This document shows positions 1 through 64,000 of a stretch of DNA of 64,000 bases, piece after piece; the stretch's first letter is position 1, and each line of letters starts with the position of its first letter. The stretch is taken from contig CACBOY010000005.1 in assembly GCA_902540995.1 (NCBI GenBank), positions 19,449 to 83,448 of the forward strand, read 5' to 3'. A program made the translations under genes and the position numbers. The stretch comes from an uncultured SAR86 cluster bacterium (GTDB lineage Bacteria; Pseudomonadota; Gammaproteobacteria; Magnimaribacterales; AG-339-G14). The notes under the pieces were generated by a model. That model saw only the letters and a program-made list of their open reading frames with translations, had not been told where the DNA came from and did not search any database.

Positions 1-520
1 ATAGAGACTTAAGAAATTTAGTATCGATAATAACTTGGACGGGCTGATTAAAAGTACCAATCATGTTTTTAAATCCTTTATGATTTACTCCTGTCTTGCC
101 TCCTATGCTGGCATCAACCTGAGATAACAATGTTGTGGGCACCAAAATAAAATCAACACCACGTAAAAAAGTTGAGGCAATAAAACCAGTCATATCGCAA
201 GTAATACCTCCACCTACGCCAAAAATAACACAATCTCTAGAGTAATTATTTCTAATTAAAAAGTCATACACCTTAGCAAGGTATGACATGTTTTTATTAT
301 TTTCAGAGGCATTGATATTTATAGAATTTATTTTTTTTGAAGAAGACTTTTTTAAATTATTCTTTAATTTATTAATTAATAATTCAGGAACTTTGTTATC
401 GACTATTAATAAAATATCTTTTTGTGAAACTAATTTCTCAAGAGGAGTTGATCCAAGCAAATCATGGCCAACCTTTATGTAATAGTTTTTTGAATCTGTT
501 TTTACCTTAATGATTTTCAT
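1..520 (-). CDS. aroB: 3-dehydroquinate synthase (5' part; runs off window start)
   Basis: Not in the ORF track. ATG at 520-518 overlaps the aroK stop (ATGA). Translation includes GVGGGITCDMTGFIASTFLRGVDFILVPTTLLSQVDASIGGKT, the AroB signature. Confidence 0.95.
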   Translation of the reverse strand, partial: MKIIKVKTDSKNYYIKVGHDLLGSTPLEKLVSQKDILLIVDNKVPELLINKLKNNLKKSSSKKINSININASENNKNMSYLAKVYDFLIRNNYSRDCVIFGVGGGITCDMTGFIASTFLRGVDFILVPTTLLSQVDASIGGKTGVNHKGFKNMIGTFNQPVQVIIDTKFLKSL

Positions 521-1020
521 TCATCTATAAAATTAATTATCTTTTTTAAAATTTCTTCTGTATTTAAATTATCCATATAAATTTTTTTCTTTGATACCGC
601 CTCATAGAAATTAACTCTCTTCTCATATAACTGTTTTAAAATTTCTAAACCATCGCCATCATTTAGTAATGGGCGTTTTTTACTTTCTTTAGTTCTTTCG
701 TGCTGTCGTTCGGGTGAGGAGTCTAAAAAAATCACTTTGTCCTCATGCTCCAAAAATAATCTGTTTTCTTCCCTCTCCACTATGCCTCCCCCAGTAGCAA
801 TAACTGCTTTTTCAAGGGTTTTAGTTTCGCTCAAAGCTTTTGATTCTTTTTGACGAAAGTAATCTTCACCATTTTGTTCAAAAATATCTTTAATTTTTTT
901 TCCTTCTGCTTTTTCAATCAACTTGTCTGTATCGTAAAAATCATAATCCAATTTTTCAGATAAATTCCTTCCGGTTGTGGACTTACCTGTACCCATTGGC
1001 CCGACTAAAAAAACCTTCAT
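517..1020 (-). CDS. aroK: Shikimate kinase
   Basis: P-loop GPMGTGKST, DTD, GEDYFRQKE, ATGGG, RPLL; directly upstream of aroB. Confidence 0.96.
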   Translation of the reverse strand: MKVFLVGPMGTGKSTTGRNLSEKLDYDFYDTDKLIEKAEGKKIKDIFEQNGEDYFRQKESKALSETKTLEKAVIATGGGIVEREENRLFLEHEDKVIFLDSSPERQHERTKESKKRPLLNDGDGLEILKQLYEKRVNFYEAVSKKKIYMDNLNTEEILKKIINFIDE

Positions 1021-1067
1021 AAACTTATCTCTTAGACTAAAATATTGGAATAAGTTTACCTCAAAAT

Positions 1068-3464
1068 ATGATTGATCTATTTAAATCAAAATTCTTTTAT
1101 TTTCTTTTGGTAGTGATATTGCTGCCAATACAAATTACCTTGGGAGTATATTTATATTTTGCTCCCGAAATTCCTTCTTCATCAGAGGTAGCTTCTGTTG
1201 AGTTACAAGTTCCTCTAAAAATTTTTACAAAAGATGGAAAGCTTATCGGAGAATTTGGAGAAATTCACCGGACAAAACTAAAGTTTGAAGAAATCCCAGA
1301 TACCTTTGTTAAAGCATTTTTAGCTGCAGAAGATAGCGATTATTTTAATCATACTGGCGTTGACATCCTAAGCTTGGTAAGAGCTGCTTATCAATTTTTG
1401 AGAGAAGGTGAAATTGTAAGCGGCGGTGGAACCATTACCATGCAAGTTGCTCGGAATTATGTACTTACAAAGGAAAGAACATTTGAGAGAAAATTAAAAG
1501 AAATCTTTACAGCATTGGAGATAGACTTTTCTTTTACCAAAGAAGAAATATTTGAGCTTTATGTAAATCAAATTTTTTTGGGGAACAGGGCTTATGGGAT
1601 CAAAGCAGCAGCAGAAATTTATTATGATAAAAATATAGAAGATCTCAATCTTGCACAATATGCAATGATAGCTGCTCTTCCAAAAGCGCCGTCTAGAATC
1701 AATCCTCTAATAAACCCAAGAAAAGCAATTAACAGAAGAAACTATGTTTTGAGGAGAATGCTCGCTTTAGAGTTTATTGATCAAACTCAATTTGATGTTG
1801 CATCCAGTGCTCCTGTCACAGCATCATTTTCTGGAATCTCTCCTGAAGTTGAAGCTGATTATCTAGCAGAAGAAATAAGAAAATATATCATCAAAAATTA
1901 TGGTCTTTCAGCTTATAAGGACGGATATCAGGTTTTTTCTACAATAGATTCAAGCTATCAAACAGCTGCAAGAGAAGCTGTAGAAGAGGGAATTGAAGAT
2001 TACGAAGAAAGACATGGATTTGAAAAACCTGAAAATCATGAGTATTTACTTCCTAAGAGTTTTAAAAATAGATCTGAATTTTTTTACGCTTTTGCATACG
2101 ACCCATTTTCTTACTTAGATAAATTTGGAATAGAGCTTGAAGCCAAGAATCCTTTTTATAAAGCCATGGAATTTTTAGAGCAACAAGCAGAGTTCAAAAA
2201 TTTTAAACCTGCGATTTTAATTTCCGTTGAAGATGAAAGATTATTGACTTTAAACAAGGAAGGAAAAATAGAAAATATTCTTCTTGCAAACTTAAAAAAA
2301 TCAATCAGACCTAGGATAAATGAAAATAGAAAAGATAAAAAATTGACTAATTTTTCCGAATTTTTTGAAAGCGGGGATCTTGTTTGGCTCTCGAAAGATA
2401 GCAATCAAAATAACTCTATCACCTTATCCATTCATCCCAAGGTTCAATCTGCTCTGGTAAGCTTAAATCCATCCTCGGGTGAAATTTTAGCTCTAGTTGG
2501 GGGTTACAATTTTCGTAATAGCCAATTTAATCGTGCCATTCAGGCCAAACCTCAGCTTGGATCAAATTTTAAGCCATTTTTATATGCAGCTGCATTCGAA
2601 AATGGATTCAGTCCAGCTTCAATAATAGTTGATTCTCCTCTGGTATTTGATGATCAAAATTTAGAAGAAATATGGAGACCACGAAATGCGAGTGGCAAAT
2701 TTTATGGGCCTACTAGACTAAGAGAGGCTCTTGTACAATCTAGAAATGTTGTTAGCGTGAAACTTCTTCAAGAGGTTTCAATTAAAGATGCTAAGGAATC
2801 TTTGGAAAAATTTGGTTTTTATAAAGAAGAGTTACCCAATGATTTATCATTAGCTCTTGGCTCATATGGCGCTAGTCCATTGAAAAATGCTGAGTTGTTT
2901 TCTATTTTTGCGAATGGAGGAAAAAAAGTTGTTCCTTATTTCATTGATAAAATTCTTTTTCCAGACGGAAATGAGATTAATTTTTCAGAAGAAAAGAAAT
3001 CTAAAACTGGAGATTATTTATCTCAATGGTTTGGAACCGATGAAAGGGAAGCAGATAATTTCAGCATAGATCCAAGAATTGCTTTCATGATAAATGATAT
3101 TTTGAAAGAAGCCGCACAAAGGGGTACAGGAAGAAAAATTAACGAGCTAGGAAGAAAAGATTTTGCTGCTAAGACAGGAACATCTAATGATGCAGAAAGT
3201 ACTTGGTTTACAGGATTCAATGAAAACATTTTGACTACTGTTTGGTTTGGTTACGATAACCCATCTAGTTTAGGCAACAATGAATTTGGCAGCACTACAT
3301 CTTTGCCGATATGGCTTAACTATAAAAAACAAATCATCAATACAATTCCAAAAGGTAAATTCAAAAAACCCTCAGGTTTAATTGCAAGGAAAATAAATCT
3401 AGAAACGGGAGAACTCGCGAAACCTGAAGATGAGAGGGTCAAGTTTGAACTTTTTCTTAATTAG
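1068..3464 (+). CDS. mrcA: Penicillin-binding protein 1A (class A PBP)
   Basis: N-terminal TM; transglycosylase motifs EDSDYFNHTG, GGGTITMQ, RKLKE; transpeptidase SNFK, SRN, KTGT; divergent from aroK. Confidence 0.95.
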   Translation: MIDLFKSKFFYFLLVVILLPIQITLGVYLYFAPEIPSSSEVASVELQVPLKIFTKDGKLIGEFGEIHRTKLKFEEIPDTFVKAFLAAEDSDYFNHTGVDILSLVRAAYQFLREGEIVSGGGTITMQVARNYVLTKERTFERKLKEIFTALEIDFSFTKEEIFELYVNQIFLGNRAYGIKAAAEIYYDKNIEDLNLAQYAMIAALPKAPSRINPLINPRKAINRRNYVLRRMLALEFIDQTQFDVASSAPVTASFSGISPEVEADYLAEEIRKYIIKNYGLSAYKDGYQVFSTIDSSYQTAAREAVEEGIEDYEERHGFEKPENHEYLLPKSFKNRSEFFYAFAYDPFSYLDKFGIELEAKNPFYKAMEFLEQQAEFKNFKPAILISVEDERLLTLNKEGKIENILLANLKKSIRPRINENRKDKKLTNFSEFFESGDLVWLSKDSNQNNSITLSIHPKVQSALVSLNPSSGEILALVGGYNFRNSQFNRAIQAKPQLGSNFKPFLYAAAFENGFSPASIIVDSPLVFDDQNLEEIWRPRNASGKFYGPTRLREALVQSRNVVSVKLLQEVSIKDAKESLEKFGFYKEELPNDLSLALGSYGASPLKNAELFSIFANGGKKVVPYFIDKILFPDGNEINFSEEKKSKTGDYLSQWFGTDEREADNFSIDPRIAFMINDILKEAAQRGTGRKINELGRKDFAAKTGTSNDAESTWFTGFNENILTTVWFGYDNPSSLGNNEFGSTTSLPIWLNYKKQIINTIPKGKFKKPSGLIARKINLETGELAKPEDERVKFELFLN

Positions 3465-4041
3465 TGAAGATAGCTTTTTTTAAGAAGTTCCACTGATCTT
3501 CCCATGAACCACTTAAATCTTTTTTGAACTTACTTCTCACGAAGGATTGAATTTGTCCTTCCAAACAGGAAAGTAGTAGGTCGCATGAAGCAGCTAAATT
3601 TAGATTAAGCTTTTTTTTAGTAGTTCTTTCATATTCTTGAAGCGACTGCTTTATTTCTATATTTATTTTCTCAAAACAGTTAGAAACTTTATCTATTATT
3701 TTTACTTCATCTGCGGTGAAAACTTCTCGAGTTAGAATTCTCGAGAAACCCTTGTTTGTTTCGCAAAATTTTAAAACAAGCGCAATCAATTGCCCTGGAA
3801 AATCCTCTGGTTTTGATTCTTCTTTCATAACTTTAATTCTCATAAAGACACTCTCTTCAAAAAAAACGACTAACTCCTCAAAGATTTTTCTTTTGCTGGG
3901 AAAGTGTTTATAAATTGCCGCTTCAGTAATTTCTGATCTCTTAGCTAATTCGGCTGTTGTAATTTTCAATAAATCTCTTTCTTCAAGCATTGCAGCAAGA
4001 GATTGCATAATTATTAATTTTCGCTGTTTTTTCTTTTCCAT
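3457..4041 (-). CDS. slmA: TetR-family nucleoid occlusion factor SlmA
   Basis: ITTAELAKRSEITEAAIYKHFPSKRKIFE matches the SlmA HTH; follows algC-argB. Confidence 0.8.
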   Translation of the reverse strand: MEKKKQRKLIIMQSLAAMLEERDLLKITTAELAKRSEITEAAIYKHFPSKRKIFEELVVFFEESVFMRIKVMKEESKPEDFPGQLIALVLKFCETNKGFSRILTREVFTADEVKIIDKVSNCFEKINIEIKQSLQEYERTTKKKLNLNLAASCDLLLSCLEGQIQSFVRSKFKKDLSGSWEDQWNFLKKAIFTN

Positions 4042-4902
4042 CTACTTACTTATCCAAGTTCCAACTCCTTTATCAGTCAAGAGTTCTATTAAAACGGAGT
4101 GGGGCACACGACCGTCGACGATGTGAGCATTTTTCACACCTTTTTCAAGACAATCAATTGCTCCAGTTAATTTAGGATACATGCCTCCTTTGATATTTTT
4201 TTTGTTTTTTAAAACTCTTTTTGCTTCTTTTAAACTCATTGTAGATATTTTTTTTCCTTCAAGATCTCTTACTCCCGAAATATCTGTGAGCAATATTATC
4301 TTTTCTGCTTTCAGAGATGCTGCAACAGCACAAGCTGCAAAATCTCCATTTATATTCATTGGCTCATCTTTAGAAGTCCACCCAATTGGAGAAATTACTG
4401 GAATTTTGCCAGCTCTTAGTGGTGTCATTATTTTTTTCTTATCAATGCTTTTTACCAAACCTACTTCACCAAGATTTTTTTTACTATCTTTTATTGCTTT
4501 GATTGGTGAATTCTTCTTTCCAACCAGCCTAATTGTCTTACCTCCCCAGAACTGAATAAGATCCGAAATATCTTTATTTATTTTGTTATCCAGAACCTTT
4601 TGAACAATTTTGATCATTTCTAAAGTGGTTTTTCTGATTCCGTCTTTGAATTCGAATTTAATATTATTTTTTATTAACTCAAAGTCTATTTGAGGACCTC
4701 CACCATGAATTAAAATTGGATGGATACCAACTGTCTTCATTAGAACTAAATCCCTTGCAAAGTTTTTTTGTAAAATTTTATTTTCCATAGCATTTCCACC
4801 ATATTTTATGACAACAACTTTGTTATTAAATTTTCTTATGTATGGGAGCGCTTCAGTTAGAACTTTTGAAATATTAATCGCGTTGGTTTCAGAGATACTC
4901 AT
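4042..4902 (-). CDS. argB: Acetylglutamate kinase
   Basis: EALPYI, IKYGGNAM, HGGGPQI, GGMYPK, DGRVPHS, GVGT. Confidence 0.96.
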   Translation of the reverse strand: MSISETNAINISKVLTEALPYIRKFNNKVVVIKYGGNAMENKILQKNFARDLVLMKTVGIHPILIHGGGPQIDFELIKNNIKFEFKDGIRKTTLEMIKIVQKVLDNKINKDISDLIQFWGGKTIRLVGKKNSPIKAIKDSKKNLGEVGLVKSIDKKKIMTPLRAGKIPVISPIGWTSKDEPMNINGDFAACAVAASLKAEKIILLTDISGVRDLEGKKISTMSLKEAKRVLKNKKNIKGGMYPKLTGAIDCLEKGVKNAHIVDGRVPHSVLIELLTDKGVGTWISK

Positions 4903-6275
4903 GAGAAGTCTAATTTCAAGTCAATTTCTATTTTAGACAATAACTCTTTGAAATAATTTTTTATTTCCAATAAGTCACTTTCTGTCTTGCCTTCAAATCG
5001 CAAAACAAGATTTGGCGAAGTATTCGAAGCTCTGATGAGCCCCCATGAATTTTCGTTTTCAAGTCTAATTCCATCTATGTCTATCAAAACATATCCAGAA
5101 GAATTTATTAGAGTTTTTATCTCATCAATAATTTTAAATTTTTCTTCTTCAAGCACTTTCAAATTTATCTCAGGCGTAGAAAAATGCTTTGGATAAGAGT
5201 TAAAGACTTCATGAGGCTTTATTTTTTTCTTTGATAAAACTTCTATTATTCTCAACGAAGAATAAATGGCATCATCGAACCCATACCAGTCATCATTGAA
5301 AAAGATGTGGCCACTCATTTCTCCACCTAACAAAGCGTTAGTTTCGATAATTTTTGATTTTATATATGAATGTCCAGTTCGTGACATGATTGGGGTTCCA
5401 TTAAAATTTTTTATTACTTTCTCTAGATTAGTTGAGCACTTAACATCAAAGACTATGCTACCTCCAGAATTTTTTCTTAATAAATCTTCAGCCAAAAGCA
5501 TCATATAAGCATCTGGAAAAATTATGTTCCCTTTGTTATCTATCAAACCGACTCTATCCCCATCACCATCAAGAGCAATACCCAAATCAGAATTTGTTTC
5601 CAAAACTTTTTTTTGTAAATCTTTTAAATTTTTTGGATTACTGGGATCTGGATGATGATTGGGAAAATTTCCATCTACTTCAGAATAAAGCTCAATAACT
5701 TCTAATCCAAGAAGTTTAAAAGCGTGGGGGGCAATCACTCCCCCAACTCCATTTCCGCAATCAAGACAAACTTTCATCTTAGAATTTATCTTTATCTTTT
5801 CTTGGAGTACTTTTAGGTAATCATCTTTTATATCAAGAGATGTTAATTTACCTGAGCCATCCATAAAAACCTCTTCTTCAATCATTGACTTTATTTTTTT
5901 TATTTTTTCACTTGTCATTGATCTCTTATTGATGACAATTTTTAAGCCGTTGTAGTTTTTGGGATTATGACTTCCAGTCAGCATCACTCCATCAGAGATA
6001 TTTGTCTTGAAAGTAGAAAAATAGAGAAGTGGAGTCGGAACCTCTCCGATGTCAACAACATTACACCCTGAAGACATAACTCCTTTATGAAATTGATTTA
6101 GAAGTCTTTGTCCAGAAATTCTTCCGTCTCTTGCAGTGAGAATAGATGACCTTCCTTCAGAAAGAATATATGATCCTATGGCTCTTCCAATCTGAAATAT
6201 TCCATCTTCCGTGAGCGTTTCATCTACTATTCCTCTGATATCGTAAGCCCGGAAAATTTCAGAATTAACTTTCAT
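4899..6275 (-). CDS. algC: Phosphomannomutase/phosphoglucomutase
   Basis: FRAYDIRG, TGSHNP, DGDGDR, GEMSGH, RASNT. Confidence 0.93.
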   Translation of the reverse strand: MKVNSEIFRAYDIRGIVDETLTEDGIFQIGRAIGSYILSEGRSSILTARDGRISGQRLLNQFHKGVMSSGCNVVDIGEVPTPLLYFSTFKTNISDGVMLTGSHNPKNYNGLKIVINKRSMTSEKIKKIKSMIEEEVFMDGSGKLTSLDIKDDYLKVLQEKIKINSKMKVCLDCGNGVGGVIAPHAFKLLGLEVIELYSEVDGNFPNHHPDPSNPKNLKDLQKKVLETNSDLGIALDGDGDRVGLIDNKGNIIFPDAYMMLLAEDLLRKNSGGSIVFDVKCSTNLEKVIKNFNGTPIMSRTGHSYIKSKIIETNALLGGEMSGHIFFNDDWYGFDDAIYSSLRIIEVLSKKKIKPHEVFNSYPKHFSTPEINLKVLEEEKFKIIDEIKTLINSSGYVLIDIDGIRLENENSWGLIRASNTSPNLVLRFEGKTESDLLEIKNYFKELLSKIEIDLKLDFS

Positions 6276-6312
6276 ATTAGTTTATCCACTTTATAATGAA
6301 TTTTTTTTTATT

Positions 6313-7236
6313 ATGACAACTTTGGCAGAAAAAAAAGGTTTTATCTGGTTTGACGGGAAGATTGTAAATTCAGAGGAAGCCAATGTACATGTTCTAACTC
6401 ATACCTTGCACTATGGCCTTGGAGTTTTTGAAGGAGTGAGAGCATACGAAACCCCAGAGGGTACAAAAATATTTCGACTGGACGATCATACTGAAAGGTT
6501 ATTTTCATCTGCTCTTGCAGTTGACTTAGAAATTCCTTATTCCAAAGACGAAATTAATCAGGCTCAAATAGAAATTGTTAAGCTAAATAATTTAAAAGAA
6601 GCTTACATTAGGCCTATGTGTTTTTATGGTTCAGGTAGTTTAGGTTTAAGAGCAGACGATTTAAAAGTTCATACTATAGTCGCAGCATGGGAGTGGCCAA
6701 GTTATATGGCTCCTGAGGTTTTTGAGAAAGGAATTAAGGTAAAGATATCTTCTTATAAAAGAGAAAGAGGTAATTTAGTTTCAAGATCTAAAGTAAATGG
6801 TAATTACGTTAAGTCCATGATGGCACTAAAAGAAGCTCTCAAAGAAGGCTATGACGAAGCTTTATTATTAGATACTGAAAATTTTATATCCGAAGGATCT
6901 GGAGAAAATTTATTTGTTATAAAAAATAATGAGCTTTTTACTCCAAATTTAGAGGCTTCTTTAGACGGTATAACAAGAAAGGCCATCATCTCTCTTGCTG
7001 AAGAAATAGGCATGAAAGTAAATGTATCTGACTTAACCGTAGAAGATATTTTATCTGCTGAGGAACTTTTTTTTACAGGAACAGCAGCTGAAGTTGTTCC
7101 AATTACTCAAGTCAACAATCAGAAAATTGGCTCCGGAGCGAGAGGCGAGGTAACTGAGATTCTTCAGAAAAATTATTTTGATCAAGTTAGAGGAAAAAGA
7201 TCCTCTTTCCCAGAATGGCACACACTGGTTAGCTAA
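6313..7236 (+). CDS. ilvE: Branched-chain amino acid aminotransferase
   Basis: HTLHYGLGVFEGVRAY, EGSGEN, LDGITR, GTAAEV. Confidence 0.96.
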   Translation: MTTLAEKKGFIWFDGKIVNSEEANVHVLTHTLHYGLGVFEGVRAYETPEGTKIFRLDDHTERLFSSALAVDLEIPYSKDEINQAQIEIVKLNNLKEAYIRPMCFYGSGSLGLRADDLKVHTIVAAWEWPSYMAPEVFEKGIKVKISSYKRERGNLVSRSKVNGNYVKSMMALKEALKEGYDEALLLDTENFISEGSGENLFVIKNNELFTPNLEASLDGITRKAIISLAEEIGMKVNVSDLTVEDILSAEELFFTGTAAEVVPITQVNNQKIGSGARGEVTEILQKNYFDQVRGKRSSFPEWHTLVS

Positions 7237-7245
7237 AGGACAAAC

Positions 7246-8493
7246 TTGAAAAAACTTAAGATTGCTTTCCTTAGCTATAGAAGCAAACCTTTTTCAGGCG
7301 GACAAGGTATTTACGTTAAATATCTTTCCAAAGCACTTAGTGATCTAGGCCATGAGATAGATGTTTTTTCCGGACCTCCTTACCCTGATTTAGACCCTGA
7401 AATTAAGTTAGTGAAAATTCCAAGTTTAGGTCTCTACGAAAAAAAAAGTAAGTTTTTTGACGTAAACCCGACTGAGTTACTAAATCCATTGAATTTATTT
7501 GAATGGTTGAGTGTGAATTCCGGAGGGTTTCCTGAGCCATACACCTTTGGTAAAAGAATAAAAAAATTTTTTAAGAAAAATCTAGATGAATATGATGTTA
7601 TTCACGATAACCAAAGTCTTGCGTATGAGTTACTTTTTTTTCAAAAGAAAAAGCCTTTAATCACCACAATTCATCATCCAATATCAAAGGACCTTAAATA
7701 TCAGTTACAAAGTACTGATGATTTTTTTTTAAAACTTCTTATGAGACGTTGGCACTCTTTTCTTGTAATGCAGAAATTTGTTGCGAAAAGACTTAAAAAA
7801 ATTGTGGTGCCTTCAAATTCATCTTTGGAAGATATAAAAAATGAATTTCAAGTTGATGAAAATAAAATGGAAAGAGTGATGAATGGTATAGACCTTAAAT
7901 TATTCTATCCAGATTTAAAAATAAAAAAAATTCCTTTTCGACTTGTAACTGTTGCTAGCGCAGATGTTCCTTTAAAAGGTTTGGATTATCTCTTAGAGGC
8001 TTTATCCGATCTTATAAAAGTTTATCCAGATATTTCATTATCAATTATTGGAGAACAGAGGAAAGGAGGTCACACCGAAAGATTAATAAAAAAACTTAAT
8101 TTACAAAATAGAGTCAACTTTTTTTCAAATTTAAACCAAGAGGATCTTAGATCTACTTATTGTGAAGCTGAACTAGCAGTTATTCCTTCTCTTTATGAAG
8201 GCTTCGGATTTGCAGCAATAGAGGCAATGGCTTGTGGAGTTCCTTTAATCTCAACTTCTGGAGGTGCTCTTCCAGAAGTAGTGAAAGAGGCAGGAATTAT
8301 AATTCCACCTAAAAAAACCAAAGAGATTTACAATGCAGTTGATTTTCTTTTGTCTTCCCCAGATAAAGCTAAAGAACTGTCTGAAAAAGCTTTAGAAAGA
8401 GCCAATTTAAAATTTTCTTGGGAGACTATAGCTAGGAAATTAGAAAAAGTTTATTTAAAGGAAATGGAAAATTTTAAACATGCAAACAATTAA
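7246..8493 (+). CDS. Glycosyltransferase family 4 (GT-B)
   Basis: TTG start with AAAGGA SD; SYRSKPFSGGQGIYV N-terminus; PSLYEGFGFAAIEAMACG (EX7E motif). Confidence 0.9.
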   Translation: MKKLKIAFLSYRSKPFSGGQGIYVKYLSKALSDLGHEIDVFSGPPYPDLDPEIKLVKIPSLGLYEKKSKFFDVNPTELLNPLNLFEWLSVNSGGFPEPYTFGKRIKKFFKKNLDEYDVIHDNQSLAYELLFFQKKKPLITTIHHPISKDLKYQLQSTDDFFLKLLMRRWHSFLVMQKFVAKRLKKIVVPSNSSLEDIKNEFQVDENKMERVMNGIDLKLFYPDLKIKKIPFRLVTVASADVPLKGLDYLLEALSDLIKVYPDISLSIIGEQRKGGHTERLIKKLNLQNRVNFFSNLNQEDLRSTYCEAELAVIPSLYEGFGFAAIEAMACGVPLISTSGGALPEVVKEAGIIIPPKKTKEIYNAVDFLLSSPDKAKELSEKALERANLKFSWETIARKLEKVYLKEMENFKHANN

Positions 8494-9184
8494 TTTAGAG
8501 TATTTAAATCCTGAAAAAGGTTCAAAAATTCTAGATTTGGGCTGCGGACAAGGGAGACATTGTTTCGGAGCTTACATGCATGCAGATGTAGACGTTTTTG
8601 GGTTTGATATGAGCCATGTAGACGTCCTTAAAGCTCAAAAAAACTTCGAGGAATTCGATGAATCGTCAAGCAACAAAAGTTGCTCTTTTGGTGTAACCGA
8701 CGGAAGAAAACTTCCCTTTAACAGCAATTCCTTTGATTACGTTATATGTTCTGAAGTTTTAGAGCACATTATTGATTTTGAATCAGTTATAGAAGAGATA
8801 GAAAGAGTTTTAAAACCAGGCGGAATATTTGCCGCAAGTGTTCCTAAATATCTTCCGGAGTGGATTTGCTGGAAATTAAGCAAGGCTTACCAAGAAATGC
8901 CAGGCGGGCATGTTAGAATTTTTAAATACAGGCATTTTAAAAAATCAATTGAGCAGAGGGGGTTTTCTTTTTTAAAGAGACATTGGAATCATGCGCTTCA
9001 CTCTCCTTATTGGTGGTTACAATGTATGTTTTGGGAAACCAAAGAAACATCTTGGATCATTAATAAATATCATGACTTTTTAGTTTGGGACATGATGAAA
9101 AAACCTTTTTTGACAAAGGTGCTAGAATTTCTTCTTCAACCAATAATAGCTAAAAGTGTCGTTGCATATTTCAAAAAAAAATAA
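8480..9184 (+). CDS. Class I SAM-dependent methyltransferase
   Basis: ILDLGCGQGRH, FDYVICSEVLEHI, RVLKPGG; overlaps the GT4 gene. Confidence 0.9.
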   Translation: MQTINLEYLNPEKGSKILDLGCGQGRHCFGAYMHADVDVFGFDMSHVDVLKAQKNFEEFDESSSNKSCSFGVTDGRKLPFNSNSFDYVICSEVLEHIIDFESVIEEIERVLKPGGIFAASVPKYLPEWICWKLSKAYQEMPGGHVRIFKYRHFKKSIEQRGFSFLKRHWNHALHSPYWWLQCMFWETKETSWIINKYHDFLVWDMMKKPFLTKVLEFLLQPIIAKSVVAYFKKK

Positions 9185-10181
9185 TCCAAAAAGTATTTTT
9201 GACAGAGCAATCTATTTAAATTTTGCTAAATATATTTTGTCTTGTCAGGATTCAGAAGGCGGTATTCGCTGGGAGCCAAATTCAAAACTGGATCCTTGGG
9301 ATCATATTGAATCTGCAATGGGATTGGATGTTCTTGGATTTGAAGCTGAATCTAAAAAAGCATATAACTGGTTGAGAGCTTATCAAGAAAGCGATGGATC
9401 ATGGTTATCACTATTTCATTCTTCTGAAAAAAATAATTTTAAAGAAACCAATTTCAGCTCTTATATAGCGGTAGGAATGTGGCATCACTTCAAAAACTTT
9501 AAGGATAAGAATTTTCTTGATGAATTTTGGCCAGTTTTGGATGCAGCCATTGAATTTACTCTCTCGGCACAATCAGAGCATGGTGATTTTTCTTGGGCAA
9601 AAGATAACAAGAATTGGTTAGACGATTCTCTCAAAACTGGATGTTCATCGATATACATGAGTCTTCTCTGTTACAAAAAAATTGCATATGAAATAGATAA
9701 GCGAGACAGAGTCTCAGATATTCAAATAAATAATTTAAGAGATTGTTTGAAAAATAAACCTTTTAGATTTGATAGAAATTGGGAGAGCAAAGAACGATAC
9801 AGCATGGATTGGTATTATCCAATTTTATCTGGTGCGTTCTCTAAATCGGACTCAATTGAATTAATTAGAGATAAATGGGACGAGTTTGTCGTTGAGGGTT
9901 TGGGATGTAAGTGCGTAAAGGAAGAGCCATGGGTAACTGCAGCTGAATCAGCAGAATTAGTTTTGGCTTTAACTAAAATTGGCTTAAAAAAAGAAGCAGA
10001 AAAAATACTTCAAGATACTTTTAATTTAATTGACGATGATGGTCTCTTATGGACAGGATACGTTTTTAAGGATAAAAAATACTGGCCAATCGAAAAACCC
10101 AGTTGGACAATGGGAGCGGCCATCCTAGCAGGAAATGCAATAAATAAATTTAGTCCTTCAAGTGATTTTTTTGAATTTTAA
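9156..10181 (+). CDS. Prenyltransferase/squalene-cyclase-like (alpha/alpha)-barrel protein of unknown function
   Basis: QW-like repeats QDSEGG, QESDGSW, QSEHGDF; Trp-rich motifs DPWDHIE, SMDWYYP, PWVT, WTGY, WP-EK-SWT. Start (GTG 9156 or TTG 9162) uncertain. Confidence 0.7.
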   Translation: MSLHISKKNNPKSIFDRAIYLNFAKYILSCQDSEGGIRWEPNSKLDPWDHIESAMGLDVLGFEAESKKAYNWLRAYQESDGSWLSLFHSSEKNNFKETNFSSYIAVGMWHHFKNFKDKNFLDEFWPVLDAAIEFTLSAQSEHGDFSWAKDNKNWLDDSLKTGCSSIYMSLLCYKKIAYEIDKRDRVSDIQINNLRDCLKNKPFRFDRNWESKERYSMDWYYPILSGAFSKSDSIELIRDKWDEFVVEGLGCKCVKEEPWVTAAESAELVLALTKIGLKKEAEKILQDTFNLIDDDGLLWTGYVFKDKKYWPIEKPSWTMGAAILAGNAINKFSPSSDFFEF

Positions 10182-10182
10182 A

Positions 10183-10776
10183 TCAAATCTTTTTTAAGAT
10201 CCCTAAAGTTTCATAAATACCAAGATCGACAAAATCTAATGATTTTTGGGCAGTAGAGTAAATTTCAAATGGCGGCCTACCTCCATCCTCCGGATTTGGA
10301 AAAACATCATGTATTATCAGCAATCCACCTGAACTTATTTTATCTTTCCAAGAATTATAATCACACATAGCAGCTTCGTAAGAATGGCCGCCATCTATAA
10401 AAAGGAGGCCAATTGATTCAGAAAATGTTTTAGACACTTCTTTGGAATTATTTATTACAGGAATTACATAATTAAATAAATTTGAAGATCTTATATTTTT
10501 TAAAAACTCAGGCAAAGTGTTGAACTTTTCTATTCTTTCGTCATAAAGATCTTCATCATGATATTCTTCTCCAAGCTGATGTTCTTCCGAACCCATATGA
10601 TGATCAACGGTATAAACAAGTCCATTTATTTTTTTGGCAACGTGAGCAAAATTTAAAGTTGATTTACCACAATAAGTTCCAATTTCTAAAACTGCCCCAA
10701 GGTGGTGGACATTTAGAAACAATTCTTGTAGTTTTTTAGCCTCTTTATCACTTAAAAAACCTTTTACGTCTAACAC
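10183..10776 (-). CDS. Class I SAM-dependent methyltransferase (Methyltransf_24-like)
   Basis: VLEIGTYCGKST, VDHHMGSEEH, LLFIDGGHSY, IHDVF; GTG start. Confidence 0.85.
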   Translation of the reverse strand: MLDVKGFLSDKEAKKLQELFLNVHHLGAVLEIGTYCGKSTLNFAHVAKKINGLVYTVDHHMGSEEHQLGEEYHDEDLYDERIEKFNTLPEFLKNIRSSNLFNYVIPVINNSKEVSKTFSESIGLLFIDGGHSYEAAMCDYNSWKDKISSGGLLIIHDVFPNPEDGGRPPFEIYSTAQKSLDFVDLGIYETLGILKKI

Positions 10777-10791
10777 TCAATAATAATATCA

Positions 10792-11712
10792 ATGGATAAA
10801 GCAAAAAGAAAAGAAGTTGAAATTTCTAAAGACAGTTTTTCTTACTTGCACGTAGCAGGTAAAAAACATGACAAAAATATATTTTTTTTTCATGCTACAG
10901 GTTTTAATGCCGAAACTTATATGCCTTTCTTTTTAAAACTTGGTGAACTTCTTGATAATCAATATTCGATTTTTGCCTTAGATCAAAGAGGTCATGGACT
11001 TTCTAAAGCATCTGCAATTCCATCAGAGCTAACCTCATGGCAAACCTATTTTGAAGATGGAAAAAATTTTACAAAGAAATTTTTATCATCAGAAAATATT
11101 TTAATGGGTCATTCAATGGGAGGAGTTGTAGCTGCAAGATTGGCCTATGATTTTGAAGACAAAATTGAAAAAAGTATTCTTATCGATCCTGTTCTTCAAC
11201 CACAAAGTTTAAAATTCCAAATCCCGTTCTTTAATATCTCTAATAAATCTTTTATCTCATTATTAAATTTTTTCAAAAAAAATCGTGCAAGCGAGATGAT
11301 CAATAATGCGAAAAAAAGAAGATCAGTTTTTTCTGATAAGGAAGAGATTTTTAAGCATTATCAAGGGAGAGGCGCCTTTACAAATTGGCCAGAAGAATCT
11401 CTAAAGGCTTATATAAATGGAGGTGTAATAGAAGAGGAAAATAAAATTAACTTAAGCTGTGCACCGGAGTGGGAGGCAAAAACTTTTGCAGTTTCATATG
11501 CCGCAAGAACAAATTTCATAAAAAAGTTAAGCAAACAAATATATGTTCCATTCGCATCTGAATCTTCAACACTCTCACCAGAAGTAAGAGATTTGCTTTC
11601 AGGAAACGCTAATTTTCTTTTTGAAAAAATAGATGGCAGCCACTTTTTTCCGATGGAAGAAAAGGATTTAATATGTAGCAAAATTTCTACTTTTATAAGG
11701 CAAAATGATTAA
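10792..11712 (+). CDS. Alpha/beta hydrolase (esterase/lipase-like)
   Basis: HATGF oxyanion region, DQRGHG, GHSMGG nucleophile elbow, SHFFPME catalytic His. Confidence 0.88.
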   Translation: MDKAKRKEVEISKDSFSYLHVAGKKHDKNIFFFHATGFNAETYMPFFLKLGELLDNQYSIFALDQRGHGLSKASAIPSELTSWQTYFEDGKNFTKKFLSSENILMGHSMGGVVAARLAYDFEDKIEKSILIDPVLQPQSLKFQIPFFNISNKSFISLLNFFKKNRASEMINNAKKRRSVFSDKEEIFKHYQGRGAFTNWPEESLKAYINGGVIEEENKINLSCAPEWEAKTFAVSYAARTNFIKKLSKQIYVPFASESSTLSPEVRDLLSGNANFLFEKIDGSHFFPMEEKDLICSKISTFIRQND

Positions 11713-12508
11713 AAGCACCACCATTGAAGACTTTAGAAATCATAAAAAGAAACAAACTAAATTTGCTTGTTTAACTGCATATGATGCATCTTTATCTACA
11801 TTAATGTCTAAAGCAGGGGTGGAGTTGATTTTAGTTGGAGACTCTTTGGGGATGGTTGTGCAAGGTCACGATTCTACAATACCCGTTTCTATGGAAGATC
11901 TTTTGTATCATCTTAGATGCGTTAAAAGAGGAAATTTAGGAAGTCACATAATGGCAGACATGCCATTTATGAGTTATGCAACAGAAAACCTTGCTTATGA
12001 CAATGCAATGCGCTTAATGCAAGCTGGAGCAAATTCTGTGAAAGTTGAAGGAGGCGAATGGATTCTAAAAACAACTGAACTTTTGTCTCAAAGAGGTATT
12101 CCAGTATGTGCCCATTTAGGTCTCACTCCTCAGTCAATCAATAGGCTGGGAGGATATTATGTGCAGGGCAGAGATCTTGAAGACAAAAATAGGATTTTGT
12201 CTGAGGCTAAGAAACTTGAAAATGCTGGAGCGGAAATTATTTTGTTGGAATGCGTACCTGCGAGTCTAGCAGAAGAGATATCGTCTAGTCTTAAAATTCC
12301 AACAATAGGAATTGGGGCAGGCTCAGCTACGGATGGTCAAATAATGGTTTGCTATGATGCAATTGGGGCTTACTCTTGGGATGATCAGCCTCAACCTAAA
12401 TTTGTAAAAAATTTCATGAATGAATCTAATTCAATTTTCGAAGCGTTTGAAAAATATGTTTTAGAAGTTAAAAGCTTGAAATTCCCATCTACTGATCATT
12501 CTTTTTAA
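11705..12508 (+). CDS. panB: 3-methyl-2-oxobutanoate hydroxymethyltransferase
   Basis: LTAYD, LVGDSLGMV, DMPFMSY, VKVEGG, HLGLTPQS, IGIGAG. Confidence 0.96.
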   Translation: MIKSTTIEDFRNHKKKQTKFACLTAYDASLSTLMSKAGVELILVGDSLGMVVQGHDSTIPVSMEDLLYHLRCVKRGNLGSHIMADMPFMSYATENLAYDNAMRLMQAGANSVKVEGGEWILKTTELLSQRGIPVCAHLGLTPQSINRLGGYYVQGRDLEDKNRILSEAKKLENAGAEIILLECVPASLAEEISSSLKIPTIGIGAGSATDGQIMVCYDAIGAYSWDDQPQPKFVKNFMNESNSIFEAFEKYVLEVKSLKFPSTDHSF

Positions 12509-12517
12509 AAAATTTAA

Positions 12518-13327
12518 ATGGAAATAATAAAGTCTAGCAGTGCACTAAACTCTATTCATTTTCAAAATCCTTTTGCTTTTGTTCCTACAATGGGAAATCT
12601 TCATGAAGGCCACTTATCTCTGATCAAATTTGCAAAGGAAAATTATTCTGAAGTTATCGCCTCAATTTTTGTAAATCCTTTGCAGTTTGGAAAAAATGAG
12701 GATTTTGCTAGCTATCCAAAAACTCTTGATAAAGATATTCAACTCTTGGAGGATTTGGAATGCAATTATCTGTTTGTGCCGGAACCAGATTTTGCAGAAA
12801 ATCTAGAAATCATTAATCCCAATTTCTCTGATGTTTTGTGTGGTTTATCTAGACCAACACATTTTCACGGAGTGCTAACCATAATTGATAAGTTCCTGAG
12901 ATTAATAAAACCCAATGCATGTTTATTTGGGCAAAAGGATTATCAACAACAATTAATTATTAGAGATTATGTGCATAGAAAAAAACTCAGAACAGATATT
13001 ATTTCCCGTCCAATCGTAAGAGAAAATTCAGGATTAGCAATGTCATCAAGAAATAATTATCTGTCAAAGGACGACAGGGAGTATTGCGGAAAGATTTATT
13101 CTTGTATTAAAAATACGGCAGAATCTTTTAAAACTTCTTCTGTAAAAATTGCGACAGAACAAGCAACTGATTTTTTACAAAACGCTGGTTTTGAAATGGA
13201 TTATTTAGAAATTCTTGATGCAGATAATCTCTCAGAAATAACTGAAAGAACAAATAAAATCTTGATAGCAGTTGCTGTAAATTACAAAAAAGTTAGACTG
13301 ATTGATAACATTCTTGTTTCTTTATAA
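12518..13327 (+). CDS. panC: Pantothenate synthetase
   Basis: VPTMGNLHEGH, FVNPLQF, FGQKDYQQ, GLAMSSRN, RLIDN. Confidence 0.96.
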   Translation: MEIIKSSSALNSIHFQNPFAFVPTMGNLHEGHLSLIKFAKENYSEVIASIFVNPLQFGKNEDFASYPKTLDKDIQLLEDLECNYLFVPEPDFAENLEIINPNFSDVLCGLSRPTHFHGVLTIIDKFLRLIKPNACLFGQKDYQQQLIIRDYVHRKKLRTDIISRPIVRENSGLAMSSRNNYLSKDDREYCGKIYSCIKNTAESFKTSSVKIATEQATDFLQNAGFEMDYLEILDADNLSEITERTNKILIAVAVNYKKVRLIDNILVSL

Positions 13328-14206
13328 CCATTCTTTTCTTAAAGCACTATCAGGATAGAAGCTTTTCTCACCTTCGGGTCGATTTTTAAACCTTCTATGG
13401 ATCCAAAAATATTCTGATTTATGATTTTCAGCAAAATTTTCTATAGCGTAGTTAACAATTTTAAGATCTTCTTCAATGCTTTCTCCCGTAAGCATTAATT
13501 GTTCTATATCAGCTGTATAGAAGTCACCTTCCTTTACAAGTGTTAATAAGAATACTTTGCAACTTGTTCTTTTTACTAATAGTGACGGAAAAATAACAGT
13601 CAAAGCTTTGTGATTGAAAAAATCTAAAAAGATAGATTTTTTATAACCATAATCTTGATCTGGTAAATATAAAACCGAATCTCCTTTGTTTAAAGCTTTA
13701 AGAAGCTTCCTTCCTTCGTTTGGCAGAAAAACTTCGTTAATAAATTTTTTTCTTCCCTCAGTCATAATCTTATCCCAAACTTTATTTTCTGCTGATCTCT
13801 GCATACCACTTACTTTCATAAATAGAGAAGGAGCTCTTACCACAAAATCAATATTTCCAGTATGTGGAACTAATATAAGATTTTTAGAATTTTTGATTGC
13901 TTCTATCTTTGTTTTCAATTCCTCTATATTTTTAATCCTTTTCAAATATTTCTTATCTGACCAAAAATAAGAGTTGCAGATCTCAAAAATACCTTGACCA
14001 AGTCTTGTAAAATTCTCTTTAGCAAGTTTGGTAATATCGTCTTGATTAAAATTTGGGAAACATTTGTATATGTTCCAAGTTACAACCTTTCTTCTTTTAG
14101 AGAGTAATTTGTACAAAATCTTTCCAAGTATTTTTCCAAGGAACATTTGAACTTTGAAAGGAATAAGGCTCAGAAGCCAGAGGAACGTTTTTAAGAGAAT
14201 TTCCAT
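13322..14206 (-). CDS. lpxL: Lipid A lauroyl/late acyltransferase (LpxL/HtrB family)
   Basis: HTGNID (HX4D), YLPDQDYG, YFWIHRRFKNRP; divergent from waaA. Start placed at ATG 14206 (ORF extends to 14245). Confidence 0.85.
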   Translation of the reverse strand: MEILLKTFLWLLSLIPFKVQMFLGKILGKILYKLLSKRRKVVTWNIYKCFPNFNQDDITKLAKENFTRLGQGIFEICNSYFWSDKKYLKRIKNIEELKTKIEAIKNSKNLILVPHTGNIDFVVRAPSLFMKVSGMQRSAENKVWDKIMTEGRKKFINEVFLPNEGRKLLKALNKGDSVLYLPDQDYGYKKSIFLDFFNHKALTVIFPSLLVKRTSCKVFLLTLVKEGDFYTADIEQLMLTGESIEEDLKIVNYAIENFAENHKSEYFWIHRRFKNRPEGEKSFYPDSALRKEWL

Positions 14207-14270
14207 TTTTAAGAAGATTATACTTTCAACGATTTGCTTATTCATAGCACAAATAAGAAAATCACCAATA

Positions 14271-15497
14271 ATGAGAGTTTATAATTTTTTCTTGATCATA
14301 CTCTTTCCTCTTATTTTTTTTAGGAGCTTATATAAATCCCTCAAGTTTGGCGAAAACCCAAAAAGGATAATGGAAAAATTTTCTATTTTTGGAGGGAAAA
14401 AAAGTTCTAAACCAATCATTCTGATTCATGCGGTTTCAGTAGGAGAAGTTCTCGCAAGTAGAAAATTTGTTGAGGAAATAAAAAAAAGATTTCCAGATCA
14501 TCAAACGTTGATTACTTGTACTACACAAACCGGTTCCGAGACAATCAAAAGGCTCTATGGTGATTCGGTATTACATCAATACATGCCTTTTGATTTGAAA
14601 TTCTGCATTAAAAGATTCCTTAAAAACTGGAAGCCAGAAATTACCTTCATTTTGGAGACGGAAATATGGCCTAACCTCATAAATCTTTTGCATGTACAAA
14701 AAAGAAAAGTTTTTCTAGTCAATGGCAGAATGTCGGAAAAATCTTTCAATAGATACAAATTAGTTATGCCAATTCTTGATAATGTTTTTTCTAAACTAGA
14801 TTTTACTATTTGCCAAGGAACTAAAGACTTAACAAGATTTATTGAGCTTGGCGTAAATAAAGACAAAGTAATAAGAGACTATTCTTTCAAGTTTGATTCT
14901 TTATCTATACCAAACGAAAGAGATAATTTTAAAAATAAAGAAAAAAAGTTAATAATTTGTGCAAGCACTCATGATCCCGAAGAAAAAATTTTGGTCAAAG
15001 CTTTTTCGATGTTAAACAACGAAAACGCTATTTTAGTTTTAGTTCCAAGACATCCTGAACGAGCATCTAAAATCGTCAAAGATATAAAAAAATCAGGCAT
15101 AAATCCCTCGCTGTTTTCAAAAAATAATTTAAAAATAGATTTGTCTAATACAATAAATTTAATTGATGAAATTGGATATCTTGAAGCCTTATTTTCTCAA
15201 GCTAGCATTGCATTTATTGGTGGAAGCTTGATTCCTCGTGGAGGTCAAAACTTTTTAGAGGCATTAAAGTTTTCACTCCCAATCTCTTCTGGTGAAAGTT
15301 TTTATAATTTTCAAGAAATTGCAGAAGACCTTATCGAAATGGATATTCTTAAAGTAGGTAATTCAGCAGAGAAGCTAAAGTTGATCTGGGAAGAACAATT
15401 AAATTCAGTTCCAAATCAAATTTATGAAAAAACGGACAATTATCTCAAACAAAGAATGGGATCATCTCAAAGGGCTTTTAAACATCTCTCTTTATAA
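14271..15497 (+). CDS. waaA: Kdo transferase
   Basis: HAVSVGE, ETEIWPN, ASTH, LVPRHPER, GGSLIPRGGQN; start moved to in-frame ATG 14271. Confidence 0.93.
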   Translation: MRVYNFFLIILFPLIFFRSLYKSLKFGENPKRIMEKFSIFGGKKSSKPIILIHAVSVGEVLASRKFVEEIKKRFPDHQTLITCTTQTGSETIKRLYGDSVLHQYMPFDLKFCIKRFLKNWKPEITFILETEIWPNLINLLHVQKRKVFLVNGRMSEKSFNRYKLVMPILDNVFSKLDFTICQGTKDLTRFIELGVNKDKVIRDYSFKFDSLSIPNERDNFKNKEKKLIICASTHDPEEKILVKAFSMLNNENAILVLVPRHPERASKIVKDIKKSGINPSLFSKNNLKIDLSNTINLIDEIGYLEALFSQASIAFIGGSLIPRGGQNFLEALKFSLPISSGESFYNFQEIAEDLIEMDILKVGNSAEKLKLIWEEQLNSVPNQIYEKTDNYLKQRMGSSQRAFKHLSL

Positions 15498-15568
15498 CTG
15501 ATATTTAGGTTTAAATATTAATTACCAAATTAAAAGTAATTATTTTTTTTTATAAGAAGGGTGTATGA

Positions 15569-17544
<1,976 letters not shown>

Positions 17545-17593
17545 CTTTATCTCCCTTTAAGTGCTAATTATCCTAAAATAAAACCAAAAAAAC

Positions 17594-18502
17594 ATGAAGA
17601 AAGCAATTTCTATTTTAGGACCCACGCATTGTGGAAAAACCGAACTTGCAATAGAAATTAATAAACACTTTCCAACAAAAATAATAAGCGTAGATTCTGT
17701 TCAGATATATAAAGGGGCAAATATTGGAAGTAGTAAACCTAATCAAAAGATTTTAGATAGCATTCATCATGGCTTAATAGATTATTTAGACCCAGAGGAT
17801 GACTTCTCGGTAAAAGATTTTCTCAATGAAATTTCAAATGAGTTTTGCGATTGCAAAGAAGATCTTTTATTTGTCGGAGGTACTATGATGTACTTTTATT
17901 CTCTATTCAATGGCATATCAAAATTGCCAGAAAAAAATATTCAATTCAGAGAAAAACTTGAAGAAGAAGCCAAAAATAAAGGATGGAAATATATGCACGA
18001 AAGACTTCGAGTAATAGATCCTGATGCAGCAAGGTCAATAAAAGATAGCGACTCACAAAGAATACTTAGAGCATTGGAAGTTAATCATTTATCCAAAAAT
18101 ACTTTTAGCAAGCTTAAAACAATGAAAGAAAAAAGTGTGATTGAGGATTATCAAAAATTCACTTTTGCGATTATTCCAAAAAACAAAAATACTTTTAAAA
18201 ATCAACTAAAAGAAAGATTCAGAAAAATGCTTGAATTAGGCCTCATCGAAGAAACGAAAACTATATTGGAACGCACTAGTGGAAAAAGGATAAAAGTCCT
18301 TGAGACGGTTGGTTATAAACAAGTGGTAGATTTCTTGAAAGATAAGATTTCTTTTGAAGAAATGATCGATTTAGCGACCAACGCTACCTATCAGCTTGCA
18401 AAAAGACAAATTACTTGGCTCAAAAAATTCGATCTTGATGAGACATTTTTTTCAGATGATGATGATAAGGTTATGAAGATTCTATCTATCATCAAAAATT
18501 GA
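17594..18502 (+). CDS. miaA: tRNA dimethylallyltransferase
   Basis: GPTHCGKT, SVDSVQIY, VGGTMMY, DSQRILRALEV, LAKRQITW. Confidence 0.94.
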   Translation: MKKAISILGPTHCGKTELAIEINKHFPTKIISVDSVQIYKGANIGSSKPNQKILDSIHHGLIDYLDPEDDFSVKDFLNEISNEFCDCKEDLLFVGGTMMYFYSLFNGISKLPEKNIQFREKLEEEAKNKGWKYMHERLRVIDPDAARSIKDSDSQRILRALEVNHLSKNTFSKLKTMKEKSVIEDYQKFTFAIIPKNKNTFKNQLKERFRKMLELGLIEETKTILERTSGKRIKVLETVGYKQVVDFLKDKISFEEMIDLATNATYQLAKRQITWLKKFDLDETFFSDDDDKVMKILSIIKN

Positions 18503-18503
18503 A

Positions 18504-18532
18504 TTCCATTATTGCAATTAACAACTTAGAAT
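18504..18532 (+). promoter_or_regulatory. Putative sigma70 promoter of hflK (possibly leaderless)
   Basis: TTCCAT (18504-18509), 17-nt spacer, TAGAAT (18527-18532), then 6 nt to the ATG. Confidence 0.4.
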
Positions 18533-18538
18533 GGCCAC

Positions 18539-19681
18539 ATGTCATGGAATGATCAAGGAAATAATAATGGCTCTAGAGATCCGTGGGGTAGAAACAATAA
18601 TCCTCCCCCTGATATTGATGAACTAATCAAAAAATTCAGAGCTCAAATTAATTCAATTTTTGGAGGCGGTTCTGGCAGTGGAGGCGGAGGTATTAAAAAA
18701 ATTCTACCTTCTATTTTAATTGCTGTAGTACTCTTATATTCAGCCTTTGGAATCTATACAGTTGATGCTCAAGAAGAGGCTGTCATTTTGAGATTCGGAA
18801 AATATTCAACTACCAAGGGACCTGGGATTCACTGGAATCCACCCTTTATCGATAATAGATTTATTGTAAACACCGAAAAACTATTCACACACACAACGAA
18901 TTCTTCAATGCTTACAAAAGATGAGAATATTGTTAACGTTGAGGTTGCAGTTCAATACAAAAGATCCAACCCGGTATTTTTTCTTCTTGAAGCATCGGCT
19001 CCTGAAGACAGTTTAGCTCAAGCTTCCGAAGCAGAACTAAGACATGTAGTGGGAAGCACTACTATGGATAGCACCTTGACTGTAGGTAGGGAGCAAATAG
19101 CCATGGATGTTAAGTCTAGATTACAAACCAGATTGGATACTTACAAAACCGGTATTGAAGTCGTAGCAGTATCAATTAGAGAATCAAGACCTCCTGATGC
19201 AGTAAAAGAAGCATTTGATGATGTAGTAAAAGCAAGAGAAGACGAAGTTAGGCTTAGAAACGAGGCTGAGACATATGCAAATGAGGTTGTACCTATAGCG
19301 AGAGGTGAAGCCAAAAGAGCCGTTGAAGATGCTGAAGGATACAAACAAAAAGTAATATCTGAAGCTGAAGGTGAAGCTTCAAGATTTGATCAACTACTAG
19401 TTGAATATTCAAAATCACCTGAAGTTACCAGACAAAGATTGTATTTAGATGCAGTTCAGTCTGTTATGAATAGCAGTACCAAGGTGATGATTGATGTCAA
19501 AGAGGGTAACAACATTCTCTATTTACCTCTAGACCAAATTGCAGCCGCTTCATTAGATCCTAACAGAAGATCTCGAGATGAAAACCCATCATCTACGACA
19601 TCTACTACCCTTGGGTCAGACATCCAAGCGATCACAGACCGAGTCATAGAAGAATTAAGAAGAAGACAGGATAGAAGGTAA
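18539..19681 (+). CDS. hflK: FtsH protease modulator HflK
   Basis: MSWN..DPWG..PPDIDE N-terminus; SPFH domain MLTKDENIV, AFDDV, PEVTRQRLYLD. Confidence 0.96.
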   Translation: MSWNDQGNNNGSRDPWGRNNNPPPDIDELIKKFRAQINSIFGGGSGSGGGGIKKILPSILIAVVLLYSAFGIYTVDAQEEAVILRFGKYSTTKGPGIHWNPPFIDNRFIVNTEKLFTHTTNSSMLTKDENIVNVEVAVQYKRSNPVFFLLEASAPEDSLAQASEAELRHVVGSTTMDSTLTVGREQIAMDVKSRLQTRLDTYKTGIEVVAVSIRESRPPDAVKEAFDDVVKAREDEVRLRNEAETYANEVVPIARGEAKRAVEDAEGYKQKVISEAEGEASRFDQLLVEYSKSPEVTRQRLYLDAVQSVMNSSTKVMIDVKEGNNILYLPLDQIAAASLDPNRRSRDENPSSTTSTTLGSDIQAITDRVIEELRRRQDRR

Positions 19682-19682
19682 C

Positions 19683-20567
19683 ATGAAGTCATTTAATCTA
19701 AATATAGGAATTATTGCTTTAATTATTATTGTAATTCTTAGCAATGCTATTTATATAGTAAATGACAAACAAACTGCAATTTTGCTGAGATTTGGTGAAA
19801 TTGTTGAACCTGAAATTAATCCGGGTCTGCACTTCAAAGTGCCTATCTATCATACAGTCAAAAAATTCGACTCAAGAGTTCTAACACTTGATGCACTCCC
19901 GCAACCTTATTTTACTGCTGAAAAAAAGAGACTTATTGTTGATGCTTTTGTTAAATGGCGCATCACAAATAATGAGCAGTTTTATATTACTTCATCTGGA
20001 GGGCAATTAAGTGCAATGAGAACCCTATTGACCCAAAGGGTGGATGAAGGTCTCAGGAACCAATTTGGTACTAGAACTGTCCAAGAAGTAGTTTCTGGCG
20101 AACGAGACGAATTAATGAATATTTTAACAACCGATCTAAATACCGTAGCAGGTGGTGAACTTGGAATTGAAGTTCTAGATGTAAGAGTTAAAAAAATTGA
20201 ATTACCAACAGAGGTGAATGAATCAGTTTATAACAGAATGAGAACTGAAAGAGAGAGATTAGCTCAAGAACTTCGTGCACAAGGTACAGAAATTGCAGAA
20301 GGTATTCGAGCAAATGCAGATCGTGAAAGAACAATTATTCTCGCCGAGGCTTATAGAAAAGCAGAAGAACTTAGAGGAAATGGTGATGCCAAAGCTACCG
20401 GTATTTATGCTAATGCCTATAACAAGGATCCAGAATTTTATGAATTCACTAGAAGTTTAAAAGCTTATCAATCTACTTTTGAAAATAAATCTGATGTACT
20501 TCTTATCGATCCAGACAGTGATTTTTTCAAGTACTTAGATAGTTCTAAAGGAAAAAAATCTGAATAA
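19683..20567 (+). CDS. hflC: FtsH protease modulator HflC
   Basis: PGLHFKVP, KKRLIVD, RMRTER, DPEFYEFTRSLKAY. Confidence 0.96.
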   Translation: MKSFNLNIGIIALIIIVILSNAIYIVNDKQTAILLRFGEIVEPEINPGLHFKVPIYHTVKKFDSRVLTLDALPQPYFTAEKKRLIVDAFVKWRITNNEQFYITSSGGQLSAMRTLLTQRVDEGLRNQFGTRTVQEVVSGERDELMNILTTDLNTVAGGELGIEVLDVRVKKIELPTEVNESVYNRMRTERERLAQELRAQGTEIAEGIRANADRERTIILAEAYRKAEELRGNGDAKATGIYANAYNKDPEFYEFTRSLKAYQSTFENKSDVLLIDPDSDFFKYLDSSKGKKSE

Positions 20568-20573
20568 TAAATA

Positions 20574-21527
20574 ATGTCTTCATCCAACTTAGGTCTTCCA
20601 GATGGAACGGAAGATTTTGTAGGTATTAAAGCCGAAGAGCTTGAAAATCTTCGCTCACTTTTTCTAGATTTTTTTTACAAAAAAAATTGCGAACTTGTTG
20701 TTCCCTCTCTCATTGAATTTTCTGAGATTATAGGCGGAAACTTTAACGAATCTCTTAGGGATTACGCTTACAGCTTTTCTGATGAAAATCTAAAAAATAT
20801 TTCAATAAGACCTGATATCTCTCAGCAAATAGCAAGGATAGATCTTCAACAAGGAAGCAAAGATAAAAAGAAATATTGTTACTTTGGTGAGACTCTTAGA
20901 AAAACCAAAGATTCATTAACAAAATCAAAAATTGCTTTCAAAACTGGCGTAGAAATCTTTGGAAAAATTTCAATAACAGATGAAATAGATCTAATAAAGC
21001 TTATGTTACTCAGCTTAAAAAAAGCTGGGAAATATAAAATGACTATTTCATTGGGCAGAACAGAACCTTTATCAGAAATCTTTAATGGTCTGGACTTGTC
21101 CTTAAATGAAAAGAGAAGATTAAAAAAAATCATTGCAACTAAGTCAAAAACAGATCTTGAAGAATTTTTCAATTCTAAAGGTTTGAGTACTAAAAGTTTA
21201 ACGGAGATAAAAAATCTAATAGAGGTCACCGGTAAAATTGAATGCCTCAAGTACTTAAAAAAACATAAAAATAAAGTTTTTCAAACTTCTGCGAGGAAAA
21301 TAGAAAAAATTATTAAAAATTTACCACCCTCAATTGATTACCATTTAGATTTTTCTGATTTTCCAGGGTTTGATTATCATTCCGGTTTAGTATTCTCAGT
21401 GCACGTTGTAGGATTTGGCTTTTCCATTGCAAAAGGTGGACAGTATAAAAGCATGCAAAATCATATTGTAAGAGAGGCAATTGGTTTCGATGTTAATGTT
21501 TCCTCTCTTACAAAGTTGAATAAATAA
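20574..21527 (+). CDS. hisZ: ATP phosphoribosyltransferase regulatory subunit HisZ (divergent)
   Basis: LPDGTED, IRPDISQQIARID, GVEIFG, FDYHSGLVF, GGQY; sits between hflC and purA. Confidence 0.82.
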   Translation: MSSSNLGLPDGTEDFVGIKAEELENLRSLFLDFFYKKNCELVVPSLIEFSEIIGGNFNESLRDYAYSFSDENLKNISIRPDISQQIARIDLQQGSKDKKKYCYFGETLRKTKDSLTKSKIAFKTGVEIFGKISITDEIDLIKLMLLSLKKAGKYKMTISLGRTEPLSEIFNGLDLSLNEKRRLKKIIATKSKTDLEEFFNSKGLSTKSLTEIKNLIEVTGKIECLKYLKKHKNKVFQTSARKIEKIIKNLPPSIDYHLDFSDFPGFDYHSGLVFSVHVVGFGFSIAKGGQYKSMQNHIVREAIGFDVNVSSLTKLNK

Positions 21528-21529
21528 AG

Positions 21530-22801
21530 ATGACTTTTTCGAACACAGCTATTTTAGGACTGCAATGGGGTGATGAAGGGAAAGGAAAAATTGTAAATTA
21601 TTTAGCAAGTAATTTTGGCGCTGCTTGTAGATATCAAGGTGGCCATAATGCTGGCCACACACTAATTGTAGATGGAAAAAAAATTGTTCTTCATTTACTG
21701 CCCTCATCAATTTGTCATAAAGATTCGTTATCCTTGATCGGAAAAGGAGTTGTTATTTCATATGAGGCCCTTTTTTCTGAAATAGATGAAATAAGCAATT
21801 TTACTTCTGGCATAACAGATAGATTAAAGATAAGTCCTGCATGTGTTTTGATTCAGCCCTACCATCAATTAATAGATTTTTATAAAGAAAAATCCAACAG
21901 TCAGAAAACCATTGGCACTACCTTAAGAGGCATTGGTCCAGCATATGAAGACAAAGTTGCCAGAAGAGCAATAAGAGTTGTTGATACCCTTAATGAAAAT
22001 CATCTTAGGCCTTTATTGGAAGAAACCCTGGACTTTTATAATTTTACAATCGAGAAGTTTTTTGGCAAAGAAGCTTTGTCTTTGAGTGTTCTTATGGATG
22101 AAAACTTAGCTTATGGAGAAAAAATAAAACCTATGCTTGCTGATGTATCTATGCTGATAAAAAAAATCAACTCAGAAGAAGAATCGGTTTTATTTGAAGG
22201 TGCTCAAGGAGCTTTATTAGATATTGATCAGGGCACTTATCCATTTGTTACGTCAAGCAATTGTTCTCCCTCTGGCATTGCAGCTGGAGCTGGGTGCGGG
22301 CCTTTGGATGTAGGTAATATTTTGGGCGTAGTAAAGGCTTATGTGACTCGTGTTGGAGAGGGACCAATGCCAACTGAAATTTATGACGAGCTAGGAGAAT
22401 ATATTGCTGAAACTGGAGGAGAGGTCGGAGCAACTACTGGTAGGCCAAGAAGATGTGGTTGGTTTGATGCAGTTTTAATGAAAAGGATAATTCAAACAAA
22501 CAGTATTTCAGGACTTTGTCTTACAAAAATTGATGTACTTGACGGCCTTGATGAGATAAAAATTTGTAAGGCATATGAAGGTAATGATGATTCTATCTTT
22601 GGAGAATGTATGAACTTAGAGAGCGTTAAACCTATCTATGAGACTTTATCTGGATGGGAATCTCCAACAAAAAATTTAACTAATTATCAAGAGCTGCCAA
22701 AAGAGGCAAAAGATTTCATTTCTTATATTGAAGAAATTTGCGAGGTACCTGTAAAAATTATTTCCACTGGTCCTGACGATTACAGCACCATAGAAAGGTA
22801 A
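21530..22801 (+). CDS. purA: Adenylosuccinate synthetase
   Basis: QWGDEGKGK, GGHNAGHT, EGAQG, GTYPFVTSS, GATTGRPRRCGW. Confidence 0.97.
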   Translation: MTFSNTAILGLQWGDEGKGKIVNYLASNFGAACRYQGGHNAGHTLIVDGKKIVLHLLPSSICHKDSLSLIGKGVVISYEALFSEIDEISNFTSGITDRLKISPACVLIQPYHQLIDFYKEKSNSQKTIGTTLRGIGPAYEDKVARRAIRVVDTLNENHLRPLLEETLDFYNFTIEKFFGKEALSLSVLMDENLAYGEKIKPMLADVSMLIKKINSEEESVLFEGAQGALLDIDQGTYPFVTSSNCSPSGIAAGAGCGPLDVGNILGVVKAYVTRVGEGPMPTEIYDELGEYIAETGGEVGATTGRPRRCGWFDAVLMKRIIQTNSISGLCLTKIDVLDGLDEIKICKAYEGNDDSIFGECMNLESVKPIYETLSGWESPTKNLTNYQELPKEAKDFISYIEEICEVPVKIISTGPDDYSTIER

Positions 22802-22802
22802 T

Positions 22803-23201
22803 TCAATTATTCTTGATAGCTTGGTCTAAGACTGCGTTTATAAACTTGTGACTGGAATTCTGCCCAAACTTCTTCGCAAGTTTTATTGCTTCATTGATGA
22901 TGATTGGCTTATCCAATTTAGATTGTGAAATTTCATACAAAGCTAAATATAAAATAGACAGTTCAATTTCTCCTATTCTTGAGGTGGGTATATTTGAAAA
23001 TTTACTTATGGTTTCTAAAAAATTTTGTTCTAGACTTTTAATATCTTTAACGATTTCAGCAACCTTGTCGGTTTTTAAATTTTTTTGAGTTTGCTTGAGT
23101 TCTTTTAAAACTTTTGTGTTGGAATCTCCAGAAATGGTTTTTTGATATAGAGCCTGGATAACCAACTCCCTTGTTTTGGTGGGGGAAGGGCTAGTTCTCA
23201 C
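22803..23201 (-). CDS. nusB: Transcription antitermination factor NusB
   Basis: RELVIQALYQ, INEAIKLAKKFG, FINAVLD; downstream of ribH. Confidence 0.92.
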   Translation of the reverse strand: MRTSPSPTKTRELVIQALYQKTISGDSNTKVLKELKQTQKNLKTDKVAEIVKDIKSLEQNFLETISKFSNIPTSRIGEIELSILYLALYEISQSKLDKPIIINEAIKLAKKFGQNSSHKFINAVLDQAIKNN

Positions 23202-23650
23202 TTTATCTTTTTGAGCGTATCCAAAATACTTAGGGCAGACAAAGCAAACTCAGATCCTTTAGAAGCTGCTCTTTCCTCTGCTTCACTTTCATTATTGGTA
23301 GTTAAGACACCAAAAATAATAGGAGTATTTTTATCCAAAGATGTTTCCAAAACCTTATCGCTGATACTCTGAGAAATAATCTCAAAATGCGGCGTTTCTC
23401 CTTTGATAATACACCCAAGCAAAATTATTGCATCGTATTCAGTGCAAAGATTTTGCGCCATAAAAGGTAATTCGTATGCTCCAGGAACAACAAAAGTATT
23501 GTTCTCAATGTTATATTCATCAAGCATAGAGAGACAATCTTCTAGCATTGGCTTAATAATTTCTTCATTCCAATTTGTACTTACTACCGCAATCTTAACG
23601 TCATGCAAATCAGATGAGGGTTTATTTATCTCAGTTTTAGAAGTTTTCAT
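23198..23650 (-). CDS. ribH: 6,7-dimethyl-8-ribityllumazine synthase
   Basis: VPGAYELP, IKGETPHFE, FGVLT. Confidence 0.95.
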   Translation of the reverse strand: MKTSKTEINKPSSDLHDVKIAVVSTNWNEEIIKPMLEDCLSMLDEYNIENNTFVVPGAYELPFMAQNLCTEYDAIILLGCIIKGETPHFEIISQSISDKVLETSLDKNTPIIFGVLTTNNESEAEERAASKGSEFALSALSILDTLKKIK

Positions 23651-24738
23651 TTTTTTATATATTCCGTAACTTCTAAATCAAATCCTGAAAGGGAAGGGTA
23701 TCTCACTTCACTTCCCATTAATTTGATTTTCTTAACTCCTAGATCTCTTAAGATTTGCGACCCTATACCAATTCTTCTCGGATCATTGTTTGGAGTAGAT
23801 TTTCTTTTTTTCTTTGAGGCTCGAATTTCTTTAAACTCATTCTCTTTATTACCATCCCCATCAATAAGTAAGATTATTCCATTTCCAGCTTTATTAATTT
23901 TTTTCATTGCATCAGAAATTGACCACCTTGAACCAAACTCATTAACATTAAGTAAATCATGATATAAGTTGCTTTGCTGGACTCTCACTAGTGTAGATGT
24001 ATTTTTCGAGATTCTTCCTTTCTGCAGTACTATGTGTGTCTCTTCGAAAATAAGATCTTTATACAAGATGAGATTAAACCTTCCGTGTTCCGTCTTTACT
24101 GATTTACTTTCTAATCTCTTAACGGTTTGTTCATTAAAAATTCTATAGTTTATGAGATCCGCAATGGTTCCTATCTTTAAATTATGCTTTTTACTAAAAT
24201 CGATGAGTGCTTTTTTGCGAGCCATAGTTCCATCTTCATTCATGACTTCGCAAATAACAGCTGATTCTGTCAATCCAGCCAATCTGCATAAATCAGTACT
24301 CCCCTCAGTATGGCCTGTGCGAGATAAAACTCCTCCTGGCACAGCTCTAACAGGAAAAATATGTCCCGGCGAAACAATATCACTTGCTTTGGCTTTGGCT
24401 TTAGAGGCAACAGCAATGGTCCTTGCCCGATCAGCTGCAGAAATACCAGTAGTTATCCCAGTAGCAGCTTCAATAGAGACAGTGAATCCAGTGCCGTGTC
24501 CACTTTGATTATCATGGACCATTTGATTCAAGTTGAGAGCCTCACACTTGTTTTGACTCATTGCAAGGCAAATTAGACCTCTCGCATGCTTAGCCATAAA
24601 ATTTATCTTTTCGGGAGTAACTTTTTCGCCAGCAAGAATTAAGTCTCCCTCGTTTTCTCGATCTTCATCATCCATCAAAAGAACCATGTTGCCTTTTTTT
24701 ATTTCAGAGATAAGTTCCTTGGTACTGTTCAAATCCAT
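23647..24738 (-). CDS. ribB: DHBP synthase fused to a degenerate GTP cyclohydrolase II domain (RibBX type)
   Basis: [34 protein letters not shown]. The C-terminal domain lacks the GCHII zinc-binding cysteines. Confidence 0.9.
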
Positions 24739-24739
24739 T

Positions 24740-25843
24740 TTATTTTTTTCTGAATACTATTTTTTTGTCTTTTCCAACTTGAGTTTCTTCAACTATATCG
24801 AATTGCTCGTTATCAAAAAAGTTTATTTTATTTTTACCTTTGTAAAAGTATTCTGCTTGGCTTCCAAGTTTCTCTGGTGAAATATAAAAAATAAATTCAT
24901 CAATCAAATTCACATCCCCAAAACTGCCTAAAAGATTTGGTCCAGATTCAAGTAAAATGTTATTTATTTGAAATCTGGAAATTTTCTCGATGAAATCTTT
25001 TGGGTCTAAAAATCGTCCTTTACTTTTACAATTTAATAAAGATAAATTTTTTATCTTTCTCGCTGATTTTGGCAGGCTTCGTTTTGAGGTAACAACAACC
25101 TTCTGTCCGGGTAAATTAAAAAAGGGTGCATTCCAATCAAGAGTAAGTTCTTTAGAAAAGACATATCTTTTTGGTTGATCAAAAGCCTTGCTAGCAAGTA
25201 TCTTCTTTAGTCTTACATTCATTGAAGGTGAATCTTTATTTATTGTTCCAGATCCAGTCAGAACGATATCCGATTCAGCTCGAAGACACTGCACATCATT
25301 ACGAGCAGGAATTCCAGTAATCCACTTTCTTTTTTTTGTTAAAAAAACCGATTTGTGATCAGCTGACATGGCAATTTTTGCTCTTACGAAAGGTTTGTTA
25401 AATCTTGCTTTATGGAGAAAGCCTAGATTCAAGTCTTCGCAACTCTGATCATTTAGACTTTCGACTTCATAACCAGCTTTACGGAGATTTTCCAAGCCTT
25501 TCTGCGTAGGATCCCTTGAGCCAATAATAATTCTCTTAAAATCGTATTTCTTAAGCACATCGACGCAAGCTCCTGTTTTACCTTTTTTGCTACAGGGTTC
25601 CAGCGTGACATAGATTTCACTTCCTGAAAGTTGCGAAAGAAATTTTTTTTTGTATTTTTTCTTTACGTCGTTGATTGCATTGATTTCTGCATGAGGCCCA
25701 CCATAGCCTTCGTAGTAGCCTTGTCCAATTATCTTCTGATTCTTAACGATAATAGAGCCGACGTTGACCCCAGGTTTGGTGTTAAATTTTCCCTTAGCAG
25801 CAAGAGCCACCGCCTTGGACATGAAGAAATTTTCATTCATCAC
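24740..25843 (-). CDS. ribD: Riboflavin biosynthesis deaminase/reductase RibD
   Basis: HAE and TLEPC-X8-C deaminase motifs; WITG, LRAESD, LLESG reductase motifs. Confidence 0.93.
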   Translation of the reverse strand: MMNENFFMSKAVALAAKGKFNTKPGVNVGSIIVKNQKIIGQGYYEGYGGPHAEINAINDVKKKYKKKFLSQLSGSEIYVTLEPCSKKGKTGACVDVLKKYDFKRIIIGSRDPTQKGLENLRKAGYEVESLNDQSCEDLNLGFLHKARFNKPFVRAKIAMSADHKSVFLTKKRKWITGIPARNDVQCLRAESDIVLTGSGTINKDSPSMNVRLKKILASKAFDQPKRYVFSKELTLDWNAPFFNLPGQKVVVTSKRSLPKSARKIKNLSLLNCKSKGRFLDPKDFIEKISRFQINNILLESGPNLLGSFGDVNLIDEFIFYISPEKLGSQAEYFYKGKNKINFFDNEQFDIVEETQVGKDKKIVFRKK

Positions 25844-26285
25844 TTAATTTCTTTACTTCTTCACTGAATTCATTTGGATCTTGGAAACTTCTATACACAG
25901 AGGCAAATCTCACAAAAGCAACTTCATCTAATTTCTTTAGATGCCGCATTACAGTTTCTCCGACTTGTTTGGACTCAATTTCCCTTTCTCCAAAATCTCT
26001 AATTTCTTTTTTTATTGTTTCTATCAAGGTCTGAAATTGAGCATCGCTTACAGGCCTTTTTTCAAGAGACCTTGCTATACCTTCTCTAATTTTGGTTTCG
26101 TCGAAAGGTACTCTAGATTTATCCTGTTTGATTATTTTTGGCATAACCAATTCACCAACTTCAAAAGTTGTCCACCTTTCTCCACATTTGAGGCATTCTC
26201 TTCTCCTTCTGATTTCGCTACCCTCAGTTACCAGCCGTGAGTCAATCACCTTGCTTTCTTCGAAGGAGCAGTAGGGACAATGCAT
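25833..26285 (-). CDS. nrdR: Transcriptional repressor NrdR
   Basis: CPYC, VIDSR, RRRRECLKC, ATP cone, VRFASVY. Confidence 0.97.
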   Translation of the reverse strand: MHCPYCSFEESKVIDSRLVTEGSEIRRRRECLKCGERWTTFEVGELVMPKIIKQDKSRVPFDETKIREGIARSLEKRPVSDAQFQTLIETIKKEIRDFGEREIESKQVGETVMRHLKKLDEVAFVRFASVYRSFQDPNEFSEEVKKLSDE

Positions 26286-26288
26286 GTC

Positions 26289-27545
26289 TTATTGTGAGTA
26301 AACTGGAAAGTTACTGCAAAGAGTTTTTACTTCTTCTTTGATTTCAGCAATTAAGTTTTGATCTTCAATATTTTTGATAATCTGAGAAATCCAGTCTGCA
26401 ATTTGAGTCACTTCTTTTTCTTTAAAACCTCTCCTAGTAACCGCAGGAGTTCCAATTCTAATCCCAGAAGTCACAAACGGCGATTTGGGATCATTAGGCA
26501 CGGAATTTTTATTGACGGTTATGAAGGCATTTCCTAATGCAGCCTCAAGATCTTTTCCAGTAACATTATTCTTTATGAGATTAACCAGAAACATGTGGTT
26601 AGAAGTTCCATTGGAAACAATATCAATATCGTTATCCATGAATTGTTGACTCATAGATTTTGCGTTGGAAAGTATTTGTTGTTGGTAAGTTTTAAAGTCT
26701 TCTTCCATTGCTTCTTTAAAACATACCGCTTTAGCTGCGATCACGTGCATCAAGGGTCCACCTTGAGAACCTGGAAAGAGTGCAGAATTAAGTTTTTTTT
26801 GTAATTCTTCGTCTGGGCCAGCAAGTATAAGCCCTCCTCTTGGACCGACCAAAGTCTTATGCGTTGTAGTAGTAACAACATCTGCGTGCGGGAAGGGATT
26901 GGGATAGAGTCCTGCAGCAACAAGACCAGAAACGTGAGAAATATCTGCCAATAAAAGAGCATCTACAGAATCAGCAATTTCTTTAAATCTTGCCCAATCC
27001 AAGATACCAGAGAAAGCAGAAAAACCACAGATAATTAGTTTAGGCTTATGCTCTTTCGCTAGAGCTTCAACTTGAGTGTAGTCTATGTCGCCGGTTTCCG
27101 GATCAATACCATAACTATATGATTCATAAATTTTCCCGGAAAAATTTACTTTAGATCCATGAGTTAGATGCCCTCCATGATCAAGACTCATACCAAGAAT
27201 TTTATCACCAGCATTAAGAAGCGCTAAGAAAACAGCTGCATTGGCACTTGCACCAGAATGAGGTTGAACATTGGCATAGTCTGCTTTGAATAGTTCTTTC
27301 GCCCTATCAATAGCTAATTGTTCGGCAACATCGACAAATTCGCATCCACCATAATATCTCTTACCTGGATATCCTTCTGCGTATTTGTTGGTTAAGATCG
27401 ATCCTTGGGCTTCTAAAATTCTTGGTGAAGCATAATTTTCAGAGGCAATTAGTTCTATGTGCTGTTCTTGTCTGATTCGCTCTTTTTCTAGAGCCTGCCA
27501 AAGATCATCGTCAAAAGACTTTATGGAAAGATTATTGCCGTACAT
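26289..27545 (-). CDS. glyA: Serine hydroxymethyltransferase
   Basis: [44 protein letters not shown]. Confidence 0.98.
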
Positions 27546-27589
27546 GTAAGTGTTTAAAAATTACAATTATACTCTTCAAAAAAATTAAA

Positions 27590-28243
27590 TTAAGCTTTTG
27601 AAGTCTTCTTTTTAGTTTTTCTATTAGGATATAAACTTTTACACATAAAACAGATTGTTCCATCACAACCTCTTGCGGTGCAAAAAGCTCTTCCGTAAAA
27701 AATTATTTGCAGATGCAAGTTGCGCCAATTCATCTCATCAAAGATTTCTTTTAAATCATTTTCGGTTTGTTTTACTGATTTACCATTTGTAAGGCCCCAT
27801 CTCTGTGCCAAACGGTGAATGTGAGTATCAACTGGAAAAGCAGGTTTTTTAAAATATTCGCTAACTACTACAGACGCTGTTTTATGTCCGACGCCAGGCA
27901 ATTCTTCTAAATCTATAATTTCTTTTGGAACTTTGCCATTATGTTTTTCAATGAGAATCTTTGAAGTCGCAATGATTGCCTTGGCTTTTTTAGGAGCTAA
28001 GCCACAAGTTTTTATATGCTCATAAACTTCATTTTCACCAAGAGCTAGCATTTCTTCAGGGCTAGATGCTTTTTTAAAAAGTTCTTTGGTAACGATATTT
28101 ACTCTTTTGTCAGTAGTTTGAGCACTTAAAAGTACAGCTATTAAGAAAGTGAAAGCATTTCGATGATCTAGGGGAGCTTTAGGATTTGGGAAGAGCTCAT
28201 TAAGTTTTTTTTCAACGAACAATGCTCTTTCTTTTTTATTCAT
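27590..28243 (-). CDS. nth: Endonuclease III (HhH-GPD DNA glycosylase)
   Basis: LLSAQTTD, LPGVGHKTA, FPVDTHIHR, C-terminal four-Cys cluster. Confidence 0.92.
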   Translation of the reverse strand: MNKKERALFVEKKLNELFPNPKAPLDHRNAFTFLIAVLLSAQTTDKRVNIVTKELFKKASSPEEMLALGENEVYEHIKTCGLAPKKAKAIIATSKILIEKHNGKVPKEIIDLEELPGVGHKTASVVVSEYFKKPAFPVDTHIHRLAQRWGLTNGKSVKQTENDLKEIFDEMNWRNLHLQIIFYGRAFCTARGCDGTICFMCKSLYPNRKTKKKTSKA

Positions 28244-28314
28244 GACTTATTTTAATCCAAAATTATGGTCTCATTTAAAAGCATTGGTAGAATATTTTTT
28301 TATCGGTAAAAAGG

Positions 28315-28446
28315 TTGCAGTACTTGCAAAATTAGGTATTATCGATTGCTATAGGGGGAGAATCCTTAAGCTTATAAGGAAAAGTTATACTTTTTTGCTT
28401 GAGTTCTTCACAAGATAATTTTTAACTCATTAGGGGAGGATTCTAA
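28315..28446 (+). promoter_or_regulatory. Promoter/operator and structured 5' leader of the TonB-dependent receptor
   Basis: TTGCA-N5-TGCAA palindrome 28315-28329; TTGCAG-16-TATTAT promoter-like; several hairpins; strong SD GGGGAGG at 28433-28439. Confidence 0.45.
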
Positions 28447-31400
28447 ATGAGTAGATTTCTGAAAATAAGCGCGGCTTTGGTTGGATCATTTATTGTGTCC
28501 ACTACTGCTTTCGCTCAATCAACAATAGAAGAGGTAATCGTTACCGCACAAAGAACTGAGCAAAGTCTTCAGTCAGTGCCAATTGCGGTATCTGCCTTTA
28601 CCGCTGAAGCTCTTGAAGAGAGACAAATTGAAGTCTCAAGTGACTTACAACTTCAAGTGCCTGGCATAACTTTCTCAGCTTCAACCTTCTCTGGTGGTGG
28701 AGGATTCTCAATTCGTGGTATTACTAACTTTGCAACTGCAGCGAGTGCGGATGCTGGTGTGGAAATTCACATGAATGGATTGCCGCTAGGTTCTACATCC
28801 GCTAACGAAGTGGGTTTTCTTGATATGGCAAGGATTGAGGTACTTCGTGGACCTCAAGGTACTCTTTTTGGTAGAAACTCAACTGGTGGGGTAATTAACT
28901 TAATTACTGCAAGACCAGATCTTGATGCTTTCTCCGGTTCAACCAAGCTTCAATATGCTTCTGATGGCGAGAAGTTGGTGAACGTTATGTTTAATGTGCC
29001 ACTCAGCGATAGTTTAGGAGCTCGATTTGCTTTTAGAAATTTTGAAAGAGATGGGATTACTAAAAATCTTTACTCAAAAGCTTCGAGCGATTTCGACAGC
29101 AGAGACAATTATCAATGGCGAGCTTCTTTTGCATGGGAACCTACCGATGACTTAACTCTTACATTGATTCACGAAGCATATGACGAAGAATCTAATCGTC
29201 AGCAAATAAGTGGATCATTCTGTGAAACAGGATCCAGCTTAGTCCAGGGTTGTCTAATAGGTGGAAAAAATGTTTTCCAAGCTCCTCACCCTATGTCTAA
29301 CGCTTCTACGCTTCCAGCTCTAGCTGGTGGTGCTTTAGGTTATTACCTCCCCAATGTTACAAATGGTTCAACGGCCACTACTAACTATAATCCATCTACT
29401 GCAGCATCTGTTAATTGGGGCTTAGTTGATGCAGGAACAAGGCCTCAGGATTTCTTTGAAGCCAACGATTGGAAATCCCCAACGCATGATGTTCAAGAGT
29501 CAACCAGTCAAATAATTCTAGAAAACGATTTTGATCAAGGTACTTTGACAGTTGCATACAATAATAAGAAAAGACAGTTTTACAGAGATCTTGGTTCTGC
29601 CTCTGACGAAGCTATTGCTCAAAGGCTGAATCCTGCACTTTTTGGTACTGCAGGTCTTCCTATGGGTTTCTCCAATGAAGTTATCACTCCGGCTTGTAAG
29701 GTAGATGAATTTAAAGCAGGTGTTTTCTGTGGCCCTCAAGGAATGGCTGTTAACCCCGCTACAAAAGCAGCATCTTTTAACTATCCTGTGTCTGGTGATG
29801 CATCATATTCAAACAATCATTCTAGAACTACGGAAGTTAAATTTGTTTCTGATATGGATGGGATGTTCAATTTCTTAATCGGTGCGATTGATATTTCTAA
29901 CAACACTTCAACTGGCTATAACGTATACGCATCAGGAATTTCCTTAAATGGATATGCTTTGCCTGCAACTATACAAAACTCTTACAGAGAAGGATATTCA
30001 GCAATGTTTATTTGTTCTCAGTTAGGAGTTGGTGCAACAATACCAGGTACCACCGCAACGTGTGATGCTGGAACCGTTGCTAAAGGTGAAAGATTAGTGG
30101 CAACTGCAGCTAAAGTAAAAGCAGCTGCAGGATTACCAGCTGCTGTACCTTTAGCATATGTTACAGCTGACATGATTGCGAGAATTGATGGAACTTATAC
30201 AGAGTTCTTTAACAACGACACCGCAGACTACGCTCTTGATGCTCAGGCAATCTTTACTGAATTTTATTTCGATGTCGCCGATAATCATAAACTTACTTTT
30301 GGACTTCGTTACAACGAAGACAGAAAATCTATTAAAGCAAGAGCTACTTTCTATGAAATTCCTTTGATTTCAAATTGGAATGCTGATGCATTAGCTGCAG
30401 GTTGTGGGCTCCAAGCTAATGGAACTTATGGCTCGTTTGGCATTGATTCAACAACTTTAGCTCCTGATGGAACTTTCACTGAGGCTTGTCAAACTAAGGG
30501 AGATGCAAACACCATAGGTCAAACTATTGGGTTAGCACCTGTTCCTGTTACAGGAGCTACTGGCACTGGAGCGATGCCCCTTATTGAAGCTTTAGATCCA
30601 TACAACGATGACTATACTGCTGTTGGCTATAACCCTATTAAAAACTTTTCTGCCACTACCGGTAGACTTGTTTGGGACTGGCAAGCAACCGATGATGTCT
30701 TGATGTTTATCAGTTACGCAAAAGGTTTTAAAGGTGGTGGATTTAACCCAGCATTTAACCCTGCTGAATTCCCTAATACTCCTTTTGCATTTGACAGTAC
30801 GGATGTAGATGCATTTGAGATTGGTGTTAAAGCTGCTGTACCAGAAATTGGTTTAATCGCTAATGCTTCAATTTACTACAACGACTTCACTAACTTCCAC
30901 GTTGGTGCCATCAGAAACCAAACTGCTATTAACGAAGGTATTCCTTTAGAGAACATGGGTGCTGAGCTTGAGTTATTATTAACTCCTCCTTCGGTTCCTG
31001 GATTGACTTTTAATATGGCTTTCAGTTATGCAGACTCTGAATTAGGAGCATTCAAAAATATTAATCCTACAGATGTCGGTGGTCACCTCAGAGGTGATGC
31101 AGCTTCGAGCAAATGGCACTTAGCCAAAAACGTAGGAAATGCAACTCATGTGCTTCTCGATAGAGATGCAACGGGTTATACCTTTGGTAAAGTTCTCCAA
31201 ACTCAATTATCAATCGCTGGTGCGACTGCAGGTCTTACGGATGCAGGCGCTATAGCAACTGCTACTCAAAACGCAATCACTCAGCTTATAGCTGGTGGAA
31301 ATGAGATTGCTTACGCGATGGGATGTGTTAAGGATAATACTGGTGCTGGTGGTTGTGATTTTGGTGGAGCAGGTCCAAAGTTTGTAGCTTCAGACCTATT

Positions 31401-32208
31401 ACAGCTCTTACCTTTTGAATTAAGTAAACCTGCTACAGCCTACGGTACAAAGGCTGATGTTTGTTACTTACTAGGTCTAGCTCAACAGACAGATTATGAT
31501 AACAACCCAGGTCCTAACACTTGTCTTCCAGTAACTGCAGGTGGAACTGCCCCAGGAGATACTTTGATCTATTCTCCACAAGTCACTCAAATTGCTGTTC
31601 CGGGAGTAGGAGCTGTAACTATTGCAGGACCTGATGGAACACTGCTTCCTTCGGTAGCAGTTGTTGGCTCAGGCGCTTCTGCTCAAACTGGTGGAGTATG
31701 TAAACTATTCAATGCCATGGTTGCACACGCAGATTCAGTAACGGGTAACGGAACTGGAGATGCTAATGAACTAGCATATGCAGCTAACGCTACTTGTGCG
31801 AATACTGCTGCTGGTGCTGGACAGTTTGTAACCGACGGTATTCAGGCTGATGTTACAGGTAACCAAATGCCTTTTGCAGACATGACTTTGTCTATGGGTA
31901 TTGCTTACACTGCTCAAGCTGGCAATCTTGAAATAACTCCAAGATTGGACTACTACTACAGATCTGATTCTTACAACACTATTTATAACATTGAAGCGAC
32001 TAAGACTCCTGCATGGGATGAAATAAACTTCTCGTTAGATATTGTTCCTACAGACGCAGATTGGAATATTAGATTCTGGGCTCAAAACCTTACCGATGAA
32101 AGAAACCTCACCGGTACTGGTTATACTGCCGATTCTCAATCTTTCACTCTTACAGCGTTTGTTAGAGAGCCAAGATCTTTTGGAATGTCTTTTGGATTAA
32201 ACTTCTAA
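28447..32208 (+). CDS. Large TonB-dependent outer-membrane receptor
   Basis: Signal peptide ending AFA; TonB box EEVIVTAQR; plug IEVLRGPQGTLFGRNSTGGVIN; YAKGFKGGGFN; C-terminal PRSFGMSFGLNF. Confidence 0.95.
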   Translation: MSRFLKISAALVGSFIVSTTAFAQSTIEEVIVTAQRTEQSLQSVPIAVSAFTAEALEERQIEVSSDLQLQVPGITFSASTFSGGGGFSIRGITNFATAASADAGVEIHMNGLPLGSTSANEVGFLDMARIEVLRGPQGTLFGRNSTGGVINLITARPDLDAFSGSTKLQYASDGEKLVNVMFNVPLSDSLGARFAFRNFERDGITKNLYSKASSDFDSRDNYQWRASFAWEPTDDLTLTLIHEAYDEESNRQQISGSFCETGSSLVQGCLIGGKNVFQAPHPMSNASTLPALAGGALGYYLPNVTNGSTATTNYNPSTAASVNWGLVDAGTRPQDFFEANDWKSPTHDVQESTSQIILENDFDQGTLTVAYNNKKRQFYRDLGSASDEAIAQRLNPALFGTAGLPMGFSNEVITPACKVDEFKAGVFCGPQGMAVNPATKAASFNYPVSGDASYSNNHSRTTEVKFVSDMDGMFNFLIGAIDISNNTSTGYNVYASGISLNGYALPATIQNSYREGYSAMFICSQLGVGATIPGTTATCDAGTVAKGERLVATAAKVKAAAGLPAAVPLAYVTADMIARIDGTYTEFFNNDTADYALDAQAIFTEFYFDVADNHKLTFGLRYNEDRKSIKARATFYEIPLISNWNADALAAGCGLQANGTYGSFGIDSTTLAPDGTFTEACQTKGDANTIGQTIGLAPVPVTGATGTGAMPLIEALDPYNDDYTAVGYNPIKNFSATTGRLVWDWQATDDVLMFISYAKGFKGGGFNPAFNPAEFPNTPFAFDSTDVDAFEIGVKAAVPEIGLIANASIYYNDFTNFHVGAIRNQTAINEGIPLENMGAELELLLTPPSVPGLTFNMAFSYADSELGAFKNINPTDVGGHLRGDAASSKWHLAKNVGNATHVLLDRDATGYTFGKVLQTQLSIAGATAGLTDAGAIATATQNAITQLIAGGNEIAYAMGCVKDNTGAGGCDFGGAGPKFVASDLLQLLPFELSKPATAYGTKADVCYLLGLAQQTDYDNNPGPNTCLPVTAGGTAPGDTLIYSPQVTQIAVPGVGAVTIAGPDGTLLPSVAVVGSGASAQTGGVCKLFNAMVAHADSVTGNGTGDANELAYAANATCANTAAGAGQFVTDGIQADVTGNQMPFADMTLSMGIAYTAQAGNLEITPRLDYYYRSDSYNTIYNIEATKTPAWDEINFSLDIVPTDADWNIRFWAQNLTDERNLTGTGYTADSQSFTLTAFVREPRSFGMSFGLNF

Positions 32209-32219
32209 AAGAAATCTAG

Positions 32220-32254
32220 AAAAAAAACCCTTGCCTTGGCAAGGGTTTTTTTTT
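32220..32254. terminator. Rho-independent terminator, potentially bidirectional
   Basis: A8-CCCTTGCC-TT-GGCAAGGG-T9, 11 nt after the receptor stop codon. Confidence 0.92.
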
Positions 32255-32312
32255 GTTAGTAATCAAGCTAATTAATCTTTATAATCAAACTTCAATTTAA
32301 ATAGGAGATTTT

Positions 32313-33506
32313 ATGAGAAACGTAGTTATCGTTGATAGTGTCCGAACTGGACTAGCTAAATCTTTCCGAGGGGGATTCAACCAAACACGTGCGGATAATA
32401 TGACGGCACATTTGGTCAATGCTTTATTAGAAAGAAATCCTGGATTAGATCCTTCTATGGTAGAAGATATGATCTTAGGTTGCGGAGCACCAGAAGGTGC
32501 CCAAGGTCACAACATTGCTAGAAATGTTGCAGTGTTATCTAAATTACCCATTGAAGTAGGGGGAACTACCGTAAACAGATATTGCTCTTCTGGTTTGCAA
32601 ACCGTTGCAATGGCTGCAACTCAGGTCCAAAGTGGCTTTAGCGACTGTATTATTGCTGGAGGAGTGGAATCCATCTCTACTACTCAAGGAAACACCAACA
32701 TGCATATGTACGTGAACGAGCAACTTGCTGCTGATGTTCCAGGCATTTACCACGCTATGGGTCAAACGGCTGAATGTGTTGCAAAACGTTACAATGTGAC
32801 TCGAGAAGCACAAGACGAGTATGCTCTTTCTAGTCAACAAAGAACGGCTGCAGCTCAAGAGGCTGGTTACTATGACGATGAAATAGTACCAATGGATACA
32901 GTTATGAAATTGGTAAACAAAGAGTCTGGTGAAGAAAAAGACGTTGAAGTTACAGTAGATCGAGATGACTGTAATCGTCCAGAAACTACTATTGAAGGCT
33001 TATCTTCTTTAAAACCTGTCTTTGATCCTGAAAACGGTTCTGTGACTGCTGGTAATTCTTCTCAATTATCTGATGGCGCTTCAGTCACTTTGGTAATGAG
33101 CGAGGAAAAAGCCCTTGAGCTTGGATTAACTCCAAAACTTTATTTCAGAGGCTTTACAGTTGTTGGTTGTCAACCAGATGAGATGGGAATTGGTCCAGTG
33201 TACTCTATTCCGAAGCTTCTCAAGTCAGCTGACTTAAAACTTGAAGACATAGACTTATGGGAATTAAACGAAGCGTTTGCTTCCCAGGTGGTTTACATTA
33301 GGGACAAACTTGGTCTTCCTAGCGAAAAACTGAATGTCAATGGTGGATCAATTTCTATTGGACATCCTTTTGGCATGACAGGCTCTCGTCAAGTTGGGCA
33401 CGTTGCTAGAGAGCTTAATAGAAGAGGCGGTAAATACGGTATCGTAACCATGTGTGTTGGGGGCGGTATGGGAGCCACAGGCCTTTTCGAAGCATACAAC
33501 TCCTAA
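32313..33506 (+). CDS. Acetyl-CoA C-acyltransferase (thiolase)
   Basis: NRYCSSG (catalytic Cys), NEAFA, GHPFG, CVGGGMG; SD AGGAG. Confidence 0.95.
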   Translation: MRNVVIVDSVRTGLAKSFRGGFNQTRADNMTAHLVNALLERNPGLDPSMVEDMILGCGAPEGAQGHNIARNVAVLSKLPIEVGGTTVNRYCSSGLQTVAMAATQVQSGFSDCIIAGGVESISTTQGNTNMHMYVNEQLAADVPGIYHAMGQTAECVAKRYNVTREAQDEYALSSQQRTAAAQEAGYYDDEIVPMDTVMKLVNKESGEEKDVEVTVDRDDCNRPETTIEGLSSLKPVFDPENGSVTAGNSSQLSDGASVTLVMSEEKALELGLTPKLYFRGFTVVGCQPDEMGIGPVYSIPKLLKSADLKLEDIDLWELNEAFASQVVYIRDKLGLPSEKLNVNGGSISIGHPFGMTGSRQVGHVARELNRRGGKYGIVTMCVGGGMGATGLFEAYNS

Positions 33507-33524
33507 TCTTTTGTCCGATTCTAA

Positions 33525-34475
33525 ATGAAAGAATCGGATGAATTTTTAGTTCTTCAAAAATACTTTAAAAATCTGGGGAGTCAATTCAATGACTCCTCAG
33601 GTATTTTATTGGGTCCTGGAGATGACGCTGGTCTATTTACAGTAAAAAAAAATGACCTGATTTTCTCTACAGATGTTTCCAATTCAGACGTTCACTTTCC
33701 GAAAGACTTAGCCCCCGAGCATATTGCTTTTCGGTCTTGCGCTGTGGCAGCTAGCGATATCCCAGCTTGTGGTGGAACTCTTAAGTGGCTTTCTATTAGT
33801 CTTGTAACGCCAAGTAAAAATCTTGATTGGCTAAAACAATTTGCGAAAGGCTTAAACCTCTTCACTAAAAGTTATCAAGTGCCGATTATTGGTGGAGACT
33901 TAGTAAAAGGAAAAGAATGCTCGGTATCGATCGGAGTATGTGGAGAAGTAAGTCGTAAAGAGTTTCTTTCTAGAGATGGTGCAAAAGTTGGGGACTCAAT
34001 TTATGTAAGTGGAAGTCTAGGTCTTGCTAAGTTAGGATTAAAAATAATTACTTCGAAGAAGAAAAAACTAACTGTTAAAGAAAAAAAATACGTTAAAAAA
34101 TTTCTTCAGCCCAAAGTACATACGTTGCTCGGAAAAAACTTAAGAAGCATCGCAACTAGCTGTATTGATATTTCCGATGGATTGCTTGGTGATTTGGGTC
34201 ATATTTGTCAGCGAAGCAATCTCGGAGCAAAAATAGATTTAGATTTAATACCTTATGAAGGAATTTACAATGAAGCCCTAACTTGGGGAGACGATTATGA
34301 ACTTTGTTTTACTGTTCCAAAGAATAAGGAATCAAAACTTAATAAATTACTCAGTAAACTTAAGCTTAAAAAGTTTAAAATTGGTGAAATCGTTAAAGGG
34401 AAGGGCATAAAGGTTGTTCAAGATAATAAAGAAATCAAACTGAATAGAAAAAGTTACAATCATTTTGCTTCATGA
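33525..34475 (+). CDS. thiL: Thiamine-monophosphate kinase
   Basis: GPGDDA, SD, GGDL, RDGAKVGD, CIDISDGL, GDDYELCF. Confidence 0.93.
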   Translation: MKESDEFLVLQKYFKNLGSQFNDSSGILLGPGDDAGLFTVKKNDLIFSTDVSNSDVHFPKDLAPEHIAFRSCAVAASDIPACGGTLKWLSISLVTPSKNLDWLKQFAKGLNLFTKSYQVPIIGGDLVKGKECSVSIGVCGEVSRKEFLSRDGAKVGDSIYVSGSLGLAKLGLKIITSKKKKLTVKEKKYVKKFLQPKVHTLLGKNLRSIATSCIDISDGLLGDLGHICQRSNLGAKIDLDLIPYEGIYNEALTWGDDYELCFTVPKNKESKLNKLLSKLKLKKFKIGEIVKGKGIKVVQDNKEIKLNRKSYNHFAS

Positions 34476-34996
34476 GTACTTTTCCAAATTTGAAAAAATT
34501 TTCCCATCTTTCAGCTACTTTTTTTGGGGTAGGTCTTTTACCCTTTGCTCCTGGAACTTGGGGCTCTTTTGCAGCCTTGATATTATTCTTTGGCTTTATC
34601 TATTTTCAGGTAAGTTTTTTTAATTTTCTCTTTATTTTTCTTTTATTTTCTCTGGCATCAATACTTATCTGTGAAATAGCTTCCAAAGATTTACTTGAAA
34701 GGGACCATAAAGCGATTGTAATTGACGAAGTAGCTGGAGCATGGCTTTCCTTTCTGTTTATACCAACCTTAGGAATCTATAATTTTTCAACTTCTGAATG
34801 GCAAAAGGAATCTTATCTTGCTGCTATGATTTTTTTTGTTCTATTTCGCTTTTTTGATATTTTAAAACCTCATCCAATTTCTATGATTGATAAGAAATTT
34901 AAGTCAGGGTTTGGTATTGTTTTAGATGATTTAGTGGCAGGAGTTTTTGCTGGTTTGACTTTATTAGGCGGAAACTTTTTTCTTCAAATCTTTTAA
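34472..34996 (+). CDS. pgpA: Phosphatidylglycerophosphatase A
   Basis: APGTWGS, IVIDEVAG, LFRFFDILKP, LDDLVAG. Confidence 0.95.
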   Translation: MSTFPNLKKFSHLSATFFGVGLLPFAPGTWGSFAALILFFGFIYFQVSFFNFLFIFLLFSLASILICEIASKDLLERDHKAIVIDEVAGAWLSFLFIPTLGIYNFSTSEWQKESYLAAMIFFVLFRFFDILKPHPISMIDKKFKSGFGIVLDDLVAGVFAGLTLLGGNFFLQIF

Positions 34997-36853
34997 ATCT
35001 AGCTCTAGGGAGAGTTTTTCCAAAATTTTATTTTTTGATAAGCCTGCAGCCTCTCTTTGATCTTCCTGACTTCCCACAATAGGGAAATCATCTGGTACAC
35101 CAAAAATCTTGAGTTTATCTGAATATCCAATTTTTGTAAGGTATTCATTTACCGCTGATCCAGCTCCACCAGAAATAACATTCTCTTCAATTGTAATAAT
35201 GTACTTGTGTGTCTTTGCGTACTTTTCAATAAGTTTTTCATCAAGAGGCTTGATGAATCTCATATCTACTAGTGAACAGCCTATTTCATCTGAAATTTCC
35301 ATGGACACGTTTAACATATTCCCAAAAGAGAAAATAACCAAATCTGACAATGCTTCATTTATCACTCTTGCTTTACCAATTTCTAGCAAATCAAAGCTTT
35401 TTGAAATTTCTGTACCAGGACCTTCTCCTCTAGGATATCGAATAGCTGCTGGACCTGAATGGTTGTATCCAGTTGAAAGCATTTTCCAACATTCGTTTTC
35501 GTCTGAGGGACTCATAATAACCATATTTGGTATGCATCTTAAATAAGAAACATCAAAAATACCTGCATGAGTCGCGCCGTCTCCACCAACGAAACCAGCT
35601 CTATCAATTGCCAAAGTCACATCTAATTTTTGCAAAGCAACATCATGGATTAATTGATCATATGCTCTTTGTAAAAATGTGGAATAGATAGCAAGAATTG
35701 GTTTTTTTCCTTCTTTAGCCAACCCTGCAGCAAATGTCATGCTGTGTTGCTCAGCAATAGCAACATCGTAAAATTTATCTGGATTTTTTTCTGCAAAATC
35801 ATTCATACCTGATCCTTCTGACATTGCAGGGGTAATAGCTACCAAGTCATCATCACCTTCACCAACTTTTTTTGATAGCCAATCGCCAAAAACTTCGGAA
35901 TATTTTTTTCCATTTGTTGTTTTTGTATTTTTTTCGATTTTATTCAAAGCATGATATCCAATTGGGTTTTTTTCTGCCGGCAAAAAACCTTTTCCTTTTT
36001 GGGTTATTAAATGTAAAAGTTTTGGACCCTTAAGATCTTTTAAATTTTGTAAGGTTTTTAGCATCTCATTTAAGTTATGACCATCCATTGGCCCAATGTA
36101 GTTAAACCCCAATTCCTCAAAGAGGGTTCCTGGCGCTAACATTCCTTTGAAATGTGTCTCTGCTCTTTTAGCAAAGTTTTTAGCGGATGGTATAAATCTT
36201 AAAGCTGTTTTTCCTCCTTCTCTGATGGAAGTGTAAAGTTTACTTGCCCAAATTCTTGCAAGATAGTTTGAAAACCCTCCTATATTTTTTGAGATCGACA
36301 TGCTGTTATCATTGAGAATCACCAAAATATCAGAATCAAGTGATCCAGCATGAGCTAAAGCTTCATAAGCCATACCGGCAGTCATAGCGCCATCGCCAAT
36401 TATTGCTACATGGTTTTTCTCTGGTTTTGCGATTGCCATACCCAGTGCTGCACTTATTGAGGTACTTGAGTGTCCGGTACCAAAAGAATCATAAATACTC
36501 TCCTGTATATTTGTAAAAGGATGCAAACCATCTTTTGATCTAACAGTAGAAATTTCTTTTTTTCTACCGGTTATAATTTTATGTGGATAACTCTGATGTC
36601 CAACGTCCCAAATTAAGTTATCTTCAGGTGCATTAAAAATATAGTGTAAAGCAATGGTTAGTTCAATGACGCCCAGACCAGCTCCAAAATGACCACCACT
36701 CTTAGCAACAGAATAAATCAAAAACTCTCTTAATTCGTCAGCTACCTGACGGAGCTCTTTTTTGGTTAATTGCTTTAAATCAGAAGGGTAATTAACCTTA
36801 TCAAGCAACGGAGTGACAGGAAGAGATTTTGGAATTTCTGAATAAGTTTTCAT
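34964..36853 (-). CDS. dxs: 1-deoxy-D-xylulose-5-phosphate synthase
   Basis: WDVGHQSYPHK, GHSSTS, GDGAMTAG, IAEQH, YSTFLQR, DGATH, IRYPRG. Confidence 0.97.
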   Translation of the reverse strand: MKTYSEIPKSLPVTPLLDKVNYPSDLKQLTKKELRQVADELREFLIYSVAKSGGHFGAGLGVIELTIALHYIFNAPEDNLIWDVGHQSYPHKIITGRKKEISTVRSKDGLHPFTNIQESIYDSFGTGHSSTSISAALGMAIAKPEKNHVAIIGDGAMTAGMAYEALAHAGSLDSDILVILNDNSMSISKNIGGFSNYLARIWASKLYTSIREGGKTALRFIPSAKNFAKRAETHFKGMLAPGTLFEELGFNYIGPMDGHNLNEMLKTLQNLKDLKGPKLLHLITQKGKGFLPAEKNPIGYHALNKIEKNTKTTNGKKYSEVFGDWLSKKVGEGDDDLVAITPAMSEGSGMNDFAEKNPDKFYDVAIAEQHSMTFAAGLAKEGKKPILAIYSTFLQRAYDQLIHDVALQKLDVTLAIDRAGFVGGDGATHAGIFDVSYLRCIPNMVIMSPSDENECWKMLSTGYNHSGPAAIRYPRGEGPGTEISKSFDLLEIGKARVINEALSDLVIFSFGNMLNVSMEISDEIGCSLVDMRFIKPLDEKLIEKYAKTHKYIITIEENVISGGAGSAVNEYLTKIGYSDKLKIFGVPDDFPIVGSQEDQREAAGLSKNKILEKLSLELDLKDLKKKVSA

Positions 36854-37773
36854 TATTTATCTCTCAAAATTATAAATTTTGATAATTTAACTAGATTCTC
36901 CGTATTATAAGGGAGCTTTGATAAAATTTTTAAAGCATCAAAACATAATTTTTCAGCTCTTTCTTGAGATGCTTTAAGGCCAATAATGGCTGGGTAAGTG
37001 GCTTTATTTTTTTCTGCATCGGAATTTAGGGGCTTGCCTATTTTCTTTTCGTCTCCAAGAATATCTAAGATATCATCCTTGATTTGAAACGCTAACCCAA
37101 ATTTTCTAGCAAAATTCAAAAAAGCTTTTACATCTTTTTTTAACAGCCCATCTTTAAGAATACATATAGACTCTACACAAGCTTCAATTAGCTTGCCTGT
37201 TTTTAAATAATGCATTTCATCCAAGTCTTTAATGTTAATTTTTTTTCCTTCTGCAGCTAAATCTCTACTTTGTCCCTCAACCATTCCCTTTGGTCCACAA
37301 GCCTTTGCAAAAAGATTTATGATTTTAAGTTTTTGGTCTGGCTTAAGTTTTTCATCTTTAATGGTTGTCAAAATTTCTAATGCAAGAGGTTGAATTGCAT
37401 CTCCAGCTAAAATTGCTGTAGCTTCATCAAATTTTTTATGACAAGAAAGCTTACCTCTTCTGAAATCGTCATCATCCATTGAGGGCAAATCATCATGTAT
37501 CAAAGAGTAACAATGAATTAATTCACCCGCAGCTGCCATTAAGTCAATAGTTTTTGGACTTACATCAACTTTTAGAGCTTCAGCCATTAGCAAGACAAGT
37601 TGTGGTCTAATTCTTTTTCCTCCATTTAAAACAGAATAATGAATGGCCTTAGAAATTTTCGAATAATTTTTTGGAGGTAAAGACTTTAGAATAGCTTTAT
37701 CAATCCTTTTTAAGTTTTTTTTTAAAAAGGGTAGATCTTTTAGAGCTAAAACTTCTGGATTATTTGTCATCAA
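36853..37773 (-). CDS. ispA: Farnesyl diphosphate synthase
   Basis: [42 protein letters not shown]. Confidence 0.95.
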
Positions 37774-38002
37774 AATCTTCTAGATCAAGCGTGCCATCAT
37801 CTTTTTCTAAAAGCTTTTGAATTTTTAATTCAGCTTTGGTGAGAAGTTCTTGACAGTGTTTAGTTAACTTTACTCCCTCTTCAAAAGTTTTAATTGATTC
37901 GTTCAAGGGTAAATCACCATCTTCAAGTGCTTCAATGATATTTTCAAGTTTTGCTAAAGATTTTTCGAAATCTAAATTCTTTTCTTTGGACTTATCGTTC
38001 AC
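37760..38002 (-). CDS. xseB: Exodeoxyribonuclease VII small subunit
   Basis: [27 protein letters not shown]; xseB-ispA-dxs order. Confidence 0.95.
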
Positions 38003-41000
38003 TTGCTGTCTTAGTAAATGTATTTTTTATGTTATTAAAAGTATCTTTAATAGCTACAGGTAGCATAAGCCAACAAGGAGTCAAGAACAAGGTTATTGCG
38101 GAGGCAAAGGTCAGACCACTTACCACAGCAAACGACATAGGTTGCCACCATTCAGAGACTCTCCCGCCTATCTCAATATTCCTTTGATAAAAATCGACTC
38201 CAATTCCTGAAGCTAATGGCAATAAACCAATAACGGTGGTTGCTGTAGTCAAAATGATAGGTCTCAGTCTTTGTGCCGCGGTACGAACTACAATTTCTTC
38301 TCTAGATAAATCTGGATTTTCTTTTGAGATAACATTATAGGTGTCTACCAGAACAATATTATTGTTCACAACAATACCTGCCAAGGCAATAATTCCTAGA
38401 CTGGTAAATAAAGCACTTGATATTTGTTGAGTAACTAATAAGCCCAGAAAAACTCCGTTGGTAGACAAAATAACGGCTGAAACAATTATGAAAACTTGAT
38501 AAAAGCTATTTAGTTGAATCATCAATAAAATTGACATCAAAAATATACCAACGATAAAGGCAAATACAAAGAAAGCTGAATTTGCATCCGATTCTGCTTG
38601 TTGGCCACCAAATCTGAATTGCAATTTTTCATACTCATTATTGTCTTCTATCCATTGCTCAATTTTTGGAATGACATCCTCTACTAAAGCTCCTTTTTGA
38701 TATTCAGCTGCAACAGTAAAGGCTCTTTCTCCAGAAACCCTTCTGATAGAAGGTGGTATATAGGCCGGAACAACTTCCACAAAACTGCTCAATGGAGCTT
38801 GCCCAAATCTTGTATTCACCGTCAAATCATCAAACTGATCTAATCTTCTTTGCTCTGCAGGAAATCTCACTCTGATATCTACTTCTTCGTCTAGATCTTC
38901 GGGTCTATATTCTCCAACTTTCACACCCGCGGTCATAAATTGTATTGCAGCACCTATATCTTGAGTTGTGACTCCAAATTGCTTAGCTTTTTCTTTATCT
39001 ATTTTGATTGTCCATTTCAGAAGATTTGTTGGAATGGTGTTGTAGATATTTTTAGCTCCCGGAATGGAATCCTTCATATAATCGGTAAGAGCTATGGTTG
39101 CATCAGTTACCATATCGAAATCCCTACCAAATATATCTATTTCAATAGGGGAATCAGTTGGTGGACCATTTTCTCTAAGTTTTGCGTTTACAACTAAACC
39201 CGGAATATCCTGTGTTTTTTCTAAAAGTTCATCATAGACATCCCAACCTGTACGGTTGAGATCTTTTTCAAAAGGCATTTCAATAAAAATGGTTCCTATT
39301 TCGTCTGAATTACCTCTATCCCTTGGATCTGCAACACCATTCATATTTAGAGATATAGAACTCGGACCTGGAATACTCATCACAATATCTTCAATCTCTT
39401 TTAAAAAACCCAATTTTTCCATTTCACCAAAACTACCTCTGCCTTCAATTTTTACTTCCATTTCAAGGGGCTCTTCTTCAATAAAAAATCTACTTCCAGG
39501 GGCATGCTGGCTGTAGAGTATATAAATAGTTGTTACAGTAAAAATTATAAAAACTATAAATTTTCCAGGAGATTGAATAACTTTTGTTAATGCTCGAGCA
39601 TAAAATCCTGTAAAACCATCTATTTTAGTAGGATCGCCGTTTTCAAGAATACTGGCATTTTGTAAAGTCTTAGACTTTCTTATTCCTAAATTACCAAATC
39701 TAGATCCTATTGCCGGAGTAAATACCAAGGCATACAAAATTGATCCCAATAAGACAATAAACAACGTGACAATCATGGGTCTTAAAAACTGGCCAGATAC
39801 ACCAGGCATAAAAAACATTGGAACAAATATTGATAAAGTGGTTCCTATAGAAATTGTTACGGGCCAAAACATTCTCTTTGTCGAAAATTTGTAGGCCGAA
39901 ATTCTATCGAGCCCTTCAGCCATCTTCCTATCAGCATACTCGACCACAACAACGCAACCATCGATTAACATCCCTAAAGATATCAACAGTCCAAAACAAA
40001 CCATAAAGTTAAAGGTGTAATCTATGGCAGCGAGAAAAATTGAAGCAAAAAGAAAACATGTAGGGATGGCCATAGCAACCATTGCTGAAGACCTCAAGCC
40101 CATTGTTCCAACAACAATCGTCAATACTAAAATAAGCGCTGTAAGGATGTTTCCTCCCAACTCGGCAACCATCATTGAGGACCAGCCAGTTCTATCTTGA
40201 GTCACAATAACTTCAACTCCAGCAGGCAAATTAGGACGAAACTCGTCTAAAATAAAACTTACTTTTTTTGCTGCAACAACTTCCTTAGCATCTTGTCTTT
40301 TCATAACGGATAAAGTTACTGCATCTTTTCCATTAACTCTGGAGAAGGAGTCCCTGTCCTTAAATGTTCTTCTTAAAGTTACTAAGTCCTTGAGTGTAAT
40401 TACCTTTCCATCGCTTTCTATGATGGGAATATTTTCAACATCTGTAACATCTTCAAAAACAGAAGGTACTAATACTGAAAACTTTCCTGTAGACGATCTT
40501 AAATCACCTGCGGGGATTGCTCTATTTGCATCTCCGATGGCATTGTACAAATCCCTTGGGGAAACGCTGTAACTTTCTAATTTTGTTTTATCAATGGTGG
40601 CTTCCAACAAGTCATCTGGTACTCCTCTTAAATCAGCTTCCAAAACTTCTGGAATAGTTTCTACAGCAGTTTGAAGTTGTCTTGCAAAAGCCAATAGTTC
40701 CCTTTGGTTAGAAGAACTAGAGATTAGGTTTATATCTAATATTGGATATTCATCTAAAGTAAATTCTTTTACCATTGGATCTTCAGATTCCGACGGTAAT
40801 TCCTGCATGACTTCGTCAATAAGATTTTTAACATCTTTGACGGCAACATCTTTCGAATATTCAACCGGGAATTCTAAAATTACATAAGACATGTTTTGTC
40901 TACTGTAGGATTGAATATCTACCAATTCATCGACAGTTTTTAATTTCTGTTCTATTGGCCTGGTTAATAGTCTTTCTGCATCCTGCGCAGAGACTCCATC

Positions 41001-41156
41001 GTAGTAAGTAGAAACAAAAACATAAGGGATATTGATATCTGAGTAAGCTGATGCGGGCAATTGAATAATCGAGGTGTATCCCCAGATCAATGTAAAGGCT
41101 AAAAAAGTAAAGGTAGCCTTATAACGATCTACAAAAAAATCAATTAATGATTTCAT
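37992..41156 (-). CDS. RND transporter permease (AcrB/D/F family)
   Basis: 1054 aa; two 1+5 TM halves; [32 protein letters not shown]. Confidence 0.93.
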
Positions 41157-42195
41157 CCTTGTTTAATCTATAGTCAATCGCAATATCAACTTTTTCATTG
41201 TTATTTACGTAGTCCTGGCCAACAGTGATGATTCTTGAATTGAAAGGAAGACCAGTTACCCAAACACCTTCTTCTGTATCTTGAATTATTTCTACTGTAT
41301 AAAATTCCACAAGATTATCTTTATTAACTAATCTGACCCCAAGATTTCCTTCTGGATCTAATCTTAGAATCGATAGCGGAATGATATGAGCAGGCTCAGG
41401 AGTGGCCGATACAATTACTTTAGCAGTTTGACCATCTTTAATTCTTCCAGAGGGATTTGGAATGGAAATTTCAATATCAAAAGTATGCATCATTTCATCT
41501 GCAGATGCCGAGATGAAAGTAATTTGGCCCTGAAACTCTTGACCGTCATTTGTAATAACCCTTACGCTACTTTCTTTAGTAAGATCTAGAAGCTCATTTT
41601 CTGAAATATCTCCAGTTATCATCATGGGATCTAAATCTAACAGGGTGGCACAAGTAGAACCTCGATTTAAAAAGTCCCCGACATCTAGATCAATTTTATC
41701 CACTACGCCATCAAAAGGTGCTTTTATATTTGCATAATCCAACTCGAGTTTAGCCCTCTCATAATTTGACTTCGCATTTTGCAGTTGCTTTGAGGAATAT
41801 AGCTCTTCTTCAAATAGTTTTTTTGCAGAATTAAAATCCAATAAAGCTTTATCAAAATTTGCTTGCCTTTCAGCAACAAATAAAGAACAAATAACTTCAC
41901 CTTTTTTTACAAAAGTTCCTTGAGCAATAGGTAAATTAATAATCTTTCCTGAAGTTTCAGACTTAACCAAAACTTTTTTATCAGCCTTTGTAAATCCCTT
42001 GACTACAATTTCTTTGGAAAAATTTTCTGCCTTTTGGTCGATAACTCTTACTACAGGATCTTTTTTTTCAATCAAAGCAGGAGGACTGGGTTCTTGAACA
42101 AAAAACCCTGAGACCATCCATATAATAGCGAATCCAACAAAAAGAGATGCCCACTCTAAATTAGATCTTGTAAGAAGCCTTGAAACGATATCCAT
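41140..42195 (-). CDS. RND periplasmic adaptor (membrane fusion protein)
   Basis: N-terminal TM, lipoyl-like GTFVKKGEV and IKAPFDGVV, GVWVTGL, ITVGQDYV. Confidence 0.92.
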   Translation of the reverse strand: MDIVSRLLTRSNLEWASLFVGFAIIWMVSGFFVQEPSPPALIEKKDPVVRVIDQKAENFSKEIVVKGFTKADKKVLVKSETSGKIINLPIAQGTFVKKGEVICSLFVAERQANFDKALLDFNSAKKLFEEELYSSKQLQNAKSNYERAKLELDYANIKAPFDGVVDKIDLDVGDFLNRGSTCATLLDLDPMMITGDISENELLDLTKESSVRVITNDGQEFQGQITFISASADEMMHTFDIEISIPNPSGRIKDGQTAKVIVSATPEPAHIIPLSILRLDPEGNLGVRLVNKDNLVEFYTVEIIQDTEEGVWVTGLPFNSRIITVGQDYVNNNEKVDIAIDYRLNKDEIIN

Positions 42196-42226
42196 TAATT
42201 AATTCCCTTTCCTTTTATATAGAGGC

Positions 42227-42243
42227 GAGGGGCGATTATATCA
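42227..42243 (-). promoter_or_regulatory. Extended -10 promoter with GC-rich discriminator for the RND operon
   Basis: Minus strand reads TGA-TATAAT-CGCCCCTC; purine-rich SD-like AGGAAAGGG lies before the MFP ATG. Confidence 0.6.
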
Positions 42244-42251
42244 AGGAAAAC

Positions 42252-42851
42252 CTATAAATATTTCTTTTTTATGTTCTCCAATCTAGCTTTTTGTTTTCCT
42301 TTAGAAAGGGGTTTTTCGACAGATATTTCTTCTTTGAACACAGGCAAAAGGAGCAAGCTTTCTTTAAATTCACTCTCTTCTAATATTTCCTCATAGGCAT
42401 CTATGAATTCCTTTTTTATATCAAATTCGGATTCTGTTTTTAACCTATACCAGCCGACTTTCGCACCAGCATGATAAACAAATGGATGAGACCAATTGAA
42501 ATCTAATGGATTTGTTTCCCCCAAAGAACTTGCTTCAATGTAAGCAGTGTTTGAAGAAGGGATATTTTGTTCAAGAAGTTTTAATTCTTTAATCTGATTT
42601 AAAACTGCACTCAGAGATGGTAAATATTTTGAAGTTTCTATGATTTTGTCTATTGCTCGGAATACTATCTCATTTTGGTATTTTTCTAGCTTTGCGAGCC
42701 AAAGTTGCTTAGCTAAGGTTAAGGTTTCTTCATCTGGAAATGCTTTATGAAATTGATTGTGAAAGGTAATTTCTAATTCGGCAAAAATAAGATTAATAAG
42801 CTCTACTTGGCTTTTAGGTATTTTAATTTTTGAAGTTAACTGCCCACTCAT
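42252..42851 (-). CDS. Lambda replication protein P-like helicase loader
   Basis: INLIFAEL..F..AF..L..AKQLW, YLPS, AY.EA, WSHPFVYHAG..GWY resemble the phage lambda P family. Confidence 0.75.
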   Translation of the reverse strand: MSGQLTSKIKIPKSQVELINLIFAELEITFHNQFHKAFPDEETLTLAKQLWLAKLEKYQNEIVFRAIDKIIETSKYLPSLSAVLNQIKELKLLEQNIPSSNTAYIEASSLGETNPLDFNWSHPFVYHAGAKVGWYRLKTESEFDIKKEFIDAYEEILEESEFKESLLLLPVFKEEISVEKPLSKGKQKARLENIKKKYL

Positions 42852-43779
42852 GATCTTTCAATCTTGATAATACATTTTTTGTATTCCCATGTTTAGCTTT
42901 CCATTTAAATTTTACGTGTTGGATGAACTTTGAGTTCCAGCAATTTCGCATTTCTTTTGTCTCCAGCCAATAAAGTTTAAATTCTGGTATTTGAGATATG
43001 GCAAAACTTTTATTTATCTTAGCTAAACTCAAAACGTCAAAACAATCTTCCGAAGGTTTCCAATCTTTATTCATCCTAGTTGGTTTCTTCACCATAGAAA
43101 TCAAATTTTGATACCTGACCCATTGATTTTTAATGTGATTGAGAAATTTAGTATTCCAGGAATCAGAGGCAGTATTCCTTTCGCTCCAATACAAAATAAA
43201 TTCTGGCAAGGCATCAACGATAAATTTTTCCTCAATTTCGGCATGTTTTAAAATTTGTAATGCTTCTTTGGAGGGTTTCCAGTTTTTTTGAATTGGTTTC
43301 ATTTTTGATGCTTTATTTAAGCTTTCTTCTTCTGCTCTCCATTCTTTTAAAAGATATTTAAGAAACTTATAGTCCCAAGAAAAGCTTTTATCCTTTCGAT
43401 CAGACCAATAAGCTCTAAATTCAGGTAGTTTATTTCTAATGAAGTCCTCCGAAATGCCAAGACTTTTGGCTTCTTTCAAAATATTGTTTGAAGGAAGGTA
43501 TCCCTTGGAAATATTTTGCTTTCTTTCTGGGATAGTTTCTTTACTTTTGGATTTCAAACAAAAAGTCTCTCTCGATGTTTCTTCGATTAATTTAAGCTTA
43601 AGAAGTTTCTTTAAGACTTTATGAACTTCCTTATTTTCAATAAATGAAAGTTTGTCTAATAGCTGAGTTAAGTTTTGTTTTTTTTCAGACTTAAATATCT
43701 GCAGGACAATTGCTTCATATAGACCAATGCTAGATGCAATTTCTTTATCAAAATTTAATAAATTTGTTTTTCTTGACAT
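42823..43779 (-). CDS. DnaT-like ssDNA-binding repeat protein / phage-type replication initiator
   Basis: N-terminal IASSIGLYEAIVLQ (initiator wHTH-like); three 73-aa repeats PEF..YW..W..KF..W; C-terminal LKDHEWA. Start placed at ATG 43779, just after the aroG stop. Confidence 0.75.
   Translation of the reverse strand: MSRKTNLLNFDKEIASSIGLYEAIVLQIFKSEKKQNLTQLLDKLSFIENKEVHKVLKKLLKLKLIEETSRETFCLKSKSKETIPERKQNISKGYLPSNNILKEAKSLGISEDFIRNKLPEFRAYWSDRKDKSFSWDYKFLKYLLKEWRAEEESLNKASKMKPIQKNWKPSKEALQILKHAEIEEKFIVDALPEFILYWSERNTASDSWNTKFLNHIKNQWVRYQNLISMVKKPTRMNKDWKPSEDCFDVLSLAKINKSFAISQIPEFKLYWLETKEMRNCWNSKFIQHVKFKWKAKHGNTKNVLSRLKDHEWAVNFKN
42892..43521 (-). repeat. Three tandem 73-aa (219-nt) protein-domain repeats
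   Basis: In the 332-aa ORF, PEF at aa 133/206/279, YW at 138/211/284, KF at 152/225/298 and W at 161/234/307. Confidence 0.9.
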
Positions 43780-43783
43780 AAAC

Positions 43784-44854
43784 TTAGGCGGAACGCTTAA
43801 GTTTTTCTCTCCTTGCATCAACTGCTTTAGCTAAAAGTTTTAGCATTACTTCAGTATCTTTCCAACTGACGCAAGCATCGGTAACACTTTGACCATATTT
43901 AAGGTTTTTAAGAGAATCTATTTTTTGGTTGCCTTCCTCAAGGTTACTCTCAATCATGACTCCAAAAATACTTTGATCACCTGATGCAATTTGATCAGAA
44001 ATATCTTTATTCACAATGAGTTGTTTTTTGAACTGTTTTTGACTGTTTCCATGAGACATATCAACCATAATTTTTTGAGTTAAATTAGAGCTTTTCAAAT
44101 CCTCATTAACTTTTTGTATATCTTTTTTTGAATAATTTGGGGTCTCTCCACCTCTTAGTATGACGTGACAATCTTTATTTCCAGAGGAATTGAAAATAGC
44201 AGATTTTCCTTCTTTTGTGATGGAAAGAAAAATATGGCTATTTGAAGATGAACCAATCGCATCCAAGGCAACCTGAATAGAGCCGTTGGTAGAATTTTTA
44301 AATCCAACGGGACAAGACAACCCTGAGGCTAACTCTCTATGTATTTGGCTTTCAGTGGTTCTAGCGCCAATTGCACCCCACGAAATCAAGTCTGAAATAT
44401 ATTGAGGAGTTATCATATCCAAAAACTCAGTACCTGCAGGCAAACCCAACTCGTTAATCTTTAACAAAAGCTTTCTAGCTACCTTAAGCCCTTTATTCAC
44501 ATCATAACTATTATTTAAGTCAGGATCATTAATGAGACCTTTCCAACCCACAGTCGTTCTTGGTTTTTCAAAATAAACTCTCATGATAATTTTGAGTTGG
44601 TCTTTTAGATCTTTTTCGAGAGTTTTAAGTTTTTTAGCATACTCGATTGCAGCTTTGGGATCGTGAATAGAGCAAGGGCCAACAACCACAACCAATCTAT
44701 CCTCATTCCCATGAAGGATGTCTGAAATTTCATTTCTGGAGTTGAACACAAGCTCCGAAACCTTTTCTGAAATTGGAAGTTTTTCAATAACTTCTACAGG
44801 TGGAGACACCTCCATCATCCCTGTTATTCTGGTATTATCCGTTAAATATTTCAT
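43784..44854 (-). CDS. aroG: DAHP synthase, class I-alpha (AroG/AroF/AroH family)
   Basis: GPCSIHD, RVYFEKPRTTVGWKG, IGARTTESQ, GFKN, DMSHGNS, SVTDAC; paralog identity not resolved. Confidence 0.9.
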   Translation of the reverse strand: MKYLTDNTRITGMMEVSPPVEVIEKLPISEKVSELVFNSRNEISDILHGNEDRLVVVVGPCSIHDPKAAIEYAKKLKTLEKDLKDQLKIIMRVYFEKPRTTVGWKGLINDPDLNNSYDVNKGLKVARKLLLKINELGLPAGTEFLDMITPQYISDLISWGAIGARTTESQIHRELASGLSCPVGFKNSTNGSIQVALDAIGSSSNSHIFLSITKEGKSAIFNSSGNKDCHVILRGGETPNYSKKDIQKVNEDLKSSNLTQKIMVDMSHGNSQKQFKKQLIVNKDISDQIASGDQSIFGVMIESNLEEGNQKIDSLKNLKYGQSVTDACVSWKDTEVMLKLLAKAVDARREKLKRSA

Positions 44855-44883
44855 TTGACCGTTGATTTTATCTCTTCTAAATT
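44855..44883 (+). promoter_or_regulatory. Putative sigma70 promoter of nadE
   Basis: TTGACC (44855-44860), 17 nt, TAAATT (44878-44883). Confidence 0.45.
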
Positions 44884-44906
44884 TAAATTAAAGCTTAAAT
44901 TAGGCA

Positions 44907-46520
44907 ATGTACAAAATAAAATTAATTCAAGAAAACCCAAAAGTTGGTGATATTCAGGGTAATTTAGACCTTGCCAAGTCACATATTACTGAAGCTAAAG
45001 AGAAGGGTTTAGATCTGATCATATTCTCTGAAATGTTTTTAACAGGCTATCCGCCTGAAGATTTACTTTTAAGGCAAGATTTTTTGGATGAAAGCGAGAG
45101 ATGTTGCAAAGAGCTTGAAGGGTTATCAAAAGAAATCTCTATAATTATTGGATGTCCTTCTCGTGAAGGAGAAAATATTTTTAACTCGGCACTTTTTTAT
45201 CAAAATGGAAAAATTGTTAAAAATTACAAAAAGCAAATCCTTCCTAATTACAAAGAATTCGATGAAAAAAGATACTTTTTGAAAGGCGAAGCCCATGAAG
45301 TTTTTGAAGATGGAGGCCTTAAGTTTGGCATTTCCATTTGTGAGGACATTTGGAATGCAGATTTTACAAAAGAAGTATGCAATCAAGACATAGACTTGCT
45401 GATAAATTTAAGTGCATCGCCTTTTACTTTAGATAAAAAAAATCTTAGGGAAGAAATGCTTTGCAATTATTTTACTAAATTTAAAAAACCAATAATTTAT
45501 GTGAATCAAGTGGGCGGACAAGACGAGCTCGTATTTGATGGAAGTTCTTTGGTAGTCGATTCAAAGGATACTGTGAAGCGTTTGAAAAGTTTTGAAACAG
45601 ATCAGGCCGTTATTGAAATAGAGGACAATAATATTTCAACAAGCTTAAAAGGAGATCAAATAAGCAAAGTAGGAGACATATCTGATATTTATAAAGCTTT
45701 GGTTTTAGGAACTAGAGACTATGTTCAAAAAAATAACTTTAAAGGAATATTAATTGGTTCATCCGGAGGCATTGATTCAGCTCTAACTGCCGCAATAGCA
45801 TCTGATGCATTAGGGCCCGAAAAGGTCAATACAGTTATGATGCCTTTTAAATACACCGCGGACATAAGTGTTGAAGATGCTCAACAGCTAGCAGAGAATC
45901 TTGGTTTCACCCATGAGGTAGTTCCCATATCAGAGATGTTTTCTGCATTTAAAAATTCTTTGGATGGAAAATTAGAGCCAAGAGAATTTGATAAAACCGA
46001 AGAAAATCTCCAATCAAGGTGTAGAGGAGTTACGCTAATGGCTCTTTCCAATAATTTGGGCTATCTAGTTCTTACAACAGGAAATAAAAGCGAAGCAGCT
46101 GTGGGTTATTCAACTTTATATGGCGATACTGCCGGAGGGTTTTCTGTACTAAGAGATGTTTACAAAACAACCGTATATGATTTAGCCAGATACAGAAATT
46201 CCCTTAGCAAAGCGATCCCTCAGAGAATAATTGATAGAGAGCCTAGCGCTGAGCTGTCAGAGGATCAGAAAGACAGTGATTCACTGCCAACTTACGATTT
46301 GCTTGATCCAATTATTGAAGCATATGTTGAGGACGACAAAACCAAAAAAGAAATTATTGACTCAGGTTTTAACTCAGAAGACGTAGAAAAGGTTATAGAT
46401 TTAATCAATTTAAATGAGTACAAAAGAAGGCAAGTACCTCTTGGAATAAAGATTTCCGCTAGAAATTTTGGCAAAGACAGAAGATATCCAATCACTAACT
46501 TCTGGAAAAACAATATATAG
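44907..46520 (+). CDS. nadE: Glutamine-dependent NAD+ synthetase
   Basis: Nitrilase-like domain (E, K, ICEDIW), SGGIDS, TGNKSE, YSTLYGD, EYKRRQ. Confidence 0.96.
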   Translation: MYKIKLIQENPKVGDIQGNLDLAKSHITEAKEKGLDLIIFSEMFLTGYPPEDLLLRQDFLDESERCCKELEGLSKEISIIIGCPSREGENIFNSALFYQNGKIVKNYKKQILPNYKEFDEKRYFLKGEAHEVFEDGGLKFGISICEDIWNADFTKEVCNQDIDLLINLSASPFTLDKKNLREEMLCNYFTKFKKPIIYVNQVGGQDELVFDGSSLVVDSKDTVKRLKSFETDQAVIEIEDNNISTSLKGDQISKVGDISDIYKALVLGTRDYVQKNNFKGILIGSSGGIDSALTAAIASDALGPEKVNTVMMPFKYTADISVEDAQQLAENLGFTHEVVPISEMFSAFKNSLDGKLEPREFDKTEENLQSRCRGVTLMALSNNLGYLVLTTGNKSEAAVGYSTLYGDTAGGFSVLRDVYKTTVYDLARYRNSLSKAIPQRIIDREPSAELSEDQKDSDSLPTYDLLDPIIEAYVEDDKTKKEIIDSGFNSEDVEKVIDLINLNEYKRRQVPLGIKISARNFGKDRRYPITNFWKNNI

Positions 46521-46592
46521 ACAATTTTTTACCTAAAAACACAATATTTTGTGTAATTTAGGCTTTTTAAACTATAATTGCTCTTTAATATT

Positions 46593-47408
46593 ATGAAAAA
46601 AGAGCAGGAAAAAAACCCGAGGCAATCGGAGTTTAATCTAGCTACGGTTAATGGTGAGCAAATATTACTTCCTCACGACGACCTTTATATCCCACCAAAT
46701 GCACTTAAAATTTTTCTTGAATCGTTTGAAGGTCCTTTGGACCTTCTTCTTTATTTCATCAGAAAACAAAATTTAGATATTCTTGATATCAATGTCGCTG
46801 AAATTACAAACCAGTACGTTGAGTACATTGAATTAATGGAAAAATTGCAGTTTGATCTCGCTGGAGAGTATCTCCTGATGGCAGCATATTTAACTGAAAT
46901 AAAGTCCAGAATGATGTTGCCAGTTGAGACGGCTGAAGACGAACTGGAAGATGATCCAAGAGCAGAACTTATAAAAAGACTGCAAGAATATGAGCGCTTC
47001 AAAACAGCGTCTATGAAAATTGAGTCCATGCCAAGGATAAACAGAGATTTTTTCCCAGCAAGTACAGCTCTTCCCGAGTTTGAATCTAAAGAGGCTCTGC
47101 CATCTTTAGAATTAGAGAAATTATCAAATATTTTTTATGAGCTATTAGAAAAACAAAAACTTAGAGGCAGTCACATTATCGAGTTTGAAAAACTTTCTAC
47201 TAGAGAAAAAATGTCCAATGTCTTGGAACTGTTGGTAAGTGAGAACTTTTTGGAATTTTACAATCTTTACAAAAAAGTCGATGGAAAGCTTGGCTTAATC
47301 GTAACTTTTTTAGCTGTTTTAGAGTTAGTAAAAGACTCAATGATTCAATTGGTTCAATCAGATTCTTTTGGCCCAATACACGTCAAAGCGAAGGATAAGG
47401 TGCATTGA
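46593..47408 (+). CDS. scpA: Segregation and condensation protein A
   Basis: FEGPLDLLL, AGEYLLMAA, DPRAEL, VTFLAVLEL. Start moved to ATG 46593; TTGTGT-18-TATAAT upstream. Confidence 0.95.
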   Translation: MKKEQEKNPRQSEFNLATVNGEQILLPHDDLYIPPNALKIFLESFEGPLDLLLYFIRKQNLDILDINVAEITNQYVEYIELMEKLQFDLAGEYLLMAAYLTEIKSRMMLPVETAEDELEDDPRAELIKRLQEYERFKTASMKIESMPRINRDFFPASTALPEFESKEALPSLELEKLSNIFYELLEKQKLRGSHIIEFEKLSTREKMSNVLELLVSENFLEFYNLYKKVDGKLGLIVTFLAVLELVKDSMIQLVQSDSFGPIHVKAKDKVH

Positions 47409-47412
47409 GAGT

Positions 47413-47988
47413 ATGGACAACTTATCTCTAATTATTGAGGCCTTACTTTTTTCTTCTTCAAGACCTCTGAGCGAAAAAGAAATATTGTCTGCTTTTGACT
47501 TAAGAAGCCCTCCAACATCTAACGAAATAAAGAAAGCTTTGAAATCCATTGAAGAAAAATATTCAGAAAATTCAATTGAATTAGTAAAAGTTTCTAGTGG
47601 CTATCGTCTTAGAATAAGACAAGAGTATTCTCCTTGGGTGGCAAAATTATGGGAAGCTAAACCTCAAAAATATTCTCGAGCGCTTTTGGAAACTTTAGCT
47701 TTGATAGCCTATAAACAACCTATTACCAGAGGAGAAATTGAAGAGGTAAGAGGAGTTTCTGTTAGCAGTCAAATCATCAGAACTCTTTTGGATAGATCTT
47801 GGATCAAAGTTGTGGGACATAGAGATGTGCCTGGAAGACCAGCATTATTCTCAACAACAAAGGATTTTTTAGATGATTTAAATCTGTCTAAACTTTCTGA
47901 TTTACCAGAGTTACCTGAAATTCAAAATATTCCTGAGGAAGCCCAAATTTCCCTTTTGGATGAACCTCCTCCAAGCAATTCAGAATAG
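47413..47988 (+). CDS. scpB: Segregation and condensation protein B
   Basis: IEALLF, YSRALLETLALIAYKQPITRGEIE, PGRPAL; start moved to ATG 47413. Confidence 0.95.
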   Translation: MDNLSLIIEALLFSSSRPLSEKEILSAFDLRSPPTSNEIKKALKSIEEKYSENSIELVKVSSGYRLRIRQEYSPWVAKLWEAKPQKYSRALLETLALIAYKQPITRGEIEEVRGVSVSSQIIRTLLDRSWIKVVGHRDVPGRPALFSTTKDFLDDLNLSKLSDLPELPEIQNIPEEAQISLLDEPPPSNSE

Positions 47989-47993
47989 AAGCG

Positions 47994-48698
47994 TTGTCTA
48001 AAGAAAGGATTCAAAAAATATTAGCTCAAAACGGATACTCATCAAGAAGAAAAGTAGAAAGTCTAATTAAGGAGGGTAGGGTATTCATCAATGATATACA
48101 GGCTAAGTTGGGAGATAAAATCTCTTCTGAGGATAAAGTTTATATCGATGGCAAATTAATAAACATTCCGGAAAGAATTTCATCCGAACTATTAATGTAT
48201 AACAAACCAGTTGGAGAAGAATGTTCACATGCATCGTTAAAGAGAACCATATTTGAGAATTTACCTAAACCAAAATCAGGAAAATGGATATCTATAGGAA
48301 GATTGGATATCAATACCAGCGGACTACTGTTAATCACAAATGATGGAAAGTTAGCAAATGACATAATTCATCCATCTAATGAAATTGAAAGAGAATACAT
48401 TGTCAGAGTTCGAGGCAAACCCTCGGATTCAAATCTCAAAAAATTAATGTCAGGCATTACAATTGATAAAGAAAAAGTTTTATTTACTGACTTGGTAAAG
48501 GGTAAGGAAACTTCGTCTCATACTTGGTTTGCTTTGGTAATCATGTCTGGCAAAAACAGATCTGTAAGAAAGTTATGGGATTCAATAGGTCATGAAGTAT
48601 CTAGGCTAAAGAGAGTAAGACTAGGAAAGTTATTCCTACCGAAAGATCTTAAGGAAGGAAAGTTCAAAAGAATTAGTCCTGATGAAGTATTAGGTTAA
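47994..48698 (+). CDS. rluB: 23S rRNA pseudouridine synthase (RluB family)
   Basis: S4 domain RIQKILA..SRR, GRLDINTSGLL, VSRLKRVR; follows scpAB. Confidence 0.88.
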   Translation: MSKERIQKILAQNGYSSRRKVESLIKEGRVFINDIQAKLGDKISSEDKVYIDGKLINIPERISSELLMYNKPVGEECSHASLKRTIFENLPKPKSGKWISIGRLDINTSGLLLITNDGKLANDIIHPSNEIEREYIVRVRGKPSDSNLKKLMSGITIDKEKVLFTDLVKGKETSSHTWFALVIMSGKNRSVRKLWDSIGHEVSRLKRVRLGKLFLPKDLKEGKFKRISPDEVLG

Positions 48699-49348
48699 AT
48701 ATAGTCTATTAAATCTTTTATTTTATTTATTTTTGAGGTTGGCTTCAAAAGAGAAGCGTCTTTTTCATCTATGTAACCATACAAAGCAAGCGCGGAGTCG
48801 ATCCCTGAATTATTTGCTGCTTCTATATCTCGCCAATTATCTCCAACATAAATTGATTGCTCTTTTTTTATAGATGTTTTTGCTAAAGCTGCATCTAAAC
48901 TTGCTGGATCTGGTTTTCTTTTACCATTTACATCTTCTGGGGAAACCATTGCCATTGCGTATTTATGCCATTCAAATTTTTGACAAATTTCTTCAAAGAA
49001 CCTTTTAGGCTTATTAGTTACGATCATCCAATCAATCTTGTTTTTGGATAATTTATAAAGAAATTCATCTACGCCCGGAAAAGTCTTAGAAAGAAGATAG
49101 TTCTTTTGATATTCAGCCAATAGATCATTTCTTAATCCTTCAAGTTCAGAATGATTTTCGTCAATAATGAAGCTATCTTGAACCAATCTTCCTACACCAT
49201 CAGAGACTCTGTTTCTGACAAAATCATAAGAAACTGTCTTCTTTTTATTTTTTTTTAATAATTCATTTAGACAACTTAAGAACTCTGGTGCTGTATCTAA
49301 AAGAGTGCCATCTAGATCAAATAAAAAACATTTATATTTTTTTTGCAT
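48695..49348 (-). CDS. HAD phosphatase (Gph/MupP-like)
   Basis: FDLDGTLLD, TNK, KPDP, YVGD..RD; downstream of ubiG. Confidence 0.85.
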   Translation of the reverse strand: MQKKYKCFLFDLDGTLLDTAPEFLSCLNELLKKNKKKTVSYDFVRNRVSDGVGRLVQDSFIIDENHSELEGLRNDLLAEYQKNYLLSKTFPGVDEFLYKLSKNKIDWMIVTNKPKRFFEEICQKFEWHKYAMAMVSPEDVNGKRKPDPASLDAALAKTSIKKEQSIYVGDNWRDIEAANNSGIDSALALYGYIDEKDASLLKPTSKINKIKDLIDYI

Positions 49349-50024
49349 GAATCAGATAATTAACATCTACATTTTTGCCTAGCCAATAATTTTTAGTCAG
49401 GGGGTTGTAACTCATACCAGTTAATTCTTTGATAGAAAGGCCATTATTTTCCATCATTTGTATAAGCTCAGATGGCTTTATAAATTTTTCATATTCATGA
49501 GTTCCTTTAGGTAATAAATTCAAAATATATTCTGCCCCAACAATCGCAAAAAGAAATGACTTTGGATTTCTATTTATAGTTGAAAAGAAAATATCACCAT
49601 TTTTTTTGCAAAGATTGGAACATGTTTTTACCAGTTGATTAGGATCAGGAACATGTTCAATAGCTTCGAGACAAGTTACAACATCAAAATGTCCGTTTTT
49701 TTCAGGAAGTAAATTTTCTGCTTCTCCCAAAATATAGTTGATATCAATATTCTCTTTGTTGGCATGATTTTGAGCTGTATGAATGGCAACATCCGATATA
49801 TCTACTCCAGATAGGTTACCTCCTTTAAGTGACAATGCTTCTGCTAACAAACCACCACCGCAGGCAACATCAAGAATTTGCTTATTTTTTAGTTCAGTTC
49901 TTTCAGCAATATAATTAGCCCTGAGAGGATTGATTTTGTGTAAAGGAGCAAATTTCCCAGACGGATCCCACCATTCTTCAGCTATTTTATTGAATTTCTC
50001 TTTTTCTTTTGGGTCGATATTCAT
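49332..50024 (-). CDS. ubiG: Ubiquinone biosynthesis O-methyltransferase
   Basis: WWDPSG..PLHKINPLR, LDVACGGG, EHVPDP, STINR, LPKGTH. Confidence 0.96.
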   Translation of the reverse strand: MNIDPKEKEKFNKIAEEWWDPSGKFAPLHKINPLRANYIAERTELKNKQILDVACGGGLLAEALSLKGGNLSGVDISDVAIHTAQNHANKENIDINYILGEAENLLPEKNGHFDVVTCLEAIEHVPDPNQLVKTCSNLCKKNGDIFFSTINRNPKSFLFAIVGAEYILNLLPKGTHEYEKFIKPSELIQMMENNGLSIKELTGMSYNPLTKNYWLGKNVDVNYLIHAKKI

Positions 50025-50082
50025 TTGCCTATCATTATGTTAGATTTATACTGCTTTTCAAATTAAAGTCTAAGAATCTTAT

Positions 50083-51210
50083 ATGAATATTTTTTTCCCA
50101 AAAGAACCTGAATCTGAGACCAGAGTTTCTTTGACCTTGGAATCTGCTAAGAAATTCTTGGATAAAGGCTTTAATATTTCAATAGAAAAATCTTTCGCTG
50201 AGCACCTGGGAAGCAGTGATAAAGATTTCGAAGACCTTGGCGTGAAAACATTAAACCGCGATGAAGGTTTAGCTTCATCTGAAATAGTTTGCAGCGTTAG
50301 AAATTTAACTGAAAATGAATTGGATAAAATTAATGAGAGTACCTTGTTGGTAAGTTTTCTTGACCCCTTTAATGAAAAATCTCTTGTTAAAAAAATAAGA
50401 GAAAAAAATATATCAGCTATCAGTATGGAACTTGTTCCAAGAATCACCAGAGCTCAAAAGATGGACGCCTTAAGTTCACAAGCAAATTTGGCTGGATACT
50501 CTGCAGTCATAATTGCCTCTCAAGAACTTCAGAAAGCGTTACCTATGATGATGACTGCTGCAGGTACGATCTCTCCTTCAAAAGTATTTGTCATTGGTGT
50601 AGGAGTAGCTGGACTACAAGCAATAGCAACGGCGAAAAGGTTAGGTGCAAAGGTAGAAGCTTTTGACACTCGGCCCGTCGTAGAAGAACAAGTTAAGTCT
50701 TTGGGAGCTCGTTTTGTAAAGATTGATATTGGAGAAACAGGAGAAACTGAACAGGGATATGCAAAAGAATTAACTCCAGAACAAATAGAAATGCAAAGAG
50801 AAGGGATGAAAAAAGTTTGCGCTTCCTCTGACATTGTAATCACCACAGCACAGGTCTTTGGAAGACCGGCTCCCACACTTGTCACAAGTGAAATGGTTTC
50901 CGCTATGAGTCAAGGTTCAGTAATTGTGGATATGGCAGTAGGAACAGGAGGAAATGTCGAAGGATCTGTTCCAAATGAAATCATTGATCTAAATGGCGTG
51001 AAAATAGTTGGTAATACCAACCTCCCCGGCGAACTTCCCTATCACTCAAGCCAAGTTTACTCTTCCAATATATTTAATTTAATAGACGAGTTTTGGAATG
51101 AAGAAGAGAAACAATTAAATCTTGATATTACAGACGATATTTTATCAATTTGTCTTGTATCTCATGAAAAAGAATACATAAACAAAACTATAAAGGAGAT
51201 AATGAATTAA
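50083..51210 (+). CDS. pntAA: NAD(P) transhydrogenase alpha subunit, part 1 (dI)
   Basis: PRITRAQKMDALSSQ, GVGVAGLQA, GYAKE, DMAV..GGN. Confidence 0.93.
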   Translation: MNIFFPKEPESETRVSLTLESAKKFLDKGFNISIEKSFAEHLGSSDKDFEDLGVKTLNRDEGLASSEIVCSVRNLTENELDKINESTLLVSFLDPFNEKSLVKKIREKNISAISMELVPRITRAQKMDALSSQANLAGYSAVIIASQELQKALPMMMTAAGTISPSKVFVIGVGVAGLQAIATAKRLGAKVEAFDTRPVVEEQVKSLGARFVKIDIGETGETEQGYAKELTPEQIEMQREGMKKVCASSDIVITTAQVFGRPAPTLVTSEMVSAMSQGSVIVDMAVGTGGNVEGSVPNEIIDLNGVKIVGNTNLPGELPYHSSQVYSSNIFNLIDEFWNEEEKQLNLDITDDILSICLVSHEKEYINKTIKEIMN

Positions 51211-51498
51211 ATGGAATCCCAAGCTTTACTAGTTTTGCTTTTATTTGTTCTTGTGCTCTCAATATTCTTGGGTTTTGAACTAATTAATAAAGTGCCATCA
51301 ACATTACATACCCCTTTGATGTCAGGTGCTAACGCTATATCAGGAATTACTATTGTTGGAGCTCTTTTAGCTTCAGGAGGAGAGGGTACTTTTTCATCGA
51401 TATTAGTCGGTACTTTTGCAGTTTTCTTTGCCTCTATTAACGTAGTTGGGGGTTATTTGGTAACCAATAGAATGTTAAAAATGTTTAAGAAAAAATGA
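51211..51498 (+). CDS. pntAB: NAD(P) transhydrogenase alpha subunit, part 2
   Basis: VPSTLHTPLMSGANAISG, INVVGGY..T.RML.MF. Confidence 0.93.
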   Translation: MESQALLVLLLFVLVLSIFLGFELINKVPSTLHTPLMSGANAISGITIVGALLASGGEGTFSSILVGTFAVFFASINVVGGYLVTNRMLKMFKKK

Positions 51499-52898
51499 TC
51501 GTTTTTTTTCAATCTTCAATTTTCGTAAATCTAGCTTACATATTTGCTTCTATTCTGTTTATTTTTGGTTTGAAAATGCTGAGCTCACCGGAGACAGCTC
51601 AAAGAGGAAATCTTGTTTCTGCATCAGGAATGTTGATTGCAATCCTAGTTACTCTAGCTCAAAACGAAATTATTGCTTATGAGTATCTATTAGTTGCTCT
51701 TATTGGCGGTTTGATTGTTGGAGTATCGGCTGCCTCTCTCGTCAAAATGACTTCAATGCCGGAATTAGTCGCTTTGTTTAATGGTTTTGGAGGAATTGCA
51801 AGCTTACTAGTTGGTGTTGCTGAATTCATTAATCCTTCCAGCTCGACTCTTATTCAGATAATTGCAATTTCTTTTACTGTTTTAATAGGTGGAATTACAT
51901 TTTCAGGAAGTCTTGTAGCTTTTGGGAAGTTATCCGAAATTATTTCTGGTAAGCCTCTTATCCTATTTGGTCAAAGATTTGTTTTATCAGCTTTATTATT
52001 ATTTGCTTTGCTCTTAGTTTTTGAATTAATCGTATCAACTGGCTTATTTAACATTTCATCTCAAACTATTCTCTTTATTCTCATCGGTGTGACTTTAGTA
52101 TTGGGCGTGCTTTTAACGGCTCCAATCGGCGGAGCCGACATGCCAGTAGTCATCGCCTTGTTAAACAGTTACTCCGGTCTTGCAGCATCCTCAGCAGGTT
52201 TTGTGATTAATAATAATGTACTAATAGTCGCTGGTGCTTTAGTTGGAGCAAGTGGACTTATTCTTACAAACATAATGTGTAAGGCAATGAATAGGTCATT
52301 ATCAAACGTTTTATTTGGCGGTTTTGGAGCAGCTACTTCTTCCTCAGAAGGAGGCGGACAAATTCAAGGAGAGGTTAAACCTATTTCCGCAGAGGATGCC
52401 TATCTTATTTTAGAAGCTGCAAATTCTGTTTTAGTGGTTCCCGGCTATGGAATGGCAGTGTCTCAAGCGCAACATGTTGTCAGGGAATTAGGCGAACTTC
52501 TAGAGGATAATGGTTGTGAGGTCAAATACGCCATTCACCCTGTGGCTGGCAGAATGCCTGGACATATGAATGTTCTTCTTGCAGAGGCTAATGTTTCTTA
52601 TGATGTTTTAGCTGAACCAGATGACGTTAACCCTTTGATGGATACCGTTGATGTCTGTATTGTCATAGGGGCAAATGATGTTGTAAATCCCGATGCAAGA
52701 GAAAACGAAGGAAGTCCTATATACGGGATGCCAGTTATTGAAGTCGACAGAGCAAAGACGGTATTTATTTTAAAAAGAAGTATGGCTGTAGGTTTTGCAG
52801 GCATAGATAACCCTCTTTTCCTCAAAGAAAACTCAAGAATGTTGTTTGGTGATGCTAAAGAATCCATTTCAACTTTAGTCTCTGAATTCAAGACTTAA
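51495..52898 (+). CDS. pntB: NAD(P) transhydrogenase beta subunit
   Basis: IGGADMPVV, AMNRS, PGYGMA, HPVAGRMPGHMNVLLAEA, GANDVVNP. Confidence 0.96.
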   Translation: MIVFFQSSIFVNLAYIFASILFIFGLKMLSSPETAQRGNLVSASGMLIAILVTLAQNEIIAYEYLLVALIGGLIVGVSAASLVKMTSMPELVALFNGFGGIASLLVGVAEFINPSSSTLIQIIAISFTVLIGGITFSGSLVAFGKLSEIISGKPLILFGQRFVLSALLLFALLLVFELIVSTGLFNISSQTILFILIGVTLVLGVLLTAPIGGADMPVVIALLNSYSGLAASSAGFVINNNVLIVAGALVGASGLILTNIMCKAMNRSLSNVLFGGFGAATSSSEGGGQIQGEVKPISAEDAYLILEAANSVLVVPGYGMAVSQAQHVVRELGELLEDNGCEVKYAIHPVAGRMPGHMNVLLAEANVSYDVLAEPDDVNPLMDTVDVCIVIGANDVVNPDARENEGSPIYGMPVIEVDRAKTVFILKRSMAVGFAGIDNPLFLKENSRMLFGDAKESISTLVSEFKT

Positions 52899-53005
52899 AG
52901 CTCTATTTTTAAGAGCTAAAACACCCATAAAATGTTAAAATATTGGCATTAAATGAGCCACTATTTTTACTATAAATTTCATTAGTTTTTCATTAATTTT
53001 TCTCT

Positions 53006-55528
53006 ATGGATGACATAACAGAAGATGTAATTCCCGTTAATATTACGGACGAATTAAAGAGTTCTTATATGGATTATGCAATGAGTGTAATTGTAGGAAG
53101 AGCTTTGCCTGATGCCAGGGATGGTTTAAAACCTGTTCACAGAAGAACTCTCTACGCCATGTTCAGACTCAATAATGAATGGAATAGACCTCACTTGAAA
53201 TCAGCAAGAATTGTTGGTGAGGTGATGGGTAAATATCATCCTCATGGAGATTCAGCAATCTATCAAACAGTTGTCAGAATGGCTCAAGAATTTAGCCTAC
53301 GCTACCCTCTAGTCGACGGCCAAGGAAATTTTGGTTCTATGGACGGAGATGGTGCTGCAGCCATGAGATATACCGAAGCCCGAATGGCAAAAATTAGCAA
53401 CGCTCTTCTAAACGATATAAACAAAGAAACAGTTGATTATGTTGAGAATTACGACGGTACAGAACTAATTCCAGAGGTACTTCCTGCATCATATCCCAAT
53501 TTATTGGTTAACGGGTCTTCTGGTATAGCTGTAGGATTAGCCACTAATATTCTTCCCCATAATTTGAGTGAAACAATTGATGGATCTTTGGCAATTTTAA
53601 AAAATCCAGAAATATCTATCGATGAATTAGTAACTATAATTCCTGGACCTGACTTTCCAACAGGAGGAATTATAAATGGAAAGGCGGGCGCTATTGAAGC
53701 TGCTAAGACTGGAAGAGGAAAAGTTGTTCTGAGAGCCAAAGTAGAAATTGAAAATGAGAAAAATGAAAAAAGTAGATTAATCATTTCTGAAATTCCTTAT
53801 CAAGTAAATAAGGCCAACTTGGTAGAAAAAATTGCAGACCTCTCAAAAGACAAAAAAATTGATGGTATATCTGAAATTCGAGATGAATCAGACAGAGAAG
53901 GGGTAAGAATAGTTATAGATCTCAAAGCAGGTCAAAATCCCGAAGTAATTTTGAATAATTTATATGCTCAGTCTCAGCTAGAAACCTCTTTCGGCATAAA
54001 TAATGTTGCAATCGTTGACCGAGTTCCAAAAGTTTTAAATTTAAAGGAGCTCCTTGAAATATTCTTAAGTCACAGACGGTCTGTTGTTTCAAGAAGAACA
54101 GCTTTTGACTTAGCTAAGTCAAAAGATAGGGGTCACATTTTAGAGGGTCTAACAATTGCTCTTTCAAACATTGATCCAATAATTGATTTAATAAAAAAAT
54201 CTAAAGATCCTAATGAAGCTAAACGCAAACTACTAGCAAAAAAATGGAAATCCACATTAATAAATAACTTATTAAAAAAAGCGGGTTCAATTGATACTCG
54301 TCCTGAGGATATATTTGAAGAATTTGGTCTTTCTGGTTCCAGTTACAAACTTTCTTCAAAACAAGCTCAAGCTATTCTTGATTTAAGACTGCAAAGACTT
54401 ACAGGTTTAGAGCAAGATAATTTAATTAAAGAGTATGAAGAGGTTCTAAAAGACATAGCCGCCTTAAATGAAATTCTAGAAAATCCAGATAGGTTACAAG
54501 AAGTAATTGAAGAAGAATTGTTATCCGTTAAGGAGGAATTTGGCGATGAAAGAAAAACTCCTATTGAAGATAAATTAGATCTTTCCACGGAAGATTTAAT
54601 CAAACCTGAAGATATGGTTGTTACTATTTCGAATATGGGTTATGCAAAAACTCAACCTCTTGAGGTATATCAATCTCAAAGAAGAGGAGGCATGGGCAAA
54701 ACAGCTGCTTCAGTTAAAGATGAGGATTTTGTCGAACAATTAATAGTTGCTAATACTCATAGAACTCTTTTATGTTTTTCAAATTTAGGAAAAGTTTACT
54801 GGCTTAAAGTTTATGAAATTCCTCAAGCCTCTAGAACAGCAAAAGGAAGACCACTTGTAAATTTAATTGATTTAGATGAATCGGAAAGAGTTACTAGTCT
54901 CTTAGATGTAGAATCCTTCGAGGGTGAAGCCTATGTATTCATGGCTACCCAAAATGGGATAGTTAAGAAAACTCCTTTATCGGAATTTAAGAAGCCCAGA
55001 AAGAATGGTAAACGGGCAATAAAACTTGATGATAATGATGAGCTTGTCGGCACTCTTTTGACTGATGGTAGCGCTGATTTGATGGTTGTTTCTAATGCAG
55101 GAAAGGCAGTATTTTTTAACGAAGTAGATGCTAGATCTATGGGTAGAGACACTCGAGGCGTCAAAGGCATTACTCTAGAAGGAGATCAAAAAGTAATCTC
55201 TTTATTAAAACCTTCTAAAGAATCTGAGATATTAACAGTTTCAGAAAATGGGTATGGGAAAAGATCAAAAGTTAATGATTTTAGAAAAACCAAAAGAGGA
55301 GCTAAAGGCGTTATAGCCATGCAGACTTCTGAAAGAAATGGAGGCTTAATTTCTGCTAAGGAAGTAAGCGAAATGGATGAAGTTATTCTTATCACTAACA
55401 AAGGGATGCTTGTAAGAACAAAAGTTTCAGAAATTAGTTTAATCGGAAGAAATACTCAAGGAGTTAGAGTGATCAAGCTGAAAGAGGATGAGGCTCTTAA
55501 CGGACTTGCATTAGCTATTGATTCGTAA
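53006..55528 (+). CDS. gyrA: DNA gyrase subunit A
   Basis: [15 protein letters not shown] (catalytic Tyr), GyrA-box QRRGGMG, C-terminal beta-pinwheel. Confidence 0.97.
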
Positions 55529-55539
55529 ATAATTTAATT

Positions 55540-56622
55540 ATGTCTAGAAATTACAACTTTTGTGCTGGACCTGCAGCACTTCCAAATGAAGTTTTGGATC
55601 AACTTAAAGCGGAAATACCTGATTGGCAAGGAAAGGGTTTATCCGTTATGGAAATGAGCCATAGAAGTAAAGAGTTTGTCGAGATCGCTGAAACTGCAAA
55701 ACAGGATTTCATCGATTTATTGGAAATAAATGATGACTACGACGTTCTTTTCATACAGGGAGGTGCTTCTCTGCAATTTTCAATGATTCCAATGAATTTC
55801 TTAGAGAATAATCAAGCTTTATGCAGTTATCTCGATGTTGGGCAGTGGTCTAAGAAAGCAATTAAAGAAGCAAAGAAATTTGGACAAGTAGAAATTTCTG
55901 CTTCTTCAGCCGATTTATCTTACAAAAAATACCCAAAACCTGATACTTGGAAAATCCATCCTGATTCTATTTTCACTCATCTTGTATTGAACGAAACGAT
56001 CGATGGAGTTTGTCTAAGGAACTTAGATAATCTTCCGAAGAAAAGTCTTATTGCAGATTGCTCTTCTTGTATTCTTTCTGAGCCTCTTGATGTTACAAAA
56101 TTCAGTATGCTATACGCGGGGGCTCAAAAAAATATTGGTCCTTCTGGACTGGCCATTATTGTTATAAAAAAAGACCTTCTGAAGGAAAAAGATAGTCTTC
56201 CAGCTATGATGCAATATAAGACTTATGCTGATTCTGATTCAATGTATAACACCCCGCCTACATTTGCCTGGTACTTATCGGGCATGGTTTTTAAATGGCT
56301 AAAAAAGAATGGGGGTCTTTCGAACCAAAAGAATGTTAATCAGTCAAAAGCTAACAAACTTTACTCTTACATCGACCAAAGCGATTTTTATAGAAATGAT
56401 GTTGATAAAGAATCTAGATCTATAATGAATGTTCCATTTCTTTTGAGAGATGATTCTTTAAACAATAAATTCTTAGATGAGTCTGAAGGAAATGGATTAT
56501 TAAATCTTGCTGGTCACAGGTCTGTTGGTGGTATGAGAGCGAGTATTTACAATGGAGTTCCGGAAGAGGGAGTAGATGCTTTAATACATTTTATGAAAGA
56601 ATTTGAAAAAAATAATGGCTGA
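55540..56622 (+). CDS. serC: Phosphoserine aminotransferase
   Basis: NFCAGPA, EMSHRS, AGAQKNIG, NTPP, GHRSVGGMRASIYN. Confidence 0.97.
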   Translation: MSRNYNFCAGPAALPNEVLDQLKAEIPDWQGKGLSVMEMSHRSKEFVEIAETAKQDFIDLLEINDDYDVLFIQGGASLQFSMIPMNFLENNQALCSYLDVGQWSKKAIKEAKKFGQVEISASSADLSYKKYPKPDTWKIHPDSIFTHLVLNETIDGVCLRNLDNLPKKSLIADCSSCILSEPLDVTKFSMLYAGAQKNIGPSGLAIIVIKKDLLKEKDSLPAMMQYKTYADSDSMYNTPPTFAWYLSGMVFKWLKKNGGLSNQKNVNQSKANKLYSYIDQSDFYRNDVDKESRSIMNVPFLLRDDSLNNKFLDESEGNGLLNLAGHRSVGGMRASIYNGVPEEGVDALIHFMKEFEKNNG

Positions 56623-57703
56623 AAAAAACCTACCAAAAGATCTAACTGACAATAGAAAAGAAATTGATCAAATTGACCAAAAACTTCTAAACCTCATCCA
56701 CGAGAGATCCAAGCTTGTTATAAATGCTGGAAAAATAAAAAAGAAATCAGGCGATAAAACATTCTACAGGCCTGACAGAGAAGCAAGTTTAATTAAGACT
56801 CTACAAAAGAAAAACAAAAGCTCCATTCCCGCTGAAAATATTAAATTCATTTTCAAAGAAATTATTTCAGCATGTTTTACTCTTGAAAAAAAAATAAATG
56901 TTTATTATCTGGGTCCTAAAGGTACTTTTTCAGAAATTGCAACAACAATGCATTTTGGAAGCTCTGTTGAAAAGGTAGAAACAGAAAATATAGGAGATAT
57001 TTTTAAAGAAGTAGCCAAAAATAAAAATTCCTACGGGATATTACCTTTTGAAAATTCAATAGAAGGTATGGTGAATCAATCTTTAGATAATCTCATAGAA
57101 AATAATTTAAAAATTTGTTCAGAATTGGAATTACCTATAGAGCACTGTCTTATTTCATCCGAAAAAAATATAAATAAACTAAATACCATTTATGGACATC
57201 CTCAAGCTCTTGCACAATGTCGTAACTGGCTAAGTAAAAATCTTCCAAGAGCTAAAATTCTCGAAACTGAGAGTTCTGCAAAAGCAGCCCAGCTGATTAA
57301 GAATAAATCAGGAAAAGGCTCTATAGGACCAAAACAAATATCCGAGATATATTCGTTAAATTTATTGAAAGAAAAAATTCAAGATCAAATAACCAATACA
57401 ACTAGGTTCTTAGTGATTGGAAATGAATTTCCAGGAAAAACCTCTGATGATAAAACGTCAATAAGTTTAAGTTTAAAAAATGAACAAGGAGCCTTGTTAA
57501 AAGTTTTACAAATAGTAAATAAGAATAAAATCAATCTTACAAATATTTTATCCAGACCGGTCAAGAAAAATAAGTGGCAATATTCTTTCTTTTTAGAATT
57601 CTCAGGACATGCTTCAGATAAGAATGTTTCAAAATTATTCAAAGAACTTCAAAAAGTTAGTTATGACCTAAAAGTCTTAGGTTCCTATCCAGCAGCATAT
57701 TAA
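56615..57703 (+). CDS. pheA: Chorismate mutase/prephenate dehydratase
   Basis: RKEIDQID, RPDRE, LGPKGTFS, ENSIEG, HPQALAQC, NTTRF, LGSYP; start moved to ATG 56615. Confidence 0.94.
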   Translation: MAEKNLPKDLTDNRKEIDQIDQKLLNLIHERSKLVINAGKIKKKSGDKTFYRPDREASLIKTLQKKNKSSIPAENIKFIFKEIISACFTLEKKINVYYLGPKGTFSEIATTMHFGSSVEKVETENIGDIFKEVAKNKNSYGILPFENSIEGMVNQSLDNLIENNLKICSELELPIEHCLISSEKNINKLNTIYGHPQALAQCRNWLSKNLPRAKILETESSAKAAQLIKNKSGKGSIGPKQISEIYSLNLLKEKIQDQITNTTRFLVIGNEFPGKTSDDKTSISLSLKNEQGALLKVLQIVNKNKINLTNILSRPVKKNKWQYSFFLEFSGHASDKNVSKLFKELQKVSYDLKVLGSYPAAY

Positions 57704-57706
57704 TCC

Positions 57707-58834
57707 ATGAAAAATTCTTTTTTAGAAAATCTAAATCAAGGTGTTCTTGGACTAAAACCCTATGAACCAGGATTGCCATTAGAACATACTCAAAAAAAAT
57801 TAGGTCTAGAAAAAATGATCAAATTGGCGAGCAATGAGAATCCTTTGGGACCTAGCCCAAAAGCTTTGGATTTGCTTCAGGGGAAAATGAATAGCTTTTC
57901 ATCCGAATTAAACAGATATCCTGATGGAAATGCTTATGAATTGAAAGAAGCAATATCAAAAAAATACAATGTGGATCCAAAGCAAATAACAATAGGTAAT
58001 GGCTCTAATGATTTAATTGAGTTCGTTTCAAGATGTTTTTTGGGAGAAGGAAAAAAAGCAATTTATTCGCAACATGGTTTTGCCATCTACCCACTAGCTA
58101 TAAAAGCAACAGGAGCTCTTCCAGTGAAATCAAAAGCAAAAAATTGGGGTCATGATTTAGAATTAATGTCCGATTTAACAGATGATAAGACAAAAGTAAT
58201 TTTTATAGCCTCCCCAAATAATCCAACTGGAACAGCAAAAACTCTCAAAGAAATTCAAATTTTTTTGAATAATTTGAAGGATGATATCTTGGTCTTTCTT
58301 GATCAAGCTTATTATGAGTACATAGAAGGCTCAGAGTTTGATATTCCTTTTTCATTAATTGATGATCATCCTAATTTAGTCATTTCACGAAGCTTCTCTA
58401 AAGCACATGGATTAGCAGCATTAAGATTGGGTTTTTGCGTTTCAAATCCTGAGTTGTCTGACTATCTTAATAGAGTCAGACAGCCTTTTAACGCAAACTC
58501 TCTCGCCTTAGATTTAGGGAAAGTTGCTCTTTCTGATCAAGAACACATTAGCAAATCAGTACAAATTAATTCTTCTGGTATGGAACGAGTAAAAAAAGCT
58601 TTCGCTAATCTTGATTACAACTTCATCGAATCTTGGGGAAATTTTATTTCTTTTGATGCCAAACAAGACTCTGATGTTGCTTTTCAATACTTTTTAGAAA
58701 AGGGAGTTATCCTACGATCCTTAAAAGTATATGAAATGCCTCATCACTTGAGAGTTTCTATTGGGACAGAAGAAGAGATGGATTTTTTTCTTCAGGTATT
58801 AGAGGACTATGAAAAAGACCTTTCTAAAAAATAA
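57707..58834 (+). CDS. hisC: Histidinol-phosphate aminotransferase
   Basis: KLASNENP, YPD, PNNPTG, DQAY, SFSKAHGLAALRLG. Confidence 0.93.
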   Translation: MKNSFLENLNQGVLGLKPYEPGLPLEHTQKKLGLEKMIKLASNENPLGPSPKALDLLQGKMNSFSSELNRYPDGNAYELKEAISKKYNVDPKQITIGNGSNDLIEFVSRCFLGEGKKAIYSQHGFAIYPLAIKATGALPVKSKAKNWGHDLELMSDLTDDKTKVIFIASPNNPTGTAKTLKEIQIFLNNLKDDILVFLDQAYYEYIEGSEFDIPFSLIDDHPNLVISRSFSKAHGLAALRLGFCVSNPELSDYLNRVRQPFNANSLALDLGKVALSDQEHISKSVQINSSGMERVKKAFANLDYNFIESWGNFISFDAKQDSDVAFQYFLEKGVILRSLKVYEMPHHLRVSIGTEEEMDFFLQVLEDYEKDLSKK

Positions 58835-59672
58835 AAAAAACATCCAGTTTTTAATTATTGGTCTTGGTTTAATTGGGGGCTCAATAGCAAAAAGACTTTC
58901 AAAAAAAGGGTTCGAGGTTTTAGCTATTGATAAGAATAAGTCCCATTTAAAATATGCAAAAAAATCAAAAATTATTGTTGGTAGTTCAGAAAAAACCGAT
59001 TGTGAAAAAAAGCTTTTTGTAATTATTGCTTTACCACCTAAGGTTCTTCTTAGTAACTTTGACAGATATCTGGATTTTTTTCACATAGCTGAATTTATTA
59101 CTGACTGCACAAGCGTAAAAGGTTCTTTGTTGAATAAAATTATAAAGAACAAACTTGAATCAAAATTCATTTTATCCCATCCCATTGCTGGATCTGAAAA
59201 AAGCGGATTTTTAAATTCAAATGAAGATTTATTTGTAGATAAAATTTCGATAATTTCCAAGCATAAAGGATTAGCAATTTCTACTTTACAAAAATGCAAA
59301 GAACTTTGGTTTGAGCTGGGGTCTAAAACTCATAATTTAGAGCCAAAATTACATGACAAGATTTTCTCCTTAACAAGTCATCTTCCCCATGTTGTGGCTT
59401 TTAGCTTGATTTCTTTGTTCTCTAAAAGAAAAACATCTGAGTATAAAAAATTTATTGGAGGCGGCTTAAAAGATTTCACTAGAATCGCAGAAAGCGATCC
59501 AGTGATGTGGGAAAATATTTTTTCCCTAAATAAAAACAATTTATTAAGAGATATAACTGAAATTGAAAAAGAAATTAATAAAATTAAAACATTCATTCTT
59601 CAAGACAACGGAAGTAAATTAGTAGGGCACTTAAAAAAAATTAAAAAGACTAAAGAATCTTTTAACAAATGA
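58809..59672 (+). CDS. tyrA: Prephenate/arogenate dehydrogenase
   Basis: GLGLIGGS, DCTSVK, HPIAGSE, HD..SHLPH, DFTRIA. Confidence 0.9.
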   Translation: MKKTFLKNKKNIQFLIIGLGLIGGSIAKRLSKKGFEVLAIDKNKSHLKYAKKSKIIVGSSEKTDCEKKLFVIIALPPKVLLSNFDRYLDFFHIAEFITDCTSVKGSLLNKIIKNKLESKFILSHPIAGSEKSGFLNSNEDLFVDKISIISKHKGLAISTLQKCKELWFELGSKTHNLEPKLHDKIFSLTSHLPHVVAFSLISLFSKRKTSEYKKFIGGGLKDFTRIAESDPVMWENIFSLNKNNLLRDITEIEKEINKIKTFILQDNGSKLVGHLKKIKKTKESFNK

Positions 59673-60976
59673 AACTTATTTCTAAATTTTCCGAAGGCCT
59701 TCATGGAGAAATAAAAATTCCAGGAGATAAATCTATATCTCACAGAGCGTTGATGTGCTCTTCAATTTCAGACGGCACTTCAAAAATTTCAAATCTTCAA
59801 GAAAGTGAAGATGTAATAAATACTCTTAAATCCCTTAAACAACTTGGTATAAAAATCATTAAGGAAAAAGAGTCTTATTATATAGAAGGCAAGGGATTCA
59901 GAGGATTAAAAGCGTCTGAAAACCAACTTTATTTTGGAAATTCTGGAACAGGAATAAGACTGATGTCTGGATTATTGTCAATACAGAATTTTTCATCGAG
60001 TCTTATCGGAGACGAATCTCTCTCCAAAAGACCAATGAAAAGAATAATAGAACCCTTATCAAATATGGGAGCGAACATATCTGGCACAAAGGATAACACT
60101 CTTCCTTTGATAATAACTCCCTCTAAGAAAATAAATGGAATAAATTACAAAATGCCAGTAGCAAGTGCCCAAGTAAAGTCTGCAATTTTATTTGCTAGCC
60201 TAGGCGCAAATGGAGATACGAAAATTATAGAAAAATCCATATCGAGAGATCATACTGAAAGAATGTTTGAATATTTTGGAGCAAACATATCTTTTTCTGA
60301 AGCAGAAACAACATTAAAAGAAACTGATAAATTTACTTCCCAAAATATAGAAATACCCGGAGACTTTTCTTCTTCTGCATTCTTTATTGTCGCAGCTTTA
60401 ATCTCAAAAAATTCTGATATTACTCTCAAGGAAGTTGGTATGAATCCCTCCCGAATTGCACTTTTGAATAAATTGATGGAAATGGGAGGGAATATCCAAG
60501 TATTTAATCACTCGTCATTTGGGAAGGAACCCATTGCAGATTTAAATATAAAAAGTTCTGTTCTAAATCCCTGTGAAGTGACACCAGGTGATGTACCAAA
60601 TTTAATTGATGAACTCCCGATATTATTTATTGCTAGTTGTTTTGCAGAAGGTACTTCAAGTTTCATAGATATAGAAGAATTAAAACATAAAGAAAGCGAT
60701 AGGCTAAAAGCTATGCAAGATGGCCTAGATAAAATGAAGATAAAAAATTTTTTGGATGGCAATGTTTTTTGTATAGAAGGTATGGGCAAAGACTACAAAT
60801 CACCATATTTTTTAGCTGAGACTGACTTTGATCATAGAATTGCCATGTCTTTTGCTATAGCTGGCTTGAATAGCGATTCTTCTATTGAAATCGCTTCACC
60901 TGAATGCATTAATACGTCTTTTCCAGAGTTTATTGAACTGGGTAAAAAGCTTGGATGTAATTTTGAAATTAGTTAA
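59669..60976 (+). CDS. aroA: EPSP synthase (class II)
   Basis: PGDKSISHR, GNSGT, SAQVKS, RDHTE, KESDR, DHRIAMS. Confidence 0.96.
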   Translation: MKLISKFSEGLHGEIKIPGDKSISHRALMCSSISDGTSKISNLQESEDVINTLKSLKQLGIKIIKEKESYYIEGKGFRGLKASENQLYFGNSGTGIRLMSGLLSIQNFSSSLIGDESLSKRPMKRIIEPLSNMGANISGTKDNTLPLIITPSKKINGINYKMPVASAQVKSAILFASLGANGDTKIIEKSISRDHTERMFEYFGANISFSEAETTLKETDKFTSQNIEIPGDFSSSAFFIVAALISKNSDITLKEVGMNPSRIALLNKLMEMGGNIQVFNHSSFGKEPIADLNIKSSVLNPCEVTPGDVPNLIDELPILFIASCFAEGTSSFIDIEELKHKESDRLKAMQDGLDKMKIKNFLDGNVFCIEGMGKDYKSPYFLAETDFDHRIAMSFAIAGLNSDSSIEIASPECINTSFPEFIELGKKLGCNFEIS

Positions 60977-61637
60977 AAATATAATAACTATCGATGGCCC
61001 TAGTGGCGTAGGAAAAGGTACTCTTGCATTTTCGTTAGCCGAAAGACTAGGGTGGAATGTCCTTGATAGCGGGCTTCTTTACAGACTTATTGGGTATTTG
61101 AGCATTACAGAGGGATTAGAGACAACACAAGAAATTGTCCAATTTCTAAATAAATCTAAAATCGAACTTATTACTAATCTTGACGAAGGTCTTTGCGAAA
61201 TAGATCTGAATAATAATACCTTAGGAATAGAGCTTAGAAATGAAAATATAGCATCTAGAGCAGCGGAACTTGCTAAAGAAGAAGAAATTAGAAATGCAAT
61301 AATCAAAATTCAGAGGAATGCTTATGATCCCGAAAAAGGCCTTATTGCTGATGGAAGAGACATGGGGACAGTTATTTTTCCTGAAGCAGCTTTAAAAGTT
61401 TTTCTTCAAGCATCACCTGAAGTCAGAGCAGAAAGAAGAGCTAATCAGTTGAAAGAAAAGGGCATGAGCGTTATCATGCACGACCTTTTGGTACAAATTC
61501 AGCTAAGGGACGAAGAAGATATGAACAGAAAGATATCTCCTTTGAAACCAGCTGACGATTCACTAGTAATTGATACGAGTAACTTAAGTATTAAGGAAGT
61601 TGAAGGAAGGGTTATAAAGAATTTTAAAAAATTATGA
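60963..61637 (+). CDS. cmk: Cytidylate kinase
   Basis: IDGPSGVGKGT, DSGLLYR, DGRDMGT, RD..D..R; start placed at in-frame TTG 60963. Confidence 0.93.
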   Translation: MKLVKNIITIDGPSGVGKGTLAFSLAERLGWNVLDSGLLYRLIGYLSITEGLETTQEIVQFLNKSKIELITNLDEGLCEIDLNNNTLGIELRNENIASRAAELAKEEEIRNAIIKIQRNAYDPEKGLIADGRDMGTVIFPEAALKVFLQASPEVRAERRANQLKEKGMSVIMHDLLVQIQLRDEEDMNRKISPLKPADDSLVIDTSNLSIKEVEGRVIKNFKKL

Positions 61638-63307
61638 CAGAATCAGCATTTGAAAAACTTTTAGACGAAAGTCTTACAACTTTAAACTTTGAACAGGGAG
61701 CACTTATTTCCGGAGTAATAGTGGATTTAACTTCAGATTGGGTTACTGTGCATGTTGGCTTGAAATCAGAATCTCTCATTCCAAGAACCGAATTTTTAGC
61801 AGATGAAGCCGATGGAAAGCTATCAATTGGCGATGAGGTCAAAGTATCTCTTGAAGCTGTTGAAGACGGACATGGTTCTACGAGAGTTTCTAGAATAAGA
61901 GCTATGCATGATGAAAGTTGGAAAAACCTAGAAGAAGCACTAGAGACTGGTGCATTAATCAAGGGTTATATTTCTGGAAAAGTTCGAGGTGGTATGACAG
62001 TTGATGTTTCTGGAGTAAGAGCCTTTCTTCCGGGATCTTTGGTAGATTCAAGACCTTTAGATAGTTTTGATCATTTAGAAAAAACTTTTCAAGATTTCAA
62101 AGTAATTAAGCTGGATAAAGAGAAAAGTAATGTCGTTCTTTCTAGAAAAGCGGTTCAAGAAGACTTAAATTCTGAAGAAAGGGAAAAGATTTTTGCAACC
62201 ATCCAAGAAGGTTCTTTGATTTCTGGAACAGTTAAAAACCTTACTGATTATGGTGCATTCGTTGATCTTGGTGGAGTAGATGGTTTATTGCATATTACGG
62301 ATATTACTTGGAAAAGAATAAATCATCCTTCAGAAGTTTTAAATGTTGGAGACAAGCTTGATTTTAAGGTAACTAATTTTGATAAAGAAAAGTTAAGAAT
62401 CTCCCTCGGTCTTAAACAATTATCAAGCGATCCTTGGGAAAATATTAAGGACTCTTTTCCAATCAACTCTATCCATAAAGCTAAAGTTTCCAGCATAGCT
62501 GAATATGGTTTTTTTGCAGAATTAGATTCAAATACGGAAGGGTTAGTTCACATTTCTGAAATTGACTGGACAAACAAAAGTATTCATCCTTCCAAAGTTG
62601 TTTCATTAGGCGATCATGTTGATGTAATGATTTTGGAAATTGATGTAGATAAAAGAAGAGTTTCTCTTGGGATGAAACAATGCCAAGAAAATCCTTGGTT
62701 AACTTTCTCCGAAAATAATAGTCTCGGCGATGTTGTTAAGGGCGAGGTAAGATCAATTACAGATTTTGGAATGTTTATAGGCCTTGATGGAAATATTGAT
62801 GGACTTGTACATTTATCAGACCTTTCTTGGAATCAATCTGAAGAAGAGGCAGTTAAATCTTTTTCTAAAGGGCAAGAAGTAGAAGCTGTTATTCTAGGAA
62901 TAGATCCGCATAAAGAAAGGATATCTTTAGGTATTAAACAACTCTCTGAAGACGTATTTGACACATTTGCTAAAAATAATCCAAAAGGGACTGAATTAAC
63001 TGGTTCAGTCAGTTCAATTGGAGAAGATTTAATTTTTATTGGCTTGGCTGAAAATGTTATTGGAAAAATTAAGACCAAAGAATTTAAAGATAATCTTCCA
63101 TCTGAAGGTGACAGCATAACTTCTCTCGTAACGTCGATAGATAGAAAAAATAGACAAGTAAACTTGTCAGTTTTTGCACTAGAAAAATCTCAGGAAAAAG
63201 AGCTCATCAAAGAAAATATATCCAAAAACAAACAAATTGAATCAGAAACTAAAACTTCAATTGGTGATCTTATCCAAGAAGAACTAAGTGATTCTTCAAA
63301 GGATTGA
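61634..63307 (+). CDS. rpsA: 30S ribosomal protein S1
   Basis: Repeated S1 domains (YGAFVDLGGVDGLLHITD, GLVHISE, GLVHLSD). Confidence 0.97.
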   Translation: MTESAFEKLLDESLTTLNFEQGALISGVIVDLTSDWVTVHVGLKSESLIPRTEFLADEADGKLSIGDEVKVSLEAVEDGHGSTRVSRIRAMHDESWKNLEEALETGALIKGYISGKVRGGMTVDVSGVRAFLPGSLVDSRPLDSFDHLEKTFQDFKVIKLDKEKSNVVLSRKAVQEDLNSEEREKIFATIQEGSLISGTVKNLTDYGAFVDLGGVDGLLHITDITWKRINHPSEVLNVGDKLDFKVTNFDKEKLRISLGLKQLSSDPWENIKDSFPINSIHKAKVSSIAEYGFFAELDSNTEGLVHISEIDWTNKSIHPSKVVSLGDHVDVMILEIDVDKRRVSLGMKQCQENPWLTFSENNSLGDVVKGEVRSITDFGMFIGLDGNIDGLVHLSDLSWNQSEEEAVKSFSKGQEVEAVILGIDPHKERISLGIKQLSEDVFDTFAKNNPKGTELTGSVSSIGEDLIFIGLAENVIGKIKTKEFKDNLPSEGDSITSLVTSIDRKNRQVNLSVFALEKSQEKELIKENISKNKQIESETKTSIGDLIQEELSDSSKD

Positions 63308-63583
63308 ATGAAGAAATCTGATTTTATTTCATTACTCTCTGAGAACCTTGAAGATTTCAACGAGTTAGATATAAATCTTTCAGCTGATTTAATACAAAAA
63401 GCTGTCGTAGAATCGCTGAGAAAAAGAAATAGAGTTGAAATTAGAGGTTTTGGATCCTTTTGTATAAGAGATAGAAAATCTATTCGAGCTAGAAATCCAA
63501 AATCTGGTGAGTCTATAGAGTTACCAAAAAGATCTATTCCATACTTTAGAGCCTCTAAATTATTGAAACAAAGGATCAACTAG
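63308..63583 (+). CDS. ihfB: Integration host factor beta subunit
   Basis: RVEIRGFGSF, ARNPKSGE; follows rpsA. Confidence 0.9.
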   Translation: MKKSDFISLLSENLEDFNELDINLSADLIQKAVVESLRKRNRVEIRGFGSFCIRDRKSIRARNPKSGESIELPKRSIPYFRASKLLKQRIN

Positions 63584-63602
63584 GATGTGTTAATATAGTT
63601 TC

Positions 63603-63848
63603 ATGAAATATTTTTATTTCATCATACTAATTCTTCTAATTACCTCTTTTTTTGTATTTGCGAATCTTAATTCAAACATAATTGTCTTGGATTTATTCTT
63701 TTTAAAAATCGAGGGCGTATCTATTGGATTTTCTATGATTTTTGCCGTTCTTTTTGGAGTTATTATTTCTCTAATTCTACAATTGCCTAGGTTGCTTAGT
63801 CGAAATTCAAAGGTTTTTGATAAGAAAGATGAAAATTCTCAAACCTAA
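63603..63848 (+). CDS. lapA: LapA-like small membrane protein (DUF1049)
   Basis: Two TM segments around FANLN..V.LD; position after ihfB. Confidence 0.65.
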   Translation: MKYFYFIILILLITSFFVFANLNSNIIVLDLFFLKIEGVSIGFSMIFAVLFGVIISLILQLPRLLSRNSKVFDKKDENSQT

Positions 63849-64000
63849 GCAAATTATTGTAGCGTTGGATTTCGATTCATTAGAAGAAGTGAACTCCATT
63901 GTAAAGCTTTTAGATCCAGAAATTTATAGACTAAAAATTGGAAAGCAGCTCTATGCTGGTGAAGGTCCTAAAATTTTAGAAAATTTGAATAAAAAAGGTT
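63829..64000 (+). CDS. pyrF: Orotidine-5'-phosphate decarboxylase (5' part; runs off window end)
   Basis: Not in the ORF track. ATG 63829 gives MKILKPKQIIVALDF...RLKIGKQL...GP, the typical PyrF N-terminus. Confidence 0.9.
   Translation, partial: MKILKPKQIIVALDFDSLEEVNSIVKLLDPEIYRLKIGKQLYAGEGPKILENLNKKG

Follow-up and report, generated by a model that had tools for sequence, protein, structure and literature searches.

The four tightly packed genes at positions 7246–10776 of the window, the 64,000-nucleotide stretch of DNA from an uncultured SAR86 cluster bacterium that was analysed here, are very probably orthologues of the gene cluster for methylmannose polysaccharide (MMP) of non-tuberculous mycobacteria, and the same mode of action is the most likely one for their products. 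MMP is a 3-O-methyl-α-1,4-mannan of about 11–14 units with a 1-O-methyl cap, and its mycobacterial gene cluster was reportedly first described by Ripoll-Rozada et al. (PNAS 116:835, 2019). The assignment is made because the best solved matches of three of the proteins are, by a wide margin, characterized enzymes of M. hassiacum. The original prediction regarded the genes as the best candidate in the window for an undescribed biosynthetic system and knew of no assigned function; the cluster maps instead, gene for gene, to the set ManT-pMeT3-MmpH-MeT1 of a characterized pathway. The accompanying expectation that a methylated glycoconjugate is made or recycled would hold for a methylated glycan of the MMP type, but nothing points to a glycolipid, an osmolyte, a thiol or a lipid carrier as the product.

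Organization of the locus

The open reading frame list agrees exactly with the layout described originally, i.e., a four-gene module between ilvE on one side and a hydrolase gene followed by panBC on the other. The genes for the ManT homologue (7246–8493, 415 aa, TTG start), the pMeT3 homologue (8480–9184, 234 aa) and the MmpH homologue (9156–10181, 341 aa, GTG start) lie on the plus strand and overlap by 14 nt and 29 nt, respectively. The gene for the MeT1 homologue (10183–10776, 197 aa) lies on the minus strand, its stop codon converging on that of the MmpH homologue with 1 base (10182) between them. This arrangement is not due to chance, because the genes follow one another in the same way in 19 of 20 loci from Magnimaribacterales, the order of the window, and in 66 of 80 loci from other lineages.

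The ilvE gene occupies positions 6313–7236 (NF005146, 402 bits; cut-off 279) and is followed on its far side by a minus-strand gene for a phosphohexomutase of the phosphomannomutase/phosphoglucomutase type (4899–6275), whose best NCBIfam match is PgmG (phosphoglucomutase/phosphomannomutase; 455.6 bits, below the cut-off of 600). In 16 of the 20 loci of the order, a homologue of this gene is found next to ilvE and the cluster. Because the mutase gene lies on the opposite strand, it does not share a transcript with the cluster; its product may possibly be the supplier of mannose-1-phosphate. On the other side, the MeT1 gene is adjoined by a plus-strand gene for an α/β hydrolase (10792–11712; PF12146, 4.9e-17), beyond which lie panB and panC (TIGR00222, 319 bits, and TIGR00018, 255 bits, both above cut-off). 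It is uncertain whether the hydrolase belongs to the module: it adjoins MeT1 in nine of the 20 loci of the order (the eight of the window's own family and one of family f2), went undetected beside the clusters of families f3 and f4, and was seen beside MeT1 in none of the nine loci checked from other lineages. One locus of another lineage has an unrelated α/β hydrolase upstream of ManT.

The mean Kyte-Doolittle value is at most 1.6 in every 19-residue segment of all four cluster proteins, and none of the four has a signal-peptide-like N-terminus, which fits soluble proteins and a cytoplasmic pathway.

The four proteins and the proposed pathway

The domain types assigned in the original prediction, one GT4 enzyme and two methyltransferases, are borne out by Pfam (PF00534/PF13439, PF13847 and PF13578), and the sequence motifs it quoted are all present, each at one place, in the GT4 protein, the barrel protein and the second methyltransferase. 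The ManT homologue (7246–8493) contains the GT4 domains PF00534 (2e-33) and PF13439 (1.1e-20) and the motif SYRSKPFSGGQG, which occurs once, at residue 10. It is matched by the structure of M. hassiacum ManT (PDB 7QSG) over residues 4–406 of 415 with an E-value of 2.8e-92, the second-best solved chain reaching only 4.3e-28, and is most likely a GT4 (GT-B fold) α-(1→4)-mannosyltransferase that elongates an oligomannoside. Its residues G18, H143, K244, E318, G319, F320 and E326 correspond to G15, H142, K240, E313, G314, F315 and E321 of ManT, and these seven columns are invariant across 98 homologues, barring alignment gaps in at most two. In the corresponding sections of Maranha 2023 (Commun Biol 6:108, PMC9883506), K240, E313 and E321 are essential or important by mutagenesis, and of the catalytic and subsite residues named in those sections, all are kept in the window except ManT D293.

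The barrel protein (9156–10181) is matched by MmpH (PDB 7QSJ) over residues 24–339 with an E-value of 3.6e-71. Its AlphaFold2 model has a pLDDT of 95.1, and a Foldseek search with this model, a check suggested with the original prediction, decides for a six-hairpin glycosidase over a terpene cyclase: the top match is 7QSJ (TM 0.91–0.92, rmsd 1.4 Å), followed by other six-hairpin glycosidases with TM of at most 0.76, and terpene cyclases appear from rank 39 on. Section 11 of PMC9883506 gives E262 as the base of MmpH, D47 and D50 as candidates for the acid, and W49, N101, F102, T163, M215, Y219, E265 and W315 as subsite residues. All 11 are kept in the barrel protein (D46, W48, D49, N99, F100, T161, M217, Y221, E264, E267 and W317), D46/W48/D49 corresponding to D47/W49/D50, M217/Y221 to M215/Y219, E264/E267 to E262/E265 and W317 to W315; seven of them (D46, W48, M217, Y221, E264, E267 and W317) are identical in 100 of 100 homologues. 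The motifs DPWDHIE at residue 46, SMDWYYP at 216, AESAE at 263 and WPIEKPSWT at 310, each occurring once, had been suspected of forming a glycosidase-like or transferase active site, and their positions are indeed those of MmpH catalytic and subsite residues. The protein is most likely an (α/α)6-barrel endo-α-(1→4)-mannosidase, which would cut the mature polymer into primers. A weak NCBIfam match to 'oligosaccharide amylase' (TIGR01577, E 1.7e-8) was also recorded.

The pMeT3 homologue (8480–9184) belongs to the class I SAM methyltransferases (PF13847, 5.8e-24; PF08241, 3.9e-21), carries LDLGCGQG, a SAM-binding motif, at residue 18 and is a putative 3-O-methyltransferase of the added mannoses. 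No close solved homologue was found for it, the best match being at 3.7e-11. Its gene is placed between those of ManT and MmpH, like MHAS_04403 (pMeT3) between MHAS_04402 and MHAS_04404, and its product is 41–43% identical to that of the same-position gene of Streptomyces loci; natural MeT3-MmpH fusion proteins also occur (P0154 and P0180). According to section 16 of PMC9883506, the 3-O-methyltransferase activity of pMeT3 is still putative in all organisms, mycobacteria included. The MeT1 homologue (10183–10776) contains a Methyltransf_24 domain (PF13578, 1.3e-21), is matched by PDB 6G7D/6G80/6H40 over residues 4–196 of 197 with an E-value of 8.6e-48, and is most likely a Methyltransf_24-type 1-O-methyltransferase capping the reducing end. 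The motif DHHMGSEE occurs in it once, at residue 58, and an alignment of 88 rows shows conservation of 97% or more at 31 positions, including D58, H59 and H60, D128, G129 and H131, and H156 and D157.

The function of the module is most likely the cytoplasmic synthesis and self-primed recycling of a polymethylated α-1,4-mannooligosaccharide. The ManT homologue would take mannose from a nucleotide sugar and attach it in α-(1→4) linkage to an oligomannoside primer that is no shorter than 3–4 units, the pMeT3 homologue would methylate the 3-OH of the newly added mannoses, and the MeT1 homologue would methylate the 1-OH of the reducing end. The MmpH homologue would be an inverting endo-mannosidase, with E264 as the base and D46 or D49 as candidates for the acid, that cuts mature chains into defined fragments, which would then become the primers of new chains; the product would be a short polymethylated mannan. 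Priming by cleaved mature chains is what the account of the mycobacterial pathway in PMC9883506 terms 'partially conservative replication'. No report of the polymer in any proteobacterium was found in the literature. The case is built on homology, conserved residues, fold, co-occurrence and vertical inheritance, from which the enzyme activities in this organism, the sugar donor, the polymer and its physiological role are inferred.

Distribution and inheritance

Profiling of gene neighbourhoods, likewise suggested at the outset, confirmed that the four genes travel together: the set is complete in 19 of the 20 Magnimaribacterales loci, covering all 12 sampled genera, and in 66 of the 80 loci from other Gamma- and Alphaproteobacteria and from Streptomyces, in keeping with the mention in the original prediction of a linked gene set in Actinobacteria and lipid-degrading marine Gammaproteobacteria. 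MmpH was found in 38 of 41 genomes of the order, compared with 4 of the 396 genomes that were sampled from the rest of the class. Its absence from the remaining three is ascribed to assembly gaps, two of them lacking ilvE as well and the third having ilvE at a contig end. In a tree of ManT, MeT3 and MmpH (74 rows), a branch with 100% support separates the 21 rows of the order from the rest, a pattern consistent with vertical inheritance of the cluster within the order. In four seawater metatranscriptome runs belonging to three studies, contigs with 90–99% identity span 22–28 of the 30 bins of positions 6300–11800, which is only a weak hint that the cluster is transcribed in seawater because DNA carry-over is possible.

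Sugar donor and alternative functions

Of the 41 genomes of the order, only 4 have a canonical ManC (model TIGR01479) above cut-off, and none has a match above cut-off to NF052502, the model for the mannose-1-phosphate guanylyltransferase of actinobacteria, whereas ManC passed in all five other proteobacterial carriers checked; type I phosphomannose isomerase was found in none of five genomes. The assembly to which the window belongs, 79% complete, yielded no ManC. A phosphomannose-isomerase (PMI) cupin fused to a nucleotidyltransferase-like domain is encoded in 25 of the 41 genomes, and its distribution across the order is complementary to that of ManC, which points to the fusion as a route to activated mannose. 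The fusion is present in the closest relative of the window genome, which itself has an assembly gap at the matching region; neither ManC nor the PMI cupin was matched in one genome (97% complete) that carries the whole four-gene cluster. A tentative combined reading, which we consider possible rather than probable, is that a vertically inherited core MMP-type cluster operates without canonical ManC, that a fusion of a cytidylyltransferase-like domain and a PMI cupin supplies the activated mannose, and that the methylated mannan serves as an acyl-chain buffer or an aid in cold adaptation. The bifunctional fusion would then be an undescribed one that replaces ManC across the order, and a cytoplasmic role of the mannan in an organism without type I fatty-acid synthase would differ from the mycobacterial proposal.

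Alternatively, the same enzyme set may perform other chemistry, with the ManT homologue using another NDP-mannose or a glucose donor and giving rise to a different polymethylated α-1,4-hexan, which we hold to be unlikely. Such a change of donor would agree with the scarcity of ManC in the order and with the presence of GalU (UDP-glucose) in all five genomes examined. It would also agree with the state of the guanine-binding residues: L291 and D293 of ManT are proposed to recognize guanine by analogy with V251/D253 of PimA (a structural inference in PMC9883506), and in the window L291 is kept as L296 but D293 is replaced by Q298, in a column that is D in 31 of 31 actinobacterial homologues and variable across Proteobacteria. 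In addition, N99 and F100 of the MmpH homologue are changed to H in 8 and 6, respectively, of the 20 loci of the order. However, at least 19 of these loci retain the residues around the sugar-binding loop of ManT (E318, G319 and F320) as well as 9 of the 11 subsite residues of MmpH, and the complementarity of the PMI-cupin fusion and ManC likewise argues against another donor.

It is very improbable that the module adds methylated sugars to a glycan of the envelope (LPS core, O-antigen or capsule) in the manner of many cassettes of GT4 enzymes and methyltransferases. Envelope glycan loci often carry such GT4 enzymes and sugar O-methyltransferases, the rhamnosyl O-methyltransferase/CmcI family is a weak match of the MeT1 homologue (below cut-off, E 0.0042), and one Halioglobus cluster is flanked by RfbA-like and HldE-like genes. 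Against this, flippase, polymerase, lipid-carrier transferase and membrane segments are all absent in and beside the module, its neighbours outside the order are not conserved, and three of the proteins match cytoplasmic MMP enzymes 40–60 orders of magnitude better in E-value than any envelope enzyme. There is also very little to be said for a catabolic module in which the MmpH homologue degrades imported environmental methylated mannans and the other genes are unrelated neighbours. Genome-streamlined marine heterotrophs do depend on imported organic matter, and MmpH is a hydrolase, but it has no signal peptide, no transporter was seen linked to the cluster, its gene is translationally coupled to those of the glycosyltransferase and the methyltransferase through the overlaps, it is fused to a methyltransferase in some organisms, and the four genes co-travel across phyla. 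The slightest chance is left to a terpene cyclase or prenyltransferase in a module making a glycosylated, methylated isoprenoid, an identity of the barrel that we reject: although there are a sub-threshold Prenyltrans match (E 0.0012; 18.8 bits, cut-off 26.5), weak squalene cyclase matches (E 0.002–0.004), database names such as 'prenyltransferase' among the homologues and one QW-like motif (68–83; repeats of it had been claimed originally), the D.DD (DXDD) motif is absent, as had been stated, cyclases rank far down the fold search, and the glycosidase catalytic residues are conserved.

Comparison with known systems

The mycobacterial MMP cluster (MHAS_04402-04405 of M. hassiacum, MSMEG_6481-6484 of M. 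smegmatis) shares with the window its four families and their order; three window proteins match solved M. hassiacum structures with E-values of 1e-48 to 1e-92, MmpH and ManT keep their catalytic and subsite residues, and all four proteins are soluble in both. The window differs in the replaced ManT D293, in a MeT1 gene that is convergent with and abuts that of MmpH, in the canonical GDP-mannose pathway not being seen in most of the order, and in its host, a marine gammaproteobacterium of 33% GC and about 1 Mb rather than an actinobacterium. Thus, the pathway is already known and its mechanism unchanged, but the host is unexpected.

MMP has so far been regarded as peculiar to mycobacteria and a few other actinobacteria, and the 2023 survey of it, as section 18 of PMC9883506 describes it, was restricted to actinobacterial genomes. 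An intact, vertically inherited cluster that is near-universal in an order with genomes of 0.9–1.8 Mb implies that the pathway is not bound to the mycobacterial envelope or lifestyle, and its retention in such small genomes suggests that it pays its way. Alphaproteobacteria and cultured marine bacteria that degrade hydrocarbons and lipids carry the cluster as well, and cultured Gram-negative hosts, for example Microbulbifer agarilyticus and Zhongshania aliphaticivorans, are now available for probing the function of polymethylated polysaccharides, while the putative 3-O-methyltransferase gains a diverse sequence family for study. Methylated sugars are present in marine dissolved organic matter, and the cluster may be one way in which methylated hexoses arise biologically in seawater.

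The mycobacterial 6-O-methylglucose lipopolysaccharide (MGLP) is built of another sugar, is acylated and is initiated on glucosylglycerate; its pathway has neither the MmpH-type hydrolase nor the MeT1 found in the window, and in the searches made, the best match of each of the four window proteins was something other than an MGLP enzyme. The six-hairpin hydrolases of GH15 and GH125 (clan GH-L) have the (α/α)6 barrel and the glutamate base in common with MmpH, which, as section 11 of PMC9883506 puts it, is only about 10–13% identical to them, endo-acting and devoid of the Arg/Asp pair of their −1 subsite. The Streptomyces clusters, associated with the acetylated MMP (AMMP) of Streptomyces griseus, have the ManT-MeT3-MmpH order of the window and genes 35–43% identical to it, but their MeT1 lies 2.4–6 kb away with other genes between, whereas that of the window adjoins MmpH. 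The S. griseus polymer is acetylated according to the legend of Fig. 1 in PMC9883506; no acetyltransferase gene adjoins the cluster of the window. In Microbulbifer and Pseudomaricurvus, a hexapeptide acyltransferase is encoded beside MeT1.

Correspondence of the Module to the Methylmannose Polysaccharide Cluster

The four genes at positions 7246-10776 are the known cluster for (3-O-)methylmannose polysaccharide (MMP) in a new host group. As described in the sections of Maranha et al. 2023 (PMC9883506) used here, the MMP cluster consists of MeT1, a putative 3-O-methyltransferase (pMeT3), ManT and MmpH, with the M. hassiacum locus tags MHAS_04402 for ManT, 04403 for pMeT3, 04404 for MmpH and 04405 for MeT1. 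The ORF listing of the window contains the four frames exactly where the original prediction had placed them: the ManT homologue, a GT4 protein of 415 aa (7246-8493, forward strand), is followed on the same strand by the homologues of pMeT3, a class I methyltransferase of 234 aa (8480-9184), and of MmpH, a barrel protein of 341 aa (9156-10181), with overlaps of 14 and 29 nt. The gene of the second methyltransferase, the MeT1 homologue of 197 aa (10183-10776, reverse strand), is convergent, with one base between its end and that of the MmpH gene. Pfam matches in three of the four proteins comprise GT4 domains, a class I methyltransferase and Methyltransf_24. The module is neighboured by ilvE, an alpha/beta hydrolase gene, panB and panC, a PMM/PGM-type phosphohexomutase gene and argB lie upstream of it on the opposite strand, and the GC content of the region is 31-35% with no compositional break.

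When solved structures were searched by sequence, the GT4 protein had its best match in 7QSG, with an E-value of 2.8e-92 (next chain 4.3e-28), and residues 24-339 of the barrel protein match 7QSJ, an entry named "methylmannose polysaccharide hydrolase (MmpH)", with an E-value of 3.6e-71 (next chain 0.19). The second methyltransferase matches 6G7D, 6G80 and 6H40 (E-value 8.6e-48), of which 6G7D is reportedly the MeT1 of Ripoll-Rozada et al. 2019. That work is cited in PMC9883506, the relevant sections of which assign 7QSJ to M. hassiacum MmpH and 7QSG to M. hassiacum ManT. The first methyltransferase (8480-9184) has no close relative among solved structures; it occupies the pMeT3 position and is 41-43% identical to the same-position gene of Streptomyces clusters. 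Since three of the proteins match M. hassiacum MMP enzymes, the view that the module has no assigned function must be given up: the observation of a four-gene unit was sound, and its first reading held in part, though not as an undescribed system.

The literature searches fit the host group being new. The 2023 survey, as presented in the parts of PMC9883506 used here, covered actinobacterial genomes only, and no literature combining SAR86 with methylmannose was found. A search for methylmannose and Gammaproteobacteria returned only an unrelated match, judged by its listing, and among the listed papers since 2019 that use MMP terms, none concerns Proteobacteria by title and start of abstract. 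The 2019 paper or the supplements of both papers may mention homologues of this kind. What our analysis adds is a residue-by-residue comparison, the contrast between the order and its class, and a gap in donor supply together with a candidate substitute enzyme.

Fold and Active Site of the MmpH Homologue

The original prediction had left the barrel protein between a six-hairpin glycosidase and a terpene cyclase or prenyltransferase, and the fold comparison it had proposed separates the two. An AlphaFold model built with 40 aligned homologues (mean pLDDT 95.1) has 7QSJ as its best Foldseek match in the PDB (TM 0.91-0.92, rmsd 1.4 Å, 35% identity), followed by other six-hairpin glycosidases with TM of at most 0.76; squalene-hopene cyclase is ranked 39 and drimenyl diphosphate synthase 48. 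This ranking identifies the protein as a glycosidase. A cyclase or prenyltransferase was rejected on the basis of the low rank of the cyclases, the sub-threshold level of the match to the prenyltransferase-toroid Pfam family and the absence of a DXDD motif, which was correctly noted from the sequence; a motif search also located in the module's proteins all the other motifs that had been quoted.

Printed alignments served to compare the window proteins with the residues that PMC9883506 names in its sections 11 and 14. All 11 named MmpH residues are unchanged in the alignment to 7QSJ: the catalytic base E262 (E264 in the window protein), the acid candidates D47 and D50 (D46 and D49) and the subsite residues W49 (W48), N101 (N99), F102 (F100), T163 (T161), M215 (M217), Y219 (Y221), E265 (E267) and W315 (W317). 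Seven of these columns show no change among 100 homologues. N99 gives way to H in eight of them, all inside the window's order, D49 gives way to N in nine, and F100 varies in 14. Among the 20 loci compared in the order, H takes the place of N99 in 8 and of F100 in 6 (L019-L026, from families f3 and f4); the MmpH copies of these loci are only 31-37% identical to the window protein, and so the details of their substrate may have drifted.

Several members of the MmpH family have a different architecture. P0154 (590 aa) and P0180 (606 aa) are natural fusions of an N-terminal MeT3-type class I methyltransferase with a C-terminal MmpH domain, which speaks for the two proteins being functionally linked. 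N-terminal extensions without a family assignment are present in P0185 (519 aa) and P0209 (740 aa). In a genus relative (G007:C1:23322-24330) the MmpH match is in two pieces, with TGA and TAA within the first, and this copy may be either a pseudogene or the product of misassembly.

The ManT Homologue and Its Guanine-Contact Position

The ManT residues G15, H142, K240, E313, G314, F315 and E321, named in the sections cited, correspond to G18, H143, K244, E318, G319, F320 and E326 of the window protein, and these seven columns are unchanged in 98 of 98 homologues, alignment gaps aside; L317 corresponds to F322. Section 14 of PMC9883506 gives GDP-mannose as the donor of M. hassiacum ManT, and D293 is proposed in that paper to contact its guanine by analogy with D253 of PimA. 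In the alignment to 7QSG this feature is not kept in the window protein, which has Q298 instead (codon 8137-8139). All 31 actinobacterial homologues have D in this column, which varies among Proteobacteria (T, K, F, H, Q, E, N and others): T is found in 27 of the 40 other Gammaproteobacteria or Pseudomonadota, the window's family has F, H, Q or R, and another family has K. With a column this variable, nucleotide recognition may differ.

A Probable Pathway

In the published model (PMC9883506, section 16), MmpH hydrolyzes the mature polymer to 1-O-methylated tetra- and pentamannosides and to hepta- and octamannosides, ManT lengthens these fragments with alpha-1,4-mannose, pMeT3 putatively 3-O-methylates the newly added units and MeT1 caps free reducing ends, so that new chains are seeded by old ones. 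We consider it quite probable that this scheme applies in the window's organism. A plausible role for the putative polymer in a marine oligotroph is acyl-chain handling or cold adaptation.

A signal-like N-terminus is absent from all four proteins, as is any 19-residue window with hydrophobicity above 1.6, which is what a cytoplasmic pathway would lead one to expect. Contigs of four seawater metatranscriptome runs from three studies cover 22-28 of the 30 bins of 6300-11800 at 90-99% identity; being assembled contigs, they show that a sequence is present in an RNA library but give no strand, level or operon structure, and uncovered bins are uninformative. Copies from close relatives occur in RNA libraries, which does not in itself prove transcription. 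One joint, 8469 to 9168, is found in a single contig with 21 letters on its shorter side and is too weak to interpret.

Distribution and Inheritance

The sample of the window's order comprised 41 genomes of 0.9-1.8 Mb from four families and 12 genera. MmpH was found in 38 of them, including 28 of the 29 high-quality ones. Loss of the cluster from the three remaining genomes, all genus relatives, was dismissed: ilvE is also absent from two of them (G002 and G014) and lies at a contig end in the third (G009), and the misses are therefore assembly gaps. In an even sample of the class, MmpH was detected at E <= 1e-20 in at least 8 of 400 genomes (a floor, as one genome was unscored and at most five candidates were scored per genome), four of which are the window's own assembly and members of its order. 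The cluster is thus rare in the class and near-universal in the order.

The co-occurrence of the four genes, which was one of the points on which the original prediction was to be judged, is borne out by gene neighbourhoods. Stretches of 13 kb from 20 of the 38 genomes, representing all 12 genera, contain the four genes in the order and orientation of the window in 19 cases; the remaining locus, L018, has no MeT1 match within 6 kb. ManT is abutted by ilvE in 14 of the 20 loci, and the PMM/PGM gene is present in 16. A profile scan with one genome per species yielded at least 588 species with a relative, and among the best 80 of these, by record title, there are 31 Actinomycetota, 30 of them Streptomyces, 7 Alphaproteobacteria (Parvibaculales, Rhodobiaceae) and 42 entries that are either Gammaproteobacteria or unclassified Pseudomonadota. 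Halieaceae, Cellvibrionaceae, Microbulbifer, Spongiibacteraceae/Zhongshania and Pseudomaricurvus are among the Gammaproteobacteria. Carriers available in culture include Microbulbifer agarilyticus S89 (L059), Zhongshania aliphaticivorans (L072), Pseudomaricurvus hydrocarbonicus JCM 30134 (L060) and Seongchinamella sediminis U0301 (L057). Four genes are present in 66 of these best 80 loci, three in 13 and two in one, and several of the incomplete loci are short contigs. Clustered at 50% identity, the MmpH family as a whole has 134 clusters when the threshold is E <= 1e-30 and 624 when it is E <= 1e-10.

A tree of concatenated ManT, MeT3 and MmpH (74 rows, IQ-TREE in quick mode, LG+G4) was built leaving out 23 of the 30 rows from Streptomyces, which were thinned manually, the short loci L030 and L032 and the ManT-less loci L029 and L078. 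In this unrooted tree, a branch supported at 100% (SH-aLRT) separates the 21 rows of the order from all others, and each of the families f1, f2 and f4 is monophyletic. The Actinomycetota make up a clade of their own (100%) beside alphaproteobacterial and other gammaproteobacterial clades. Because the tree is unrooted and many rows deviate in amino-acid composition, no direction of transfer can be derived from it. Taken with the PMM-ilvE synteny, which is conserved, the tree is consistent with the presence of the MMP cluster in the common ancestor of the order.

Other genes adjoin the cluster in some loci. The alpha/beta hydrolase gene (10792-11712, forward strand), situated between MeT1 and panB, keeps its position in 9 of the 20 order loci, that is in all eight loci of the window's family and one in f2, and not elsewhere. 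Among 20 flanking ORFs from nine loci outside the order (the nearest upstream and downstream ones and, in the Streptomyces locus, three more), no family is shared that could be a conserved fifth gene, except a hexapeptide-repeat acyltransferase in two of the nine. This protein of 240 aa adjoins MeT1 in Microbulbifer agarilyticus (L059:7890-8612, forward strand) and Pseudomaricurvus hydrocarbonicus (L060:7969-8691, forward strand) and might be a candidate for polymer acylation, by analogy with the acetylated MMP of Streptomyces griseus.

Supply of the Sugar Donor

The bifunctional ManC (TIGR01479) exceeds the cut-off in 4 of the 41 order genomes, with long sub-threshold matches in three more, and in all five of the other proteobacterial carriers that were tested. 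The actinobacterial guanylyltransferase model exceeds its cut-off in none of the 41, and type I PMI was found in none of five genomes examined. The NTP-transferase-fold enzymes of near-complete relatives are RfbA, GalU, a MurU-like protein, glucose-1-phosphate cytidylyltransferase and GlmU.

A frame of 184-281 aa whose match to ManC is confined to the C-terminal PMI part is present in 25 of the 41 genomes. In the four genomes examined (G010, G011, G003 and G014) the full-length protein is a fusion of PF01467 (cytidylyltransferase-like) and PF01050 (PMI cupin) of 252-269 aa that adjoins a GalU-like gene (L119:656-1444, L130:2565-3323, L131:3597-4352 and L132:2782-3558, all on the reverse strand). 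The frame is found in none of the seven order genomes with a ManC-like gene, and in G013 ManC adjoins the same RNase D-like gene that comes after the fusion in G010 and G014. This complementary pattern suggests that the fusion substitutes for ManC, a possible case of non-orthologous replacement. Neither ManC nor the fusion was found in G027, G036, G038 and G040, which are each at least 92% complete and all carry MmpH.

In the window's own 79%-complete assembly, ManC was not found and tblastn with both types of the PMI fusion gave no match. The closest relative, G011, carries the fusion at a site just past the end of contig C5, to which the window belongs, and uvrC and pgsA, which flank the fusion there, are also absent from the assembly; the failure to find them therefore reflects an assembly gap and not a true absence, and the limited completeness and the gap at the end of C5 call for caution over any "missing" gene. 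Just past the end of the window, at C5:84258-85817, the contig stops within a gamma-glutamyltranspeptidase gene, after which uvrC and pgsA come next in G011.
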